Of a stretch of 64,000 nt of DNA, positions 1 through 64,000 are shown in pieces. Below the pieces are notes generated by a model. That model did not search any database. It saw only the letters and a program-made list of their open reading frames with translations, and had not been told where the DNA came from. The position numbers and the translations under genes are program-made. Source of the stretch: Zygnema circumcarinatum SAG 698-1b (taxonomy: Eukaryota; Plantae; Zygnematophyceae); assembly GCA_037447605.1 (NCBI GenBank), contig CM074812.1, positions 1 through 64,000 on the forward strand, written 5' to 3'. Numbering within the stretch: the first letter of the stretch is position 1; every line of letters begins with the position of its first letter.

Positions 1-320
1 CTAAAACCCTTTTATTGACCGTCGTTGTGTGCTGAGCTGTTTGGGACTTTGAGCTACCAAAGTATGGTGCATCTGCACTGCACTATAACTGCAGCGGTTC
101 CTCAAAGTTATGTGCTACATTTGGGACCTTCCATATTCCATGTGTTCAAAACAAATATATATCCTTCGACGGCACACTATATCATATGGTTGACATGTTA
201 TAGGGATTTGTAGTCCTTCCATGGCGATGGTTCAAAATCAATTAAAGGACGAACTTTTAGAGTTCCGTGCGCTGCAGAAGAGGCCGAACGGCCTTCTTCA
301 CATCCTTTACACTTTGGATT

Positions 321-474
321 TTAGTCAGTCAGCGACTGGTGCAAATGGTCAGCCACGAAGCCTCGACCAGATGGTTAACCATATGGTCGAGGATTTTCGC
401 ACGCCTTGGCTGACTTTAGTCAGTCACCGCCTCGAGCAAATGGTTAACCACAAAGCCTCGACCAGATGGTTACC
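321..474. repeat. Imperfect ~95-bp direct duplication containing a 32-bp near-perfect palindrome
   Basis: ttagtcagtc...gcaaatggt...aagcctcgaccagatggtta occurs at 321-379 and again at 416-474. 361-392 (cctcgaccagatggttaaccatatggtcgagg) is self-complementary with one mismatch. Confidence 0.75.
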
Positions 475-1198
475 TTAAAAACCCTAAAACCTCTTTAGTG
501 ATTGGTCGCTTGGGTTGCCGCAGACTCTTATTGGTTTCTGATATTTGCGATGATGTTTGAATTCTGTCGAACTGTGCTGAATCATTACCAGCTCATTAGC
601 TTCAAAATGTTTCCAACAATATTTTGATAGGGATTCCGACAGGAAAAAGGTTTCAAATTTGATTATCTCACTAATTGTGACAGTTATCAGCAGAATTACA
701 CACAGATACGTTAGGGGAAAATGGCAACCGAACACATTTATTTGAACTTTAGAAGCTATTACATGACCAATTTGAGAGGAAAATGAAGAGCGCATGCACT
801 GGAGCAAAGCAACACGCCGCGCCGCAGTCTCCCTCCCTACCTCCCTGGCTCCACGCTCTCGGGTTGGCGGTGGTGGTGGTTCGGTGTGCGGAGCGAGGAC
901 GGGGATCATCCAACCGGCCACTGCGACCTGTCGGCACTCGGCTCCAAGGCTCACTGCTGTCTGCAAGCCCTCCGAAGTCCTCATGTCTAAGAGCAGCCAA
1001 AAATCGTTGACAGTTCTCCTACCTTTCCTCTTTCGTATTTGACAATAGGCGCATCAGAACCGTACACTTGCCCAGGTTGTTGTAACTGTGCAGCATCGAA
1101 ATCCTCGAGCGCCACAGTTTCGGGGTTTGGAAGCAGAACCCTTCGGTGTAAGGGGGTTCAGAAAAATTCTATAATGAACTCGACTTGAAAATAAAAAA

Positions 1199-1276
1199 GG
1201 GGGGGGAGGGAGGCAGGGAGGGATGGAGGGAGGGAGGGAGGGAGGAAAGGAGGATGGGAGGGGGGGGGGCGGGGGG
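1199..1276. repeat. G/A-rich low-complexity tract just downstream of the NRPS stop
   Basis: Runs of GGGA/GGAG and poly-G read directly from the sequence. Confidence 0.85.
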
Positions 1277-1302
1277 CTGGGCTGCACAGCTGGACATCTT
1301 GA

Positions 1303-4300
1303 TCATGAGTCGTCGGGGAGGGGCCTGGCAGCAGCACGGACGACATTGCAGTATTGAAACATCATGGCCTCCATCGTGGGCCGGTCGATGATGTCGGCTT
1401 GGTAGACCAGCCGCCCTCTCAGGCTCCCGTCCTGCTGCTCTCGCAGAATCAAACAGACGGGCGTCAGAGCCGCCTCGCCTTCCCGTGCCCACGATGCAGT
1501 CAGGTCGTATTCGGTGTGCGCCTCGCCCAGGTTGAAGCTATGTGGACTCGAATTTGTACCCGGCTGTAAAAAGTTGAAATAAGCTTGAATTAAATTAGAC
1601 TTGGCAAATTCTGGCCTCGTCAGAACCTCGCTCACAATGTGGCGGAGTGTGACAGATTGATTCTCCAGCGCTTCAAGCACCCTCTCTTTGACTTGATGGA
1701 GGACGTCCTTGAACGACAAACCCATTGCAGCATCTTTCGAGGGGTCAACGGCAGCTCGCAGAGTTGATGCAGTCTCCAACTGAGAATCGGACATAGGCTT
1801 GAAGTCAGCCACGATGGGCATGACGTCAGCCACATGCCCCAGCATCCCCTGATGCTCCCCCAGCGGCCTCCGTGCCATGAGTGTCCCCACAACAATGCGC
1901 CTCTGATTGCTCCAAATGTGAAGCAACGAATGGAAGGCAGCGAGCGCAGCCATGTTCAGGGTGGCCCCCACGCCGTGCGCCACTGCCTCGAGGGCGGACC
2001 TCACGTCCGAGTCGAGTGAGAAATCCAACCAGGCCCCTCTGCTGGGGATGGCCCCGCCGGTCTTGGGAGGGTGGGTGGCCTGTAGGCGCAGAGGCTCAGG
2101 GTTCCTTCCGATGGTTTTCACCCAATAGGCGAGCTCCGCCTTCTCTGCCCCACCGGCCAGCCACTCCTTCTCCCACGCCACATAGTCCGCATAGGTGGCA
2201 GCCGCTGGAAGGTTGTCGGTGGTCCCTGTACGATACACATGCTCCAGTTCTCTATAGAAAACTGCAGCTGAGATGCCGTCAAATATCAAATGGTTGAACA
2301 CGCACACAAGAAACACCTCGCCCTGGCACCCTCTAATCAGAGTCACTCTGAAAAGGAGCCCTTGTGCCGCCTTCATGTCGAACGGCCTCCTGGCAAAGTC
2401 TAGAGCTCGTCTCAGTTCCCATTTCTGCTCGTAGGGCGTTTTAGCGTGTGTGACATCCGCAGAGGCCAAGGTGAATGGAACAATTGTGTAGTCTTGGTCG
2501 ATCTGATCCACACATTTCGGCACAATCTTATGCATGTTGCGCAGGAAGACAGGCCCAAGAAATCCGGCTGCCATGGAGGCCACCCGCGCCCCCCCCGCGC
2601 TGCCCCCTCCTGGCGGCGGCCTTGCGGCCCACCGGTTGAGCACCGCCGCCATGACGGTGGACCCCACCCCGCCGTGCTCCGCCGAGAACCGCATTCTCAG
2701 GGCCTGGTGGCGCCGCTGCAGCTGCTGGACGGCGTCCTCCAGCCTGCGGGGGTCGATTGTGCCCTGCAATACGCTCGGCGGATACTTTACATCATCGCAC
2801 TGCTGCAAACCTTCGTGTGTTCGAAATTCTACTGACAGAGTTTGCGCAGGACAAAACCGCGAGATGATGGAGAATGAAGTCGGAAAAAAAATCATGGGAA
2901 GTCTCTCTAGCTGTAAAAAGCTGCGACTTTATGTTGCATGCTGAGCAATCCCTAGCCAACTTCAACACTCACGCAACTCACCCAGCCATCCACGTTACGT
3001 GCTTCACAAATGACAAGGTTTGAATGAGCACGCCCGTTTTTGTTGGCTCTGAAACTCTCCCACCACTCAGCTTTTTACGGTCTATATTCCCTTGTAAGAG
3101 GCAGAGAAACATACCTGCACTTTCCATACGTCGGAAATGTCCACCACCTCTGGATTGGGCAGAGTATGGGTCACCACCCACATGACTTCCTGCGCATGGG
3201 AGAGAGGGACATGCATGGCGACATGGTGGTGCGCTGTCACAGGCTCCTTCTCTTCCTCCTCCTCCCCGCCCAGATAGAGCTGCAGACCGACGCTGCCGCG
3301 CAGCGTGGCCCCTTCGCCGGCGTGCACGTGGAGGCCGTTGGAGACCTGCGCCTCCGCCGGACTGCTCTCCTTGAGCATCGCGCTGAGGCTGTACACGCGC
3401 TGCTGCCGCCTCTGCAGGTGCGCCTGCACGAGCTTCTGCTGTTGCCCGTCGCGGGTCAAGAAGGTTTCCTTCTGTTTCTGCTTCAGGATCTCTGCAACGG
3501 CTTCCGCGGTCGGCCTCTCAAAGAACTGCCGAATGGTGATGGAGGAGGGGGGCAGCGCGAATGCTTGGTGCAGATGCGCCACCGCTTGCGACGACAAAAA
3601 CGAATTGCCCCCAAGAGCAAAGAAATTGGAGTTTCGGAACACCTCTGAACCGTCCTTCAGCCCTAGCACGGTCGAGAAAACATGAGCCACCATGCGTTCC
3701 TCCTCGTTGATGCACTGCGCACCCTCCTCGGATGACCCAAAGCCTGACTGAAAGTTCTCCAGCGAGGGTTGGGGGAGCCGCTGCCTGTCCACCTTTCCCG
3801 AGCTGCGAATGGGCGAAAACATCAACATTGTCTCAGTTGTTTGTGAATCCCGCTATCCCTGTAGAGTGAGACATCTTCGTTTGGCCATCATGCGATGCGT
3901 CACATAGGCCGCACAGTCCGTTACCGGGCAGCTCGGCTCCAAAATAAGGGCCTCGACCAACAGTTGCGTCATTCGTGCAGTCTTAGATGGCATTGCTCAT
4001 CCACATCCCAAAGCTTGAAAAGGAGGCAGTTTTGTCAAGCCTCTGTGACAGGAATATGGTTGAACTGTGCCCTTTTTGACAGAGACCAAACAAGAAGGAC
4101 TCATTCAATCTGGACACGACAGGCTTGCTTTCGTACGACCTAACGTAAGGCAATGCACTCCTCTAACAGGCCCTGCACTCACACGGTGAGGGGCAGCTGG
4201 TCCATGAGCACATAGGCGGCGGGCATCATGTAGCTCGGTAGCTGTGCAGCTGCCACGGCCTGCACCTTTTGCAGAAGGCCTTCCCTGCTGAAGGAGCTGT

Positions 4301-7300
4301 GGGACATCATATAGGCTGCGAGGTAGGGCCGGCCAGGCTCATCCTCGCGCAAGATGACAACACATCGCGCCACGCCATCCACGCTGCTGATGTGCTTTTC
4401 AATCTCACCAGGCTCGACGCGATTGCCTCTAATTTTGATCTGCAGCAAAGACAAATGCGCATTTCTGACACATAATGAGCTTCCCTCCAGCAAGCACAGC
4501 CCAAAAGACAAACAGACTTCAGACAAAAGGATTAGCACCAAACCCGCACCAGAAATAGTCCAAAATTGCCTTGATGCACGTTCGTTTCTTCATTCAGGAA
4601 TACACTCTCGAACAAGTGTTCTACCAGTACATTATTGCGCACCTAAAGATAGGTACAAAAACAAGAATACGCAACCTTCATATTATTGACAACGAGTCTG
4701 GAGATCCGACTGGCTACTGCCAGTGTCTTGAGGCACGGGCAGGTGCACCTGAAAATCCACTCTTCCCAAGAATTGGACATTCCCGTCCTGCAGCCATCTG
4801 CCTCTGTCTCCTGTTTTGTAGACCACTCGGTCATGCCGACCAGTGCTGTACGGATTGGGCCTAAACGACCGAGAAGTCAAATCTGGTCGTTTCAGGTATC
4901 CCCGAGCCACGTGAATTCCAGAGATGCAAATCTCACCGGGAACTCCAATGGGCAGCAACTCCAAGTTGGGTCCTAAAACGTAAACCTGTGACCAAGAAAA
5001 GGAGCAAGCACCAATTTTGGCGGTTCGGTTTGGATGGAAGCAAGTTGAACTCCAAACGCTTTCGAGACTTTCAAAAGCGAACAGGCAAAGCGATGTGATG
5101 GTCCCCAGCAGAAGCAATCCCTAGAAAAACGAAATGAATCAGGGTAGACTTTCATCTTCAAGTCTCAAGAGTCACTAGCAGGGAGCGAACAACTCCAGGG
5201 CTGATGGTAGGCAGGCATGATTTTACAAAGAGTATGATTCGATATCCGCTTACAGGGAAGCAGAGTAGTGGTTACAATATGCTGTGGGTTTCGTAAAGTC
5301 TGGGTGTTAAATGAAGCTTATGGGAGCGAGTAACGCGAGGTGCTACAGTATGTAGTCCCTTACATGAGCGCCATCCAGCGGCCGTCCGATATGGTCGGCC
5401 ACGTCATCGGCCGGCCGCCACAGCTGGCAGGTCACTGCAATGGCGCACTCGGTCGGGCCGTAATGCTCGATGACAGTGCGGCCTGCGCAGGGAAGAGCCC
5501 TCTGCTGCTGTCTGTCAGCCGCTCTTCAGAAGGGCCACTGGACTACACATCACGCATCCTTTCATTCGGCGTGTAATCATAAAAAACATTGTTGCGCATT
5601 AGATGAAGACCCGCAATGAACAGAAACCGACTTCACTGCAGTTGAGCAAACATGTTGGACATTACCTGCATTTATCCATTTCTTCAAAAGAACTCGCGGA
5701 ACCGTCTCGCCAGCAAGTGCCAGCCATCTCAGCGAAGGCACATCGTCGGGGTTCAGCAGCGAAGCAACTGTTGGAGTCAGGACCACTCCAGTCACTTGAT
5801 GATGTCGAATAAATCCTTGCAAATCTGTTAACAACTCATCCTTGCTGCAGATTACCAATGTCCCTCCGGCGTCGAAAGTGCAATAGACATCCATAGCATG
5901 CAAATCAAAGGTCATTGCAGAGAGCTGTCCGCGAATGTCAGGGGTTTCGCGTGGAAATACATCGCGAAAAGCATTAACCAAGTTCCGCACTCCTTGATGC
6001 TCCGCAACCACTCCCCTGCCAGAGGAAAGGAAGATCCAGATGCGGCCCGATTGATGAGTGGATGGATGCCCTTTCTCAAAGAAAGAGATCGAACTAAAGA
6101 AAATGAACGACCACAAAGTGACAAGGCCAGAAATATCCGTTGAACTGTGCAAAGCGCACTATACAGACGTAGAGCAAACGTGTTCCATATCTTTCTCTCA
6201 CATACATTAGTCAAAAGGACTGGCACTCCCACTGCCACAATGAGTTTCCTCAGAGCAGCACAGTGCCAGGATGATGAAGGAAAAACAGTGACTGAAGCAG
6301 CTCAACGGCACACCCGCCTGCTGCCAAAGTAGTGACTGAGTCCTTACTTTGGTTCCCCGGTTGAGCCACTAGTAAATAGGACATAACAAACGTCAGAGCC
6401 GGACGGTCTCCTTTCCTCAAGTATCTTCATATCCACACTGTTGCCCTTCTGATCCTCCACGAGCAACACTCGAGCTTTGCCTTCACTTTCCAGCCAGCTG
6501 AACTGATGGATGCTATCGACCGTAGAAAAGATAACCTTCAGCCCTGCCTGGTCCACCAGTTTTTCAATACGAGCCCTGGGGAATGCTGGATCCAGTGGGC
6601 AGTAGCCCATGCCAGCCATAAGCACCCCTGCCATAGCTACGACCCATTCGTGGCCTCTTTCTAATCCTAACCCTATCAGCTCCGGCTGGTCAGTTGGCAA
6701 ACTCTGATTTTTCGCACCACATGTTGTGAAGAGTGCAGAAGCAACCTCTCGTGCTCGGTTATACAGCTCCAAGTATGTCAATGAGCGCCTGCTATCGATC
6801 ACAGCAACAGCATCCGGGTTCCTTCGCGCTTGTCGTTCCAAAATGTCAACCAAGGTATCACCGTGCGCTTGCCTGTCAGAAGCTGTCGGCACAGCGCGCT
6901 TGCTGAACCGGTCTAGCACTGCTAGCTTCTCTTGTTCGGTCAGCAACGGCAGCAGGTAAATGGGCATCTCTGCAGCTCCTGACACTTTCAGAGATTCCAA
7001 CATATGAACATAGTTATGTGCGAGGCGAGTCATGGATTCTTCGTCGTACAACTCTGATTTATACTCAAATTGAGTGCTAATAGAGCCATCTCTGCCAGGG
7101 GAAAGGCGTAAAAATATTTCGAACCGTTGTCTGTCTGTCTCTCGTCGTGACGCACTCGCTGGAGAACCGCAAAATTCAAAACCAGCACTGCAGGAGTTTT
7201 CTGCAGGATCAACAGCTCCAGGAAATGCAGCTTCTACACGAGCCAGAACTTGTGAGAAAGTGACGCTCTTTTCTGACTTCACGTCATCGTGCTGGACGCT

Positions 7301-7684
7301 TCCATTGACAGGGTTCCCATTACTTTCACGGGCGGCGGAGTCGCAATGAAAGCTCACAGTGATGCTTGCTATGGTATTCTCCGCTTCCGCAGAAGGAGCG
7401 CTTCGCCCGTCACCCTGTGCGTGGATCACACCGTTCTGATCCGCTCTTCGCGGCTTCCCACTCGGTAGCCCTACTTTGACGGAACCAGTAGTAGGGTTGT
7501 ACCGATACAGCAAACAGTGATAGGCTGCTAAAAAAACAGATACCAACTTAGCATCTGCAAATTGTGGTCCAGTACTTATCGCAGTAACCGTTGCCTCCTT
7601 CAGCTTGCAGGATACCAAGCCTGGCGCCCTCTCTTGCTCTGAGTCAGAGACGCAAGTAGGCGGCGGAAGCTCCAGGATCCCCAT
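1303..7684 (-). CDS. Non-ribosomal peptide synthetase, single module: truncated C (C-lobe only) - A - T(PCP) - terminal C; 7 coding exons, 1482 aa
   Basis: Exons 7684-6348, 6015-5666, 5482-5364, 4985-4749, 4439-4183, 3802-3115 and 2763-1303 all have GT-AG boundaries and sum to 4449 nt in frame. A-domain cores: LTYLEL, YVLFTSGSTGEPKG, TFD, HYGPTE, GEICISG...ARGY, YKTGDRGRW, GRVDFQIKIRGNRVEPGEIE, LPSYMMP, LPLTVSGKVDR. T domain: FFALGGNS (Ser at 3603-3601). C domain: LSHAQ..W, RHQALRMRF, RPFD, NHLIFDG (2295-2275), LAYW, FHSLL..W...IVVG. An in-frame TAA lies just upstream of the ATG at 7684. Confidence 0.95.
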
Positions 7685-7699
7685 CCCCTGCTCACAGCT

Positions 7700-8358
7700 C
7701 AAACCTTACCCTTCCCGCGACACCTGCACTCGTTTCCCAAAGGGAATATTCAGGTGCACGAGCTAAGAAAGACAGGTTTCACCAAGAGAGGAACAAAGAG
7801 ATGCGAGAGCGCGCGCACTAATCCGCACAGCAGACGCTCCGCCGGTCTTGAAACGGAGACGGAGGAGCAACGCAGGGCAGGCTGGCGCGCGCGCGGTTCC
7901 AAGCTTGCGAGAGGAAGGGAGAGGATCAGGCCCTGGCCCCGGCCCCGGCCCCGGCCTGCGGCGCGAGAGGAGGGCGAGGGCGCGCGTCCATGGCCGTCGG
8001 TCTCCTCCTCACTGTGCGTGCGTGCCTGCGTGCGAGCGTACCCGGCGCGGTCCTTCCGCGCGCCTTCCGCCGCCCGGCCTGCTCGTTCCTTCCTTCCAGG
8101 CCTGCCCGCTCGCCGGGGCAGCGCCGAAAGGGTTGCCGCAGGCCCGCGACGGCGGCCGGGCAGGGCTCCCGAAACCTTTTCGTCTACCCGCGCTTCGCCA
8201 AACAGTCCCTCGGGGCGCCACGCGGACGCTACGTGGCGGCCGGGCCGACGCGGAGGCCGCACCGTACCGTACGTCGGCCCTCTCTCCCTCGACCCGTCCG
8301 AGCGGGGACAGAGAGAGGGAGCGGGAGCGGGAGCGGGAGCGGGAGCGTGTAGAGAGCC
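7700..8358. promoter_or_regulatory. GC/CpG-rich bidirectional promoter and 5'UTR region shared by NRPS (-) and CPQ (+)
   Basis: GC-rich island between divergent genes, with tandem CCGTAC at 8262-8272 and (GGGAGC)n at 8317-8346. Every other gene start in the window also lies in or beside a similar island. Confidence 0.6.
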
Positions 8359-8703
8359 ATGGCGCCGCAGCTGGCGCTGCTCCTGTCAGAGGGCGGCGCG
8401 CCGCTCTATGCGGGTGCGCCGATCCTGCCGGGCCGCTTTCCTTCCGACGCCGAGGGCCTCGTACGCCACATCACGGTGCGCACGGCAGATATTTCAGTAA
8501 ACCATAAGCATTACGCCCCTCAATCAAACATATAATCCTTAAGTCCCAAAATATATCAATTATTATATTCTGTAAGAGGCCAAAGGGACGGAGCAAAAAC
8601 CTAAAGATCCGTCACATTTTCACAAAGAGTGAAAGCGGCCGAGGTGTGTGCTGTGAATTTCCGAACCGAGGAACCTCTCTTACTCCAGACTGTTGCTATA
8701 TAA
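8359..8703 (+). other. Candidate spliced uORF (43 codons) in the CPQ 5' leader
   Basis: ATG at 8359 (gccATGG) encodes MAPQLALLLSEGGAPLYAGAPILPGRFPSDAEGLVRHIT. A gtgcgc donor at 8476 joined to the cag acceptor at 8688 adds TVAI and TAA (8701-8703), 8 nt before the CPQ ATG at 8712. Confidence 0.4.
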
Positions 8704-8711
8704 AATTTGGC

Positions 8712-15403
<6,692 letters not shown>

Positions 15404-15930
15404 CCTGATTTAGTTGTGGCATTGCGAGCTTGCAATTAATAATTAGAAATTTGCATTGAAACATTTCTTCATACGTAGTACATTTGTACATGGATATTTT
15501 TTGTTGCTGTTCAAGTAAAAATTATATCACAACTTGTTCATTCAAATATACTTCCGTTAACAGTCGATTTGCAGTTGCATAGAAAAAGATATGAGGAAAT
15601 TCCCTCACTCTCTCTTGATACCTCCTCCCTCACCCCTCGCATACTGTAAGCTAATCACAGCGATCCGATGTACGTAGACAGCCAGAGCCAGCGCCCGCCC
15701 AACAGCCTCGAGCAGAGGGCAACACGGAAACGCTAAAGCAAGCCCCTCTCGAGTCCTTCTTATGTACATGACAATATTGTGTCAAAAAATCGACGACGCG
15801 GTCAAATAAAGAAAAAAGGGGGCGGCGTTCCGAAACCTCCAGATCGGCAACCTCCATGCCATGCCATCCCCAGGTCTGGGAGGCAAGAGTCCCACTTTCA
15901 AAAAGATAAGGCCTGCATGCTCGCCTGCCT

Positions 15931-16953
15931 TCAGGAGTAGCCGCGGGAAGCAGAGTCCGAGGAGGGCTGCGTCTCCTTCCCCTCCTTGCGCGCCCGCCCC
16001 TCGCCCTCCTCCTCCTGCCAGTAGCCGGGCGGACTGTCGGACTCGTCCGCGACCTTGCCGTTGGCGGCCATGCGGAGCTGCTGGCGGAGGATGAGCTGCC
16101 GCGTGTCCACCTCCCGCGCGAGGCTGCGCGCCTCCACGCGCGCCGCAGCCGTGCTCCGCGCGCCCCTCCCGCTTCCGCCCGCGGCCCCGCCCCCCCCGCC
16201 CCCGCCCCCGCCCTCGCCCTCGGCCTCGCCCTCGCCCTGCGGCCCCCTCACGCTGCTGCTCGCGGAGGCCGCCCACCGCCGGGCTGCCCCACAAACCTGC
16301 ACCTGCCGGCCCCTCCTCGCCTGTCATGTCATGCCGGACATGGAACCTAGAAAAGAGCATGACAAGAAAAATTGTGACCAAGATAAATTACGTGTGTGGC
16401 GCATTCGACACTCTGCAGGCTGCCCAGCCATCGCTTTTTCTACGGAGCAGCGCAGTGAACATCCATTGCGGCCGACTAAGGAAAGGAAAGCGAAAATTTT
16501 CAAAGAAATCAGAGAAAGACATTTGTTTCATTGCGCTCTAGGAATAAAGAATCCCTGTAATTCTCCACGAGTTGAATAGCAGCAAACGAACAACAGCATG
16601 ATTCGCCCAAAAAGGAGGCGGTTACTCACGGAAAGAGCAAACACCGAACCATCTGTTTTTCTCTGCCAACTGCGCTACAGTCGAACAGAACACAGTTTTA
16701 CATTTCGAAAGAAGAGAATGAACAGAGTGCAGCGTCCCCGCCAGAGCCTACTCCGCGTGCAGAGCGGCGCCTGTAAAGCAGTGCTCACCACTGTCAGTCG
16801 CAGCCCACTCGACGGGGGGACGCCAAGTCCTCCAAGCGCCTCTCGCAGGCGCCATAGCCGGCCTCCCCGCACCGCCGCCCGCCCCTCTGCCGCGCCGCCG
16901 CCCTCAGGCCGCGCCCGCCCCCCCGCGAAGCACCGCGCGGCCGCCCTCCGCAT
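15931..16953 (-). CDS. Orphan protein of ~190 aa, Gly/Ala/Arg-rich, possibly mitochondrion-targeted; 3 exons
   Basis: ATG at 16953 (gccATG) begins MRRAAARCFAGG.... Exons 16953-16789, 16662-16630 (33 nt) and 16302 (or 16296)-15931 join in phase 0 with gtgagc/gtgagt donors. No recognisable domain; the 3' end is uncertain. Confidence 0.45.
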
Positions 16954-18126
16954 GGCGCTTCCCTCCCTCCCCCTCTTCCTCTCCCTCTCTCCCTCTCCCC
17001 CTCTCCCCCTCTCCCCCTCTCCCCCTCTCCCTCTCCCCCTCTCTTCTCCTCTCCCTCTCTCCCTCTCCCCTCCGCTGCGGTGAGACGCGACTCGCGAGCG
17101 CACATGCATGGCCTGCCACGTGGCGCGCTCACATTGCCCGCCACGTGGCGCGCTCTAACCTCGCCACGAGGCGCGCCGCGCGCGTGCGTGCCGTACGGCA
17201 CCGCCCGTGTCGGGCCGGGCGCGCACGGGCCCGCCATTACGTGCCGTACTGCGCGCGGGGTTCCGCACGTGCCCGCCCGCGAGGGGGCCGCCCACGTGCG
17301 CCATCCGCCGTGGCAGGCCCCGATTGCGCGAGCGGATCCGGGGCGGCGAGTCGCGGCGCGCGAGGCGATTCGCGCAATCACTCCCGCGCGCGCCATTGGC
17401 CCGCGGCCCGCGCGTCGCGACAGACCGACAGCCAGACCGGGCCGACAGACCGTCCGCTGGCGGGCCGCGCGCGATCGACGGCCGCCGTCACGTGGGCGGG
17501 CGCACCGCAACCGAAACCGCAACCGCAACCGCAACCGCAACCGCCCGCCCGCCGCGGAAAGCGCCCCGGGCACGCACCCGGATCGCTCGCCGCCACCGCC
17601 AAAAAGGACGTGCGCGCTTGCGCCAAGCGGGCGGGCGGGCGGGCAGCGCGCGGCCAATCGCCGGGATGCCGTACGAGCGCAGTGCGGCACGTGCGCGCGT
17701 ACGGCCGCGCTGCCCGCCCGCCCGCCGGGCGCCGGGCAGCCGTGGAACATGTTTTTTGGCTGCCCAAATCCTGCCCCTCGCCAAACCCGAGGGCGGAAGA
17801 ATCTCCGAGCCTGGCCCGGGCCTGTTTTTCGCTTCTGCCGGACTTCTGGAGGGCCGAAGTCGAATCTGATACGGTAGCAAGGCAAAAAATGGTCGGAGCC
17901 TGTCCCGAACCGCCCGTAGGCCCGGTGCGGTACCGAGCCTGCAGGCCCGGCGCGGCGGTCCTGACTCCTGAGGGGGCTGCGCAGATACATACGGCAGCGC
18001 GATATAGCCCATGGATGAATCTGTGAATCTATCTATCTCCCACGCAGCGGGGGAGGGAGAGCGGGGGGGAGAGGCCGCGAGGATATCTGGCGTTCTTGCG
18101 CCCTCATTGAGCTGCCGGGAGCTGTC
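16954..18126. promoter_or_regulatory. Very GC-rich divergent promoter with G-boxes, CCGTAC motifs, an (AACCGC)n microsatellite and a ~100-bp hairpin
   Basis: GCCACGTGGCGCGCTC twice at ~17115-17156; further CACGTG at ~17267, 17294, 17489 and 17688; CCGTAC at 17191, 17244 and 17669; (aaccgc)n at ~17508-17544; inverted repeat at ~17627-17725. Confidence 0.6.
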
Positions 18127-19077
18127 ATGGCCGTGGCTATGGCGTCACCAAAGATGATGACCGCGCTTGCAGGGGCCGTGGGAACAATCTCTTCGTCTCC
18201 GAACAGAGTGCGGATGGAGGCTGCACAGGCGAACTGCGCCCGCCAGGCCGCGGACTGTGGTTCTGGCCCTGCGCTGAGGACTTGTTCGCATCGCACTGCG
18301 CAGTCGGGTCGGACCTCCAGGGAGGCCTGCGGGGTGGCAGCCCGAGCATCCGTGTTTGCAGAGGGGCATGCAAACACGGGTTCGATTGGGCAGAATAATT
18401 GTCTGAACAAGGCGGCGGCTCAGGGGCTCGACCATGGCGGCAGAAGTTCGCCCCTCGTTACTCAGTACGCTGTGGATACCGCGCAGCCCTGTCCCGAGGC
18501 CGACGACGCCATGCATCCGAGCTCTGGCGGAGGGCGGTGGGATCACGTGGGCGAGTTCTCCGGCAGTGCGGGCCTGGCTGCGTGCGCTGCACCGCCTTTC
18601 CTGGCGAGCTTAGAGCGCTCGTACGTGACGCAGGCGGCGGTGGGGAGGGTGGAATGCAACAGCAAGGGCTGTCGGCCGGTCCTCGACGACAGGGCGCCGC
18701 TGGCAGAGCGCGGGAGCGGGGGATGGCCCTGCGTGGATGCGCAGAGGGGAGGAGGCCCCAGCGCTGCCTGCGGCGCTGCGAGTCGCCAGATCCATCGTCG
18801 CGATGCGAGATCGCTCTTTTCTCTGGAGATCGCCCCGCTTTTGGACAGCACCCGGACTGAAAGAGAGTTTGCCAACCGTTGGTTCGAAGCGGCAATCGCT
18901 GAAGCTCCCTTTGATGCCCGGCTGTTGTCAGCTTACGCTAAGTTTGCTTGGAAGGAACTCAAGGATGTGGAGAAGGCTGAACATCTGTACAGAAGAGCTG
19001 TAGACGAAGCGCCAAATAATGCAGAAGCGCTTGCAGGCTACGCCTTGTTCCTGTGGGAACATGAGGCAGACAATTAG
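18127..19077 (+). CDS. Plant-type TPR-like protein, intronless, 316 aa; low-complexity N-terminus, C-terminal TPR/HAT helices
   Basis: The C-terminus, WFEAAIAEAPFDARLLSAYAKFAWKELKDVEKAEHLYRRAVDEAPNNAEALAGYALFLWE, matches the plant TPR-like family pattern (Y..AI...P....L..YA.FL.....D..KAE.Y.RA....P). Confidence 0.85.
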   Translation: MAVAMASPKMMTALAGAVGTISSSPNRVRMEAAQANCARQAADCGSGPALRTCSHRTAQSGRTSREACGVAARASVFAEGHANTGSIGQNNCLNKAAAQGLDHGGRSSPLVTQYAVDTAQPCPEADDAMHPSSGGGRWDHVGEFSGSAGLAACAAPPFLASLERSYVTQAAVGRVECNSKGCRPVLDDRAPLAERGSGGWPCVDAQRGGGPSAACGAASRQIHRRDARSLFSLEIAPLLDSTRTEREFANRWFEAAIAEAPFDARLLSAYAKFAWKELKDVEKAEHLYRRAVDEAPNNAEALAGYALFLWEHEADN

Positions 19078-20590
19078 AATGTAATTGTATCAATGCAGTG
19101 TCGTGGAACAACACCAGTACAGTACAATAAAGAGTATGCCTCTGCATCATTAGATGCGCGTGATAACATCACATGTGACCTTCTTTTGAAGAGGTTTAAG
19201 ATTATTTCTTTCGGAGCTCGTGGATTCAGCTGCTGTGGCCGCTTGAAGAGCGCATGCAACTGTAGCTTGCCTTGGAAGGAAAGCGGTAGTGTACATTGTG
19301 GAACTGATGCTGTAAACACGAGGGTGGAGACGATAATCTCAGAAGGTCTTGTGGACCCAGGAATAGCTTCTACTCTGAACTTGATTCTCCGTCAAGTGTG
19401 TGTATGTCAATGGATGGCTTGTGACGATACGATTGCTTATGCTTATTGGGGAAATTGTGCGTCGTCTTGTTGACGTGGTGGTCCGCACGATAAGGGCGAG
19501 GTTGCCCTCCCGCACTCGCAACAGCGGCGCGATGAGGGATGTCGATGTCACCAGCGCAGGCAAGTGGAAGCATCATGTCTGAAGATTTGGGAGTCGATTG
19601 GGTCGGAAGGGGGGAGCGGGAGTCGGCGTGGGAGTGGAGAAGATATGTACAGAACATGTTGGAGGAGTGGGAGGGAAGAGAGCAGGTCGAGAGGGGCGCC
19701 GAGAGAGTGGAATGGGAAAGTAATTCATATCGTTTTCCCTTGCCTACCTTCTTAAAGAAGAAGCGTCTCCCCCACATTAAGTTTTGGTTGCATTCCGATG
19801 CCGGAAGCATCGCATTCTATGCTGCCCGCTTGGCTCCTCGGCTTCCTTGTTGAGCAGTGTCCTGCTGTGGTTTGCATTTACAAGTGGAGCCAGACATTCA
19901 TGAGCGGGAACAGGGAAAAGTGGACGGCAGAGCAGGGCAGAGGGCAGGGCAGGGCAGGAACGCGAAGTTGGCCAGCAAGAACGCTTCAGTCCAGTCAGGA
20001 ACAATGTAGACTTCACTCTTCCGCTTCCATCCGTCTGTGCAAGGCCGCCTCCCTCGCAGCTTGAGTCAAAGAATGATGTCCCCGCCATCGCCAGCCGCGG
20101 CCGGGCGCTCGCGAGGTTAGTTCCAGGGTTTGGGGTTCAGGGTAGGCTTTTAGGTGTAGGGGTTAGGGTTCAGGTTTCAAGAGATCAGGGTTTCATAGTC
20201 TGCACTGTCTGGAGGACTGAATGCTATCCAAAGGCAGCGGACAAGATGCACGGTCGACCACAAAGGACACTCTCTGCTCGTACAGGTCCTGGCCAGCATT
20301 CATCTCTTCCTAACACAGTAGGCATGAAGCTACATTCCTTTTTAGCACGGAAATTCAGGAAGTAAAAGGAGGTTGATGCTGGGCGTTGACCTGCAGAACC
20401 CCGTCATTCAGGACCTCGAAATCTGTGCTGCAAGTTCTCAATGGCAGATTGAAAGCAGGTACACACACAGTTTGAATGGCTATAATCAAATTTGAGCACA
20501 AGCAATGGTCCCTACAAACCTTATTACTGATCTATTGTTTCCACTAAAGAATCGCAAAAATCTGCTAAGCTATGAATCCAGAGGCGGAGC

Positions 20591-23448
20591 CTATGACTCG
20601 ACCGGCTGTTTTCCCTTCACAAATTTCTCCAGCTCGTTCTGTATGTCCGTCAGTTCCCGCCTCAAGAGCGTGACCTCTTGCTCCAGCTCCTGAATGCGCC
20701 GGCGCTCCTCCTCTCTGCTGCTGGGTGGGGTTGGCGCCGGCGGTTTGTAGGGAGTCAACAAATTCTTACCGAACGCCCGCAGCGCGTCGACACCCCGCAC
20801 CTGCAGACAAGCCAAAGCTTAGAAAACTCTTCCCGCAATCTTCCAGGTCGTGTCATGCTTTAAGCCAAAACAACACTCCACAAACGAGCTTGAGCAAGAA
20901 TGAGAGTCGCATATTAGCAGACCCTCTACGGCAAGAACCGCTCCGACCAACCATAAAAGGTTTAGGTTGTAAAAGGGGCAGCCATTCTTCAAATATATAA
21001 CCAAAACCACTGAAATCGAGACCCATTGAACGAAGATTCTTCCATCGAGGAAAGAACCCCCCAGTAAAGAACTGCCAAGCTTGGAATCAATATTTAAAGA
21101 GAAAACCGAAACCAGTTTGACATCATTTAAAGCATCCCAGGCAGGTTCTCTCTGACATTAGTTCTCTCTGAGGCTCACCTCTTCTGGAAGGAGTGGGCAA
21201 AGCACTATGTGGAAATCCTCGTACAAATCATGAAACTGGTCAAGATACTTTTGCTGCATCTTCACTCTCGCTTGCAATAACTTGGATTCGCTGGCTGTTG
21301 CTCCAGTCACCGGCATGGGACTCAGTTAGACAATGCAATACAAATTTTGAAAGCAACTAACACGAAAAAACTATGTTCATCTCATCAGTTCTTAAATCTA
21401 ATTCATTTGGTAGAGTTGAGAACATTTCTGTGCAGCTCATCTTCCAAAGATTCAAGTCCGTACTTCTCTTTCGAAAGAATAAAATTTTACGAATTGAGAG
21501 GATCTCTGAATTGCCAAACAAAAACTGAACTGTAACCACTGTCGCTGATGCACTCAATTTCGAAAACACATCAACCTCTTGAATCCCCTATGGAGAACGT
21601 TATAAGTGTCTGCCTAAAGTGTCGGATGCGCATCACTACTGATAATGAAAGTATACTAAAGTTATTTAAACCGAAAGTCACATCAAGGCAAGCTCTATAA
21701 ACATAAATCTCATGACAACCCTAGAGAGCTGGAGACTACATGTTTGATAAAGAACTACACACCTTCTTCCGAATAGAGCACTTGGTTGATCACAATGTTG
21801 TGCGTATCAATTTCAAATCGAGCAAGCTCTTGAACTAATCTTTCTGTTTCATAGAGTGAAAGAAACTCCGGAATACAGACGCAAACAAACGTTGTCAAAT
21901 CCTGCAAGGACAAGTGACGAGAATTATGAGTACAACAGATCTAGCAGAGGCATCGGAACAACAGACACAAACGTGTTTGATAGCACGACCAATTCCACAA
22001 CTCAAAACGGCCACGGCAAACATAGAGACGCAATGACTACAAGTCGTGCATAGGTTTCAAAGCAGTAGCTTGCTGAGAAAATACATCACAGATAAGTGGC
22101 CAGTAGAATCTAGCACGAACGAACATAAGAACGAAGCTTACCGGATTCTTGAACTGGTCGTTCACTTGCTCAATAACAGCCTTCATGCTTTCCAACTTTC
22201 CCATGACTGCATCCTCGCCGAACTCCAAACCCCCTCCAAATGCTTGGGACATCTACATATCAAGGTAATGACAACTCCTCTCAGTGGCCGTATCAGACTT
22301 TATTGACGAGAACAATGTTGTTCCCAATACTCAGAGAGATAAGACGCTTCTGGGAGAAAACCTGGTACAGAAGTTGAAATAGGCACAGTACATTATTTTT
22401 GTGACTTTTAGCTCGACATACCCAATGGAAGATGCATCTTAATGAGTATATCGTCTTGAGTTGCACCTTGATCTGCAACACAAGTCTTACCTGGGTAATC
22501 ATTCCACCAAATCTATTCTTGAGAGCCATCATCTTGCCGAGTCCTTTCTCCATAGTGGACGGAAACTGCAGCAACCGCAGCGTGTGTCCTGTTGGCGCCG
22601 TATCAAACACTATAACGGAGTAGTCCATGTTCTGCACCAGCCTGTTGCAGGGCATTAACCTCAGTCAGCCGAGACATGCACAGGTTCCTACTAATTGCAA
22701 ACTCTGAATGCAAATTCAGAAGCACGAGCGTACGCCAGGGTGGCCACTCTTGGAAGCCTACTTGAGCATTTCTGCAAAACTCATTGCTTCATCAATTCCG
22801 GGAATTGAGCTAGCCAACTCAGATAAAGCGCCGCCTTCACCCGCCAAACTTTCAAGGTCTTCGTTCTCCACTTTAGGATCAACCTCCTGGAGAACCATGC
22901 ACAACTCGAAATATTAAAAACACCTGAGAGGAACTAAAGCGAACCTGCGAGACGCAACAATGGAAGGATATTGGTGAATTCTTCATAATATAATCTACCC
23001 GTCATCAAGTTTGGCAACTTTGCCTCTAATATCGCTGACACTTGTACACCATCGGTAGGACCAATCTTCCTGTTGATGAAAAACGCCGAGCCTGAATTGC
23101 CGGCAATCGAGCACGTGACGAATTGAATGCCTAATTATAGTAAGGGATTAAAGTATGCAACGTAAGTGAAAGTAAGCTCGTCGTTCATACCATTGCGTAC
23201 AGATTGTTGAACCCCTCAACTATTGTTGGACTCTTCGTAAACTTTTGTCGAAAGGCATCGCTCAGATTGTGCGCTGGATCTGTGGAGATTATCAAAACTT
23301 TTTCCCGAACTGCTGCAAGGAGGACTGCTAAGCAACAGCTGCAGGTTGTCTTTCCCACACCTCCTTTTCCCCCAACAAAAATCCATTTGAGTTCTTTCTG
23401 GTCCAAAATATTCGTCAAAGTTGGTTCTGGTCCCCCCGCTTCCGCCAT
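20591..23448 (-). CDS. GET3: GET3/ASNA1 (TRC40) tail-anchored protein targeting ATPase, cytosolic GET3a type; 7 exons
   Basis: [89 protein letters not shown], and a C-terminal coiled coil as in plant GET3a. Exons approx. 23448-23191, 22888-22762, 22644-22492, 22252-22142, 21901-21763, 21294-21179, 20803-20591. Confidence 0.97.
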
Positions 23449-23767
23449 GGTGGTCGAGCCCCTGCACGTCGCGGCCAACGGCTCCTCTGGGGAGAGTACA
23501 CGAGCGAGCAGCGTGCGGGATCGGGACGGCGAGGGCGAGGGCGGGCGGAGGGCGCGGCCACAGGCGACAGCGGGAGTGGAGGGTCGTGTAGTGTAGTGTA
23601 GTGCGGCGGTGGCGCGCTCCTCTCGTCTCCCCCTGCCTCCTCCCCCTCGCCCTCCCCTTTCCCCTCCCCCTCCCCCTCCCCCGGCCCCCCCGAGGCACCA
23701 CCTCCACGCTGGCAGGACGTATACCGTACATATTCGTACGGTGAAAGGGGTACGGTGATGACATCAC

Positions 23768-23868
23768 CAGGCCTCCTAGCACATATCTTATTTAAGGGGT
23801 TTGTCAAAACCAATTTAGGGGATAGTCCCCTGTGTTAGGCCAAAATCCTCTATTTTAGGAGTGATCTG
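23768..23868. mobile_element. Decayed ~100-bp sister of the adjacent hAT element
   Basis: Starts CAGGCCTCC, like the hAT TIR CAGGCCTCTT. 23806-23862 is a degenerate direct copy of the hAT right end (aaaaccaa.ttagggga.agtcccct...aaatcc.ctattt.a.gag). It is preceded by GACATCAC (23760-23767), one mismatch from the hAT TSD. Confidence 0.55.
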
Positions 23869-24534
23869 ACTGATCTCACATCACCATGGCTCTTCAAATA
23901 GGGGAGATCCCCTAAATATCGTAAATAGCTTATTTATGTAAGATTTTGAGATTAGTTTACGTGATTTCAACTTAAATACCACACAAGCCCCAAAAAAGCA
24001 TTTTTTTGGTTAAAAACAAAAAGGAAATGAATTATATTTGCAACCACGATAACAAGGATGTATATGAACTTTACTTGTTGGTATAACAACACGGCTTTAG
24101 AAACTGGTGCAACTTCGACTCTTATAGATTGGTAAATTTTACCAATCAATTAGAACAACTGTGCATTTGGCAATCACAACATATAGTTGCTTATTCAAAA
24201 ACCCAATTGCTCGGAAACTTTGTAAATCCAATCCTAAGCTCTCTATTTCCTTTTCCATCCATCATTAATTACTCCAAGTATCACTTTAGAATCCATCATA
24301 GTCTTGAAATTTCCTCACAAAAACTCTATTCCAAATCATAACCTCTGAAATTTTAGGTGTAGTCACAAAAAAAAAACTGAAATAGGAACTAAAATTAGAA
24401 ATGAAATGAAATATGGTCTCACTCCCTTAGGAGTTTTAGGCAGAACAAGACAGCTATAGAAGTGATGCAAACTACTCAAAGAGACCCTCGAAGAGCGGTC
24501 AAACTATCAAACGCAGTGAAGAATGCCTTCCAAT

Positions 24535-24693
24535 AGGGGGTGTCAGACTTAACAAAATCTTACGAAAAGCGTTACGAAAAAAAAGGTTACGAAAGTACTC
24601 CGCCGCAGGAGGATCGCTATTATACTGGAGTACTCGTTCTGATGTCAAACTTACGACCACGCGTACTGAAATTTTTTAAGTCTGACACCCCCT
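24535..24693. mobile_element. MITE A (159 bp)
   Basis: TIR AGGGGGTGTCAGACTTAA / TTAAGTCTGACACCCCCT, flanked by AAT on both sides. Confidence 0.88.
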
Positions 24694-24743
24694 AATGAAA
24701 AGTTTGTCAACCTCTTTCGAAACTCGTCTTTCTCCCATCTAAT

Positions 24744-25022
24744 AGGGGGAGTCAGACCTTGACCATCGCCCGCGGAATTGAAAGATTCCGGCGGCGGAAA
24801 GGTATTGATTTCGATTGCAGAATTCGGATCGGAAACCGCGGCTCCCCCCGAACCTGCCTGTCCCGTCCGTACTTCGAAATAGGTTACAAAAATGAGATAC
24901 AGGCTCGGCGCCCGAGCCTGTCGAACGTCCACTTTTGGCGAAAAAGGCCTGCCGTACAACGCGGAATTGGCCCGACGGGCTCGCGGATTTGGTTTGGCGC
25001 TGGTCAAGGTCTGACTCCCCCT
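24744..25022. mobile_element. MITE B (279 bp), same family as MITE A
   Basis: Perfect 22-bp TIR AGGGGGAGTCAGACCTTGACCA / TGGTCAAGGTCTGACTCCCCCT, flanked by AAT on both sides. Shares AGGGGG(T/A)GTCAGAC ends with MITE A. Confidence 0.9.
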
Positions 25023-25125
25023 AATTACTGAAAAATCAGACTCGACGGTAGCAGTGTTGGGAAATAATGAACGTCCGTACATGCACGGTTTCGTCCGTAC
25101 AATCCATATTTACGTGTTTTTACAA

Positions 25126-26153
25126 GGAAAATTCTATTCTCACACCTTTTTTGTCTACACACAGGCCTCTTTTCGCCGGGCAGATTTTAAAATAGCACAA
25201 AAAAAGAACACACCTTTCACACCTTCTCACCTTTTTTTTTTCACCTTTTTTTTCCCACCTTTTTGAAATCGATACACACCTTTCTCCATCGGGCAGATTT
25301 TACCCCTTCTTGTTTTTTTCAAAGAAAAAAATATCGGCCTGCCCGAATCCACTCGGAGCAGAAGATCCGTCCGCCACGAGATCGTTCGCGGGTGGCCGTC
25401 CTTCACACGTGCAGAAACTATACACCGTCGATTCTAGAGAAGATCACACTACGGCAGATCACCGTTCGATCGGCAGCCGGGCTCGGTTCCAGCGAATGGC
25501 ACACGCCCACGTGTCCCACCCGAGCAGGCTCGAGGACCGTACACAACTCGTACGGTCGCAGCTTCGAGGAAAGTCTAAATTCCTTACATTGCGAGCTTGA
25601 ACCAATCACCATCTGCCGCGTGCTCTTTTTAGACGTGGCAAACTGTGATTGGTAGAGGCACTCAACTTTAATTATTACGTTTTTTGACTTTCCTCGAAGC
25701 TGCGGGCGTACGCCTTTTGTACGGTCCTTGGAGCCGGCTTGGGTGGGACACGTGGGACAGAGCCCGGCTGCTGATCGAACGGTGATCTGCCATGGTGCGA
25801 TCTGCGTGAATATCGACGGCGGAAAATTATTGCACGTGTGAAGGACGGCCACCCGCGAACGATCTCGTGGCGGACGGATCTTCCGCTCCGAGCGGATTCG
25901 GGCAGGCAGATAAGGGGCGTTATTCTTCATTTCGTAAGGGTTTACATAAGGAGTAAAATCTGCCCGACAGAAAAAGGTCTCACGGCGCTCGGCCGCTCAG
26001 CACTAGTAGCGTGTATCGATTCCAAAAAGATGTGAAAAAAAAGGTGAAAAAAAAAAGGTGTGAAAGGTGTGTTCCTTTTTTGTCTATTTTAAAATCTGCC
26101 CAGCGAAAAGAGGTCTGTGCGTAGACAAAAAAGGTGTGAGAATAGAATTTTCC
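25126..26153. mobile_element. Foldback (Mutator-like) element of 1028 bp whose arms are inverted repeats along the whole length
   Basis: Ends GGAAAATTCTATTCTCACACC / GGTGTGAGAATAGAATTTTCC. 8-bp TSD TTTTACAA at 25118-25125 and 26154-26161. The arms pair to a loop at ~25622-25632. The ORF track shows near-identical peptides on opposite strands (25263..25655+ and 25418..25930-). Confidence 0.88.
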
Positions 26154-26425
26154 TTTTACAAAACCAAGTTAGGGGACAGTCCCCTAAAGCCGAAATCCCC
26201 TATTTGAAGAGGCCTGCACATCACCCTTCTTCCGAGTACAGTAGCAGCCTGATAACTAGCACGGCGCGATACAAGGCAATACAATCCAATACGATACGAT
26301 AAAATACAATAGTTACAACGCGATACGATACGGCGGGTTGGCTTGAGCGAAAGAGGGAAAAGGGGGGGGAGGGAGGCAGGCAGGGAGCGGCCTTCCGCTG
26401 CGCTGCGCTACCCGGCAGGCCAGCC

Positions 26426-29400
26426 ATGGCCATGGCGCGGGACCGCTCGCCGCCCGTCGCCGCTGCCGCTGCCGCAGGCGCAGGCGCCCCCCCCGCGGGC
26501 ACAGCTAGGGAGCGTGACCGGGAGCGGGAGCGGGAGCGGAAGAAGCTGAGGTCGCCGGAGCGGCGGGAGCGGTCCCGGAGCCCCGGCAGGCGTAGGGACG
26601 CGGAGCGGCGCGGCCACCGCAGTCGGAGCCGCAGCAGAGAGCCGCGCGGCAGGCGCAGCCGCAGCCGGGACAAGGGCGGCGACCGCCACAAGGCCCGGCG
26701 GGACAGTCGCAGCTTGAGTCGCGAAAGGGATAGAGAGAGGGAGAGGGACGGAGACAGGGATAGAGAGCGGGACAGGGATAGGGACAGGGAACGAGAACGA
26801 GAGAAAGACAGGGGAAGGGCGAGAGAGGGAGACCGGGACAAGGAAGACGAGCGAGGGAGAGAGAGGGATGGCACTGACCATAAACGTAGGGAGAGAGACG
26901 AGGAGGATAAGGAGAAGAATAAGGGAAGAATTGCAGAGAGGGAGAGTGGCAAGGAGGACAGGAGAGGTGATAAGTTTGATACGAAAGTCGTAAAGAAGGA
27001 GGTGAAAGGAGAGGATGACGAGGAGGTCGAGGCAGAAGGGACACAGTTAAAATCCGTGAAGTCAGAAAATGGCGAGTTGAAGGTGAAGGAAGAGAGCGGC
27101 GAGGCTTCTTCGAAAAAAATTGAGGTGCGCCCGTTTAAAGTCATTCTAAAAGTCACTAATCACGACTATGATACATTTTTATACTTAATGTAAACGACTG
27201 CCGATTGAGATAACATATTTTCATAGAATTTTGTCTTCAGAGAAAGGGAAATTCATACTTATGTGTTACAAGGACGACTTTATTTGTGGGGCCTTTGAAA
27301 CAGTTAAGGTGTTGACAGTTATGGCGGTTCTTTCTCTGCTTTTAGCTCGCCCTGTTTTGCTGCAGCCATTACAGCTGTCTGACTGTTCTTAGCTTGTTCT
27401 CTTAACTGCAGCCATTGTCGTTAGAGGAGATTCTGAAGAAGAAAAAGGAGGAAGCTGCTCAGCAATCGAAGGTAATACACGGTCATACAGGAGTGCATGG
27501 GCTTTGGTCGTCGGAAGAGGTTTTTTTTTTTTTTTTTTTTTTGGCGGCTAGTTGCGAAATCGTAACTACGCATAACGTTTTTTGAATGTGCGTGCTGTTG
27601 TATGAGGCAGGTTGACCTTGTTTGCTTCCCTCTCATCGGCCCACTTATCAACTAAATGTCAAGTTGTCGTACAACTTGAGCAAGTTATTTGTCTCGATCA
27701 TTGGCCGGTTGTGTTTCTAAGCTCTTGCCTGATGCTATCAATTTCTGCTTCGGCAGACAGAACAATCGTATGAAGCTTCATAACCATAACTCTTGAACCT
27801 GAATCGCTTTATGTGTTAATTGCAGCCTGTTTTCTTGACGAGGCCGCAACGAGAAGCCCTTGCATTGGAGAAGAGAAAGCAGGAAGTTGCCGAGCAGCGC
27901 CAAAGGTATGTGCATGATTATCTTGTAATGTGCTTGGCAAAAGCATTAACGCGGATCTCTGAGCATTGTCGCGCTCATCCCATTGCCTTCTTTTATATCC
28001 AGGAGGAGACACTTAAATCAAGCACACTGATACACAAGCATGTAGCTGGGCAAGGGCTTACGGCCTGCCTTCCTGATTTGTGGCGGTTCGTACCATTGGT
28101 GTAGCAGTTAACAATCTCGTTAGTTATCAGTCTTGCTTTGAGCCATAAAGAAACCAGCTTTTGTGGTTGACAGGGGTGTTTTTAGATTAAGTTATTTGAT
28201 TATACTGCTGTAACTATTGGCACTGTAAGGATGATGAATGAACAGACAAAACCTTGCTGTTTCTTCTAACCAATATGTTATGCTATCTTTGTGCGGATAA
28301 AGACATGCATGTAAAGATGTTTGATTACCACCATTATGGATTTTTATGAGATATTGCTTAATGTTTTGAGAAATTCACCTGACTTTACCTGGTCGTGCAT
28401 CAGGCTGGACGAGCAACGGAAAATTTTTCTTGATGCGCAGAATGGCCATAAGGACGATGGTAAGCTTCAGTGAGCCTATACTGCAGCTGCGTGTTGCTTG
28501 GCGTAACTTTCTGCTTCTTTTTATGTGTTCTTAGCTGTTCTCAAGACCGTAGCATATTCTATCGTTCTCGTTACTAAAGCATACAGAATGTTCTGGCAAA
28601 AACATGGTTTTTATCCATTGGTTTGCAGAAAAGGATCGCGAGAAAGAGAGAGATAGAGAGCGAGTGCGGGAACGGGAACGAGAGCGGGAACCTGAACGAG
28701 AACGGGAACGGGAAAGAGATAGGGAAAGGGAAAGGGATCGAGAGAGGCGGGAGAGGGAGCGCGATCGCGATCGGGACCGTGATCGCGGTCGGGAACCTCA
28801 AGACCAGAAGCAGCGCGTGGACAAGCTCGCAGAAAGAGATAGGGAAAAGGAGCTGGAAGCAATCAAAGAACAGGCAAGTTGCAATGTTAAAAGTTAAAAG
28901 GAAACGAAGTTATCCTTTTTATGCTCTGCCGGAAAGGAGAAGGAGACTCAAATTCTGGCCTATCTGGGTGCATAGGGTGCTCAAAGTCTCAAGACTGTGG
29001 TTGGTTTTCTGTGCAGTATTTGGGCCTCAAGAAGCCCAAAAAACGAGTTGTGAAGCCTAGCGAGAAATTTCGATTTTCGTTCGATTGGGAAAATTCTGAG
29101 GACACATCCCGTGACATGAATCCAATGTGAGTGATGCGTACAGATGGTTTATCTTAATCAAGCAAGCGCCGCCATTGTCGCGATTATTGAAAACGAATAC
29201 CTTTTTGTTCCAAGTTGTTTTTCGGTCGCTTAGGAGAAATATATCAATATTGAATTAACTCCACAGACGAAAAGGGAAAGGCCTGTACCAATGCGTTTCT
29301 TTATCTTGTGCTCGTTAGAATCCTCCTTTTTCTTGTCCAATGCAAGGCTGTCACTGTAATGGGACACGCTTTCGATGCAGATAAAGTGTGAACGATGTTT

Positions 29401-32400
29401 TGTGGGCACTTTTGGCGTTCATCTCATCCGGTTTGAGTGTAGGAACTTTTTTGTGGTGGCAGATTGCTTGCTTTTCAGGAACTCGCAGCCATACGGCACA
29501 AGCAATGGTGGAAGGTGCTTGGATCATTGTGGCTTTTAACGTATGAAGGAGAGTTCCACATGCTATTATTGCTCAGGAGGTGGTGTGATATGGATGATGA
29601 CAAAACTTGTTATGCTTTTATTCAGGCAGGGTACCTTCAGCTCATGAACTCCTCTCTTCCGCTGTACTATGCCCTTCTGTTGGGTTGCAGCTATCAAAAC
29701 CCGCACGAGGCACAACTGCTATTTGGACGAGGCTTTCGAGCAGGAGTTGATCGGAGGGAGCAAAAGAAGGTAACGCTCTGCAGCAGTACTTCTTCTTGCA
29801 TAGCATCATGAACTAAATATCAGTACTTTTTAATTTTGGTTGTCGACTTCTGGATATAGTGTTACGTTACATGTATGTCTTTTCATATGCAATAGAAAAC
29901 GTACTTTAGCACTGTCCTTTGAAGGGTACGGAAAGAATCCGGGGGAAATCATTTTTTATCAGCTTGAAACGAACAATAACAGTTTTTTGTTTGCTTGTAC
30001 CATGGCTGGTCAATGTGTGCAGCTGGCAGTTAAAAATGAATCGGATCTGCGAGCTCAAATTCGGGTAATGCCCGACTTGCTCGATTCACCTTTCGTAACT
30101 GCTGCTGCTGCTGCGAGTTGATGCTCGTCAGGAAAACCTTTCCTTAATCTGAACATTCTTCCTTCGCCCCATTCGTGCATGCTTTGCGGGCGGTGTTCTT
30201 GTTTCAGGCAAAGGACGGGATTGAGGAAAGCCGCGAGGAGGCGGTGGCGCAACGGGAGAAGGAGGCAGCTGCTAACGTTTATGACACATTTGACATGAGG
30301 GTGGACCGCCATTGGTCTGAGAAGAAGGTGGGACTCTCCAAAGGCACTTTTTGCAGGGGCAGTTCGTCGGGATTTGACGTGTGCTTGTGTCCGAGAGACC
30401 GAGCGTCTAGGACTCTTTCATTGCACTCCCAATTTGCATATCTGCCGGAACTTGAACATTGGCTTGTGCGGATTGTGCAGCTGGAGGAGATGACAGAACG
30501 CGACTGGCGTATTTTCAGGGAAGATTTCAACATTTCATACAAGGTTTGCATTCTCAACTCAATTTGATGGAAAGTAAGGTCAGACGTCGAGGGAGGAAAG
30601 CAAAGGCAAGGAAGGAATGTGGAGGAAAGGAACAGATGCAATGATGGAGGCGGGACAAGAAGGATGGATGTCGGAAGCAGGGAGGGAGGAACACATTGCA
30701 GGAAGGGAAGTTGGAGGAGCGGTTGCTAAACCTTCGGGCAAGATGTTGCTCGTGCTGTGGGGGTTCAGGGCGCACGCATTCCGCGGCCCTTCCGGAACTG
30801 GGAAGAGTCGGGCCTCTCGCAGGAGCTGCGAAAGGCGGTGGAGAAGGTCGGCTACTTGAAGCCGTCTCCAATCCAGATGGCGGCGATTCCCCTCGGGCTG
30901 CAGCAGCGAGATGTCATCGGCATCGCAGAGACAGGTAATTTAACGTCTCTTTGGGTTTTCACCGTCTTTATCCGAGAATTAAGGTAAGACCGCGTTCTTC
31001 TTATTCATTCGCTATTATTCTGGCGGGTTCTGAATTTCTTGTCGAATGAAAATTTGGGTGACTGACCGTAGAGGAGACGCAATACAGCCCTCGCCATTTC
31101 CTTCCATCCCCACCATTGGCTCTATGTTCTTTTGGACTCTCGTGCTGGACCAAACCAGCACTTTCCTGGGTCATGCTTGTGAAACGATACGAACTTTTGA
31201 CTGTAAGCTGAAGGTGGTTTGAATGTGCACTCGTTGAATCTTGTTGTCATTGTGGGTTGAATATTTATAGTGACAGGGTTCGTGTCCTCTAATGTAAATG
31301 TGACAGGTTCTGGAAAAACCTGTGCTTTCGTTCTTCCTATGCTCACCTACATCTCTAGATTGGCGCCGATGACAGAGGAGAATGAAGCTGAAGGCATGTT
31401 CCAAAGACCTTCTTCCTTATTTCATTGCCCTGCTGCCGTTTCTTTGCACTTATTGTAAGCCTGTGTAAGCCTGAGGAAATCACCCGCCCGTGGCACCATC
31501 ACTATGATACGATGTGCACCCAATGTGTTGCGAAGGTCCGCGTTGTCGTGACTGCTAGCAAGGGCATTGTGGTTGGCTTCTGGGGTCTCGCCAACAGTTT
31601 TGGGGGATTTGGAAGGATGCACAGTGAATAGTTTTTAATCTCGAGACACTACTCTTTTTACTTTTTATCTGCAGAATTGATCAGGAATGTTCCACTACTT
31701 ATTTCTGGCCTTAGTTGGCATGCCACGAAGCTACTTGTGTCAGATGTCGAAGTAGAGTTGACTAATTTGGAGAAGGGAACTGAGGGCATTCATGCAGGCC
31801 CATATGCGGTGGTAATGGCTCCAACTCGTGAACTCGCCCAACAGATCGAGGAAGAAACTGTCAAGTTTGCTCATTTTCTGGTCAGTTTGCCGACCCTTTG
31901 TGAAGTAGATGATGCAGTGGTCCCGTGCTCTTTTAGGGGCGAGGGTTTACGCCAAACTGTCGCCACAGTCGGCGATGGATGGTCGGAGCTTTGAGTTTCA
32001 TCGTCCCGGTAACTGTTCATTGCGATTCCAGATTTTCATATGGCGGTGGATGTAGCCAGCACAGAACGAGGAGGGTAAACAATCAGAACTGCAACCTCTG
32101 CCCTCGCTCAGACTCAGGTGACCTCCTTTGGATGGCCACTGCCGGCTCGCTTCGCCCCAGTGAACCACTGTCTTTCACAGCGAATCGACGTTCAGAGATT
32201 TAGCTAAGGACAGTTGCCGTCTTACCGTGGGGATTCTTTCTCAGAATATAGATTTATAGACTGGGTCAGGCCGATTCAGCACAAAATCTCAACGGGCCTG
32301 AAGGGCTTCTTTTTCCATGTTATCCCTCCAGCTCAACAATGTCATTGAAACCTTTGGGTTAGAGCCCAAACATGGATCTGCGAGGTTTGTCACGGTTTTC

Positions 32401-35364
32401 GGTGTAGCACCCAGGAAGGAAACTCTTTGGGGGAGCCGCTGACTTTCAAGTGTTATTTCATGGATGGTGCCTTTCATGCAGGACCTTCGGGTAGTCTCCA
32501 TAGTTGGAGGGCAGTCAATTGAAGAACAGGGTTTCAAGTTACGCCAGGTATTGAGACTTAGACTGGATGCTTAAACTATATTTTTTGAGTTGTGTGTGTC
32601 TGATATTTGCAGTGTTTTTTCGTTTCACTGCTTTGAAAGCACGGATTGTGCTACAGCAGCTATTGCCTGGAAAAAGCAAGGAAACCATTGAGGACATTCA
32701 GTGCTGGTGTTGAGTTTCAGGGGATGCTGATGTATCTCCTTGCCAATTTCTGCTGTTTAGGAAAGTCATGACTGACGGTGGTCCTAGGTGAAGCATTATG
32801 AACGTCTCCTCTTGGTGATGTAGGTACAATTTGGTTGGGCTGCTTGCAGGGATGCGAGATTGTGATTGCGACTCCTGGTCGTCTTCTCGATTGTCTAGAA
32901 CGAAGGTGCGCCCATTCTTTGAGGCTAGTTGCAGTGGGGGAAAGGCGACTTAGGGTTCCTGGTGAGGGGGCTCATGGCTGTTTCAAACTGGAATTGGAGT
33001 GGAAGAAGCTTCTGAACAGATGATTTCTTTTTGGGGAAAAGATCAGGGCAAGGCGTGAGTGTTAGTCCTGTCATTACAGTTGATTTGTAACCATGGATGC
33101 CATGGGGGGGCCCTGTTGCTCGTGGAATTTCTCTCCGTGGTCATTGGTAGAGATTTGCGACAGCTTACCATTGAGAGGACACTATGTGTACATATTATTC
33201 ACAAGAGCACTGATCCTAGTTTTTGAGGGGTGCAGATATGCGGTACTGAATCAGTGCAATTACGTAGTGTTGGATGAGGCTGATCGTATGATCGATATGG
33301 GTTTCGAGCCACAGGTATGTTTGCTTTTGCTCGCTTGAAGCTTCTCCTCTACTCCGAGTGACAGCGGACAATCTTGTGATTGGCCGTCGGCCACCTGTGG
33401 ACAGAAATTCAATACATCACTGTGTAATTGGTTGCCATTGCAGGTGACGGGAGTGTTAGAGGCAATGCCATCAAGCAATCTGAAGCCAGAAAACGAGGAC
33501 GAAGAACTGGATGAGAAGAAAATTTACCGAACGACTTATATGTTCAGCGCCACTATGCCACCGTCCGTGGAGAGACTGGCCCGCAAGTTTCTCCGCAATC
33601 CTGTTGTGGTATGCTGCGAATCGTGCCTGCCTGCCTCCCCTCCGGAGATGATGGGCAATTTGCGCTGCAAACGCTTCTGCATTCTGCGGCTGCATGTGAC
33701 ACGTTGCGTTGTTGCCGCAGGTGACGATTGGTACGGCCGGCAAGGCGACGGACCTCATCACCCAGAGTGTGTATATGGTGAAAGAAACAGAGAAGCTGGA
33801 TCGGTACGCTTCTTCTGCCCTTGCTTTGCCATGCCGGGCAAAATAGCCTCTCAAGAGTTCTGATGCTTGTATGACGAAAGATAATCTCCCGAATGCGGTC
33901 AAACGCTGAGGGTATCAAGTGGATGTGAATCTCAACACTTTTGTTCTCTGTGGCAGGGTTAGTCGTATCCTGCAAGACCTTGGGGACAAGACGGCCATTG
34001 TGTTCGTAAATACGAAGAAGTCAGCAGACGGGCTGTCGCGGCAGCTCACCAAGGGGGGGTTCAAAGTCACCACGCTCCATGGCGGCAAGACGCAGGAGCA
34101 GCGAGAGGTCTGAAGCTCCTCTTGCCATCGCTGCTGTAGGAAGGTTGATGGAGCCTTGTGTTCGTTTCTGTGTCTATCCCCTTTTAGCGGTGCTGTTGGT
34201 TTATCTCGGAGGTAAGTTTGGGCCATGCAGGTGAGTCTGGAGGGCTTTCGCAACCGACAGTTCAACGTTCTTGTCGCAACAGATGTGGCAGGACGTGGTA
34301 TTGATATTCCGGTCAGTCATCTCCCTCTCATTCTCGCTATCATAATGGTACTATGAGCGAATGGAAGGACTCACCTAAATCCGCTGCAGCCACTAGAGCT
34401 CTTGGGGAGCAGTGGGTGAAAACGCAATTTGGAGGCGTGGTTGCAGGATGTGGCATACGTGATCAACTACGACATGCCGGGCAACATTGAGATGTATACG
34501 CATCGCATAGGTGAAAATCCCCCCCTTGTTTTTTACCAGTTCCTCGTTCTTCCTCAGCTTAGGCTTGCATATCCCGAAAAGGTTACACATCAACATTGTT
34601 TTAGATCCTTAATTGAAGAGCAGTTGCCGAACTTGGTAAGCGTGCTTCTGTGGTGGATGAACAATAGTGCATCTCCCAGTGCTTGAAAGGGTGAAAGGGC
34701 TGTGACTGCAGGTCGTACTGGCCGTGCTGGCAAGACGGGGGTTGCAACCACCTTCCTGACGATGTATGATTCGGAGATCTTCTATGATTTGAAACAGGTT
34801 TGTCATCTAGCCAGCTCATACTCCTGCCTAAGTGATGTGTTTGGATTACTAGTAGATATGCTGCGGGCAGGGCGTACAAGTGGGCTTCGTACATTGGAGG
34901 TTTAAGTGCGGCCATGTGGTTGGAGCAGATGCTCATTCAAAGCAACAGCAGCGTCCCGCCAGAGCTCGCCAGACACGAAGCCTCCAAGTTCAAGCCAGGT
35001 ATGAAGCATTGTGCACGACTTAAACACGGCGGTTGAGCAAGACTGTTGGAATCTGCACGTGTTTGTAAGGCTGACCCTCAATGTGATTTGCTTGCCATCT
35101 GGCTTGGCCACCCACCACATGTCCATTTTTGCATGCTTTGGAGCTATTGCATGCTTCGGATTTATTTGGAAGTATACTCTGGTTGATTGGAGTGGGGGAG
35201 TGGAGTGGTACTTGTTATCGTCTCAGGTCGAGTTCGGGCCTATTAAGCAGCGCTGCTGTTTTCTTGATTCACCTGCAACATCTCTTGGCGACTTTGATGC
35301 TTTGCATGCAGGCACCATTCCTGATCGACCGGCTCGCAGAAATGAGCAGCTCTTCACGCACTGA
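26426..35364 (+). CDS. PRP28: U5 snRNP DEAD-box helicase PRP28/DDX23 (plant RH21); ~22 exons; long RS/RE/RD N-terminus
   Basis: [187 protein letters not shown]; ends ...EQLFTH*. Confidence 0.97.
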
Positions 35365-36510
35365 CGCCATGAATACTGTTCAGAGGCTGGGATTTCGCTT
35401 GCATCACAAGTAACTGCAGTCTCATGCTGGAAGTGGTTTCTTTTAGAGAGGATCTGGAGGTTTGAAACTTCTCTGACCCGTGTGGCGCCAACGGGCCGCA
35501 GTTTGAAGCAGATGACCCGCCAATCCAATTCTGTGTGCTCATGAACCGTGTAGCAAACGAGCGGGACAGGGCTTGAACCCTTGCTAACGTAAGCCAACTT
35601 TACGAGTTTCTTTTGAATTTACTTCGTGCGGTGGGACTCCTGCACAAAACTGGATTTTGTTTGTCCCGATTTTTGGGGTCATGTTTTGCCCAATGTTGCA
35701 CGGATCGAGTCGAATGTGTACAAGTACAACTGAGCCGAGCTGGAGCCAGTGCGGACGTGATGCAAGCGGAATTTGGCTGAGCCCGGGGCGAGTAGAGCCG
35801 AGCTGGCCGGGAGCTGAGGGAATGAATTTCGGCCGCCTTCAACCGACTTGTTCTGTGGTCGGTGGGCGACCGTGGGCGGGCGAGCTCGTGTCTGAAGGCT
35901 TATAGGTAGTAGCACGACGCCCCCAAAATAGAGGGTTTCAGACCTCACTTTGTCGTGGTTTGAAATTTTGCGGATGTGAACCCGGAAATTTTGTTAATTT
36001 GTAAATTTAAAATTATTGGAAGCACGCTGTTGACCTAGCATTGCAGTACAGCAACATACGTAGAAGATTACGAAGGAGGATGAGGCGGGAGGCAGCATCC
36101 GACAGAGGGCTCCTTCCAAGCTGCCCAGCTGGGTTATGCAGACCGATTAAGCCTGCCCTTGCCAGCCTAAGCTTGGCTCCCTCGGTCGACACAGCGCTGC
36201 TGGCAAGCACGGCCCATCCCAATGAGGCACTGTGGATCCGCTGCTGCTTTGCTCACTTGGCATTCTGTTTTCCTGGAGGGGTTTCGAGCAGAGACAATTT
36301 AAGCTAATTTTCATCCTATATATTCCAAAAAAAGTCTCGTCAGTAAACTCCGGAGTGAATGGCACCCCCGAATAAATGGCCTAAACTCGCTGGTGCTTAT
36401 GGCGTCTACGTACATAGCGCGCCTCTGGTTTGCAGTGCGATTTACAGCTAGAACAAAATCAGAGAAGTTGCCTCGGGAATATGCCTCCGGTGACTGAAGG
36501 CTGTGAAGCT

Positions 36511-39500
36511 TCACATCAATATTCGAAGCAGCCCCAAGCCCACAGCACTGACAGAAACAAGTGTTCCTGCGCAACAACAGCAGAGCACAGACCTCAGTAA
36601 GCAGAGAGCAAAGATGCAAAGTTCATTCACGAAAGCGCCTCAGCTCTTACCACCAAAGATGCGATTCCTACATACACAAAGCCAATTGAAGGATGCCTCT
36701 TGAACTTCGTGCAGTCAAAAAGCTACTGCACTATCATCATGACCACATACTGTACTGTACACTACCTGGAGTGGAGAATGGAAACGCTTTAGTACGGAAC
36801 ATGCTTTACATCCCCTAAGCATCGAAACATAACTGGCCACCAAAACCCAACATTCGTCCCTCCAGGTATACACCTCAAATAGAGTACTCACCAACACAGT
36901 ACTTGATCACATCAAACTTGGCAGCCTCCATTTCTGTTTTAAGCGTGTTAATATCCTGTACAGACAGCCAGAGTTCAATTCTAACCATGTCAGATGGGGT
37001 TCTTGAATCTCAGAGCAAGTTCAACAAACCAGACGCGAAATGTGAAAAGGTACCATAATAGGGAAACAATCTTCGTGACATTTACCTAAATAAGAATCAC
37101 CAAAGGACACCCAAGCATTCCTGATAAAGTTCCTACGTGTAAGTGTACGTCCTCATATAAAAATACACGAATCTGTGGATCAAGTTGGAGGTGGACATAC
37201 TCTGTCAAACTTATTGGAAAGGTTTGACGTCTCTTGGCCTTGATTTTGGAGCTCCTCTCGCATCCGCCTGCATAAGTTGAATAAACAGAGCTAGATAAAG
37301 ACAAAGCCTTCTTGCCTCTTCCTTTCTTGCCTTTCCTCCAGGATCATTTCTCTTTCCCGTCAAATGCGAGAGTCTCCCTCTGCGTCTATTTAAACCCAAC
37401 TTGACTGATAAGCCATCCACAACTTTGATTACTCTACAATGAAAGTACTGCTGCAAGCTTGAAAATGGGTCACTCACCCCTTTTCTAAATTCAAATCCAG
37501 CCTTTGACCTGCAGTCACCTTGTCCATCTCATACCTGCAATCAGCTGCAAAGATATCAGCAAGAGTTAAGGTGATCATCAGGCGTATCACTTCCTGATAA
37601 GATCTTATCTACACAGGCAAGACCATCACTAAAGACGAGAGAGGACCGCTAATTGGAGCATTACATGATATAAAGTAAAATGAAAGGAAAAGCGGGAGTG
37701 GAAGCAACAGAAAAGGGAAGTTGGCTAAATCGATTGGATGGCACTTCGAGCACAACAGTAATTCAGTCATACTTTGAACAACACTCTTGATCGGTAGTGC
37801 CAAATGCATTTCTTCTTGTGATTGGTTCTAAGGACTGCAATATACTTCAGCTCACTCCGAATCTTCTCGATTTCCGTTTTCAACCGCTCCATTTCCCGTC
37901 GCAAACTGTCATGGTTTTGCTCCTGCAAACAGCTGCACCATCCAGGTTAGCAAAAAAACAGAACGAGTCAACATAGCATGATGAGCACTATAAAACTGTA
38001 GGACGGCAGAGCTATACCCTCTAATCTATGGGCATGCTTCGCAATGATGCATTGGGAAATAAATTACAATGCTGGGAAATGAGACGTGAGCCCACATTAC
38101 CCGTCCAAAAGCCATGCCAGCAGACAGTAGGAGACATAAGAGTGTGCAGAATAATTCGGCACCGTACCTGAAGGCTCTTCATGTCATTCTTGAACCTCGA
38201 AAACTCCGTTTCTGCCTTCATTACTGTCTGGCATCAAAACAGCCAAGCAACTGCAGGACTATCGTGACATGTAACTTTCCCGTAGTTTTCAAGGAGAGGA
38301 GAGGGGGGAGCGGGTGGAGCGGGGGCAGCGGCGGAAGGGGAAAGGGGAGGGGGGAAAGGCGGGGAAAGGGGGGGGGGGAAGGGGGGGAGGGATGGGGGGG
38401 AGAAAGAGGAGAGGGGGGAGACGGAGGAACGGGGGGCGAGTGGGGGGAAGAGGAGGGGGGAGAGCCGAGGGAGGTGGTAAAGGGGGGAGTGGGGCAGGTG
38501 GGGAGGGGTGGAGGGTGGGACGGGAGAGAGGGGGGCGGGGGTGGAGGAGGAAAGGGTGGGGAGGTGGGGGAGTGGGTGGGGGGGGGACGTGGGGAGGGGC
38601 AGGAGAAGAGAGAAAGAGAATGGAGGCGTGATTTGATATGAACGTGGAAAGGATGAGAGTGGAGGTTCAGGATCGCGCATTCGTCCCGCCCTCCCCCCCT
38701 CCTCCGCCCCCTTCCCCTTCCCTTTTGAAGAGAACAATTCATATCAATGACGAGGTCAAGCAATTATTGTTGGAACTGCCATTTAATGATACACATGCAA
38801 TAGTTGAAAAGTACTGCGAACACCAATCACTCACCATTTGCATTTCTTGTTTCGAAACAAAGTTTTGAGCGAGGTCATCCATGGTCTCATTCATGATCTG
38901 TGCGATAAGATCTGTAATTCCTTCAGCTTGTTGTGCTGACAAACCTTGTGCTTCCAACTTTCGTACCTGAAAAGCAAAAAGTCAAGGGAGTGACCAACTA
39001 CCAAACCTTATCCTCCATATCAAGAACAAAAACAATGGGGCGTGTGCGATTCCTGGACATAAAGTAAAGAGGCCCTGAACCGCTCAAAAGGAGTTTGACA
39101 TGACTGAGAGAGACCTACCAGGGCCAGCGTATCTATCAGAAATTTTCTCTTCCCATTGGTATACGGGGCCAGCGAAAGACTTCTGCGATGATAGCCTCTA
39201 CTAGTCTCCGACCATTGAGAGGTAGACCACTGCCCCGACTTGATTGAGCAAGACGCAGAGGGTGCTATTCGAAACTGCAAACACAGAAAAGAAATGGCAA
39301 ACCCGGAGAGAAGAACTGAAAACTGGCAATAAAGAGTGAAAAATGAAATAAGAAGAGGTCAAAACTAGTTGAAACCTCAAAAAAAAGCTCCAGGAACATC
39401 TGTTTGCAAGATAATCCTTTCCTTGCATGACTTAACATGTAGCAACATCATATATACAATTACGTCATTCTAAATTCGAATAGGTGAATGACAGCCGATG

Positions 39501-40194
39501 AATGCAGCTGCTTTAACTCATAAAATAACCCTAAATCGCTAGGGGAAATAAACTTCCGCATTTCCCGTCGTGGCTGCAACAAACGCTTCAAAACAGCAAC
39601 ATCTCAGAAGAAAGTATCTTCGTGATTACCAATTGCTGATATTGAGTACTTCGACTTCTTAGATGTCCTTTGCGTTCACAAATGCCAGAAAAGTGGCCTT
39701 CTCTTGATGCTTGAGGAGCAGGATAGGATGACGCTGTAATTGCCGGGCAGAAAGGACGACGGGTAAGCATATGCAGCAACCAGGAAGATCGCGAGATCCA
39801 CTTCAAACGAAGGAGCGAGGAGCACACTTCTGACTGAGACGCTCGGCATGGGACAGGAAAAGCGGGGGAAGTACCGCATATTGTTTGAGAAGTCTCGAGT
39901 GATCTGGAGTTGACGATTACTCTGGTCTGGAGTTGACGATTACTTGCATGTCACACCATATCAGACGTTTTCACGAACCCTTGCTACAGTATATGGGTGG
40001 ACGCAATTGGAAAGATAAATCGCACCTGGAGCACAAACGTCGACGTTCTGCAGAGCGAGCCTTCCGCCTCCGACACCGAGCAGCCTTTCTTCTGGTCGAG
40101 GCAGCGAGCTTGAGCTTGACGGCAGCCTGCCGTAGCAAGTCTTGAGAAGCGCGCGAGAGTTCTCCAGAGCGAGTCCAGCGGCTTTCCTGGCCAT
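36511..40194 (-). CDS. DUF1640 protein (CCDC90/MCUR1/FMP32-like), mitochondrial coiled coil with C-terminal TM; ~10 exons
   Basis: GKRKFLIDTLALVRKLEAQG...QAEGIT, FVSKQEMQ, LRREMERLKTEIEKIRSELKYEIDKVTAGQRLDLNLEKGRMREEL, MEAAKFDVIKYCVGTLVSVSAVGLGLLRILM*. The N-terminus resembles a transit peptide (MARKAAGLALENSR). Confidence 0.93.
38290..38630. repeat. G/A-rich tract (C/T-rich on the sense strand) in a DUF1640 intron
   Basis: Dense G-runs (ggggggg, ggagggg) over ~340 bp. Confidence 0.9.
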
Positions 40195-40597
40195 GGGAGC
40201 GAGGTGGCGAAGGGAGGCGGGCGCAAGCGGTGCAATGCGCAGGCGGCAGGGGCCGAGGCGCTAGCGGCGGCAGCAGCAGCGGCAGGCTCCGGGCGGGGGT
40301 CGAGGGGCCATAGCCATCAACACAGCCACAGCCATAGCCATAGCGCGACTGCACCTGCACCTGCACCTGCACCTGCACCTGCACCTGCACGTCCGCCATA
40401 TGGCGTATCGTATTGTATGTATCGTATCTCATATATCGTATCGTATCGTGCTGAGGGCCGCGAGTACATTAGCTCTCGTGGGTGAGGTCAGAAAGTTTGT
40501 GGTGACGTCAGCAGGTTGCCAACCCAACCCGCTGACGAGTCTGCCTGCCTGCCTGTCTGCCTGCCTGCGGGGCGGGGCAGGGCGGGGCAGGGCAGCC

Positions 40598-43500
40598 ATG
40601 GAGGCGGGGGGGGGGGCGAGGCAGCGGCTGGCGCAGCTCCTGGAGCCGGCCTCGGTGGCCCTCGTGGCCACGGCCGTGCTGGTGGTGCTGGCCTCCGCCT
40701 TCCGCGCGCTCAACCAGCAGAGAGAGGCCGAGCGCAACCGCGAATTCTCCGAGGCCTCCATTACGCTGGACGGCTCGCAGGCCCTCTTCATCCCGGTCGC
40801 GAGCTCCTGCAGCCTCCTGCTCATGTTCTACCTCTTCTCCACCATCTCGCAGCTGCTCACTATCTTCGTCTCTGTCGCTTCCGCTTCATCTATCGCTTTC
40901 TGCCTCTCTCCTTACTCCACTTTTCTCGCTACGAAGCTTGTCGGCCATGGCGGCTCCTCTTCTCGCTTCTGTTGTTGTAGCAGCAGTACGAGCTCAAGAA
41001 TGCAGGCCCTCCTTTTCTTGCTCAGCGCAACTATTGTTGCAGCATGGCTAGTTTCAGGGCACTGGGTGCTGAACAACATTCTTGGAATATCTATCTGTAT
41101 CGCCTTCGTCAGCCATGTCCGCCTTCCAAATATTCGAATATGCACTATTTTGCTCGGGTGCCTTTTCTTGTACGATGTTTTCTGGGTCTTCTTTTCAGAA
41201 CGCTTCTTTGGAGCCAATGTTATGGTGACAGTCGCCACGCAGCAGGCGAAGAATCCAATGCACACTGTTGCGCAACATTTGCAATTGCCAGTATCGCAGA
41301 CTATTACTAAAAAATTGGACCTTCCGGTGAAGCTGCTCTTTCCAAGGAACCTCCTTCTGAGTCGCGAGGCTTCGAATAGAGACGACGCGGCGGATTTTAT
41401 GATGCTGGGATTGGGTGATATGGTGAGTAAGGCTTGAAATTGTGCCTTTTGTGACTTTTTTTCTGTTTTGGATGCAGGCTTAGGTGGAGGTTACACTTAC
41501 TCTCACTGGTGGATAAGGAAACGTGTTTGGTTCTTGGACTGGTTTGAATAGTTGTGAATTTACTACCATTTCAGCGCTGTAGGAATATTGAGGAATATTT
41601 TTATTCCAGCAGCGGATTGAAACAACTTACATTGGACATCCTTGTGAACGTTTATCACGTCATTTTGCAAGGCTTTCGCTAGTGCAAACTTGTATATATA
41701 CAGTTGCATACTGTATATTCCAAAAAGTACCCGTTACATTATGATAACGTACTGGAAATCTTGGGTTATTGCACAAAGAGGAGGCTTATTTTGGAGAATG
41801 CGGAGTGTCTTCCTTTGCTAGTAGTCCCTTTTCCCGTCAATATGTACATGATTGTAAAGTTAATGAATGACAAGCATGTATGTTGTTGATTCAAAATAAT
41901 CGTTAAGCAGTAGGGTTGCCATTCAGGACGTGGACCAGGGGTTGGACATTCTTCACAAGCAAAAAAAATGTAGGCCAGTTTCGTTTTGTTGCTTGGTTAG
42001 TCAAGTCGGTTTGGGTGCAGTTTGGTTAGATAAGTTTCATTGGGTATTCATTGGGCTTCAGTATTTGAGTCACGCTCCCTATCTGAAAACTTGGAGGCCT
42101 TATGCCTGCACCATCACTTAGCGTTGAGTGAACCTGTCCACTATGCTCTTCCTTGTTGAAAACCTCGGGTTTGTGCAGCAAACTTTGACAGCAAAGATGA
42201 AGCTAGTGAATCTTGTTCGAATGTTGGTCTTGTATGGCAGAAAAATTTCGGTTGTATCGAGTGAGTGGTATCGAGCTTCATGGGAAAACTCTCAGCCATG
42301 TTTCGCTTGTCTATTAAACATGTGCTCCATGGCAAGTGCTTCCTTGAAAGGTCAGTTGGCCAAGTATGCAAATAACATAACATCAAAAGTAATGTCTGAT
42401 ACTTTAGATTCACGTTGTAACTCGTTAGCTTTTTCTTCACATACGCCCGGGGGTCACATTTCTGGTATTGCGTAATGTGGGTTGATTGGCAATGCATACA
42501 GTGAGATGGGGAACCTTTCAGGGTGTGCGAAAGTCACGTGAATGAATTTTTATGTGAGGCTGAGGACTAGCAATGGAGGAGTTTGTATATCAATCTGCTG
42601 TGAGTCGCTGAGGCGACATACGAGATTTGGCCCTTTGTTTGTGTCATTGCGTTTCTTTGACCAACAAACTGCAGGATGACAATTTGTCCTTACTCCTTCC
42701 AGATGAGCTCGCTAATGGGGAACGAATTCCCCCTAGTTGTTGATTGGATGTTTTTGTTTACTGTTTCCCACACGGAGAGAATCCGCAGCTGCATGTTTCA
42801 TGCTGAGTTGGCGATTCTTGCTTCCGGAGTCTGTCCCACATCGTCGCCCGGAAGATGTCATCTTCTCCTGGCCCTTTCATGAGCAGTTTCTGTTGCAAAG
42901 AACAAATGAAGTATAGATAATCTTCCTGCCTTTGGCCATTTTTAAGATAATTTATTTTCCCTTAATTTTTACAGTGAATTTCCCTCTGTGTTCTTCCTCC
43001 TCAAGGCATCCCTTCTAAATTTGTCTCTCCAACTGAATTGGAACTGCAGGCGATTCCAGGGATGCTGCTTGCATTAGTCCTATGCTTTGACCATCGCAAG
43101 GTGCGAGACTACAATGATATGGACCCAATGTCAGTAGGGCGGAAGGCTCCCGCCAGCAAAAACTACATATGGCATGCTGCTGCTGGCTACATGGTTGGCT
43201 TAATTCTAGCACTGGCGGTGGGTGTACTGACAAGGGCGCCTCAGCCAGCTCTGCTCTACCTGGTGAGGACACCTAACGTCTTGAAAAAGGACATTCTCGG
43301 GCTCATCCTTCTTTCTCTCGTTCTTTCCTCCAGTAGTCCCCCCTACCCCATCCCGTCCCTTCTGTTCCTGACCTTGGCAAATCCTCGTCTTCCCCTCCTC
43401 CATCTCTGTTTTCCTTCTCCCGGTTCCCTCCTTCCATCCCCCAAGTCTCTTCCCTTCCTCCCTCCCGATTTTCAATCTTTCTGCTCTCTCACTTCCTCCC

Positions 43501-43757
43501 GTCTTCGTCCTTTCCCTCCTCTCAACCCGGAACCCTTTTCCCATCCAACAATCGACCGCTGGAGTGGGTGGAGAAAGAGAAAGATTGAATGAGTAGAAAT
43601 GGAGAAAATTTCTGACGAGCATAAATGGCTGGTGGTGCAGGTGCCCTCAACTTTGGGCCCCGTTGCCACAAGAGCATGGGCCCGAAATGAGCTGGCAGAG
43701 CTATGGCATGGCAGGAGGCCATCAGTGGGTGAAAAGCTGCACTCAACAGATGTGTGA
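40598..43757 (+). CDS. SPPL1: Signal peptide peptidase-like GxGD aspartyl protease (plant SPPL1 / animal SPPL3 clade); 3 exons
   Basis: Exons 40598-41422, 43051-43263 and 43641-43757. Motifs: WVLNNILGISIC, VRLPNIRIC, LYDVFWVF, LDLPVKLLFP, LGLGDMAIPG, QPALLYLVP; multiple TM segments. Confidence 0.95.
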
Positions 43758-44902
43758 GCTACCCAAGAAGAACAGCGGTAACCGCGCTGATCTTATGACT
43801 GGCGGGGGATTTCCTCAGACCATGTGATGGTGCACTGCGTGCCATGCCTTCAATGACCGGTGGTTCGCTGCCTGGAGTGGCAGAACCTGAACTACAGTGC
43901 GGCTATTATGTGCCACGTGCTGTGGGCCTGGAAGCCGTTAAGATGGAAAGCCAGCCCGTTTTCCAAGGGGCACAGAGAAAACGTGGATTACCTTTCACAC
44001 GTTTAAAGTGCCCGTTCATTCAACCTCGTTTGAAACGAGGAAGCTCGGTAGGCTCCCGCCATGCCGGCACTGGCAGAGACGGCTTAGGGCAATGCGCTGT
44101 TTGGAGCAGCTTCTGTATTCTTTAAACAACCCCGCTGGCCTGAGTAGGAGGTTACGGGATCGTTATTTGATTTTACAGCTATTGATGGCATAGGATTTCT
44201 TGTGCAGCCTGGCAATGTGGGGTTGTAAGATCAGACGTTGATTGTAGATATACACTTCTGTTATTTGGGAGTTCGTTTCCTTGGTAATTTTTCTTAGAGT
44301 TCGCTTTATCCACTGCATTCGTGGGTTGGCGGCAGGGCCTTAGGCCGACCTCAAGAGGGTGCAGTGCAATGGCGCTGGTATTGAACCAGTTCCGGTTTAT
44401 GCTCGAGTGACCGACCAGGTTTCTCATTCTAAATTTGTTCACCGCAGACTCTCTGCTGGCAATTTTTTAGGCAATGAAGTGCATTGATGAATTGGACACG
44501 CGCACACTTAACGCAGCAAGAGTGTGAACACTGTTGCGCCGAGCACGAGGCGTGCGGCTGCGAGCGGGCGCTGTGGCGCGTGCCGGGACCAGGGCCAGCC
44601 CTCGCCTTCGCACGGCCGTCGGCCCCTCGCTGCCGCGCGCCTCGCCCGCCGCGCAACATTGCGGGGGTGTGAGTGCGCCTCCAGACGCGTGCCCTCCCAC
44701 TCCGCCGCCACCACCGCTTCGCCGCGCCGACTCTCCCTCCCTCCCTCCCTCCCTCTCTCTCGTCGGACGCGCGCACGCCAGGGAGGGAGGGACGGCACGC
44801 GACGCCGCGCGGGGGGGGACACGCACTCGCTCGCTGTTCCGTTCACAGTTTCCACGGAACCGCGCAGCACAGAACAAACTCCCCCCCCCCTCCCCTCCCC
44901 AG

Positions 44903-44926
44903 CCCTAACCCTAACCCTAACCCTAA
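44903..44926. repeat. (CCCTAA)4 telomere-type repeat in the p24 5' region
   Basis: ccctaaccctaaccctaaccctaa read directly. Confidence 0.9.
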
Positions 44927-45037
44927 TTCCTGGCCAGCCTGCAGGGCCCTCACCGCAGGAGATCTGCACTGTCCTTCCCACGTTGCTCCTGCTCTCCTTC
45001 CTCCAGCATCCAAGTTCTGCAGAGCGCATTGCTTCTC

Positions 45038-47067
45038 ATGGCTCCCGCCGGTGCCTTGTCGCTGCTGCTTCTGACGTCTTTCTTAGCTTCTTCGCAATCT
45101 CTCCGGTTTAATATCGATCGGAAGGAATGCTTCACGCAACATGTGGCCGAGGAGGGCAGCATGGTGCACGGATCTTACGTTATTACAAGTTACGAGGACA
45201 CGTGGTCGTCAGGGCACGTCGAGAAGGCTGGAGTCGACCTCACGGTATGTTGAGGAGTTGCTGCAGAATGGACAGAATGTGAGCTGCATTTTCTGGCTCA
45301 AAACATATACCGCATCGCTAGTTTTTTTCAGCCACGACCAGTTCGGGTGGGTTATGCTTCGTTCGAGAGCCGTCCAGCTCTCTAGTTGTTCGTTTGAACT
45401 GATACGCCGTGACGTGGAACTGAAGCTGCAGTATACTCCAATTAAATCTCCTGAATTGGTGAACAAGGTTTGGTCTGTGAATTAGGCACGTAGGAGTTCC
45501 ATCATAGCGTTCTCACATGTGTAAGAGAGGGAATCTCAGAATTGTATCGTGGACGGAAATATGGCTGTCTGCTTTGCTTCGTGGCAAGTTTTGGGAGTCG
45601 CCATTGTGTGGCCAAAGAGCGGTTTTTCGCCATTCCAAAGTGCACGGCGCTGACAGCAGTAAGAACTCTGAAGGTATGCCGTCTGTGCAGGTAGAGGCAC
45701 CCGCTGGCTATCATGTGTACTCAGCACGGCAGCGCTCTGAGGATAAATTCAGCTTTGTTGCTGTAAGGAAAGGAGACTACAAGTTTTGTTTCACAAACAA
45801 CTCACCTATTCATGAAAGCATTGCATTCGACATCCATGTTGGCCACCATACACCTACACACGAGGAAGTTGCGAAAGACGGTATGTCTCTCTCACGGATT
45901 CCCTCACACTCTGGACGTACGTATGTGCTATGTTTCGTTATGGAAAATGCAGCTGTAACGTCTTGAGTTTCTTTGGAGTTCGTTTTGGTCATTTTTGAAA
46001 ATTTCGACGGCGATGCTCCCATCTTCTTCAGGAAGACCATTGCCCTAGTTTAAAATGCACGAGCTGCTGACTTATGGGTCTCAGTGTGGCATCCGTGATA
46101 TTGCTGGGATCTAAGGCTATTTGCGACTATAGTACCTTAACGAGCATTTTGCTGGCAGTCGTTGCTGAATATGTAAGCATTGTGAGCTGCAACGTGGATC
46201 GTGCAAGTCCGATGTGTTCACTGCAGCTTTTTGCGTGTATTTCTACTTGAATTAGGCTGTTCCATTATCATAGCATATCCATGTCAAGTTCATGTCTGCA
46301 AAGTTCAATTTGTGCTATAGAATCTGTTCCTTTTTTGTCCCACATTATGTTCTTTATTTTTCCAGAATTGCGTTCATTATGTGATCCTGGGGATGGATAC
46401 ACGTACCCCACTTGACTTTGGGACAAGGCTTTCCGCCTTACATTTTGTGTTGAGTTCGTGCTCTTTATTGTATTCTCTGTTTCTTCTCTTCTTCCATTAT
46501 GAAAGTTGCAGACTTCTCTTCTAGCTGCATTGTAGCACCGAGCCAAGTATTATGATGCTGAGTTAATTCTTAGCAACGATGCAGAGCATTTTGAACCCCT
46601 TGTGAACCACATCCGCTCTCTCGAGGATAAGGTGATGAGCCTCTTCTACGAATGCCGTTGGCTGTTTGCACAGGCTGAACGCCAAGCAGAATGTGAGCAG
46701 CCGTAGCCTTTCCACTTGGCTGGAGATTATCGCTTCAAATTGAGAATACTCATCGCTTTGCAAATAGCCACTCTCTACTGCTCTCTTGTGACCATTAAGG
46801 ATATCCCATTCTGAGTTGATGATTGGATTCTGGTGCTTCAAGACTACTAGCGTGGCAATATGTTTGCTGGAATAATCTCCTCTTGACGGAAGTCGAAGCA
46901 GACTAAACAACAGACGGTGTGTTGGCTATGCAGTGAGCAAGATCACCGGACGGAGGCTGATTGTGAAGGCGGTGGTTCAGTCTCTGGCTTTGGTTGCCAC
47001 GAGTGCCCTGCAAGTGTACCTTCTTCGTCGCCTGTTTGAAAGAAAGCTTGGCCAGAGCCGCGTATAG
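45038..47067 (+). CDS. p24/TMED (emp24/GOLD) cargo receptor, plant p24beta3 type; 4 exons
   Basis: Signal peptide; ECF; VDLT-V..P.G; YKFCFTN.SP.HE.I.FD.HVGH; coiled coil; TM; tail LRRLFERKLGQSRV*. Exons approx. 45038-45244, 45691-45880, 46585-46693, 46934-47067. Confidence 0.93.
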
Positions 47068-48411
47068 CTCCCATGCAACTTCACCAATCAAGGCCAGAGG
47101 CCTGGGTGCTTGTATTTTACAATGGGGAGCGAGGAAACCAGAAAGCATTTTGAATGAATGCGATTGGGCGGTGCTTCGGATCGTACAGACCAATCAGAAG
47201 GAAACGTTATGGGATGACGAAGGCGGGTGACATAGGTTTTGCTTTGTACGGGTCACTGAAGCAGACAGGATTGCTTTAAGTTGTTTTGTTCCCTAGTTGA
47301 CAATTTAAACGGCCTCTGTACACAGTGGAACCGGTAGTTGAGCAGCTCCATGTCCATTAAAGAAAGCGCTCCTCGGCAGCTGAGGTCAGTTTGCCCGGTT
47401 CAAGCCTCCAATGCTGTGGCGTTTGGAGATTCAACGCGCGCACATTTTTGACACACCATTGTAAGTCAATGTAAGCTGCAAAAATGATGTGGCAGCCCGT
47501 TTGAGTAATTGGTGGGGGGATGGATCGCTGTGGTATGGTGTTCGCAATGTTGGATTTGTACGGGATAAAGGAACGGAAGACCGGCAAGAGCATGTCAGCG
47601 AGTTGCTGCGGCATGGCGGCGGTTCTTGGGTGTGAGGGCAGATTGTGCCGCGTTTTGTTGGTTTTCAACGTTTCCAGATGAGGAAGTTTATAGCGGCCGT
47701 TGACCCGACGGACGTGTGTGCACGGGGCATTGGGCGTCGTTCCCTCTCGACCGGTTTCGAGAAGAGTGCTGGACGTGATAAGCAGGATCGTCGACATTGA
47801 AAAGCAAATAGAGCGCAACCGATTCGCAAAGCATAAACTGTCGCCAAGAGACACATGGTGAGCCCACGACATCCGAAGCAGGCATTGGCGCAATGCCGCT
47901 GCAGTTGCCCACCACGCTCCCATACATGGATACACTGAATACTTTTCACTGGGTTCATTTTGAAGACCTTTTTTCAGGATTTGCTTCATGTGACGAGTGC
48001 ATGCTAGGCCAAACTTTGGGTTCGTGTCTTTCAAAAAAAGCAAACGAAGCTCCCTCACACATGCGCACCGCATGCCTAGACTTCCTCAAAGCGCCACATA
48101 TTACGGAAATGAAACAAACAACGCGAAACAAAATGAAAGCACGTTATTTATGAGTCATCGTCCATGAGAATTCAGCATTCCATGTTCTCTCTGATCTAAT
48201 CCCTAGACTCCCTTGCACCTTGAGAAAGAGCGTGAGTGACTAGGCCAGGCGCTGCACCGCACGAGAAGCTCAGCCCCGCTCACGCTTCTCCTGCGAAATG
48301 TAAACCCTTCTCAACTGCTGACGAGCTTTCAGCAGTGGAGCAGCTCGGCTGCACATCCCTGGGAGACAGAGCTGCTGGGCTGCCGTACAAAGCAGCCATC
48401 CAAACTGCCTT

Positions 48412-51400
48412 CTAGAGGAAGCGTTGGCCGTGCGCATCTCGCTCTACAGCACCCCTTCTCACAACCATCCCCTGAAATCGTTTCTTTGGCTCCGAATCAT
48501 CCTCATATGCACGCAATACGAGGTTCACCAGCTTCCCACTTTCAAACTCTACGAAGGCACTACAACCCTTAAGCTGCTTCACTCTGCTGACGAAGCTTGC
48601 ATTCGGCTTTCCCAGCTCTTCACGCAGCACCTTATCAAACACAGTCCGGACCTGGACTTCATCCAGAGGCTGCGGAATATTTGCGGCATAAACGCACCTC
48701 TCTCTGTCTAATCTCACGAAACCGTCTTTCGATCCCTCCCCTTCAATTTCAACACGCGGTCGACTCCACAATGATTCCCTGCCCGAGGCCCTGCGAGGAG
48801 CCTCCTCCGCATATTGGCCATTGAATTCACGCTCGTCCTCGAGCTTCCTCTTGTCGGATGGGTGCGAACTACCATGGAGCGGGTAGTCCCCTTCATCACT
48901 ATTTGCCATACCTCTGTCCCCGTCCTTATGGTAGCGGTCACTAGAATAAGCTCGTTGCTCCCGGGAATCACGCCAAGAGCGGCCTTCGGGCCGTCGCTGC
49001 CGAGGTTCTTTGTGTGCTGTGTACTCAGCAACATCAAACTTGGAGCCTTTATGAGGCTTGACCTCCATGCCCTTAAATGCTGCCGGATTCTTCTTGTACA
49101 ACTCCAAAACCCTCATTGTCAATCGTTGCGATGGAAGAGCAATGAAAGCACAGTATGGCCGAACTCGCCGGACCTCACCCACGACATCACCTCCAACAGC
49201 TGTATCAAGATCTGCTGGGCTCACATTATCCAACAGAACTCTTTTGACGATAAACCCTATGGCAGAATCCGTCATATCCTCTTGCAGCCTTTGTACATAC
49301 ACAGTCCTGTTGGGTTCCAGTCTCGCTTTATAATGAAACGGCTTTTCAACCCGGGGTTCTTCCTTCCAGCTTGTTGGCCCTTCATGTCTGCTTCCAGAAG
49401 TTCCTTTCCTGAGAGACTTGGATCTCCCACCAGTGTCTAACAACCATCCATTGCTTGCTTCAATACCTGCAGCTTTTTTTTCCAGCTTGGGCAACATGCC
49501 ACTAAACACCTGAGGGTCACGTTCATAAATGGCCAGAGCTCGATCCGCAAGTTCTGGGGTGGGCAGATACACCCACGCTGTTTCTGCTAATTTCTCGTAC
49601 CTCACTGTGGAAATCAACTTCCCCATCGTTAGCTTCCTTGCACGCGATTTCTCCACACTTGTTGCGTGAATTTGAAGGGCTTCATGAAATATGTTGTAAA
49701 TTTTATCGACCGTGACAGTTTCTGGAAGCTCGCTAACGGCCAAAACAGTCACTCCCACGTCTGTTGGAAGAATGTCTCCTCCAGGCCCAAGCTGTACTGA
49801 CAATCCCTGGAAGACATCCGGCTCCATGGCCAGGAGCTCGACACAGGCCCCTGCCAGCTGCTCATGTGCAAGCTCCACCACGCAGAGAAAGCGATCAAGC
49901 TGCGTCACGCTTAACACCATATTTTCACTCTCCAACAACCCTTTTGGGACCTCAAGACGTTCCGTGAGTACCGAGTCAAAAAGAGACTTCACCAGCTCTT
50001 CAGATAGATTGGTTTCATCTACCTCCCCGCATGTCACGTGCAATATGCGAGTTGTCGGAATGTCTGAAATGGGTGCTTCTACAATATCTGCAGCTTCTTG
50101 TGTGACCTCCGGTGCTTTTGTAGCTATGGAAGATGGCTCTGCAAAAGCTGCCTGCGGTTTCTCTTGTGTTGGCGGACTTCTCGAGCGGCGCATCCTCTTT
50201 GCAGGATGTCGCTCTGGAGAGCCACCAGCCTTTGGTTCTGAGTGGGGTGAAGACGCCCTTTTCTGTGGAGCAAGTGGTTTACTATCTATGGGCAAAGCTA
50301 CCTTCTGATCGCCCAAATGGGCGGGCAACTCTGCCCCTTTCGTGAAGTAGTCTGCCGTATCATCCAGCAGTTGCTTCACTAGCCTCTCAGCTGCAAACAG
50401 AGATGCCAAATTTATGGCCCGCAACCTCACGACAATGCGCACAATGCTACCGGAACTGAAGTTCCTGTCCTCGGTAATGCTTCCTTTCCGCTTTTCCTCC
50501 TCTGATGGACCGCTTTTAGCTTGAGCCAATTTGAGCATAACTCCCGTCTCTTCCTCGATCTTCTCAAAATTGATGCGGTCCTCACCAGCCACCTTCCTCG
50601 CCACCTCTTTCACTGACGGTCCACTTTCGGCCGGATGGCGACTAAGTGGTCCTTCATAAGCAAGCCGTCTACTACACAAGCCTCGCGTCGCAATGGAGCG
50701 CAAGAAATCGGCAGCTACGTTCACAAACCACTTGGTCTCGAAAGCTTTCCAGCCTTCTTCTATCCGCTTCGAAAGGATGGCATGCACCGCATCTGAGCCC
50801 TCACATGCAGTCAAATGTAGGCAGAGTGAACTCATATGTCTACAGTAGACCTGCAGATGAATAACATGACTTGGAAAATTTGCAAACTTGGCCGGTCGTA
50901 GTGGTCAAATCAATATGAAAATCCGTCACCATAGCATATATGCATTACAAGTTCGATAAGGAAAAGACAAGCCCAATTGGCGTAAATTTGAAGTACAGTT
51001 GGATTGACATCTCCCTCACAGCCCGTTGTGCATACTCTCATGTCACTACTAAGTCGAACCCAGCCTCTTTTCATCATAATCTCCCGTCTTCAGAATATTG
51101 TAAGCGCATCATCAGCAGCATAACGCCTCAGCCAAATTATATAAAATCCTCAGTAAGGAGCGTGAGGGTGTGAAACACATGCACAGCCTGCAAACAACCT
51201 TTATCTGAGTGCTGAGGTACAAAATGACTGCAAAAAATGAACAACCAAGGCTCTGGAGCTCTCACCTTGGCCACCTCCTTCCTTGGCTGCCACCTCCTTA
51301 CAGACAATGGAGACACCTGTCATATCCCAACCCATGATGCGCCACTCACACTAAGAGAAAGGCAGTAAAATGTCTTCACGTGCCACATTTATCACTCTGA

Positions 51401-54400
51401 AGTGAAGTTGCAGACCTCGATAAACCACCATGTAGAAACAGGAATTAACTCGCATACACTTTGCATACAGCTCCCAAGAAAGACCGATGGTCTAAAGTTT
51501 TGAAAATCGAATAAACGGACAGAAGCTGTTTCCAAATCTCACCAAACTCTTCTGTGAAAAACTTCATGCAGTGTTTGGAGAGCAGCCATGGTCGAGTGTC
51601 GACCGTGTCCACCTCGTGTAGCCCTACTTTGAGTATACATTCATCATCCTCCACGACTAAATCCTCCGAGCTTGCAGAATCTACAAGAAACTTCACTGGA
51701 GTGGAAGTTCCAGCCATTAAAGCAGAAACGTTTTCTGCCTGACCATGCTTGGGATCGGATTGTTGTTTAATATGTGAAACTGCATCCCATACACCTCGGT
51801 CTTACCCTCAGTCAAACTGAAACTGCATCTCTTCAAATTCTTGGACCTGGCTCCCACATCTAGGTCTTGTATTTAGATAACCTTACGGAAGTACTGAGCA
51901 TTCTCTGCTTTGTGTTTGTCCAGAAATCTGTTACAACTAAGATCGATAAGACTATCCTTATCCTCATTCTTATCCTTATCCACAACATTAGATTTGGCTT
52001 TCAAAGTTATGACTCCTCTGGCCTGTTCCTTACTAACGTTCGCAATTTACCAGTTTGTTCATTCCCTACTCTCCCCCTTTCAATATCCTTTTTTCCTTGG
52101 ATCCCTCCACCTCCCTGAAACCCAAATCTTTCTCGGTTTTACCAGACTGCCTCAATTTATTTGGTGTCTCTCCCGAAATCTCTTCACGTAATTCTCTTTT
52201 GGTGTAGTCTGTTTTCAACAGTTTCATAATTTTCTGGTTCTAAACCTCCACAAGCATATGCAACCCGAATCTCACATTCTGGATTGGGGTACCGATGCAC
52301 AACGTGTGTCTCACTGGCCTTGGCCTTCACATCGTCATCACCTCGGTCTCCCATCTCCATCTCTGAGAACTTCACTGTCCCTCTGTCGGCTTCGTTTCGT
52401 TTGATACCATCCGGATGCATTCTCAATCGCCTTTTGAAATCTTCCACCACTTTACCGTCTACTGCTGTCGACATGGCCACCTCAGGTTGCACGACTTCAC
52501 GAGCACATCGCTGCGCTGTAGCATACACCCTGCATCACACCCACTTTGCTAAAAAGTTCGGAAATGAATGCAAACAACGTCCTTCAAACAAACGTCACAA
52601 TTTTGGATAAAGAGTAAATTGACAGCCTAACCGATTCTCCCTCAAAAAACAGGAAAGACACATCCTCTGAGGATTCAAATGCTGAAACAGGCTGACAACT
52701 CGTTACATTAAATTCGCCCTAGTGTGCTCTCGAACAGAGTCATCACTGAGGTTCGTATATGCTCTGTTTCAGTTCATGCAGAGTATACGCATGCTGACCC
52801 ACTGTCCTCTGCTTTTTTTGATACAAAAATACGATGCTTTTGCCAAACTTCTTGAGCGCCAATCCTAATCCTCAAGAGACCCTTTCAGTCTAATCATTTT
52901 CTTTATGTGGTTTCAAAGCATACAGTATTGCGCACCTAGATGATAAGGAGTCTGACGGCTGGGCTGCTCCGGCGCCCAAGCAATCCATGAGCTTAGCGAC
53001 AGCCTGAGCGTCAAAAGCTCCAATTCAGTAGGCGTTCAATTTTGCCAGTTTCCATGCAGAAACAGGACTTACAGCTGTTCCTAACTGAATAAGGACCTTG
53101 ACACCATGCTGCAATCCAATCAAAAGCAAAAAAGGTGCACAATAATGAAGGAGTAATAAGACTCTAATCCACAGGTCAACGGCCGTTGCTCAATATTTTG
53201 ATTCCTCCAGAATTGGCGGATGGATATGGGCATTATACCGTGAGCACGTTGATGCGATCTTCAGCAGTCACCGAAGCACTGGACAGGAGTTGATTGATTG
53301 TCTTCAATGCCTCTAATGTCACATTCAAATAACTGTCCCTGTCCTCTCTCTCGGTGCCTGGAACAGCCACAGCAGTACTGCTTACATCCCAAGAGGGCAA
53401 AAACTCGGCCCATTGAAGGAGGCAATTCAATGTGGACGTTATCTCAGCAGTTGGTAACTGATTAGTGCTGTTGGTAAGCAAATGCCTGCAGAAAAGGAAC
53501 CCCATGCAAGAAAATTAGTTGTCACGAGCCGCAAACGTGAAGGTTGGACTGCCAGCTGGCTGTAACTTAGTCAAAGCTGTGCAAACTCAATTGAATCTCG
53601 TATTCGCCTGCCAAATTCAAAAACCTGCCTGCACAATGATTCCTGGCAGTTCGAAGGTTGGTAAAGAGCATAGTACATAACTTCTAAGACGCCAACTGTC
53701 CACCAGCATTTTCTCGTTTCTGTCACACAAATGCCTGGATAGGACTCACCTGATGGCATGCACAGCCGCTTTTTGAGCTTTAAATGACAAAATGGGCATT
53801 GAGGTCATGCGATTATTGTGTGGCTGTGGGCCGGGTGCCAAGGCGCGAAGTAGTGGCAGCACAGCCGCCAGCTGAGGGCCAGTAAGCACAAGCGTCCTGT
53901 GAATGCAAAGCTCGGTGATCTGCACACGCCAATTTAACACTTTTGCTAGTGTTTCCAGAAGAAAAACTTTCCAAGCAGAAATGGCCGAAAGTAGTCTCTC
54001 CTTACTACTACTAAGGGATACAGTGCACATGCAGAAACGATACTGCATTGAGACTGTGCAGGGTCGATAGCAGATACAACACGTTTCAAGCTGTTTGTAA
54101 GCCAAAACCAGCGCAAAGTTGTTGGATTTCTTTTGGATGTATACAAAGACGTTAATTCTTCGAAAGGTGAAAACCAATACGCATTCAGGCGTATAGTGTT
54201 TCGGTTTGCTTTTCATACTATAAATGATGTGACGATCGAAACGGCGTATTGCCACAAAGAATCCTGAACTTACCAGCTTGCAAGTATTAAGGGACAACTC
54301 GTCTTGATGAGACTCCTCCCCTTTGATAGCCCCTCCAACAGCAATCGTAATGGCCTCTACTAGTTTCAAAATGTCTGCAGCAACCTGCAGTCATCTCAAC

Positions 54401-54863
54401 ACACTGCTAACGTGTCTTATCAAACTAATCAAACAAAAGCTTTTGTCCAGAATCAACTCAACTAGGCTCGAAATTCTGCAGAGACTTCCGTCTAGTGCCC
54501 ATAAACCCAATTCTGCAATCTCCTGAATTTACAACAAATAATATTGGCCAAGCGTGCAAATGGAACACATGGTAAGCGACCCCAAAAAACCCTACAATCT
54601 TGACCTATATTCCATACGCAAATTAACCAGCAGCCTGGAAGCCTCAGCGCAGCCATCTACACAATCGCCAGTCGCACCTCTTGCGGAGGAATCTTGGATG
54701 CGTTGAGAGCGCAGTCCGAGAAGTCCTTTAACGCGGCAGTAATTGCGTGCAGACGCCCTTCGCTGCTCGCTGGCGGCCTGCTCAGAATGTGCGCGGCCCT
54801 TCGCCACGCCTCGGCGGCGGTCCCTCTCCTTCCGCGGCCCTCATCCTTGAGAGGAGTCGCCAT
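48412..54863 (-). CDS. Putative chimeric RNA-binding protein (~1290 aa): HEATR6-like N-terminal helical region + degenerate tandem KH (KHDC4/RIK-like) + four RRM-like repeats
   Basis: An in-frame splice path exists: 54863-54678, 54384-54274, ~53920-53752, ~53488-53241, ~53109-53074, ~53004-52937, ~52532-52270/52310, 51779-51460, 51316-51266, 50850-48412. No GC-rich promoter island lies between these exons. Domain calls rest on motif similarity (see findings). Confidence 0.7.
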
Positions 54864-55673
54864 GCGAATGCGCGGGCCGGCAGGCGGCTGCCACAGGCCC
54901 TCCCTCCCTCCCTCCGCTGCAAACTGTGCCTTCCGGGAAGGCCCTTCCCTCAATTCCTTCCCTCTCCCTCTCCCTCTCCCTCCCTCGCCCGTCCGTACGC
55001 TCTGTTCCGTACGGGTGTCGTACGGCAGTCCCTTCAAGGGGGCACTGCGGAGGGCCGGCTCGTGTTGGCGACGGCGGCCTTCGCGGAGGGCTGTGAGCGC
55101 GGGCGGACTTGGGTGGGGAGGGAGGGAGGGCGGGAGGGAGGCCCTCCCTCGACTCTTAAATCAGGCTCGTGTGAGGCTGTCTGTCCGGGGGGGGTGAGGG
55201 AGGGCATTGCACCGACATTGGGAATTGTCGCTCTGCTCATGCATGCATTCATCCATCTCATACAGAGAGGCGCGATTTGGCACAACGGAGGGGTGCCCGA
55301 AAACACAAGAGCAAAGTGTCTTATTCAGAAGGGTACAAAGGCTGAAAGTGCCATTTGGAAGCCCCCGTGAACGAAGGCCTTTAAAGAGGAAGCCGGCCAG
55401 GTCACGGAGCGCTCTGGAAAAGATTTACACTTGCACGCGCTCCCCCGGCCAAGGCCCTCCCTCTGTGCTCACTGCCTGGGAGGCTCCGTCCAAAATTCCG
55501 CTTTCTCAAAAGGTGCTCACTCCATCTGGCCGCCGAACTCCGTGCTCGCAGTCCCCGCCCTGCCTGGGGTGCTGCGGGTCCTCACCCTGCGCTTGGGTGT
55601 GCCCCACTGCGGCACATTTGTGAACGTCGTTAAGGACAGTCTGTGGGTGCTTCAGACGGTTGGTTCATCGCGT

Positions 55674-58600
55674 TCAGTAGCCGTAGGTGTTGGGATACGA
55701 CGTCTCGGGATTGGAGCTGTAGAGGGAGGCCCGCTGGTAGTAGAGCTCCGCGGGGTCGTAGGAGGGCGAGGCGGGCTGCGCGGGGGGGGCGTACTGCGAC
55801 GCGCCGCTCCCGTAGCTCCCGTACGGATCAGCGGAGTATGCCGCCGAGCTCCCTGGGCCGGAGGCTCCGGCTGCCGCCGCGCCTGCCTGATAGCCGCTCT
55901 GCCCAGCCATGAAGCTCTGCAGGACCATAGACAGTAATGGAGACAAACAATCAGCCACGTGGGAAACATATAGGACTACGATACCCAGTTTGTTCTGCGA
56001 TGACTTGCCGACAGGAGTTTGGCAGCATGACTCCAGTCAGCCACTACCATAAATCTACTACACGCTGAAAAGGACAGTATGAAGACCCAACGAGGCCCTA
56101 ACGACAACGATAGCCATGCAGAACAAGCTTTCAAGTTCCGCATTACGGCAATCTCATAATAAAACGTGACGGCCTGCATACACGAGTGCTACACAACTTA
56201 ATTTTCCTCAAAGCCACACGTCCCGTAAGCTTCAGAAGAACGGAGACACGGACCACGATCACGCATAACTAAGTGAGGTGCAGGGGCTTTATAGCGGAAG
56301 CCATTTTTGCGCTCACCTGTAAAAGCTGCTCTGCCGTTTGCACCTGGTGAGTCGTGCCCCTTATTTCCACCGACATCTCCAAAGAACCTGACGAGCTGCG
56401 GGTTTCTTGGACAGAAACTGTGGCACCACTAGTGCGCCGCAAATACAGAATGTTTGAGCCACCCACACCGATAATAGCGTCTGCATAGGAAATGGGTACT
56501 TGCATGCAGGCTGTCACCTGCATCCAAATATACCCAACCAACATTTACGAAAAACACAACGTCATCACAAGGGAAAGCCCAAAAGCAAGATTGTCGCAGC
56601 TGGTCCTCCAAAAACTCTCAGGGATGCCATTTTTTATGCATTGAACATATTTAATGCTTATTCCCAACTACAGTCTCAATGTAGCTGCTGAGCCTAGCAA
56701 CAGATTTTCCCATGAACGTTTTACAGTCTTATACCTCCATATTTCCTGGCAAAACAAAGAAAGCAAGGCCAACACCTGAGCTAAACAAAACCGACAACAA
56801 TTCTCTGGCGAGTCTCAAATGTATTGACTAGATTGCAAAGAAAACTATTCCAGCTGATGAGTTTCTGAAGGCTCACCTCCTTGATGGACACCACAGGCGC
56901 AGCTACAGGAGGTGCCTGCTGCACGGGTGAGGGCCGACTCAGTGCTGGGTCCCGTCCGTACAACGAAACAGCGTTGCGCTGACCTGCCAAGTCTGCCAAA
57001 ACTGCTGCAGTGGAAGCTGAGTAAGACCCTGGAGGAGGAGTGGCACTTCCACCATATGGGTAATCTTGTGCAAGTGGGGAAGCAGCTGGAGGTGGATAAC
57101 TTCTTTGTGCAGATTGAGCAGAAAGGGGTGGAGCACCCCAGTTGCCCATTGATGAAGTGTAGTCAGGAGAAAGTCCCCTGGGAGGTCCTTGCAACTGTGC
57201 TCGGGCTCCAGCCTACAGGATAAGCTCGAAGGTATAACATCAGCTTACCATGGACGAGTGCAAGGAAGATGCGATGCAATAGGCTGGAAAAACAACCTCG
57301 AGAACAGCCTTGCCTCAGCAGTTCTTCCATCAAGCTTTCACTGCTTGTATGCCAGTCCTAGTATTCACTTTCCAAACTCGTAGCAGAACTATCAGGCAAT
57401 GCACGTGCATAGTTTGACACATGTTAACCAACCAAAGTGCATCCTAGGTACAGGACTGGTTCCAAGTCCCGAAACAACTTACAGGTCTCTCAAAAAGGGG
57501 AACGACTGAGCGGTCGACCAAAAATCGGCGTAAGTGTGAAAGAATGAGCTCCAAGCCCTTGTAGACACTTCGAACGGGTCCACTGACTTCCACCACCCGG
57601 TCTTCCTCCAAGGCAAACATCGGAAGGTCGTCTGCAACACATTAAAACCCTGGCCAGACATCAAGGGCCAGCCAGTCACCTGATCAACTTCAAGCTGTTA
57701 TCGTAACAGCAAAATCGACAATAGGTGAATAACACCCGCTAGGCAACCCCAATTGACACCCACTTCACTTATCCATATCGGAATCTTATAGAATATCTGT
57801 GAAGCAGGTCTGCTGTATGCATGCCCTGAAGAGTATAGAAAGTTTTAATCCATCCAGAATGCATTTTAATACCCTTGCACGCATCAGAAGCGAAATTTTT
57901 AAAAGGCATTAGGTTCATCTGCAGTAAGACGTTCCATATCTGATGTTTATATCACATTCCATATCTGATGTTCAGATTTAGGATCTGCCAACATAGCTTT
58001 GAGCAATTTTTTTTTGTAAGAAATGGCAGAGACTTTACAGTTCTAGTCTCGTGCAAAGGTTGATTTAACTTCTCTGTCTAATTCCTTTGGTTAGGAAGTT
58101 TCCAAACGTTTCAAACGAGCACTTCGAAAGCTAAGCATTCATGCTCTTAAAAAGAAAAACAACAATTTTGCATCGAGAAAGGTCATGCAGGTGTGCGCAT
58201 ACCCTCTGGTAAGACACGAACATTTGCCCCAGACCCATCTTGAATATTTCTGATTGTCGTTCCTTGCCGGCCTATCAAGCTCCCTGCTTGTGAGGCTGGC
58301 ACCAAAAGACGGGCTGTGATGGTTCCAACCAAAACCTCGGGTGGCGGAGGGGCTTTCCCATCCACCTCTGGACCTTCAACAACTTGCCGATGCACTCTCA
58401 AAAGCCCCTCAACAGCAGGAGGAACGTCGGCGTCAGGCTCTTCTTTTGAAGACACCAACACCTGCACCAAACAACCGACTAAGAAGTGTTTCTGTCTGTG
58501 TTGAAGTACAACTACAGTGCCTGAACTAAAACTTTATTTGATTCCCAATGTAAAGTTCAATAGAAGACACTAGCCAAACTCGTGCCCGAAAAACACCTCC

Positions 58601-59316
58601 TAATGCTCCAATAAAAAAACGAAGTTGAATTGGTCGTGACTTTTAAGGCTTTAACTAGTTTCAAGAAGTGGAAATGACAGTAGAGAGAAGGGAAGAGGAA
58701 AGCTTTCTAAAATTGCAAAAAAATCTTTAAGGTCTCGTCCGACAGGCGTCTTCTCCAGGCCTTGGACGTCCCGTGTGCCAACTTTCTCCATTTCCCTCTC
58801 GTGTTCCAATTCTTATCTCCTTTCCCCTCCAGCCCCTCTCGCTTCCCTGCTCCTCTCTCCTCTCGCACTTTTAAACTGAAAGCTACGTACCACTCGTTCG
58901 TCTGCGCCCGGGACGCCCTCCACGATCTTGATTCTCGACCGCGTCTCTTCACACATCTTCTTCACGAACTCGCCCCTCCTCCCAATTATGCTTCCCACCT
59001 TGTGCATTGGCACTATGAGCCGGAACACGCTCTCCCCGGGCCATCCCGGCCACTTCCGCGCGCCAGAGCCCGGACTGGAGTCGCTGTCCTCCAGCGGCCG
59101 CTTCTGCCCGCCGCCTCCTTCCGGCGGCTCAGTCGACAGCCCCGGCACGGGCGTCGTGTTCCCTGAGCCTGACAGCTGTCCTGCGCCAACTTCCGAGTTG
59201 GGGCCATCTATGGCATCCTCCTCAAAGCTCTCCATGAGAGGAACCTCTGCGGGGGGAGGGATGGAGAGAGGCATGGGGAGAGGCATGGCGAGGCCCTCGT
59301 CGCCCTCGGCCGCCAT
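55674..59316 (-). CDS. FLK: FLK/PEPPER-family triple-KH RNA-binding protein; 6 exons
   Basis: [42 protein letters not shown] (KH1); [33 protein letters not shown] (KH2); [12 protein letters not shown]; [28 protein letters not shown] (KH3); ends ...YPNTYGY*. FLK versus PEP orthology is not resolved. Confidence 0.93.
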
Positions 59317-60336
59317 GGCTGCGAGCGGGCGAGCGGGCGGGCGGGCGAGAGATGCCTTGCGCGGGCGAGCGCGGGAGGGAGAGGGAGCGCGGAGCGCGGA
59401 GCGCGGCGAGAGGCCGTCGGATGCGGCATCGGACGGCTTGGCGCTGCAGCAGCAGGGGTTGTATCGACTACGGTATCGATAAAAATATCGTATCGGATGG
59501 CGAGTCGGACCACCACTTTTTGGGGCAACGGGGCTGGAGACTTTCAAAAAAACGAAACGAAAAAAAAAGGAGACACGAGCAAAGTGCACGCAATAATGCC
59601 ATCCAACTCCGATGCTTTGCAAAACGCAAAAATTAAGGGGCCCATCATACAGGCCCAAGATCTCTAGATCCATTTCTGGCTCTGCCGCTGCCATGGGGTA
59701 CCCCCTGCAACACATCGGCACCACCCTCCCTCTTGCCCGCCGGAGGGACCCCCAAGCACGCCATGGCCGCAAGCATCTCGCACAGCCCCTACTCGCACAG
59801 CGCATTATCTCATTCATCTCACGGCCGCTACTGGGTTTCCAATGCGGACGCGGAGGTAGAGCCTGAGGGGGGCGCAGAGGTGGCCTCAACATTCCTCCTT
59901 AGGCCGCCTGTAGGGCTGCCCGCCATGTCGTCTGCATCCTTGCAATTCAACAACTTGGCCACCTTCTGCACGCCCCCTCCAGTACCACCCTACGGATGGG
60001 CGCATGCAAACGTGGTGTCTGCACCCCGCTTGGCCTGGCTGCTGGCTACAGCCGCCCGGCCCCTCTACTAGCTTGACAACAACAACATGGAGGTACATGT
60101 GATCACTGCGACGAGATTGGCACAACAGTGAGGAAGGAAGGAAGGCCCTCCGCCGCATCGCCACAGATCATGTGCGAGCGCTTTCCAAGGGTTAGGGCCG
60201 TCCTTGCAGTTAGCTAAGAACGGCGTTGTCGCAGGAACAAATTCAGATACAAGGGCATAATTTTGAATTCAGAGAGGATAATACACTCGAGGGACCCTAT
60301 GGAAGGAGAGGTTTGAGGTCTTGCAGGAGCGTCCTA

Positions 60337-63300
60337 TTACACCTCACGAGGGACAGTAGGGCCTTCATTCAAACAAGTGAGCCTTGAAGGCCAGGTAAGA
60401 GAAACTGCTCTGCCCACCTCCACGACAGGAATCTTCATAACCACAATGTCGTCATTCTCCCCTAGCGCCGCAACATGCAGAAATGTTGCTGCCAACTGTT
60501 ACCTCCACAAGGACAACCAAAAAAAACTAGTTAGGAGCATGTAGAGCTTTAACAGTTCAATGCACATTGGGCCATCGAGTTTCTGAATGACAGTCGCTTC
60601 CAAAACCATTATCAGCACCGTGAATTCAGCGACTACCTTTGTCCATTTTTATATTTGTGTCGACCCATTTACGGGACCACATCCTACCTGGTATGATAAC
60701 TCCGCTTTATGTTTGAAGTCTCCCGGCCTCTCTCCCTCCTCGGACTCCACCGCATCCAGCGCCATTGCCAGACCTCCCACCACGTCGCAGTAGCTGCTCC
60801 CATAGTCTGCCGCCCCCCCACAACAGAACAAAACACTTGAGAGAGGGGGAGCCGTACAGCATCTCTTCAGCCTGTGCAGAGGGAAGGCAGGCTGAAAGCA
60901 GCTTTCACGAGTGCAGTGCCTGCCTGCTCGTGCAGAGGGGACTGCCAGAGCAGCCGCTGCGTGAATGCGGATCTTGAAGTTGGTAGAGCCGCTCAGGAGA
61001 GAGTTGAGTGTGCAGAGGAGTGACTGAGCCCTGCATCAAGTGGACATGATGGATAAGTAACGACAAAGAAAACGTCCTTTGCAGAGAAGCCAGCTACATG
61101 TGATGTGGATTTGAAATCCATCTCGGCTAGTCCAGAATCAAATATGAGCCACGAATGATGAGCATCCAAGACAAGCAATCGAATTAAGAGTGGCTGCAGT
61201 GGACCAACCACGGACGTGAGGCAAGAGCCACCGACGGATTACGGAACAGGCTTGCTGCAGCATAGCACACGTTCCACTGCACCTGCATTTCAGGCAACCC
61301 TCACACCCTCTACGAACCGCTAAGTCTCCCATGTACTTACTGCTAAACGGCGAGTAGACTCTGCTCTGTGGCTCACATTCACATGGTCGATTGTGCTGGT
61401 CGAAATGAATGAATAGACGCAGCCTTTACGGGTGCATGCAAAGAACCAACTTCACCTAAGTGCTCCATGCGAATGTAAGACCCTTCACAATATGAAGGAA
61501 GACGAACACTGATTCAGCTGGCAATCGAAGAATGTCGCTACGACGGGTTTCCTGCCCCTAAGGGCGGGGCATACCTTGGCGTTACCTGTTGACGCGGAAG
61601 CCACGAGAGTGACTACCACCTTTTCCAGCCATGGGAAGTTCTGTGCAGCTCTGACGTCATCCTCTGCGACAAACGCGGCAAAACGCGACAAGTTGCCAAG
61701 TGCCCGCACTGCATTGGCTCGAACCTGCAGTCCAATCTCCACCTCAGTAAAAGCTCGGCAAAGCCAAATGCTCAAATGCACATCATAAGAAACATGTCGT
61801 AATCTGGAAGCAGAAAATCGAATTTGAAATCTATGAGTTTTACGTCGGTTTTAGAACTTTATAGAAAGGGTGACACTAGTGTCTCTCTCATTGTGCCATT
61901 GCCTGGTTGTAAGCAGTTTGAAGGTAGATTGGGTTCAAACAATGTGGACTCTTCGTGTAAACCTGCTTGTACGGAATTGCTTGTACATCAACATTACTCG
62001 GTCAATGGGCCAACTTTTCCAGCACAGACAGGAGCATACAAAAGGTTCACAATTAGCCATTTTGCCATCACCACTTGCTCACGCAAGTGCATATGAAGAT
62101 GAAGACCTCCGAGATACAACCATGCCAACAAATAGTGAGGTGAGGCTGAGGCTTTGAAAGACCTGCAACAACATACCTTATCCACATCTGCTGCAGCTTC
62201 AATCGCACTCTCTGCCACAGGGGCCAGTGCTTCTTCTGCGCACCACATACCCCTCAAAAAGTCCATTTGTGCTTCCATTTTTCAGCAATACGTGTCATGC
62301 CCTCCTTCCTTTCACCTTCCCTCCCCTCTCCATCCCTTCAGCTGTCCCACTTCTCTCTATTCCATTAGCTCTGTCATTCCCCAGCATGCAGTCTGGCTAG
62401 AACGCATCCTTGATGTGAGACCATGTATGTATGTGAGGGCCCACCCGACGCATCCATGGCGGTCTCTGCCTCAGCGAAGCAGCGCAGCGCGTTGCAGAGG
62501 TTGGCCACCGCCCGCGCCGCCGCTATCCGGACCTGCACCACCGCCCGGTCCTGAGGTCAGCTTCCCGCAATGGATCACCTTCAGAAACTTCCCAGAACAG
62601 AATCTGTCCAACATGCAGATTGACGAAGAAGTATCGAATGCAACTCCTCTAAACTCATTTGGGAGAAGTTTTGATTTACTCGGGATTTCTTTTTGGTTCT
62701 TAGCATTGGATTGTCAGGAGAGAAAAGCCAGTTTTACAGATTTTAGTGATTCTGCTTAGTGGAGACACGACCATGTTCGAGTGAAGCGTCGAGTAAACAA
62801 GAGTACAGGATAAAGCTGCCTTCATGCCCTTTGTGAAAACTTAAGGTTCACCGGACGACTGACTGGGGGTCCAACAGGCCTCAGAGAAGATGGTTGAGAT
62901 GTGTTAGCCATACCGAGAGTGCTGAATCTCTTTGTGCTACCACAGTTGCCCTCATCACAGAAGGTACGTGCTCAAAGCTGCGATTGCCAAACCCACGCAG
63001 GTGAATGAATCAGGTAAGCATCTCGCCAAAAACATCACCAATGAGTAATAGTTCCAATCGCCAAACAGGTGACTTATTTAGGCGGTACATCACGTCAAAA
63101 GGCTAGTGAGTTAGCTTTTTCCTCCCCTTCAAGCATTGCCAAAGCACCTAGCAGTACTCTGCAGGTCTGAACAAAGGCCCTGCCGACCTTTTCAACAGAA
63201 AGTAACGCACATCTCGACGGCTTTTGCAGAAGTTCTGCATCTCATAGGACAGACACTGCATCATCTTCTTCTAAATAAGTTCGCCTTGCCTTCTTTCGAT

Positions 63301-63932
63301 CACTTTGTAACAGTGCATTTTCAGGAGGCACTTCTGTCCTATCCACTTATCAATTCGGATATCTGTTTCACTCCTTTGTCCTGCAGGCTCCGCCTTTTCA
63401 CGTAGTGAAATATTTGCAATTGCATTCACCCCTGATGCAATGAAATAGGCGCATTAAATAGCGGAAGAACAGGAAGCTATGGGCCAACCTTTCTGTTGTT
63501 GGGAGAAAGTCAGCTATACATCCGAGAGCTCGGCAGGCAACGCATCGCACTGCAGAGCTTTCATCGCGCACTGCAGCATCACACTGCGACGAAGAGTGGA
63601 GTCAACACCGCTTCTTATTTCTTACAGCAAGCACTCTTGCTCAAAGGGTTTCGATACAAGGGTGCACGCAAGAGTACAAGGAATTGCGTAAAAGCAATGA
63701 GGAAGGCCAATGGAGCCCTTTCCTGGTGTGTCCTCTATGACAGCAGCCAATCTGGCCAGTTTGCAAGCAGAAACAGACATGAATCTGTCATGTTTTGCGT
63801 CGTATCATGCAGTTTCTGTGGGTGTGAACCTACAAGTTGATCGATTACATGCCGTTGCTGCTCATGCGGCAGAGCAGCGAATACGGCAGGAGTGAAGCCT
63901 GAAAAACAGTTCAAAGCAGCTCCTCGCACCTG
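60337..63932 (-). CDS. HEATR6: HEAT repeat-containing protein 6-like, 3' exons only (5' part lies beyond the window; exact 3' end uncertain)
   Basis: VRGAALNCFSG; AVRDESSAVRCVACRALG; VRIAAARAVANLCNAL; DKVRANAVRALGNLSRF; WLEKVV.TLV...STGNAKVQWNVCYA; STNFKIRIHAAAALAVP; YGSSY.DVV; FKHK.EL..QL..TFLH. These match recalled HEATR6 and plant ARM-repeat homologue C-termini. Confidence 0.88.
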
Positions 63933-64000
63933 CACCGTAGCCAGGTCCGCCTCTGAAAGCTCTGTTACCCTTAGGGTTAGATCGTACGTACTGAAGGAAT

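Follow-up and report, generated by a model that had tools for sequence, protein, structure and literature searches.

A spliced and expressed non-ribosomal peptide synthetase gene, probably of old bacterial-type origin, in the green alga Zygnema circumcarinatum

Non-ribosomal peptide synthetases (NRPSs) are generally seen as a speciality of bacteria and fungi. Here, we describe an NRPS encoded on the minus strand of a 64-kb stretch of Zygnema circumcarinatum DNA (hereafter the window, meaning the whole stretch analysed). The gene truly belongs to the nuclear genome of this zygnematophyte green alga. Its product is probably a single-module thiotemplate synthetase, in which a degenerate condensation (C) remnant precedes adenylation (A), thiolation (T) and terminal C domains, and which loads an amino acid, releases it through that terminal C domain and goes back to an old bacterial-type ancestor. 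The original prediction had called it a domesticated streptophyte NRPS, and its splicing, expression, host-like composition and zygnematophyte orthologues are in line with that description.

The gene was rebuilt from the sequence. Read from 7684 to 1303, seven exons and six GT..AG introns yield an open reading frame of 1482 amino acids, with a coding length of 4449 nucleotides and a single terminal stop, the same exon and residue counts as originally predicted. Its features, all on the minus strand, are:

7685..8012, minus: 5' UTR (transcript contigs ending at ~7919-8012)
1303..7684, minus: NRPS coding span, 7 exons, 1482 aa (reconstruction and spliced contigs)
6348..7684, minus: exon 1, aa 1-446, C-lobe remnant and A domain up to core A3 (FTSGSTGEPK)
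6016..6347, minus: intron 1, 332 nt, GT..AG (RNA contigs)
5666..6015, minus: exon 2, A4 region (Pfam, RNA contigs)
5483..5665, minus: intron 2, 183 nt, GT..AG (RNA contigs)
5364..5482, minus: exon 3, A5, HYGPTE (motif, RNA contigs)
4986..5363, minus: intron 3, 378 nt, GT..AG (RNA contigs)
4749..4985, minus: exon 4, A6, A7 and beginning of A8 (Pfam, motifs, RNA contigs)
4440..4748, minus: intron 4, 309 nt, GT..AG (RNA contigs)
4183..4439, minus: exon 5, A8 and A9, AMP-binding_C (Pfam, RNA contigs)
3803..4182, minus: intron 5, 380 nt, GT..AG (RNA contigs)
3115..3802, minus: exon 6, A10 (SGKVDR), T domain, long low-complexity T-C linker and C motif C1
2764..3114, minus: intron 6, 351 nt, GT..AG, within the C domain (RNA contigs)
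1303..2763, minus: exon 7 (RNA contigs)
1305-1303, minus: stop codon

Spliced contigs from four RNA runs in four studies (X20, X7, X10 and X14) match all six junctions exactly, their joints skipping the six intron intervals, which read CT..AC on the plus strand. The exon chain, for which RNA-seq had been the proposed check, is thus reproduced at every junction, and the six introns, whose splice signals had been likened to those of neighbouring housekeeping genes, are all removed in RNA. The same contigs place the last acceptor at 2763 and not at 2910, an in-frame alternative (204-nt intron, 1531 aa) that adds sequence foreign to a C domain and is found in no RNA contig. A minor 95-nt intron in the UTR, at ~7721-7815, is seen in one RNA run. 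The N-terminal C domain might have been completed by further exons upstream, a possibility that was rejected: an in-frame TAA at 7708-7706 lies ahead of the ATG at 7684 and contigs run unspliced to ~8012, so no upstream coding exon is missing. The point at which the N-terminus is truncated is identical in all orthologues.

Pfam searches of the exon translations returned AMP-binding, AMP-binding_C, PP-binding and Condensation. The resulting order is degenerate C-lobe remnant, A, T and terminal C, and a thioesterase (TE) is absent:

6899..7684, minus: degenerate condensation remnant, aa 1-262 (Pfam, blastp, alignment)
3778..6823, minus: adenylation domain, aa ~288-775, exons 1-6 (Pfam, motifs, pocket code)
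3484..3684, minus: thiolation (carrier) domain (Pfam PP-binding)
1306..3210, minus: terminal condensation domain, aa 965-1482, split by intron 6 (Pfam 79-434/456, PDB sequence match, AF2/Foldseek)
5906-5904 (D483) to 3795-3793 (K770), minus: pocket residues D483, L484, M487, V524, A545, A547, H569, I577, A578 and K770

The N-terminal remnant, a feature that the original prediction missed, matches positions 380-441 only of the Pfam Condensation profile, and aligns (blastp to a C domain of the giant Mesotaenium NRPS described below, and alignment) solely past about position 245 of a full C domain. HHxxxDG is absent and motifs C5-C7 are lost; the C-A linker is retained. By contrast with this degenerate lobe, the A domain has its cores and the T domain its phosphopantetheine serine, as had been read from the sequence. 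Cores A3-A10 are all found and conserved in orthologues (FTSGSTGEPKG, FDLH, HYGPTE, GEICISGIHVARGYL, YKTGD, GRVDFQIKIRGNRVEPGEIE, LPSYMMP and SGKVDR), and among the residues kept are the A10 Lys and the α-amino-group Asp. In the T domain, phosphopantetheine would be attached to Ser834 of LGGNS (codon 3603-3601), a serine conserved in five orthologues.

The terminal C domain had been described as full, and motifs C1 to C5 are indeed found in it and conserved in orthologues. Its active-site motif is N1153-H1154-LIF-D1158-G (His codon 2292-2290), i.e. NHxxxDG: HHxxxDG is retained except for its first His, which is Asn here and Ser in Spirogloea, so that the strict HHxxxD criterion of Shelest et al. 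(PMC4661987) is not matched to the letter. In an alignment of 67 sequences, H158 is nearly invariant and D162 invariant. An insertion of ~60 residues lies between C2 and C3 (about 2670-2395), and neither a TE nor an R domain follows downstream. Sequence matches in the PDB are Txo1/Txo2/TycC6. The AF2 model (pLDDT 86, pTM 0.87) was matched by Foldseek to many solved C domains with a probability of 1.00 and query-normalised TM scores of ~0.65-0.69, the best being the condensation domains of Txo1/Txo2, TomB, TycC and SrfA-C; as modelled, the domain is predicted to have the canonical condensation-domain fold of two CAT-like lobes. A look-up in the ESM Atlas gave generic NRPS clusters only.

The degenerate N-terminal C domain, the missing first His of the terminal motif and the low-complexity inserts might together point to an expressed protein that is decaying or has been re-purposed and makes no thiotemplate product. 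We consider this very improbable, given that proteins of only 40-63% overall identity have retained every A core, the carrier serine, the catalytic His and Asp of the terminal C motif and all ten pocket residues, the signature of selection on catalysis.

The ten pocket residues read DLMVA(A/G)H(I/V)AK, with the same pattern in five orthologues, and the equivalents of D235 and K517 are kept. The method of reading the code was checked on a Calothrix NRPS, for which it returned Gly-like and Dab-like codes. Compared with nameable codes, that of the Zygnema protein has no confident match; its lining (L, M, V, A, A/G, H, I/V, A) suggests, as far as sequence goes, a substrate whose side chain is of medium to large size and mostly non-polar.

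Full-length orthologues are found in Mesotaenium, Spirogloea and two more zygnematophyte transcriptomes, at 40-63% identity. The values are 62.5% for P0001 (full length), 57% for P0003, 50-60% for P0163 of Mesotaenium and 40% for P0045 of Spirogloea, and all four proteins have the remnant-A-T-C layout. In Spirogloea, the locus span given by the gene name exceeds the CDS length, indicating that introns are present there too. Searches of this genus returned only single-module proteins and stand-alone C proteins, the latter being paralogues; a word-index search with the C-domain exon as query gave a single Spirogloea protein and so no further taxon. Mesotaenium also has a predicted five-module NRPS of 6035 residues (ME000131S00500, P0002). 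As this giant likewise ends in a C domain, release by a C domain appears, from domain order, to be the rule of the zygnematophyte NRPS family. The family is already present, unnamed, in public gene catalogues, and full-text searches of the literature on NRPSs in algae and plants found no description of such enzymes in Zygnematophyceae. The view that this NRPS had yet to be characterised thus stands as far as the searched literature goes, but the gene is not unique.

We then considered whether the locus truly belongs to its host. The flank holds a large plant-type exon:

40400..41437, plus: signal peptide peptidase-like 1 (SPPL1), large exon (Pfam Peptidase_A22B)

SPPL1 lies 33 kb from the NRPS gene. 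Its best matches are land plants and Mesotaenium ME000153S01470, with identities of 69% to Marchantia and 66% to Mesotaenium, in keeping with the plant-type neighbours first described. The Mesotaenium scaffold ME000153S carries both the NRPS (ME000153S01465) and SPPL1 (ME000153S01470), their names five serials apart; the linkage is therefore conserved. A Pfam search for tailoring or partner genes among 20 more ORF fragments from 8.5 to 62 kb detected only SPPL1, a KH-domain exon and weak TPR matches, and hence no sign of a biosynthetic cluster. Rfam and tRNA scans of the 64-kb window found nothing.

Contamination, a chimeric assembly join or a very recent transfer confined to this strain would account for the nearest non-algal relatives being bacterial NRPSs. 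Such an origin is, in our judgement, close to inconceivable. Six spliceosomal introns are removed in RNA from four studies, the full 6.4 kb of the locus is supported at 1.00 in DNA runs from three studies, and composition resembles that of host genes (GC3 0.62 vs 0.66; intron GC 0.47). The plant-type SPPL1 flank and the linkage shared with Mesotaenium place the gene in a green host, no fewer than four further zygnematophytes have orthologues, whose gene tree resembles the species tree, and a recent transfer would also have to be squared with there being no close bacterial relative among 185,579 species genomes.

The history of the gene was addressed with separate A- and C-domain trees, as had been proposed, and in both the zygnematophyte NRPSs form one clade amid bacterial NRPSs. 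In the A-domain tree, the ten zygnematophyte domains group at 100/100 and the orthologues at 100/99; Spirogloea branches first, then Mesotaenium, then the remaining orthologues, in agreement with the species tree of Zygnematophyceae. In the C-domain tree, a clade supported at 100 unites the terminal with the stand-alone C domains, and it is joined to the C domains of the giant at 99. The zygnematophyte clade sits on a long stem of 0.94 changes per site, which obscures its bacterial donor. The nearest neighbour in the careful A tree is a thraustochytrid NRPS, with support of no more than 92/87. The nearest non-algal sequences are bacterial NRPSs, e.g. those of Tumebacillus, Calothrix, Longimicrobium and Myxococcus, and the closest relatives outside the algae reach ~30-38% identity. 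Among the 185,579 species genomes, no close bacterial or archaeal donor for the C domain was found, and the A domain of the Mesotaenium giant reached at most 40% identity to its best match.

Searches of 1.84 and 5.8 billion proteins returned no close land-plant, chlorophyte or fungal relative among their best hits, and in those lists no protein of other streptophyte classes or land plants ranked above bacterial NRPSs. The expected absence from land plants is thus upheld within these best-hit lists, and the orthologue search that had been suggested finds the gene in zygnematophytes with none close in land plants. We infer that the zygnematophyte ancestor already carried a multimodular NRPS of bacterial type, one elongation module of which gave rise to the family. 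Most parsimoniously, the gain from a bacterium occurred on the zygnematophyte stem, after the split from land plants. The original prediction had left the choice between an old horizontal gain and retention from an ancestor followed by loss in embryophytes; gain on the stem is the more parsimonious and is favoured, although the two are not separated by the data.

How might such an enzyme work? Ser834 of the T domain would first be phosphopantetheinylated. The A domain would then adenylate one α-amino acid, which would be loaded on the T domain as a thioester, and at the terminal C domain (His1154) the amine or hydroxyl of a second substrate would attack the aminoacyl group, releasing a putative aminoacyl amide or ester. 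Points against this explanation are the pocket code without a confident match, the Asn in place of the first His, the ~60-residue insertion in the C domain and the low-complexity T-C linker.

The terminal C domain may alternatively act on a carrier-bound acceptor of another protein. The assembly line would then be split, with the A-T-C protein as its first part and the C domain of this protein condensing the aminoacyl group onto one held by another protein's T domain, as exemplified in Pseudomonas by AmbB (A-T-C), which works with AmbE. LCL-type C domains normally take carrier-bound acceptors, elongation C domains provide the best sequence and fold matches, and Mesotaenium possesses a second, five-module NRPS. 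Nonetheless, tblastn finds no second carrier-protein gene within the 64-kb window, Spirogloea has orthologues yet yielded only single-module and stand-alone C proteins, and the stand-alone C paralogues of the same clade fit free or in-trans substrates. We therefore hold a split line to be unlikely. With one A-T pair, a C domain behind it and no TE, the protein could also be an iterative enzyme, possibly a dimer, that links two or more copies of its amino acid to form a dipeptide, diketopiperazine or homopolymer; ε-poly-lysine synthetase is an example of a single-module polymer synthetase that acts iteratively. This has no direct support. The pocket lacks an acidic residue that would pair with a cationic side chain and, by eye, the translation has no obvious membrane segments like those of polymer synthetases. 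We judge it less likely still, and retain release by the terminal C domain onto a second substrate as the preferred mechanism.

A broader proposal, about which we are divided and lean slightly towards doubt, is that the remnant-A-T-C synthetase, the stand-alone C proteins and the five-module megasynthetase, with their release by C domains, constitute a toolkit making novel peptide or aminoacyl-conjugate metabolites. It would be the first non-ribosomal peptide chemistry in Streptophyta, which embryophytes either lost or never received. Finding an expressed NRPS, its catalytic and pocket residues conserved, together with relatives that extend to a five-module enzyme in the class sister to land plants suggests that organisms used for reconstructing plant terrestrialisation hold metabolites of an unexplored class, and adds a clear, datable case to the bacterial gene families acquired near the origin of land plants. 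As a single module of 1482 residues with cDNA evidence, it is small enough for direct expression and assay.

In relation to known systems, 7 of the 32 algae surveyed by Shelest et al. (2015) had NRPSs, and Klebsormidium, the sole streptophyte among them, had none (PMC4661987). The NRPSs of that survey and that of Zygnema are alike in their rarity among algae and in having few C domains; no chlorophyte NRPS is among the close matches of the Zygnema protein. The A, T and C core motifs are shared with bacterial LCL elongation modules, i.e. those of teixobactin (Txo1/Txo2), tyrocidine (TycC) and surfactin (SrfA-C) synthetases, at an identity of only ~26-38%. The Zygnema NRPS differs from these in having just one module, no TE and an upstream C domain that is truncated and inactive, in its NHxxxDG motif and eukaryote-style low-complexity inserts, and in its six spliceosomal introns and nuclear locus. 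The closest paralogues of its A domain are those of ME000131S00500 (42-46%), sister to the single-module clade, and both proteins end in a C domain. The pocket codes of the giant differ (DVQVDGGVTK twice, DQHQEGSVTK twice and DLQQEGGVTK), and its C domains, at 26-29% identity to the Zygnema terminal C, are no closer than bacterial ones. Eukaryotic thiotemplate enzymes that lack a TE and release their product by a C-terminal transfer domain include fungal NRPSs with terminal CT domains, none of which is among the best sequence matches of the Zygnema NRPS, and insect Ebony, a single A-T module with an amine-selecting domain that yields an aminoacyl amine and whose last domain, unlike that of the Zygnema NRPS, is not a C domain. 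VibH, of vibriobactin synthesis, and SgcC5 are stand-alone or terminal condensation enzymes using a soluble nucleophile; the algal clade likewise contains stand-alone C paralogues. The logic of VibH and SgcC5 is that of the release proposed here, in which the C domain would hand a T-bound acyl group over to a free amine or hydroxyl, and SgcC5 is itself among the fold matches of the Zygnema terminal C domain.

Pfam searches of the translated minus-strand open segments of 7684-1303 identified AMP-binding, AMP-binding_C, PP-binding and Condensation domains. Joining at GT..AG borders gave a spliced NRPS model of 7 exons, 4449 nt and 1482 codons with one stop, which is terminal. For the last exon, two in-frame acceptors are possible, of which 2763 gives back the normal C1-C2 motif spacing. 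The rebuilt gene is identical to the 7-exon, 1482-aa model originally predicted.

Exons and terminal domain of the NRPS gene
7684-6348, minus strand, exon 1
6015-5666, minus strand, exon 2
5482-5364, minus strand, exon 3
4985-4749, minus strand, exon 4
4439-4183, minus strand, exon 5
3802-3115, minus strand, exon 6
2763-1303, minus strand, exon 7
aa 965-1482, minus strand, terminal C domain, interrupted by intron 6, motif N-H1154-LIF-D-G

Twenty runs under one organism label contain most or all of the 6.4-kb NRPS stretch; it is complete in 6 DNA runs from 3 studies, while the remaining runs cover 74-89% of it, near the exon fraction. Contigs of four runs (4 studies) were aligned to 2400-8390. 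In all four, contig joints omit 351, 380, 309, 378, 183 and 332 nt, exactly the predicted introns, with borders reading CT..AC on the plus strand and zero base differences. Thus, all six introns are confirmed and the gene is transcribed and spliced as modelled. The contigs extend unspliced upstream to about 7919-8012, and an in-frame TAA at 7708-7706 shortly precedes the ATG (7684), so that the protein starts at this codon. Within the 5’ UTR, a minor 95-nt GT..AG intron (7721-7815, minus strand) is seen in one of the four RNA runs (X14), the other three reading through.

The original observation was confirmed throughout: the A-domain cores, the intact LGGNS serine and the C domain which it described were all recovered by Pfam, motifs and a C-domain fold model. 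Cores A3 to A10 are all present in the A domain, and the T domain carries LGGNS, with Ser834 at 3603-3601 (minus strand), followed by a low-complexity linker of ~95 aa. The terminal C domain has a ~60-aa insertion between C2 and C3, as seen from the Txo1 alignment, and no thioesterase or reductase lies downstream of it. An AlphaFold2 model of its exon-7 part, computed from a 67-sequence alignment, has a mean pLDDT of 86 and a pTM of 0.87, and Foldseek gave probability 1.00 for its matches to solved condensation domains, led by Txo1/Txo2, TomB, TycC5-6, HtmB2-CT and SrfA-C. At the other end of the protein, residues 1-262 cover only positions 380-441, near the end of the 456-position Pfam Condensation profile. 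Against a complete C domain from the five-module Mesotaenium NRPS P0002 (“the giant”), whose HHxxxDG is at 161, they align only from about position 245. In a 17-sequence alignment this remnant keeps the first C-lobe helix, the last strands and the C-A linker, and has lost C5 to C7. Every NRPS orthologue carries this truncation, which implies descent from an elongation module in which the upstream C domain had shed its catalytic half prior to the divergence of these species.

Relatives were sought by scoring the C-domain exon with HMMER against 1.84 billion representatives, where five non-bacterial-looking proteins ranked above or among giant bacterial NRPSs. A word-index search with P0001 yielded the Mesotaenium orthologue P0163 and, as second match, the giant (ME000131S00500, 6035 aa).

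Relatives of the window NRPS
P0001, 1485 aa, transcript contig of SRR8128903
P0003, 1281 aa, EukProt Trinity assembly
P0045, 1672 aa, Spirogloea muscicola
P0005, 485 aa, Spirogloea, stand-alone C
P0065, 488 aa, genomic contig of SRR9302961, stand-alone C

All full-length relatives share the layout of the window NRPS. Identity to the spliced model is 62.5% over 1482 aa for P0001, 57% for P0003, 50-55% for P0163, 40-42% for the Spirogloea orthologue and 52% for the stand-alone Spirogloea C proteins. At 50-60% and 40% identity, respectively, the Mesotaenium and Spirogloea orthologues are too distant for the window to come from either alga. Locus spans in the names of the Spirogloea genes exceed the coding lengths, which implies that these have introns as well. 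The window A domain shares 42-46% identity with the giant’s five A domains and no more than 38% with those of bacteria; for the terminal C domain, the giant’s C domains and bacterial ones are equally far (26-29%). The giant is predicted to be (C)-A-T-C repeated five times, ending in C. Its modules form near-duplicate pairs with pocket codes DVQVDGGVTK (twice) and DQHQEGSVTK (twice), in a predicted and possibly fused gene model. Stand-alone C proteins of ~485 aa are encoded at 1491-2957 of L002, an SRR9302961 contig, and by Spirogloea P0005, P0151 and P0152; in L002, neither an A nor a T exon was detected upstream of the gene.

A signal peptide peptidase-like gene provides a host marker in the window:
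40400-41437, plus strand, SPPL1 exon of 345 codons, signal peptide peptidase by Pfam

Its top matches are land-plant SPPL1 (Marchantia paleacea, 69%) and Mesotaenium endlicherianum ME000153S01470 (66%). The Mesotaenium NRPS orthologue, ME000153S01465, lies on the same scaffold with a name five serial numbers apart, indicating that the linkage is older than the divergence of these algae. GC and GC3 are 0.563 and 0.622 in the NRPS exons (GC 0.474 in the NRPS introns), and 0.560 and 0.659 in the SPPL1 exon. A 359-codon exon at 58813-59892 (minus strand) encodes a KH_1 RNA-binding domain and thus marks a further host-type gene. The 807-codon ORF at 48412-50835 (minus strand) has no Pfam match, a GC3 of 0.50 against 0.62-0.66 for host exons, and only weak (0.76) KH/RRM-type neighbours in the ESM Atlas. 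Between the NRPS and the next genes lie a nearly pure (CT)n microsatellite of ~2 kb (10031-11982; 984 copies, 95% matches) and a second of 455 bp (12370-12824), which account for the bin’s extreme skew in GC and AT. In a GC-rich block (16000-18000; GC 0.69), both strands carry long, overlapping ORFs, and CT-rich tandem repeats occupy 16960-17073; a 398-aa ORF at 16794-17990 has no Pfam match. Four short exon-like segments of high GC3 (9446-9802, 14473-14829, and on the plus strand 15152-15400 and 30730-30984) resemble, by eye, M28-type peptidase and DEAD-box helicase Q-motif, with no Pfam match. tRNA and Rfam scans of the 64 kb gave no match.

Separate A- and C-domain phylogenies, one of the checks named with the original prediction, each unite the zygnematophyte domains. 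The ten zygnematophyte domains of an 86-row A-domain tree group together (SH-aLRT 100), with the single-module orthologues sister to the giant’s modules inside this clade; a careful 44-row tree supports the clade at 100/100, the orthologues at 100/99 and the giant’s modules at 100/97. The latter places Spirogloea first, then Mesotaenium, then P0003, then the window with P0001; the first position of Spirogloea agrees with the published phylogeny, in which it diverges earliest among zygnematophytes. The 74-row C-domain tree groups terminal with stand-alone C domains (100), and this group joins the giant’s C domains (99) against 60 bacterial domains. Among the best matches in the hit lists, none came from fungi, chlorophytes, land plants or other streptophytes. 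Searching 185,579 species genomes of bacteria and archaea gave neither a close relative for the window’s C domain nor anything above 40% identity to the giant’s A domain. Together, trees and searches make a single origin before the zygnematophyte radiation well supported, and point to a donor that is bacterial-like. The A clade sits on a long stem next to the NRPS of the thraustochytrid Mucochytrium quahogii (92/87), a lead that possibly reflects long-branch attraction. The interpretation as a streptophyte NRPS is upheld by splicing, SPPL1 linkage, orthologues and trees. Of the two histories offered for it, old transfer or loss in embryophytes, a gain on the zygnematophyte stem is more parsimonious: with no copy in the hit lists outside the class, it takes one event against two for an older gain followed by embryophyte loss.

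Ten A-domain pocket positions were then located from motif anchors:
D483, L484, M487, V524, A545, A547, H569, I577, A578, K770, minus strand, window pocket, DLMVAAHIAK

Four orthologues read DLMVAGH(V/I)AK. As a control, equivalent columns in a Calothrix NRPS gave DILQ-GMIWK and DIWEMTADDK, which we take to be glycine-like and diaminobutyrate-like, respectively. Because the Asp and Lys contacting the α-amino and carboxylate groups are conserved, an α-amino acid is the expected substrate. The pocket itself is lined mainly by small, non-polar residues plus a single His. The code is conserved although overall identity drops to 40%, and every catalytic motif is also kept, which argues that the enzyme works and uses one substrate throughout the class. 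One T domain, an intact terminal-C His, no TE, stand-alone C paralogues and a giant ending in C suggest that, most likely, the T-bound aminoacyl group would be passed on to a second substrate, at an amine or hydroxyl. In the main rival reading, the terminal C would condense it onto a carrier-bound acceptor on a partner protein, but no partner or tailoring gene was found in the 64-kb window (Pfam on ORF fragments, tblastn). Iterative self-condensation by the NRPS is a weaker rival to aminoacyl transfer.

In the full texts searched on NRPS in Zygnematophyceae, streptophytes, charophytes and Viridiplantae, no description of a zygnematophyte NRPS family was found; neither NRPS nor AMP-binding or condensation domains are mentioned in the Zygnema genome paper and its supplements. 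Public gene sets already list the Mesotaenium and Spirogloea proteins, under uninformative names. The degenerate N-terminal C-lobe, the conserved pocket code, the NRPS-SPPL1 linkage, the single origin and the family context of orthologues, stand-alone C proteins and a five-module relative are new beyond the original prediction. Of the 32 algal genomes surveyed by Shelest et al. 2015 (PMC4661987), 7 were reported to have NRPSs, Klebsormidium not being one of them. As an enzyme, the window NRPS is of a canonical type; it is its lineage that is unexpected.

Follow-up and report, generated by a model that had tools for sequence, protein, structure and literature searches.

The window analysed here is a stretch of 64,000 nucleotides from the start of contig CM074812.1 of Zygnema circumcarinatum SAG 698-1b. 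Between positions 48412 and 54863 its minus strand carries a series of short open stretches and then an ORF of 807 codons. The transcripts of this region were followed in RNA contigs from four public runs of the same organism (X1 to X4), aligned to positions 49600-55200 and all at least 99% alike. They define eight minus-strand GT..AG junctions (54678/54384, 54274/53919, 53750/53485, 53239/53003, 52936/52529, 52276/51779, 51543/51316 and 51266/50792). All four runs contain seven of these, whereas the one between exons 1 and 2, 54678/54384, is found in three (X1, X3 and X4). The first five junctions, joining exons 1 to 6, all lie on one 883-nt contig of run X1. Joining the exons by script yields a single open frame, 1,234 codons long, that runs from ATG 54863 to the TAG at 48412-48414, and the upstream in-frame codons contain no alternative ATG. 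The eight introns measure 226-496 nt and are GT-AG throughout, none having a GC donor. The gene is thus real and expressed, with nine exons and one mRNA frame across chained short contigs. The RNA junctions and the single frame also bear out the coordinates and the central observation of an earlier, sequence-only reading of the locus, which had traced one in-frame splice path from a single start at 54863. The coding sequence and its parts are as follows.

48412-54863, minus strand: whole coding sequence from ATG to stop, nine exons, 1,234 aa (RNA junctions and single spliced frame)
54678-54863, minus strand: exon 1, coding part from ATG 54863 (junction 54678/54384 in X1, X3 and X4)
54274-54384, minus strand: exon 2 (RNA junctions, splice sites)
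53750-53919, minus strand: exon 3 (RNA junctions, splice sites)
53239-53485, minus strand: exon 4 (RNA junctions, splice sites)
53073-53108, minus strand: 36-nt micro-exon HGVKVLIQLGTA, spliced out in RNA (RNA contigs; residues missing in orthologues)
52936-53003, minus strand: exon 5 (junction 53239/53003 in all four runs, bypassing the 36-nt micro-exon)
52276-52529, minus strand: exon 6, last part of the helical domain and beginning of linker 1 (RNA junctions)
51543-51779, minus strand: exon 7, linker 1 and first half of KH1 (junction 52276/51779 in all four runs)
51266-51316, minus strand: exon 8, 51 nt, KH1 strand 2 and variable loop (RNA junctions)
50793-50850, minus strand: extra 58 nt included through a minor acceptor at 50850 (run X2 only)
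48412-50792, minus strand: exon 9, coding part with the end of KH1, KH2, RRM1-4 and the stop (acceptor 50792 in all four runs)

Two details of the earlier splice path are corrected by the RNA. The micro-exon at 53073-53108 had been counted as part of the path; it has good splice sites and stays in frame, yet it is skipped in the RNA contigs seen, and its 12 residues are missing from both orthologues, here called P0002 and P0004. The last exon had been started at 50850, whereas the major acceptor is 50792. The 50850 form occurs in run X2 at a depth of 25 versus 38 for the major form, and it breaks the frame with a stop after three codons. It is this minor form that would include the peptide LCLHLTACEG; all the other peptide strings quoted earlier are present in the spliced protein. 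An arrangement of two ORFs on one mRNA, overlapping at a TAATG in exon 7, was also considered and is rejected, as the scripted splice shows one continuous frame.

The exon 6-7 junction 52276/51779 ties the N-terminal part of the protein to the KH-RRM part. It is seen in all four runs at a depth like that of its neighbours, and intron 6 is nearly empty of RNA in X1 and X3, in agreement with the single mRNA that had been proposed across 52.3-50.8 kb. This single mRNA is put together from chained short contigs and orthologue transcripts rather than from one long read. Depth over the last exon is uneven. In X1 it reaches 428 against about 87-146 upstream, an excess of up to 5-fold, and in the other three runs the excess is 1.3-2-fold. 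Because of this unevenness, and because a relative has an isoform with the RRM part alone (P0001), shorter transcripts may coexist with the full-length form. Elsewhere, a neighbouring gene is SPPL1; its identity to the SPPL1 of land plants and of Mesotaenium is 64-69%, which marks the genome as that of a streptophyte. No Rfam match to a structured RNA was found within the window.

The protein is predicted to consist, from N- to C-terminus, of an ARM/HEAT-like solenoid, a disordered linker, the tandem domains KH1 and KH2, a basic linker and four RRMs separated by disordered charged linkers. The AlphaFold model of the window protein itself covers the last exon and was built from an 18-row alignment; the N-terminus and KH1 are described from a model of residues 1-880 of the orthologue P0004. 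In the window model KH2 adopts a β-α-α-β-β-α fold and is followed by four β-α-β-β-α-β domains (pLDDT 84-96) with disordered linkers between them. In the P0004 model a 10-helix solenoid (pLDDT 60-88) precedes KH1 and KH2, both of which score above 90. The predicted overall shape is that of beads on a string (pTM 0.30). The modelled segments map to the window as listed here.

52457-54821, minus strand: predicted ARM/HEAT-like α-solenoid, aa 15-285, exons 1-6
50683-51645, minus strand: predicted KH1, aa 391-478, spread over exons 7-9, with LSKH in place of GxxG (orthologue model, pLDDT above 90)
50329-50679, minus strand: predicted KH2, aa 480-596, KHDC4/BBP type, GxxG loop = GEDR (window model, PF22675, 2yqr)
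50053-50328, minus strand: predicted disordered basic linker with KRMRRSRSP (pLDDT below 50; motif kept in P0004)
49783-50052, minus strand: predicted RRM1, aa 689-778, RNP aromatics gone (fold model; 77% identical to P0004)
49477-49752, minus strand: predicted RRM2, aa 789-880, RNP2 aromatic gone (fold model, identities, motifs)
49051-49311, minus strand: predicted RRM3, aa 936-1022, RNP-like VYV and CAFIAL, then a conserved KPH-containing helix (model, motifs)
48448-48702, minus strand: predicted RRM4, aa 1139-1223, RNP-like VYA and SAFVEF (motifs)

The KRMRRSRSP patch in the basic linker is possibly a nuclear localisation signal or an RS-like site.

The N-terminal domain, of about 270 aa, is modelled as a generic ARM/HEAT-like helical repeat. 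It had been likened to the start of HEATR6, a protein of about 1,180 aa, and the two have in common the fold class of α-helical repeats (HEAT/ARM-like). The HEATR6 identity was dropped. Neither the HEATR6/DUF4042 model of Pfam nor another HEAT model matches; Pfam is blank in this respect for the window exon ORFs, for residues 1-290 of P0002 and for the whole of P0004. A word-based homologue search with the N-terminus returned the query itself alone. The ESM Atlas look-alikes of the domain are FIRRM, LINES, HEATR5A, SYO1 and MMS19, without HEATR6 among them. Searching AFDB Swiss-Prot with the model of the N-terminus and KH domains gave mostly 'solenoid plus disordered tail' matches with r.m.s.d. 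values of 29-56 Å, which are uninformative. Neither these searches nor that of the PDB, spanning sequence, profile, language-model and structure comparisons, returned HEATR6, and no structural match to it stood above those to other solenoids.

The two KH domains share the type-I topology (β-α-α-β-β-α), for KH2 in the window model and for both domains in the P0004 model, and all ten of the nearest ESM Atlas clusters are KH families. The GxxG loop expected between helices 1 and 2 is absent in the window clade. KH1 has LSKH at this position, within a motif (TRPWLLSKHC) common to the whole family, and KH2 has GEDR, which is GEER in P0002 and GEDG in land plants. The Pfam family KH-I_KHDC4-BBP (PF22675) scores E 0.055 on the window, its 13.8 bits falling short of the 30-bit gathering threshold. 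At an E no higher than 1 it matches thirteen of 15 family members; the strongest match has an E of 1.1e-6 and is estimated at just under 30 bits. The closest solved relative of KH2 is the KH domain of KHDC4 (KIAA0907; pdb 2yqr), which is the top PDB profile match (E 0.02), and the structure comparison agrees. The KH domain of SF1/BBP is also among the best structural look-alikes.

The four repeats of the last exon align with one another, and each is predicted to have the RRM order β1-α1-β2-β3-α2-β4, as the sequence-only reading had proposed. The Pfam model RRM_1 gives no match on the window sequence at an E of 1 or better; land-plant members score 22.8-33.6 bits with it, versus a gathering threshold of 20.7. 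A profile of the family searched against PDB sequences finds nucleolin (E 8e-6), then LARP7, PABP and U2AF65 RRM1. Foldseek against the PDB, the ESM Atlas and the AFDB clusters return solely multi-RRM proteins, namely Raver1, Prp24, NONO, U2AF65, SHARP and HuR. RRM3 and RRM4 retain the aromatic residues of RNP2 and RNP1 on β1 and β3; from RRM1 these are gone, and from RRM2 mostly so. In land-plant members the β1 Y/F and the β3 CAFV are intact in all four RRMs. RRM1 and RRM2 are 66-77% identical to those of P0004, and within the clade no other domains are as well conserved. RRM4 superposes on the RNA-binding RRM1 of U2AF65 at 2.5 Å.

The labels KHDC4-like and U2AF65-like, both taken from the earlier reading, name the best available look-alikes, ahead of other KH and RRM domains by small margins, and the protein does not qualify as a member of either family. 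The tandem type-I KH pair and the likeness of KH2 to KHDC4 hold. KHDC4 (Blom7, KIAA0907; RIK in plants) contains two KH domains but neither RRMs nor a helical head, whereas the window protein has these last two and a degenerate GxxG. Likewise the four RRM folds and their resemblance to U2AF65 stand. Neither sequence orthology to U2AF65 nor its arrangement of RS domain, ULM, RRM1-RRM2 and C-terminal UHM was found. Multi-RRM splicing factors, that is U2AF65 (U2AF2), Prp24, Raver1, NONO/SFPQ and PTB, are among the nearest in kind. The IGF2BP/IMP/ZBP1 proteins (two RRMs and four KH domains) differ in their opposite domain order and numbers and lack a helical head, and homology to them was not detected by sequence; the same is true of the protist KH and RRM proteins in the ESM Atlas.

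Relatives were found at two depths of search. A word-based search with the last exon returned one transcriptome protein, P0001, whose cluster includes P0002; the latter is a Trinity isoform of 1,483 aa, and P0001 is the isoform with the RRM part only. When 1.84 billion cluster representatives were searched exhaustively with HMMER, 16 relatives emerged, and for 15 proteins the homology of the core is colinear (phmmer E 2e-228 to 3e-12). The closest, P0004, has 1,487 aa and 52-54% identity over the whole core; a transcript-like contig of 5,341 nt encodes it in an uninterrupted ORF (339-4802). In the N-terminus the identity to P0004 is 31% (E 2e-29), and comparison of this part with P0002 gives a z of 10.8 over shuffles. 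In both P0002 and P0004 one ORF contains the N-terminal domain, the linker, KH1, KH2 and the four repeats. As these are two independent transcript assemblies from other species with the same layout, they confirm the architecture in a single ORF. The claim that this architecture has no known counterpart does not hold, and by sequence it appears unusual rather than unique, with two transcript-derived orthologues sharing all of it and its core recurring in land-plant proteins annotated as 'hypothetical' or 'uncharacterized'.

The named land-plant members are Marchantia polymorpha Mp4g15960 (PTQ37949, BBN08963), Selaginella XP_024536646, Diphasiastrum KAJ7557272, Ceratopteris KAH6558806 and Pteridium EP00250_P017849; further relatives come from unnamed assemblies. 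They share the colinear KH1-KH2-RRM1-4 core (25-42% identity per domain, E 1e-20 to 1e-51) and differ from the window clade in retaining KH2 GEDG and the RNP aromatics of all four RRMs. The N-termini of these proteins (MFDLNELPE..., PFWQGKL...) bear no relation to the solenoid of the window protein and are unassigned but for a faint hint of SPOC (E 0.23). Motifs common to the family are TR.WL.SK, PSV..V..K..GED, CAFV, F.GM.V and a KPH tail after RRM3. In the tree the members fall into two clades, one of the window protein, P0004 and P0002 and the other of land plants, each with 100/100 support. The folded domains have 53-77% identity with P0004 and 20-42% with land plants, and in the linkers it is 11-36%. 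The conserved core of the family thus appears to be KH-KH-RRMx4, with folded domains that are conserved and linkers that are not. One single-sequence search found no seed-plant member at an E of 0.001 or better, and a literature search by accession and locus tag found no paper on any family member. Judged by these searches the family is apparently small, uncharacterised and confined to streptophytes.

The nine-exon gene probably encodes a modular KH/RRM protein of this streptophyte family that would act in the nucleus as a multivalent scaffold for RNA. Binding would fall to RRM3 and RRM4, whose RNP aromatics are intact, possibly aided by KH2. KH1, RRM1, RRM2 and the solenoid would offer surfaces for protein docking or of a non-canonical kind; for the first three this is proposed because they have lost their RNA-contact motifs and yet are best conserved. 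A nuclear role in RNA processing is favoured because every one of the nearest relatives by structure is a pre-mRNA splicing factor. The analogy with KHDC4, SF1 and U2AF65 offers a role in pre-mRNA processing as a lead.

Since KH1 lacks GxxG, KH2 has GEDR and RRM1 and RRM2 are without RNP aromatics, RNA binding may be absent from much of the protein. It could accordingly be read as mainly a protein-protein scaffold of degenerate RNA-binding domains, with RNA binding minor or lost in the clade. The LSKH of KH1 and the GEDR of KH2, set against the GEDG of land plants, fit such a protein, as do the loss in RRM1 and RRM2 of aromatics that land plants keep, in domains still so similar to P0004, and the gain of an ARM/HEAT docking domain. 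We nevertheless regard it as unlikely, given the RNP-like motifs VYV/CAFIAL of RRM3 and VYA/SAFVEF of RRM4, the fit of RRM4 to an RNA-binding domain of U2AF65, and basic RS-like linkers that are typical of RNA-processing factors.

A more specific proposal for the family, and a rather improbable one, is that it is a streptophyte-specific RNA-processing factor that joins an SF1/KHDC4-type KH domain to U2AF65-type RRMs, with an N-terminal module that was swapped between clades and the whole lost before seed plants. If so, branch-site-like and pyrimidine-tract-like reading would be combined in one polypeptide, and the swap would have placed an ARM/HEAT solenoid as recruitment module in the algal-type clade, as against other N-termini in land plants.

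The groups to which the land-plant members belong are expected to carry a separate RIK gene as well. It is very improbable that the window protein is instead the organism's own KHDC4/RIK orthologue, enlarged by RRMs and a helical head. PF22675 is the best Pfam family for KH2, and a KHDC4 KH domain is its best solved relative by both profile and structure, but all PF22675 scores fall below the 30-bit threshold and at the level of sequence nothing links KH1 to KHDC4. The RRM-less architecture of KHDC4 differs from that of the window protein, and the exhaustive search found no KHDC4/RIK protein at an E of 0.001 or better. Such an orthologue would act with the Prp19 complex in the manner of Blom7/KHDC4, a Prp19-binding protein with two KH domains (PMC2781463).

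That exons 1-6 (helical repeat) and exons 7-9 (KH-RRM) are two separate genes, joined by the earlier reading or by read-through, is scarcely credible: the raised last-exon depth in X1, the RRM-only isoform P0001 and the land-plant relatives without this N-terminus speak for it, but the exon 6-7 junction with its nearly empty intron, the frame that stays open across it and the single ORFs of P0002 and P0004 led us to rule the model out.

The preferred reading remains a probable nuclear, multivalent RNA-binding scaffold, and the sequence-only interpretation as a whole is partly supported. What the analysis provides is a corrected gene model together with a conserved, expressed and uncharacterised RNA-binding family of the plant lineage. 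The family is known so far from a liverwort, lycophytes and ferns, and, with a different N-terminal module, from the window protein, P0002 and P0004. Lineage-restricted regulators of this kind are candidates for RNA-processing functions that were altered during land-plant evolution, and for the core family Marchantia is a tractable organism in which to make knockouts. The clade of the window protein would have gained a docking domain while the RNA-contact motifs of KH1, KH2, RRM1 and RRM2 eroded and the domains themselves stayed conserved. This combination of erosion with strong conservation makes the clade a testable case of RNA-binding domains that may have been repurposed.

Five features were located in the window:

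1303-7702, minus strand: NRPS-like gene with long ORFs (Pfam Condensation, E 4e-47; AMP-binding, E 3e-30)
~10000-12300, plus strand: near-pure C+T tract of >2 kb, from the base-skew profile
40400-41437, plus strand: exon of signal peptide peptidase-like 1 (SPPL1), from sequence identity
54906-55180: jump from 54906 to ~55151 in one contig of RNA run X2
58813-59892, minus strand: 359-aa ORF that encodes a canonical KH_1 domain (E 7e-9)

The SPPL1 exon shares 64-69% identity with SPPL1 of land plants and Mesotaenium, and therefore the genome falls among the streptophytes. The NRPS-like gene is unusual in a streptophyte genome and was possibly acquired horizontally. Within the C+T tract the plus strand has a GC skew of -0.93 to -0.99 and an AT skew of ~-0.95; a 763-codon 'ORF' at 9697-11988 probably amounts to no more than the tract itself.

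The KH_1 ORF represents a second KH-protein gene, lying ~4 kb upstream of the gene studied and on the same strand. Immediately upstream of the ATG of the gene studied, the jump in the X2 contig bridges two GAGGGAGGGCCT repeats. This jump at a purine-rich repeat reflects a length variant, a collapsed assembly or an event in the 5'UTR.

In the relative represented by the transcript isoforms P0001 and P0002, the coding part of isoform i5 (P0001 compared with P0002) begins at Met680 and consists only of the linker and the four RRMs, lacking both the solenoid and the KH domains. This RRM-only form hints at regulated short forms, and such forms could be the source of the higher last-exon depth in the window gene.

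The N-terminal 200-900 aa of the land-plant relatives P0007, P0008, P0011 and P0012 have MFDLNELPE and PFWQGKL motifs in common, together with long stretches rich in Arg, Asp, Glu and Lys. None of these four N-termini received a Pfam assignment; the one exception is a weak hint of SPOC, in Selaginella (E 0.23). The land-plant relatives seem to carry another recruitment module in place of the solenoid.
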